Source: Deinococcus radiodurans R1 = ATCC 13939 = DSM 20539
GTDB lineage: Bacteria; Deinococcota; Deinococci; Deinococcales; Deinococcaceae
DNA length: 10,904 bases
Direction of reading: 5' to 3'
NCBI RefSeq assembly: GCF_000008565.1
Contig: NC_001263.1
Coordinates: forward strand, 1-10,904
Shown here in pieces: positions 1-10,904 of the stretch (position 1 is the stretch's first letter; the number at the start of each line of letters is the position of its first letter). The notes beneath the pieces were generated by a model. That model was not told the DNA's origin, did no database searches, and was given only the letters and a program-made list of their open reading frames with translations. The translations under genes were made by a program, and so were the position numbers.

Positions 1-1179
1 TCACGCGAACTCTGGCCTCGGTTCAAGCGGCGGTGAACTTTCCGGGTGATGGGCCAGGGCAGACATGCCCCGTAACGGCCTCAGAAGGCCCCTTAAACGC
101 GCAGCGTGACCATGACCGCCATATACCCGCCTCCCCCACCTACGGGCGCGGAAAATGGCGGGGCTGGTGGACCCGGAGAACAGCAGCTCGGCGTCTCCGT
201 CAATCGGGCCCAGCGCATCGAGCACATGGCGAGCGTTGAAGGCGAGGCTCATCGCCTGCTCGGTGCCGCCCTGGGTGACGCTGAGCGTGTCCTGAGCGCG
301 GCCATAGTCGCCCTCCGCAGCGAGGCGCAGAGTGCCTTCGGACACCAGAAACTCGACGCGGTTGTTGGCGTTTTTGTCGGCCAGCACGGCCACACGGTTG
401 ACCGCTTCCTTGAGGGCGGTGGCGGGCAGTGTCACCTGAAGTTTGATGTCCTTGGGAATGACCCGCTCGTAGTCGGGAAAATCACCGTCGAGCAGCTTGA
501 GGTTCATCTTCACGCGGTCGGTGGTCACGGTGAGCATGCCGTCGCCGTAGGTGAACCGCGCCTCGCCGTCCTTGAGCACGCGAATCAGTTCGTCCACGCT
601 GCGGGCGGGAATAATCAGGTTTTTGCCGTCGCCGCTCGCCGGAAAGTCGCGGATAGCCACCCGGTAACCGTCGGACGCCACCACGCGGGCGCTCTCGCCG
701 TGGTGCTCAAGCTTAATGCCGCGAAACACCGCCTGAAACGCCTCGTTGCTTGCCGCGTAGCGCACGCTGGAAAAGGCGCGGGACAGTTCGCCGCCGTCCA
801 GGCTCACATCGGCCTGTGCGGGGAAAGAGAGTGGCGGGTACGCTTCGATGTCACCGGTCTGGAGCTTGAAATCTGAGCCGCCCGAGCGCACCGAGAGTTC
901 CTGGCCGCTCAGTTCGAGTTCGACGAGCTCACCGCCGAGGTTGCGAACGATTTGCGCGAACAGGTGCGCCGGCACCACGAAGTTTTCGGGCTGCTGCACC
1001 TCGGCAGGCACGAAGCACGACAGGTCGATTTCCAGGTTGGTGCCGCTCAGCGTCAGGCCACCTTCCGACGTTTCGACCTTCAGCGCCGTCAGCAGCGGAT
1101 TGCTCGAACGGCTCGGAATCACACGTTCGAGCAGGCCCAGGCCCTCGTTCAGGGTCTTTTTGGTGACATTGGCTTTCAT
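1..1179 (-). CDS. dnaN: DNA polymerase III beta subunit (sliding clamp). As read, the frame is disrupted near 144-147, and the conserved C-terminus continues in another frame to a stop at 93-95.
   Basis: The 393-aa ORF (GTG 1182, ATG 1179) has a beta-clamp-like sequence throughout ([14 protein letters not shown]...[11 protein letters not shown]). After FRA it becomes an Arg/Gly/His-rich tail unlike any clamp. The adjacent minus-strand frame reads [16 protein letters not shown] then stop (TAA at 93-95), a typical clamp C-terminus. It lies downstream of dnaA and oriC on the same strand. Confidence 0.9.
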
Positions 1180-1187
1180 CACCGGCC

Positions 1188-1193
1188 ATTCTA
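1188..1193 (-). promoter_or_regulatory. Candidate -10 element (TAGAAT) for dnaN, very close to the start codon
   Basis: The minus strand reads gcgTAGAATggccgGTGATGaaa. The hexamer is 5 nt from GTG(1182) and 8 nt from ATG(1179). There is no Shine-Dalgarno between them. The ddrC -10 has the same hexamer. Confidence 0.35.
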
Positions 1194-1293
1194 CGCCGTT
1201 TGCCCGGCAGATTTCAGGGGAGAAAACCGCGTTTAGGACGGCCTTTTTGGCAATGGCATTTGCAGTAGAGGGTTTTTGCAGCCAACTCCCGAC

Positions 1294-1738
1294 TTATCCA
1301 CAGAACTTATCCACAACCTGGGGAAAACTTCGTGCTGGACATGAAATTGTTCTGAGCTTCGGGTCTGGAATCTGAAGAACGATCAGTCCTGAGACGCCTC
1401 ACGTTGGATCTCAACTCGGAACCTCCTTTTGGAATTTTCCAGAGTCCTTTGTGGAAGGCCCAAGGTCACCTGGCCTATCTGTTAACTGTTCTTCTTAAAA
1501 AATAAAAACAGTAGTAGCAGTAGTAGGGCCTGTGGATACTGTGGAAAACTCACCTTGAAGCCGTCCCAGAGGACAAAAGTTTTCCACAGAGGGGGTGTGG
1601 ATAACCCCGAAAACCTGATGGATAAGCTGTGGATAACTTGGGGGGTTATCCACAGGGCATTTTTAGGGGCAAGTTATCCACAATTTTATCCACAGGATTT
1701 TGGCACTTATCCACAGGATATCCACAGGTTTTTCCACA
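1294..1738. other. oriC: Chromosomal replication origin (oriC): 13 DnaA boxes in the dnaA-dnaN intergenic region
   Basis: Perfect TTATCCACA at 1294, 1307, 1646, 1674, 1686 and 1707 (+ orientation). Perfect TGTGGATAA at 1596 and 1628 (- orientation). One-mismatch boxes at 1531 (TGTGGATAc), 1540 (TGTGGAAAA), 1580 (TTTTCCACA), 1718 (aTATCCACA) and 1730 (TTTTCCACA). The region lies between dnaA and dnaN and is markedly less GC-rich than the flanks. Confidence 0.92.
1476..1530. other. AT-rich candidate DNA unwinding element with a DnaA-trio-like array (TAG TAG CAG TAG TAG) and a GGCC cluster abutting a DnaA box
   Basis: Positions 1476-1526 are about 27% G+C by hand count (tatctgttaactgttcttcttaaaaaataaaaacagtagtagcagtagtag). 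The trinucleotide array is at 1512-1526 and GGCC is at 1527-1530. The adjacent DnaA boxes at 1531-1539 and 1540-1548 follow directly. Confidence 0.5.
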
Positions 1739-1866
1739 GAAAGTGAAAAGTTTCACCGCCATTTGGAACGGGATTTTGGAACGTTTCAGCCTATGACCTA
1801 ACTTTTGGGGGCATAATCTGCATACTTCCGGCATCTCATTCTCTTCCCAGCATACCAAACTGGCCC

Positions 1867-1888
1867 AAAAAAGGGGCCCTTCGCCCCT
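1867..1888 (-). terminator. Rho-independent terminator downstream of dnaA
   Basis: The minus strand reads AGGGGC-gaagg-GCCCCT followed by TTTTT, and it begins about 15 nt after the dnaA stop codon (1904-1906). Confidence 0.7.
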
Positions 1889-1903
1889 CTTGGCCCGGCA
1901 ACC

Positions 1904-3304
1904 TTACGCCCCGACTTCTTCCTCCTCTTCCTTGCCCTGAATCCGGTTACGCAGGGTGTTCACCGTGGCGGCAAGTTCGGGGTCTTTGCCCATCTGTTCG
2001 GTGATTTTGCTCACGGCGTGCATGACGGTGGAATGGTCGCGTCCGAAAAACTGGCCGATTTCGGGCAGCGAGTGGTCGGTCAGTGCGCGGATGAGGTACT
2101 GCGCCACCTGCCGGGGCACCACGATGTCGCGGGCGCGGCCCGAGCCGCGAATCAGGTCGGGGGTGGTGCCGTAGTGCGCGGCCACCTGCCGCAACACGTC
2201 GGTCATCTCGACCTTGGCTTCCTGCGGAGCGAAGACGTTGCTCAGGGCCTTGGCCGCTGCCGCCCGCGAAAAGGGCACATTGTTGAGGCTGGCGAAGGCC
2301 ACCACCCGCATCAGCGCCCCCTCCAGTTCGCGGATGTTGCTGGTCACCTGCCGGGCGATGAGTTCGAGCACCTCCTGCGGAATGGTGATGTGGCCCTGCT
2401 CGGCGTTCATCTTCAGAATCGCCACGCGGGTTTCGTACTCGGGCGATTGGATGTCGGTAATCAGCCCCCACTCGAAGCGGCTTCGCAGGCGGCCTTCGAG
2501 TGTCTGGATGTCCTTGGGGGGCCGGTCCGAACTGAGGATGATCTGCTTGTTGCTCTCGTAGAGCGCGTTGAAGGTATGGAAAAACTCCTCCTGGGTGCGC
2601 TCCTTGCCCGCCAGAAACTGGATGTCGTCGACGAGCAGCAGGTCCACCGAGCGGTAGCGGTTGCGAAACTGCGTGGTCTTGTCGTCGCGGATGGCGTTGA
2701 TGAGTTCGTTGGTGAACGTCTCGGTGGACACGTACTCGATGCGCTTTTCGGGAAAGCGCTCAGCGAGGTAGTGCCCCACCGCGTGCATCAGGTGGGTCTT
2801 GCCGAGGCCCACGTCCCCATAGATGAACAGCGGGTTGTACGCCTTGCCGGGCGACTCGGCCACCGCGAGCGCCGCCGCGTGCGCGAGGTTGTTGTTCGGG
2901 CCGACCACGAAGTTCTCGAAGGTGTATTTGGGGTTCAGCGTCTTGCGGTTGTCGCCGGGGGTGCTTGGGGGAGGCGTGGGCGCGGCTTTGGTTTTGGGCG
3001 TTGGGGCCGCCGCTTCGGGCGCGGGTGGGGGGTCGTTGGGGAGCAGCAGGGCGTCTTGCGCGGCGGGCAGCACCTGAAACTCGACCTGCGGGTGCTCGGC
3101 GCCCAGCGAGCGCAGCGCGGCGAGCAGCAGTTCGAGATAATGGTCGCGGAACCAGTCCTTGGTAAAGGAGTTGCGCACGCCGAGCAGCAGCGAGCCCTCC
3201 TGCACGCCGAGCGGTTTGACCGGCGCGAACCAGGTCGTGTACTCCAAGTCGGAGACGTTTTTGCGCACGTAAGCGAGGACGTCGGCCCAGATTTCCTGTG
3301 AGAT
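1904..3304 (-). CDS. dnaA: Chromosomal replication initiator protein DnaA. The 5' end is extended to an ATC codon; the first canonical start is GTG at 3268.
   Basis: AAA+ Walker A ([10 protein letters not shown]), Walker B (LLLVDDIQF), and a C-terminal DnaA-box-binding HTH region ([12 protein letters not shown]). The frame stays open upstream of GTG 3268 and encodes (I)[11 protein letters not shown], which matches the conserved DnaA domain-I N-terminus. A GGAGG sits at 3314-3318 (minus strand), 9 nt before ATC 3302-3304. Confidence 0.9.
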
Positions 3305-3490
3305 AGTGCTCCCCCTCCCCCGTTCGGCGGGGAAACTTGCCCCGCAAAAGTCAGGGTCAGGGTAGCAGACGCGGTGAAGCGGGCTAGGCGTTGGGAGCGC
3401 AAAGCGAAGTCATGGGTACTGGAGACCCCTCACCCCTTGCTTCGCAAGGCCCTCTCCCCCTAGTAGAGGGTCAAAAGATGAAAAAGCCCC

Positions 3491-3517
3491 CTCCTGTGCG
3501 GAGAGGGATGAATGAAG
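3491..3517 (-). terminator. Candidate intrinsic terminator downstream of ddrC
   Basis: The minus strand reads CCCTCTCC-gcaca-GGAGGGGG (8-bp stem with one G-U pair) followed by CTTTTTCATCTTTT, and it starts about 38 nt after the ddrC stop. Confidence 0.55.
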
Positions 3518-3555
3518 CGATGGAAGATAGGGGCAGCTTCTTTATGGCGCTTGTC

Positions 3556-4251
3556 TCAGCCTACGCGCTGCACCTGGCCCGCCCGTTCCCAGCTCTGGCG
3601 CTCGCTGCGGGCTACCTGTTCGTGGAGGGTGAGGATGGCTGCGTTGCCCCGCGCTTCGCTTTCCTGAATGGCGCGGGCGGTCACGGTGTCGATGTAGGCC
3701 AGCCGCAGCAGTTCGGCGCTCGTCAGGCCGTCGCGGGTGGCCTTGACGCCGCGTTCCTGACGTACCGACGCGCTGTCCTTGCCAAGGACGGTGCGGTTGC
3801 TGATGCTGCCGAGCTGACCGTAGACCCGGCCCTCGCCACCGTGCCGGGCGACGGTGGCGAGCAGTTCGCGCCGGGCGCCAGTGCTTTCCAGTCGGGCAGC
3901 GAGCCAGCGCCGGGCGTCAGGCTCGGGGTTGCGCTCGGCAATCTGGGCAGCCACGCGCACGTCGCCCTGCATGGCGCGGGCGAGCAGCTCCCGCGCCCGC
4001 TTCTGCCAGCGCCGGGCTTCGGGGGTGTCGAGGGCGAAGGCAAGCGCCACGAAATCGGGCACGCTCACGGCGGCCTCGGGTCCGGCGCCGAAGTCGCGGT
4101 ACGTCTCGGGCAGGCCGTGTTCGACCAGCGCCGCTTCCCAGCTTTGGGTGAGCCCGAGCTGCTGCTGGGCGGTGGGGGCGTGAAGCAAACCGTCCGCGCT
4201 GACAGGCAGCCGCACGGAGCCGAAATTGAGGGTCAGCGGAGCGTTCTTCAT
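3556..4251 (-). CDS. ddrC: DNA damage response protein C (Deinococcus-specific DNA-binding protein), 231 aa
   Basis: The ORF has plausible protein composition, sits immediately upstream of dnaA, and is preceded by an RDRM palindrome. Its length and position match my recollection of the locus next to dnaA in D. radiodurans (ddrC). No general domain motif is recognisable by eye. Confidence 0.75.
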   Translation of the reverse strand: MKNAPLTLNFGSVRLPVSADGLLHAPTAQQQLGLTQSWEAALVEHGLPETYRDFGAGPEAAVSVPDFVALAFALDTPEARRWQKRARELLARAMQGDVRVAAQIAERNPEPDARRWLAARLESTGARRELLATVARHGGEGRVYGQLGSISNRTVLGKDSASVRQERGVKATRDGLTSAELLRLAYIDTVTARAIQESEARGNAAILTLHEQVARSERQSWERAGQVQRVG

Positions 4252-4257
4252 ACAGAT

Positions 4258-4266
4258 ATTCTAGCA
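4258..4266 (-). promoter_or_regulatory. Extended -10 promoter element (TGcTAGAAT) of ddrC; predicts a leaderless mRNA
   Basis: The minus strand reads tgTGcTAGAATatctgtATG. Only 6 nt separate the -10 hexamer from the ATG (4249-4251), and there is no Shine-Dalgarno. Confidence 0.6.
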
Positions 4267-4270
4267 CAGA

Positions 4271-4287
4271 TTATGTTTTTGACATAA
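4271..4287. promoter_or_regulatory. Radiation/desiccation response motif (RDRM), the predicted DdrO repressor operator
   Basis: A 17-bp palindrome, TTATGTttttgACATAA, with perfect TTATGT/ACATAA half-sites. It lies 20-36 nt upstream of the ddrC ATG and overlaps the -35/spacer region of the ddrC promoter. Confidence 0.8.
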
Positions 4288-4386
4288 CAAATCAGCACGG
4301 AAGCAGGGCTATTTTTCAGTGTGCAGGACGGAGAAAATTATCTTAAAGTTCGCTGAAGGCCACCCCCTGCCCTTAGAGTGGTCGTT

Positions 4387-5430
4387 ATGTCCTATCTGTC
4401 CGAACTGCGCGCCGTGTGGGGCCACCGCGCCCTGCCCGCCGCAGGCGTGAGTGTCCTCTTGCAAGACGAAACGGGCCGCGTCCTGCTTCAGCGCCGGGGC
4501 GACGATGGGCAATGGGGAATACTCGGTGGTGGACTGGAACCGGGCGAGGATTTTCTGATTGCCGCTCATCGCGAGCTCCTTGAGGAAACGGGGCTGCGCT
4601 GCCCGAACCTGCGCCCGCTGCCGCTCTCCGAAGGGTTGGTGAGTGGGCCGCAGTTCTGGCACCGTTATCCGAACGGCGACGAGGTGTATCTGGTCGGCCT
4701 GCGAACGGAAGGCACTGTGCCCGCTGCGGCGCTGACGGATGCTTGCCCCGACGACGGCGGCGAGACGCTCGAACTGCGCTGGTTCGCTCTGGACGATTTG
4801 CCGCCGCTGAACACCAACATCAACCGCGTGAGCATGAATGTGCTGCGAGCCCGGCGCGGGCTGCCACCTTTGCCCCTGCTGGACGTGCCCTCGCCCCCGC
4901 CGCCCGGCGACTGGCTGCGCGACCTGCGGGCGCTGGTGGGCTCGCGGCCCCTGATAGCCCCCGGTGCCAACGTCGCCGTGACGAACGAGCGCGGCGAGGT
5001 GCTGCTCCTGAAACATGCGGGCACTGGGAACACAGTCACTGGGAAATGGACGCTTCCCGGCGGCAGCCTCGAACCCGGCGAGTCGTTCGCCGAGTGCGCG
5101 GCGCGGGAGCTGCACGAGGAAACGGGCCTGCGGGCGTCCCGCCTCGTTCCAGTGGAGTTGTTCGCCGGGGCCGAGTACCGCTTCACCTCCCTCAACGGCG
5201 ATGTCATAGACAACATTTCCGTGCTGTTCCGGGCCGAGGACGTGCAGGGTGAATTGGCCCTCGACACCGCCGAAAGTCACGGTGCGGCGTGGTTCGCGCC
5301 GGACGCCCTGCCGCCCGCAGACGAGCTGAGCGGGCCGCTGATTCGGGCGAAGGTAAGGCGCTGGCAAGAGCTTGAACCCAGTCCAAATGAGGGCGCGTGC
5401 CCCGGAGCGGCGCCGCATCGCTTATGCTGA
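4387..5430 (+). CDS. Tandem (double-domain) Nudix hydrolase, MutT/Nudix family
   Basis: There are two complete Nudix boxes (GX5EX7REUXEEXGU): GGLEPGEDFLIAAHRELLEETGL (nt 4528-4596) and GSLEPGESFAECAARELHEETGL (nt 5062-5130). Each is embedded in a similar ~160-aa repeat. The ATG at 4387 is preferred over the GTG at 4378. Confidence 0.88.
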   Translation: MSYLSELRAVWGHRALPAAGVSVLLQDETGRVLLQRRGDDGQWGILGGGLEPGEDFLIAAHRELLEETGLRCPNLRPLPLSEGLVSGPQFWHRYPNGDEVYLVGLRTEGTVPAAALTDACPDDGGETLELRWFALDDLPPLNTNINRVSMNVLRARRGLPPLPLLDVPSPPPPGDWLRDLRALVGSRPLIAPGANVAVTNERGEVLLLKHAGTGNTVTGKWTLPGGSLEPGESFAECAARELHEETGLRASRLVPVELFAGAEYRFTSLNGDVIDNISVLFRAEDVQGELALDTAESHGAAWFAPDALPPADELSGPLIRAKVRRWQELEPSPNEGACPGAAPHRLC

Positions 5431-5437
5431 AAAGCTG

Positions 5438-6115
5438 ATGAGTGCCGTCATTCACCTGCAAGCGCTGGGGCTGACCGAATACGAGGCGCGGGCCTACACC
5501 GCACTGCTGGCCCTGGGCCGCGCGGTTCCGGCGCGGGTGGCGCGTCAGGCGGGCATTCCCCGGCCCAAGATCTACGAAACCCTGGAGCGTCTGGAGGGCC
5601 GGGGGCTGTCGGCCAAGGTGGGGCAAAACCCGCTGGAATACGCGCCCCTCTCGGCCCGCGAGTACCTGTCGCGTTCGCGGCGTTCTTTCGACGACCGATT
5701 GGCGGCCCTGGACCGCGACCTCTCGCGCCTCGCCCCCGACCCGGCGCCCGAAGCGGTGTATCACCTCAACGGCGAGGCGGCCATTCGCAGCCTGGCCGAA
5801 GACCTGGTGCTCAACGCCCGGCGCTGCGTGTACCTGGCGGGCGAGCAGTCGCTGGCCGAACGCCTGGAGCGCCTCACCCCGCGCGGCGTGGAGCTGCTGC
5901 GGGCCGACCTCTCCGACCTGCCGCCCATCGCCGCGCAGGGGCAGCGGGCCTTCCTGCTCGCCCGCGACACCGAGGCCGCGCTCGTCGGGCACTTTATTGC
6001 CGAGGGCGAAAGCGGCGAGGCACACGGTGTTCACACCCACAACCCGGTCATCGTCCATCTGATTGAGGGCTACGTGAAGCTGGCGGCGCAGAAAGCAGTA
6101 CAGAACAGAAGCTGA
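5438..6115 (+). CDS. TrmB-family-like winged-HTH transcriptional regulator
   Basis: The N-terminus MSAVIHLQALGLTEYEARAYTALLALGRAVPARVARQAGIPRPKIYETLERLEGRGL matches the TrmB-type HTH pattern. The ATG at 5438 is 7 nt after the Nudix stop, so an operon is likely. The ORF track begins at TTG 5372, which would overlap the Nudix gene. Confidence 0.7.
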   Translation: MSAVIHLQALGLTEYEARAYTALLALGRAVPARVARQAGIPRPKIYETLERLEGRGLSAKVGQNPLEYAPLSAREYLSRSRRSFDDRLAALDRDLSRLAPDPAPEAVYHLNGEAAIRSLAEDLVLNARRCVYLAGEQSLAERLERLTPRGVELLRADLSDLPPIAAQGQRAFLLARDTEAALVGHFIAEGESGEAHGVHTHNPVIVHLIEGYVKLAAQKAVQNRS

Positions 6116-6151
6116 CCCCGATGCCCTTCTCTGGGCGCGAGGTCAGCTTCT
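6107..6151. terminator. 11-bp perfect inverted repeat between convergent genes (candidate bidirectional terminator)
   Basis: AGAAGCTGACC (6107-6117, includes the TGA stop of the TrmB-like gene) pairs with GGTCAGCTTCT (6141-6151). There is an inner GCCC/GGGC stem at 6123-6136. No strong U-tract is present. Confidence 0.4.
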
Positions 6152-6161
6152 GTGGCCTGAA

Positions 6162-6845
6162 TTACAGCTCGGTCGTCTCGCCGGGGTCAAGGACCCGGAC
6201 CTCCACGCCGCGCCGTTCGCCCTCGGTGCGGAAGACGGCGGGGTCGCCGGTCAGGGCCGGGAAAGTCGCGTAGTGCATGGGAATGGCAACGCGCGGACGC
6301 AGCAAGTCCAGCGTGCGCCCGGCCTCTTCCGGCCCCATGGTGTAGTGGTCGCCGATGGGCAGGAACGCGAGGTCGAGTTCGCGGTCCCCGATCAGGCGCA
6401 TGTCGGAAAACAGCGCGGTGTCGCCCGCGAAATACAGGCGCTGGCCGCCGAACTCGATGACCAGACCCGTGGGCATTCCGCCGTAGGTGCCGTCGGGAAA
6501 GGAGCTCGAGTGCCACGCGGGGGTCAGGGAAACGCTGCCCCACTCGGCGCGGTAGGTGCCGCCGATGTTCATGCCGACGGCGTTGTTGGCGCCGTGCGCT
6601 CCGGCGTACCCGGCGATCTCGGCGGTGGCGATGATCGGCACGCCCGCCCGTCCGAAATCCAGGGCGTTGCCCCAGTGGTCGCCGTGGGCGTGGCTGATGA
6701 GCACGGCGCTCGGCTGCCACGACTGCACTTCGCCGAGGGTCACCGGGCAGCGCGGGTTGCCTTCGAGAAAGGGTTCGATGAGCAGACGGTGCGTCCCGTC
6801 ATCGAGAAAGAAAGTGCTGTGGCCGAGAGAACGGATCTTGAGCAT
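6162..6845 (-). CDS. UPF0173-family metal-dependent hydrolase (metallo-beta-lactamase fold)
   Basis: It carries the HxHxDH motif (ISHAHGDHWG) and starts MLKIRSLGHSTF, which is typical of UPF0173/YtkL-like proteins. A strong SD, AGGAGG (6853-6858, minus strand), lies 7 nt before ATG 6845. The ORF-track start at 6944 is an upstream extension with no stop. Confidence 0.85.
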   Translation of the reverse strand: MLKIRSLGHSTFFLDDGTHRLLIEPFLEGNPRCPVTLGEVQSWQPSAVLISHAHGDHWGNALDFGRAGVPIIATAEIAGYAGAHGANNAVGMNIGGTYRAEWGSVSLTPAWHSSSFPDGTYGGMPTGLVIEFGGQRLYFAGDTALFSDMRLIGDRELDLAFLPIGDHYTMGPEEAGRTLDLLRPRVAIPMHYATFPALTGDPAVFRTEGERRGVEVRVLDPGETTEL

Positions 6846-7018
6846 GAGGTTGCCTCCTGGAACTCCTGAGTATGAATGAGGAGGGGCGACAGCGTGGGGA
6901 TGTTGTGCCCTTTTGTCCCCTCCCCCTGATCTCAGCCGCTTCATGGCGCGGGCCCCTATAGTAGACCGGCCCCACCTGGCGGCCCTTGCCGGTGGGCGAC
7001 CGAAGGAGCCTGCTGCCG

Positions 7019-7818
<800 letters not shown>

Positions 7819-7822
<4 letters not shown>

Positions 7823-8859
7823 GCGGCGGCGAAGCGCAGGGCAAGCGCAAACAGTGGCAGCGCTGGCTGAGCCCGCGGTACGTATGGCGGCGGCTGCGGC
7901 ACAACATCGGTCCCAAACTGGTGTCGCTGGGGGCCGCGCTGGTGCTGTGGTCGGTCAGCACGGGCGATCAGCGGGCGCAGGTGCAGCAGAGCTACGACGT
8001 GCCGATTACCGTGCGCGACACCACCGGGGCGTCGGGCAGCGACGAGCGGCGCGCCGTCAGCGACCTCAACCCCGAGACGGTGCGGGTCACGCTGACCGGG
8101 CGCCCCGAGCGCCTGAACGAACTGCGCCCCAGCAATATCGAGGCGCTGCTCGACGTGACCGGCGTGCCCGAGGGCAGTTTCAACCGCCCGGTGCAGATCG
8201 TCGCGCCGAGCAACACGGTGCTCAGCAAGCAGGTGCCCGAGCGGGTGCAGGGCTTCGTGGACAGCGAACTCAGCCGCACGCTGACCGTCACCCTGGGGGT
8301 CGCGTCGCCCGCCGAAAACAGCCTGCCGCGCTTTGAGGTCCGCCCCAGCGAGGTGCAGGCCACCGCCCCGAGCCGGGTGCTCAATCAGGTGACGCGGGTG
8401 GTGACCAGCCCGGTCGACCTCGACCCCGGTGAGGAACGCGAGGCCCCCCTGATTGCCCTCGACAGCCGGGGCCGGGTGGTCGAGCCGGTCACGCTGCACC
8501 CCGCCAGCGTGTCGGTGCAGCGCCTCGATACCGGGACGCTGCCGGTCAAGACGTTACCGGTGGTGCTGGGGGCGCCCCCGGCGAGCCTGCGCGTTCAGTC
8601 CCAGACCCTGCAACCGCGCACGGTGCGGGTGGTCGCCGCCCCCGAACTGCTGGGGCGCCTGCGCGAGGTCAGCGGTCAGGTGGACTACCGGGTGGGCAGC
8701 TCCACCCTGCCCGTCACGCTGCGGCTGCCCGACGGGGCACAGGCGCTCGAGACCGTCAGCGTCAGCCTTGTCGTCGAGCGGATCAAGGCCCCCGACCCCG
8801 GCGCGGGAGCGCCCACCCAGCAAAAGTCGGGGGCGTCGTCGAGCAGTGGTGGGAATTGA
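7819..8859 (+). CDS. cdaR: YbbR-domain protein, CdaA regulator-like (CdaR)
   Basis: Its ATG overlaps the cdaA stop (ATGA at 7819-7822), with a GAGG 6 nt upstream. It has an N-terminal basic segment plus a TM helix (LVSLGAALVLWSV), followed by repeated beta-rich YbbR-like modules. The position after cdaA is the conserved arrangement. Confidence 0.75.
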
Positions 8860-8908
8860 GCAAAGCTTCCTGAGGCCCCAGGCAGCTCATACCCGCTTCC
8901 CAGGCCCG

Positions 8909-8917
8909 TGGGATACT
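8909..8917 (+). promoter_or_regulatory. Candidate extended -10 (TGgGATACT) for the VanW-domain gene; predicts a leaderless mRNA
   Basis: The sequence reads cgTGgGATACTccagccgATG. Seven nt separate the hexamer from ATG 8925, and there is no Shine-Dalgarno. Confidence 0.35.
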
Positions 8918-8924
8918 CCAGCCG

Positions 8925-10283
8925 ATGACCAAGTTCGTGTCTGCCCCGCTGATCTGCGGTTTGGCGCTGCTGGGGGCGCTGAGTGCCGCCCACGCCCAGA
9001 CCGGTATTCCGGCGCTGCCGCCCATTGCTCAGCCGCTTCCTGTTCCGGCGCCGGCTCCTGTCACGCCGCCTGCGCCAACGGTTCCGGTGCCCCAGGAACC
9101 CGCTCCGGTGCCGCAACCCCCAATGCCACAACCGTCAGTCCCTCAAACCCCGGCTCCCCAGAAGCCGGTCACGCCCCGTCCGGCCCCCGCTCCCAGCCGC
9201 GCCCCGCTGCTGATTCAGGCGCGGGCCAACGTTCCGGCGCTGGTGGCAGGCAAAAAGACGACGGTGCCGGTGCTCAAGACGCTGACCATTCCTGCCGAGC
9301 GCGCCGCCCAGTTGCGTCAGCGCGGTGAGGTGTCGGCCAGCCTGCAGGCGGACCTCGACACCTTCCTGAAGTCGCTCGCCGCTCCGCGAGACGCCCGCTT
9401 CGAGCAGCAGGACGACGGGCAGTGGGCCGTGGTGCAGCCCAACGGCCTGAAGGTGGACGCGCAGGCGACCCGCGCCGCCGTAGCCAAGGTCCTGCGCGAC
9501 CCGCGCGGCGTGAGCGCCAACGTGGTCGTGACCGGACAGGTCGCGCCGCAGCGCACGCTCGATTTCTTCGCCTCGCGCGGTATTACCACCTTTCTCGCGA
9601 CCGGCTTTACCAGCTACTACGGCAGCAGCCCCGAGCGCGTCAAGAACATTCACGTCGGTGCCCAGAACTTCAAGGACCGGCTGTTCGAGGGCGACGTGTT
9701 TTCCTTCAACAAGTTCATCGGCCCGGTCAGCGAGCGCAACGGCTACGTGCCGGGGCTGGTCATCGCGGGCGACCAGACGGCGAGCGGCGTGGGCGGCGGT
9801 ATCTGCCAGGTCAGCACCACCGTCTTCCGCACGCTCTACGGCGCGGGGCTGGGCATCGTGCAGCGGCAAAACCACTCGTATCAGGTTTTCTATTACGACC
9901 CGCAGGGCCTCGACGCCACCATCTACCAACCGCAGCTCGATCTGAAATTCGCCAACACCACCGGCGGCCCCATCTGGTTCCAGACCGAGTGGGACGACCA
10001 GGAAGCCACCCTGACCATCACCGCCTTCGGGCAGGCGCGCGACTATCAGGTGCAGGTGGACGCGCCCAAGACCCTCAAGACCGTCGCCCCGCCCAAAGAC
10101 CGCCTGATTCCCGACGCCTCGCTTCCCGCCGGGCAGCGCAAGCAGGTGGACTGGGCCGCGCCGGGCGCCACCATCGAGGTCACGCGCCGCTTCACGCGCG
10201 GCGGCAAGACCTTCAAGCAGGACACGCTGCGAAGTGTGTACCGCCCCTGGCCGAACATTTTCCGGGTGGGGACGAAGAAATAG
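8925..10283 (+). CDS. Secreted VanW-domain protein with an N-terminal signal peptide and a Pro-rich linker
   Basis: The signal peptide is [26 protein letters not shown] Pro-rich stretch of ~65 aa spans about nt 9000-9200. The C-terminal region contains [29 protein letters not shown], which is characteristic of the VanW domain. Confidence 0.8.
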
Positions 10284-10303
10284 CAGAGGGCGAAGTGTAG
10301 AGA

Positions 10304-10330
10304 GGGAGAGGCGATGGTGCGGCCTCTCCC
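10304..10330 (+). terminator. Stem-loop downstream of the VanW-domain gene (candidate terminator)
   Basis: GGGAGAGGC-gatggtgcg-GCCTCTCCC forms a 9-bp perfect stem 21 nt after the stop. It is followed by CCTTTCCTT, which is only moderately U-rich. Confidence 0.5.
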
Positions 10331-10391
10331 CCTTTCCTTAAAACCGTATTTTTTCCATCAATGGTTCGTGCAGTTTTGAGCCCAAAAGGAA

Positions 10392-10438
10392 AGACCCATT
10401 GAAAATGGAGCTGTGAAATCACCGCTTCCAATGGGTCT
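10392..10438 (+). repeat. 10-bp perfect inverted repeat enclosing the transposase start codon
   Basis: AGACCCATTG (10392-10401) pairs with CAATGGGTCT (10429-10438) across a 27-nt spacer. The right arm contains ATG 10431-10433. Confidence 0.6.
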
Positions 10439-10904
10439 GATGGCCATCCTACAGTACGTTCTCAGCGCGGTCCCGCTGCGCAAGACGCAGCGGAATTTCC
10501 TGACCGTGCTGCTCAGCGTTTTTCTCGCTGTTCCTGGACGGCTGAACGCCCTGAATCTCTCCCGGTATGCAGCCTGCTCGGAGAGTACGATTCGTCGTTG
10601 GCTGCACCGAAGTGACGATGGGGCCATTCCGTGGGGCGCGTTACACCAGGCGACTGTCAGTACAGCAATCGAGAGTGGGCTGATCAGCCCACTGTGCGTT
10701 CTGGCCATCGACGCCTCTTTTCACCGCAAAGCCGGTCAGCACACCGCACACCTCGGCTCGTTCTGGAATGGCTGTGCCGCGCGGACCGAACGCGGAATCG
10801 AGCAATCCTGTTGTGCCCTCATTGATGTCCAGCACCGGCAGGCCTTGACGGTCGATGTCCGTCAGACCCTGACCGGGTCTGAGGCTCCAACTCGTCTGGA
10901 ACAG
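10431..10904 (+). CDS. DDE transposase, N-terminal 158 codons (partial, continues beyond the window)
   Basis: The frame is open from 10380 to the window end and was absent from the ORF track because it has no stop. My translation is MGLMAILQYVLSAVPLRKTQRNFLTVLLSVFLAVPGRLNALNLSRYAACSESTIRRWLH...CVLAIDASFHRKAGQHTAHLGSFWNGCAARTERGIEQSCCALIDV. The xIDxSFxxKxG...G.FWNG...G.E pattern is typical of the first catalytic-Asp region of IS4/IS701-like transposases. Alternative starts are GTG 10413 and ATG 10440. Confidence 0.7.
   Translation, partial: MGLMAILQYVLSAVPLRKTQRNFLTVLLSVFLAVPGRLNALNLSRYAACSESTIRRWLHRSDDGAIPWGALHQATVSTAIESGLISPLCVLAIDASFHRKAGQHTAHLGSFWNGCAARTERGIEQSCCALIDVQHRQALTVDVRQTLTGSEAPTRLEQ

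Follow-up and report, generated by a model that had tools for sequence, protein, structure and literature searches.

The dnaN gene at the start of the 1999 chromosome sequence of Deinococcus radiodurans R1 contains an extra cytosine near its 3′ end, which is absent from the other assemblies of the same lineage examined here, and removal of this base yields a product identical to the D. radiodurans clamp protein that has been crystallised. We consider it very likely that the D. radiodurans gene is read in a single frame and encodes an ordinary β sliding clamp of 361 residues, and hold with equal confidence that the extra C reflects a base-calling or editing error made in 1999, not biology, mutation or recoding. 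The discrepancy is already known: it has been published, and both RefSeq and later assemblies have put it right. The stretch of DNA analysed here, referred to as the window, comprises 10,904 nucleotides and corresponds to AE000513.1:1-10904, the 1999 TIGR sequence of chromosome I of D. radiodurans R1/BAA-816.

Translated as given in the record, the open reading frame of dnaN terminates at a TGA codon at positions 3-1 of the minus strand, and its 393-aa product is exactly the protein deposited as AAF09595.1 and UniProt Q9RYE8 (locus DR_0001 in the R1 genome of 1999). This product is frameshifted after Ala346, where the sequence ...SPAIFRA gives way to an Arg/Gly/His/Pro tail of 47 residues. At the point of the shift the coding strand reads GCCC (positions 147-144), and the segment that is encoded in the neighbouring frame is identical to the C-termini of the public protein WP_027480259.1 (P0001) and of the protein in PDB entry 4TRT. 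In later assemblies dnaN stops at the 93-95 site, with the enolase gene following ∼200 bp further. The gene body has a G+C content of 0.81 at third codon positions, compared with 0.69 for the corrected C-terminal segment and 0.60 for the as-read tail. The original prediction, made from the sequence alone, had described the coordinates of dnaN, the tail, the alternative frame with its stop codon, the GCCC and the adjacent G-rich run, and re-reading of the sequence reproduced all of these exactly to the base. A chance test is not applicable to the extra C, which is a single discrete change of one base and not a statistical pattern. The features of the window are listed in Table 1.

Table 1. Coordinates of dnaN, of the segments around the extra base and of other features in the window.
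Feature	Position	Strand	Remarks
dnaN as read (DR_0001)	1..1182	-	393 aa from GTG at 1182-1180; 392 aa from ATG at 1179-1177
CCC on coding strand (GGG on + strand)	144..146	-	Holds the extra base behind the frameshift; CC in the other R1-lineage assemblies examined
G-rich run GGTGGGGGAGGCGGG	126..140	-	Adjoins the site of the probable error; codes for the Gly5 stretch of the corrected C-terminus
C-terminal coding segment of the corrected frame, with TAA stop codon (93-95)	93..143	-	Read in the frame that results when one C at 144-146 is left out
Region downstream of the corrected stop codon, intergenic between dnaN and eno	1..92	-	Translated in the record as the last 30 residues of the tail plus the stop codon
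dnaA	1904..3268/3304	-	454 aa from GTG at 3268 (1999 annotation); 466 aa with start at 3304 (RefSeq, most later gene calls)
DDE-type IS transposase gene	~10413-10904	+	Runs past the end of the window; assigned from the equivalent gene at positions 1-768 of contig L002

The record was compared with other sequences of the R1 lineage. Eight independent sequences (CP031500, CP094462, CP050116, CP050120, OV024757, JHYL01000016, CP150840 and an ENA metagenome contig) contain CC instead of CCC, and an alignment, base by base, with seven R1-lineage sequences other than the record places the difference exactly at this site. Five assemblies could be aligned over the whole window and deviate from the record at 2-3 positions each, while CP094462 differs from the window by 9 small gaps and zero substitutions. 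Only two sites, 146 and 1618, differ from the record in all aligned later assemblies. The base is thus missing from independent sequencing of the same lineage, with the exception of a single Logan contig that is discussed below. A scan of the metagenome_contigs and genome_contigs collections, with a pattern covering either allele and then with the common flank, gave no match; D. radiodurans appears to be absent from these collections.

When the CCC at 144-146 is shortened by one C, the gene encodes a protein of 361 residues, in agreement with the size of ∼361 aa that had been foreseen for a clamp encoded in the other frame. The corrected sequence is the same as that of the public protein ANC70347.1 and others, annotated as 'MULTISPECIES: DNA polymerase III subunit beta [Deinococcus]'. 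This sequence represents its cluster and occurs on 226 contigs from NCBI, JGI, ENA and Logan, with 277 index blocks listing it. No entry was found in the contig index when the 393-aa product was looked up, and an alternative repair of the reading frame, giving ...FRPVGG..., is absent from the protein collection. Both the as-read and the corrected proteins contain the three tandem clamp domains PF00712, PF02767 and PF02768, all scoring above the Pfam cut-offs; in both, the third-domain match ends at profile position 106 of 121, so that the Pfam profiles do not distinguish the two endings. The two proteins differ in their alignments with known structures. The corrected protein matches PDB entry 4TRT over residues 1-361, whereas the as-read protein can be aligned with it only up to residue 350. 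Similarly, the alignment with the Thermotoga maritima clamp (PDB entry 1VPK) reaches residue 360 of 361 for the corrected protein, extending over ...GYLYIVMPIR, but stops at residue 342 for the as-read protein. The protein in 4TRT consists of the 361-aa sequence with the native GTG-encoded Val in front of it and a tag remnant behind it. It forms a ring-shaped dimer, solved at 2.0 Å resolution (PMC4350885), and its identity with the corrected protein over residues 1-361 assigns to the latter the ring-shaped head-to-tail dimer fold.

The corrected ending is also the one observed in related proteins. The 120 best homologues, from Deinococcus, Deinobacterium, Meiothermus and metagenomic relatives, have a median length of 361 residues, and 75 of them end in LRV. 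A motif of the form Y/F-x-A-[LIVM]-[LIVM]-x-x-[LM]-[RK] is located 1-2 residues from the end in 110 of the 120, the ten exceptions being fragments or carrying close variants of the motif. A hydrophobic C-terminal strand and an overall length of ∼360-370 aa are present in the corrected frame, and not in the as-read product. Comparison of both C-terminal endings with the orthologues, as suggested at the outset, shows that the short ending is shared, and the long tail occurs in none of the 120 homologues, with not a single 7-mer of the tail found in any of them. The genomic context of the gene is likewise that of a clamp gene, since dnaN adjoins dnaA and the replication origin.

The same base has been encountered before at the bench. 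Niiranen et al. (2015; BMC Struct Biol 15:5, PMC4350885) cloned the gene from R1 genomic DNA and obtained it without cytosine 1039, a gene position that equals position 144 of the window. They expressed the short form, verified it by MS peptide fingerprinting and crystallised it, whereas the long form, rebuilt by re-insertion of the C with primer CATTTTCCGCGCCCGTAGGTGGGGGA, failed to express in Escherichia coli (PMC4350885). Their DR_0001 and the gene described here are one and the same, with the same base involved (C1039 of the 1182-nt gene), the same sizes of 393 versus 361/362 aa and the same conclusion. Niiranen et al. ascribe the discrepancy to 'annotation'; the underlying cause, however, is a base in the sequence, which is located here by means of eight later assemblies. 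More recently, a comparison of AE000513.1 with resequenced ATCC 13939 (PMC11219805, published in 2024) has listed the difference in its Table S1 as '146 Deletion G, DR_0001 1037delC Ala346fs'. The first entries of that table are 146, then 1618 (intergenic), and next 37,941. According to the same study, the CDS is omitted from RefSeq NC_001263.1, and other R1 genomes carry WP_027480259.1 (361 aa). A further paper from 2024 (PMC11276467) includes the Pol III β subunit among the genes affected by indels and lists the same 1-bp difference. A proteogenomics study that reports frameshift corrections for D. radiodurans (PMC7593589) does not mention dnaN. The preference of the original prediction for a one-base insertion in the assembly is accordingly borne out by the assemblies with CC, by the endings of the orthologues, by the crystallised protein and by the literature on C1039.

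The 1999 record is known to deviate from resequenced R1 genomes at several hundred small sites. One published comparison counts 436 differences, 'likely attributable to sequencing errors', and the two differences found in 10.9 kb correspond approximately to the average density for the record. Other frameshift errors in it (in ssb, mutS1, recJ, dnaX and dncA) are likewise single-base indels that split or extend genes in this Sanger-era genome of 67% G+C, and they have been corrected through resequencing and proteogenomics. The dnaN case, an extra base in the record, belongs to the rarer class, with 58 sites compared to 278 of the opposite type (PMC11219805).

As to the origin of the extra base, we infer base calling or editing in 1999 in preference to a mutation in the template DNA. 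When this genome of 67% G+C was read with Sanger-era methods, a single base was very likely over-called in the C-run at 144-146, beside the G-rich stretch. The additional C puts the final 16 codons of dnaN in the wrong frame and fuses the gene to a meaningless tail of 47 residues. A compression caused by the G-rich run had been put forward as a possible source. This idea is plausible. The run adjoins the site, and a weak local hairpin can form between it and CCGCGCCC, but the hairpin of CCGCGCCC with GGGAGGCGG has a predicted energy of -13.6 kcal/mol, which is no stronger than that of shuffled sequence (z = -1.2) and hence not unusual.

In E. coli, the hydrophobic cleft between domains II and III in which the clamp binds its partners is lined by the C-terminal residues of the protein, and the loss of these residues would be expected to be deleterious. 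The failure to express the long form fits this expectation. Where DnaN from AE000513 or Q9RYE8 is used in modelling, primer design, proteomics databases or comparative genomics, the protein has the wrong C-terminus, and the affected part falls in the region of the partner-binding face of the clamp. The value of the correction is one of housekeeping only, with no new biology involved, unless the discordant read set described below proves to represent a real culture.

Of the alternatives, the one that survives best is that the extra C genuinely arose by mutation in the culture line or sub-line sequenced at TIGR. The record would then be right for that DNA and would describe a strain-specific dnaN allele, whose tolerance might be possible through wild-type copies of the gene in a polyploid cell. 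We regard this as improbable, although one read set seems to speak for it. Contig L001 (Logan SRR4046661_703) is 100% identical to positions 1-3452 of the window, including the record-specific bases at 146 and 1618, and it runs seamlessly across the coordinate origin of the record into eno and pyk, thereby resembling circular DNA and not the linear reference. Positions 1835 and 3307 of the contig are the equivalents of window positions 1618 and 146, respectively. The existence of L001 is unexpected if both bases are pure base-calling errors of 1999, unless the reference sequence served as the source of the run. SRR4046661 is thus either a reference-generated run or derived from a culture line that truly carries both insertions. 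A literature search for SRR4046661 and SRR40466 returned no mention of the run, and Table S1 of PMC11219805 contains zero 1999-specific differences in the final 6 kb of the chromosome with which L001 could be compared. It is also relevant that the strain sequenced in 1999 has since been found to be a stock of its own, BAA-816, and not ATCC 13939, and that BAA-816 itself is stated to be still in need of resequencing (PMC11219805).

Several observations nevertheless argue against a mutation in the sequenced line. The dnaN gene is essential, and the segment that would be lost is the conserved C-terminal strand. The 392-aa product is present on one contig only, L001, whereas the 361-aa product occurs on 226 contigs and in 277 index blocks. 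For BAA-816, reads are publicly available from 43 mutation-accumulation lines and from evolve-and-resequence populations, and a CCC shared by the whole stock would be expected to have given rise to many contigs of this type. Moreover, the long form of DnaN could not be expressed (PMC4350885), and published comparisons ascribe most of the discrepancies between BAA-816 and ATCC 13939 to probable errors in the 1999 sequence (PMC11219805). Less probable again is the more specific possibility that the extra C and the base at 1618 were both real in the 1999 culture line and still exist in one or more laboratory stocks, including the one behind SRR4046661. If true, this would imply a viable D. radiodurans line with a dnaN allele encoding a scrambled C-terminus, perhaps buffered by wild-type copies in a polyploid genome.

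It is hardly conceivable that the genome truly contains the extra C and that programmed +1 ribosomal frameshifting at this site still allows a normal clamp to be made. As in prfB, a known example of such frameshifting, a +1 shift would be required to read the C-terminus of the clamp from dnaN as given, and a Shine-Dalgarno-like sequence, GGGGGAGG, is present near the site. Unlike in prfB, however, this element lies downstream and not upstream of the shift site, and the sequence at the site, CGC GCC CGU AGG, offers no slippery codon for re-pairing in the +1 frame. The local structure is not stronger than that of shuffled sequence either, and the clamp is encoded in a single frame in all other R1-lineage assemblies examined and in all 120 homologues, none of which needs a shift and among which no shift site is conserved. 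When the C was put back, no expressible product was obtained in E. coli (PMC4350885). Recoding at dnaN, which had been ranked as the least likely option from the beginning, is therefore rejected for want of both a shift site and conservation.

The intergenic region between dnaN and dnaA (positions 1294-1738) is the chromosomal replication origin. It contains 13 DnaA boxes (TTATCCACA, with at most one mismatch), distributed over both strands, of which 8 are perfect, compared to an expected number of 0.53. The record has just one other base of its own in the window, an extra one at 1618, which falls in this region and breaks an otherwise perfect DnaA box TTATCCACA: at positions 1613-1623 of the minus strand the record reads TTATCCATCAGG, whereas all later assemblies aligned have TTATCCACAGG. 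In Table S1 of PMC11219805 the site is listed as an intergenic deletion, without comment on the DnaA box.

Two further differences between the 1999 annotation and later work in the window concern the choice of coding region. The two lengths reported for DnaA result from the choice of start codon, the sequence itself being unchanged. Beyond dnaA, two long open reading frames overlap on opposite strands, at 3391-4287 on the plus strand and at 3556-4251 on the minus strand; the 1999 annotation chose the plus-strand frame (DR_0003), whereas according to RefSeq and later work it is the minus strand that carries a gene here, ddrC (231 aa).

Follow-up and report, generated by a model that had tools for sequence, protein, structure and literature searches.

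We find that positions 1489-1548 of the start of the Deinococcus radiodurans R1 chromosome I record very probably form the basal unwinding system (BUS) of the replication origin oriCI, and we put the probability of this reading, with the full mechanism set out below, at roughly 0.88. The window in which the analysis was made (the whole stretch of DNA, 10,904 nucleotides in length) contains here the correct architecture of DnaA boxes, DnaA-trios and AT-rich DNA, the lowest duplex stability, and an element that is conserved genus-wide. The module itself is already known, since the sequence was predicted at these coordinates and tested in vitro in 2021, and the reading is supported by the present data; what is new here is the constancy of the six-trio array and of its phase throughout the genus, its position beside the weakest duplex of the region, and the finding of an extra motif that flanks it. 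As an element for DnaA-dependent origin opening in a deep-branching, polyploid and radiation-resistant bacterium, the module supports the view that the box/trio arrangement is ancestral in bacteria, a point already made in 2021 with the same sequence.

The window comprises the first 10.9 kb of the chromosome I record and has a G+C content of 65.6%, in line with the background of about two-thirds G+C given in a first-pass annotation made from the letters of the sequence. The oriCI of D. radiodurans R1 chromosome I has been placed at 1183-1903, with 13 DnaA boxes (Maurya et al. 2021, PMC7988490). We likewise count 13 boxes in the 10.9-kb window that match TTATCCACA perfectly or with a single mismatch, all of them inside 1294-1738, and because both the coordinates and the box count equal those published for oriCI, we identify the window as the oriCI-containing start of the record. 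The features on which the argument draws are as follows.

1-1182, minus strand: dnaN, the DNA polymerase III beta-clamp gene, with three Pfam DNA_pol3_beta domains.
1183-1903: oriCI spacer between dnaA and dnaN, 721 bp, 48% G+C vs. 65.6% for the window.
1294-1302 and 1307-1315, plus strand: pair of perfect DnaA boxes between dnaN and the AT tract, oriented towards the tract.
1475-1488, minus strand: genus-conserved distal motif CAGTTAACAGATAG, extending to 1474 (G), with consensus CAGnWAAnAGATAGG.
1489-1508: AT-rich unstable tract, 20 nt, 10% G+C, the predicted DNA unwinding element.
1497-1508, plus strand: four further 3'-NAN-5' trios (AAA AAA TAA AAA), in a register that runs into the AT tract.
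1509-1526, plus strand: six in-phase DnaA-trios, 5'-CAG TAG TAG CAG TAG TAG-3', the predicted single-stranded DNA (ssDNA) binding track.
1527-1530: G+C gap GGCC, 4 bp, between the proximal box and the first trio, read directly.
1531-1539, minus strand: trio-proximal DnaA box GTATCCACA (plus strand TGTGGATAC), one mismatch to TTATCCACA.
1540-1548, minus strand: upstream DnaA box of the tandem pair, TTTTCCACA (plus strand TGTGGAAAA), one mismatch to TTATCCACA.
1580-1738, both orientations: distal box cluster on the dnaA side, made up of nine DnaA boxes with no or one mismatch.
1904-3268, minus strand: dnaA (Pfam Bac_DnaA, E = 1e-76).

Read on the plus strand, the module has the order TTCTTCTTAAAAAATAAAAA CAG TAG TAG CAG TAG TAG GGCC TGTGGATAC TGTGGAAAA. 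The tandem boxes adjoin directly; both are minus-strand boxes whose 3' ends face the trios. The first trio is separated by 13 bp from the upstream box and by 4 bp from the proximal box. Minus-strand GGCC is followed by CTA CTA CTG CTA CTA CTG at 1526-1509, and outward from the box the trios of the opposite strand read 3'-GAT GAT GAC GAT GAT GAC-5' (four GAT, two GAC). Tandem Repeats Finder describes 1509-1526 as a perfect (CAGTAGTAG)x2, which means that the six trios are in register. Under the loose 3'-NAN-5' pattern the array would extend to 10 trios (1497-1526), and AAA AAA TAA AAA are indeed trios 7-10 in the published parse (PMC8287927 Table S1); since these four trios lack sequence conservation, however, the effective array is probably one of six trios, as judged from the sequence comparison.

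The first-pass annotation had proposed a minus-strand order of box, GGCC, trios and AT-rich DNA, which is read directly from the sequence and matches the published basal unwinding system, and the TAG TAG CAG TAG TAG element it described is found as TAGTAGCAGTAGTAG at 1512-1526 (plus strand), followed by GGCC at 1527-1530 and the box at 1531-1539. Its assignment of the trios to the plus strand also agrees with the published system. All five of its trios and its one box are present, but the count has to be extended to six conserved trios, and the second tandem box at 1540-1548 had gone unnamed. Similarly, its figure of about 27% G+C for the flank holds for 1476-1526 (27.5%), but this stretch includes the trios, and the pure AT tract at 1489-1508 has only 10% G+C.

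By nearest-neighbour free energies, duplex stability over the whole window is lowest at 1494-1508, 1492-1516 and 1475-1514 for segments of 15, 25 and 40 bp, respectively, such that the weakest duplex in 10.9 kb abuts the trios. The pattern TAGTAGNAGTAGTAG, with up to two mismatches allowed, gave 0 matches in each of 200 dinucleotide-preserving shuffles of the window. We additionally ran a BUS-style scan, written after the published search rules of PMC8287927, over both strands of 1183-1903; its sole match was the 1509-1526 array (in shifted registers), and it found no further BUS next to either the 1294-1315 or the 1718-1738 boxes. Rfam returned no match at a family's gathering score for the module, the one sub-threshold match (to a miRNA) falling on inverted boxes only, and the open reading frames that overlap the module are only 23-52 aa long.

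The same sequence has been the subject of published work. In Table S1 of Pelliciari et al. 2021 (NAR, PMC8287927), the entry NC_001263 / ORI10010007 for D. radiodurans R1 lists a BUS at 1548..1496, parsed 3'->5' as AAAAGGTGT, CATAGGTGT, CCGG and GATGATGACGATGATGACAAAAATAAAAAA, with a spacer of 13, 10 trios and a score of 26; reversed, this string is identical to window positions 1497-1548 on the plus strand. The rules of that survey ask for three or more consecutive NAN trios that begin no further than 16 bp from the better-conserved box, which may itself carry up to two mismatches, and across its 2070 genomes the spacer mode was 13 bp (PMC8287927). Core origins of this kind also favour 3'-GAT-5' trios, most strongly in the trio nearest the box, and have a G+C gap of about 4 bp. 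All of these features are present in D. radiodurans, whose 13-bp spacer falls on the mode, as are the location of oriC by dnaA, the orientation of the boxes, the unstable AT element and conservation in orthologues.

Experimentally, the D. radiodurans scaffold oligonucleotide used in that study is CAGTAGTAGCAGTAGTAGGGCCTGTGGATACTGTGGAAAACT (PMC8287927), which corresponds to window positions 1509-1550 on the plus strand. Purified D. radiodurans DnaA (DrDnaA) released the labelled complementary strand of this cognate scaffold in vitro (PMC8287927 Fig. 4), and strand separation was lost with the boxes-MUT and with the trios-MUT scaffold, as well as with the DrDnaA variants R264A (arginine finger) and I190A (ssDNA-binding) (PMC8287927). 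The measured Tm of the trios-MUT scaffold was lower than that of the wild type (46.8 vs. 49.8; PMC8287927), so that the lost unwinding does not come from a more stable duplex. The assay format was a pre-nicked scaffold of three oligonucleotides rather than a supercoiled oriC (PMC8287927). DrDnaA was equally active with ADP and ATP, as were the H. pylori and S. elongatus proteins, and its AAA+ crosslinking was undetectable; the authors note that such complexes may be distinct from the Gram-positive, B. subtilis type (PMC8287927). Binding of DrDnaA to the proximal box sequence GTATCCACA has been measured by EMSA, with a Kd of ~4.2-4.4 uM (PMC7988490). Our literature search for Deinococcus found no in vivo or supercoiled opening-site mapping, no strand-specific ssDNA-binding measurement and no origin mutagenesis.

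To follow the module across the genus, we retrieved the dnaA-dnaN loci of 11 other Deinococcus species via their DnaA homologues (79-95% identical to the query) and the contigs that carry them, and we counted columns over 12 species, that is, D. radiodurans and these 11. Each of the 12 spacers contains exactly one module, in the same relative place. The upstream box is TT[AT]TCCACA and the proximal box GT[AT]TCCACA in 12/12 origins, and the gap is GG[C/A/G]C in all 12 (3/4 columns invariant). Invariant columns make up 16/18 of the boxes and 15/18 of the trios, as compared with 2/28 in the upstream and 0/41 in the downstream flank. The central base is kept in every one of the 72 trios, which on the bound strand comprise 60 TAG, 7 TAA and 5 CAG; trios 1, 4 and 5 are constant, and the proximal trio is GAT in 12/12 species. 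The first-pass annotation had named conservation of the trio phase in related origins as a check on its reading, and the array is kept in phase in 11/11 other Deinococcus origins; as the array is conserved in orthologous origins, the reading stands on this point. The 20-nt AT tract behaves differently, with a G+C content of 10-25% in 12/12 species and only 4/20 columns invariant: here, and in trios 7-10, it is composition (A+T richness) that is conserved, not sequence.

Beyond the genus, contigs were scanned with the DnaA protein as query, which gave 80 loci spread over many phyla, one of them in a Deinococcales metagenome-assembled genome (MAG). A box / 4-bp gap / trio layout after dnaA was present in 12/80 of these other-phyla loci, mostly in Firmicutes. 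In the Deinococcales MAG, whose DnaA is 63% identical, the 2.5 kb to each side of dnaA contain no consensus DnaA boxes, in contrast to every Deinococcus locus, and this lineage may have its origin elsewhere or use divergent boxes.

Taken with the biochemistry, this arrangement suggests how the origin would work. Domain IV of DnaA would bind the tandem boxes TTTTCCACA and GTATCCACA (1548-1531), and from this platform DnaA protomers would reach across the 4-bp GGCC gap, so that their AAA+ domain III could engage the plus-strand 5'-TAG-3' (3'-GAT-5') trios from 1526 down to 1509. Extension onto the plus-strand trios is suggested by the design of the scaffold and by the dependence of unwinding on the trios and on the residue changed in I190A, and the plus strand would accordingly be the one that carries the DnaA oligomer. 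Capture or stretching of this strand would then open the unstable AT tract at 1489-1508; stability and conservation together suggest that this is also the site of opening in vivo. The replicative helicase would subsequently be loaded at the opened AT tract. The distal box clusters at 1580-1738 and 1294-1315 would raise the local DnaA concentration, a role that is probable by analogy with the genetics of B. subtilis incC (PMC6669920). DrDnaA needs its arginine finger, yet in its activity with ADP and its undetected crosslinks it departs from the ATP-dependent filament of the B. subtilis type.

The basal unwinding system of B. subtilis oriC incC (Richardson 2016; Richardson 2019, PMC6669920; Pelliciari 2021, PMC8287927) is among the closest known systems. 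It has the same architecture (DnaA-box#6/#7 and DnaA-trios; PMC6669920, PMC8287927), and the order of elements is also the same: dnaA, distal boxes, tandem boxes, CCGG gap, trios, AT tract and dnaN, with the trios on the same strand. The B. subtilis scaffold and the D. radiodurans segment are identical at 33/41 positions and have TAGTAGGGCCTGTGGAT in common, and their BUS scores are 25 and 26, respectively (PMC8287927). Both systems depend in vitro on their boxes and trios as well as on the arginine finger and the ssDNA residue of DnaA (PMC8287927). They differ in the spacer, which is 13 bp in D. radiodurans and 12 bp in B. subtilis because the D. radiodurans proximal box is a full 9-mer; in the boxes, both of which carry one mismatch in D. 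radiodurans while the upstream box of B. subtilis is perfect; and in the protein, since DrDnaA, unlike its B. subtilis counterpart, works with ADP and gives no detectable crosslinked oligomer (PMC8287927). That boxes and trios are essential in vivo has been shown for B. subtilis (PMC6669920) and H. pylori (PMC8287927) only.

Within the same phylum, the Thermus thermophilus oriC BUS also has tandem boxes, a CCGG gap and GAT GAT GAT, although three trios are listed there vs. six conserved (ten NAN) in D. radiodurans, and the CCGG gap is common to D. radiodurans, B. subtilis and T. thermophilus (PMC8287927 Table S1). The H. pylori oriC2 BUS, with TAG TAA CAG TAG TAG beside a GGG gap, has the type of array seen in D. 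radiodurans, and its unwinding in vitro is likewise ATP-independent (PMC8287927), but its boxes are divergent. At E. coli oriC, the DNA unwinding element consists of the 13-mers L/M/R beside box R1, so that a DnaA box flanks an AT-rich element as it does here. There, DnaA binds one unwound strand. The E. coli BUS is weak (3 trios, score 7; PMC8287927 Table S1), and E. coli oriC, unlike D. radiodurans oriCI, is not adjacent to dnaA. E. coli-type 13-mers GATCTnTTnTTTT are not enriched in the D. radiodurans sequence, where 9 matches (at most 3 mismatches) compare with 6.9 expected, and 49/200 shuffles gave at least 9.

Other explanations of the conserved block have to be weighed against the BUS reading. 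One is that it is mainly transcriptional, serving as a DnaA-regulated dnaN promoter/operator or in control of dnaA-dnaN read-through, with unwinding taking place elsewhere. The module does sit in the dnaA-dnaN spacer, on the sense strand of both genes, only ~25-40 nt separate the end of the AT tract and distal motif from the dnaN ATG in the nine short-spacer species, and DnaA is also established as a transcription factor (e.g., PMC13438810). Against this, 1476-1548 contains no sigma-70-like promoter by a consensus scan, whose single promoter-like hit is at 1217-1188 (minus strand), just before dnaN; the D. radiodurans module lies ~290 bp from dnaN and is nevertheless conserved base for base; a promoter leaves the strict 3-nt periodicity with its invariant central base unexplained; and unwinding in vitro is trio-dependent (PMC8287927). 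We therefore regard a mainly transcriptional role as improbable.

Opening could also be driven by topology, with box-bound DnaA wrapping or bending the DNA until the weakest duplex melts and the TAG array serving as a mere spacer of low stability. Nowhere in the window is the duplex weaker than in the AT tract, as this account would have it, and DrDnaA neither needs ATP nor gives detectable AAA+ crosslinks (PMC8287927), which leaves a classical ATP filament on ssDNA putative. But the trios keep their sequence, next to an AT tract that keeps only its composition; the trios-MUT scaffold has the lower Tm and yet is not unwound; and the ssDNA-binding variant I190A is inactive (PMC8287927). Opening by topology of this kind thus seems hardly likely, and about as doubtful as the transcriptional role. 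That the array is a chance trinucleotide microsatellite without function might be argued from its short perfect 9-nt duplication, a possible slippage product. Conservation already refutes this idea: a microsatellite would vary in copy number, whereas all 12 species, with DnaA proteins only 79-95% identical, have six trios in the same phase and position. The 200 shuffles, moreover, yielded 0 matches. The BUS reading thus remains the one that we favor.

In addition to the module itself, the genus comparison revealed the distal motif CAGTTAACAGATAG, which marks the dnaN-side edge of the AT tract, 20-21 nt past the sixth trio, and is outside the published BUS. Its consensus CAGnWAAnAGATAGG occurs exactly, and once each, in 10/11 other Deinococcus loci (9/15 columns invariant), and in 0/80 of the dnaA loci from other phyla. 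The motif might be an origin element, or else a dnaN promoter or 5'-UTR element, given that its end lies about 25 nt from the dnaN ATG in the species with short spacers. That it is an additional sequence-specific element of the Deinococcus core origin is a tentative proposal, which we consider rather unlikely on present evidence. If it is true, the motif could mark the boundary of the bubble, the entry of the helicase or its loader, or the binding site of a regulator, and, together with a DrDnaA that tolerates ADP and is crosslink-negative, it would set the Deinococcus opening complex apart as a genuine variant of that in B. subtilis.

The remaining boxes differ in how widely they are shared. 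The box order of the distal cluster is conserved across Deinococcus, whereas the two boxes at 1294-1315 are confined, among the 12 species, to D. radiodurans and D. wulumuqiensis. Both have a dnaA-dnaN spacer of ~720 bp, vs. 360-450 bp in nine other species, and the ~330 extra bp lie between the unwinding tract and dnaN and hold both of the 1294-1315 boxes; in this pair of species there are consequently boxes to either side of the AT tract. Inside the distal cluster, 1627-1655 (plus strand) contains an inverted pair of perfect DnaA boxes, forming a palindrome with a 13-bp stem, CTGTGGATAACTT-GGG-GGGTTATCCACAG. This palindrome, which was matched by the terminator scan and by a weak Rfam miRNA hit, is probably just the convergent box pair, and we rejected the terminator-like hairpins at 1627-1655 and 1601-1583 as merely inverted DnaA boxes. 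A further terminator-like hairpin lies at 1878-1862 (minus strand), after dnaA, and no terminator-like site overlaps the module.

We also made observations on the surrounding genes. The dnaN open reading frame is 393 aa long here, vs. 360-362 aa in other Deinococcus loci (386 aa in D. reticulitermitis), and its Pfam domains stop near residue 345; the extra length may be a C-terminal extension, or it may come from a frameshift or a different stop in this record. Elsewhere in the window, 4250-4350 is the second least stable stretch (~48% G+C), located between the open reading frames 3391-4287 (plus strand) and 4309-5418 (minus strand), both of which are without a Pfam match. A TTGACA at ~4279-4284 lies upstream of a possible plus-strand open reading frame at 4378-5430, and the true gene there may therefore be on the plus strand.
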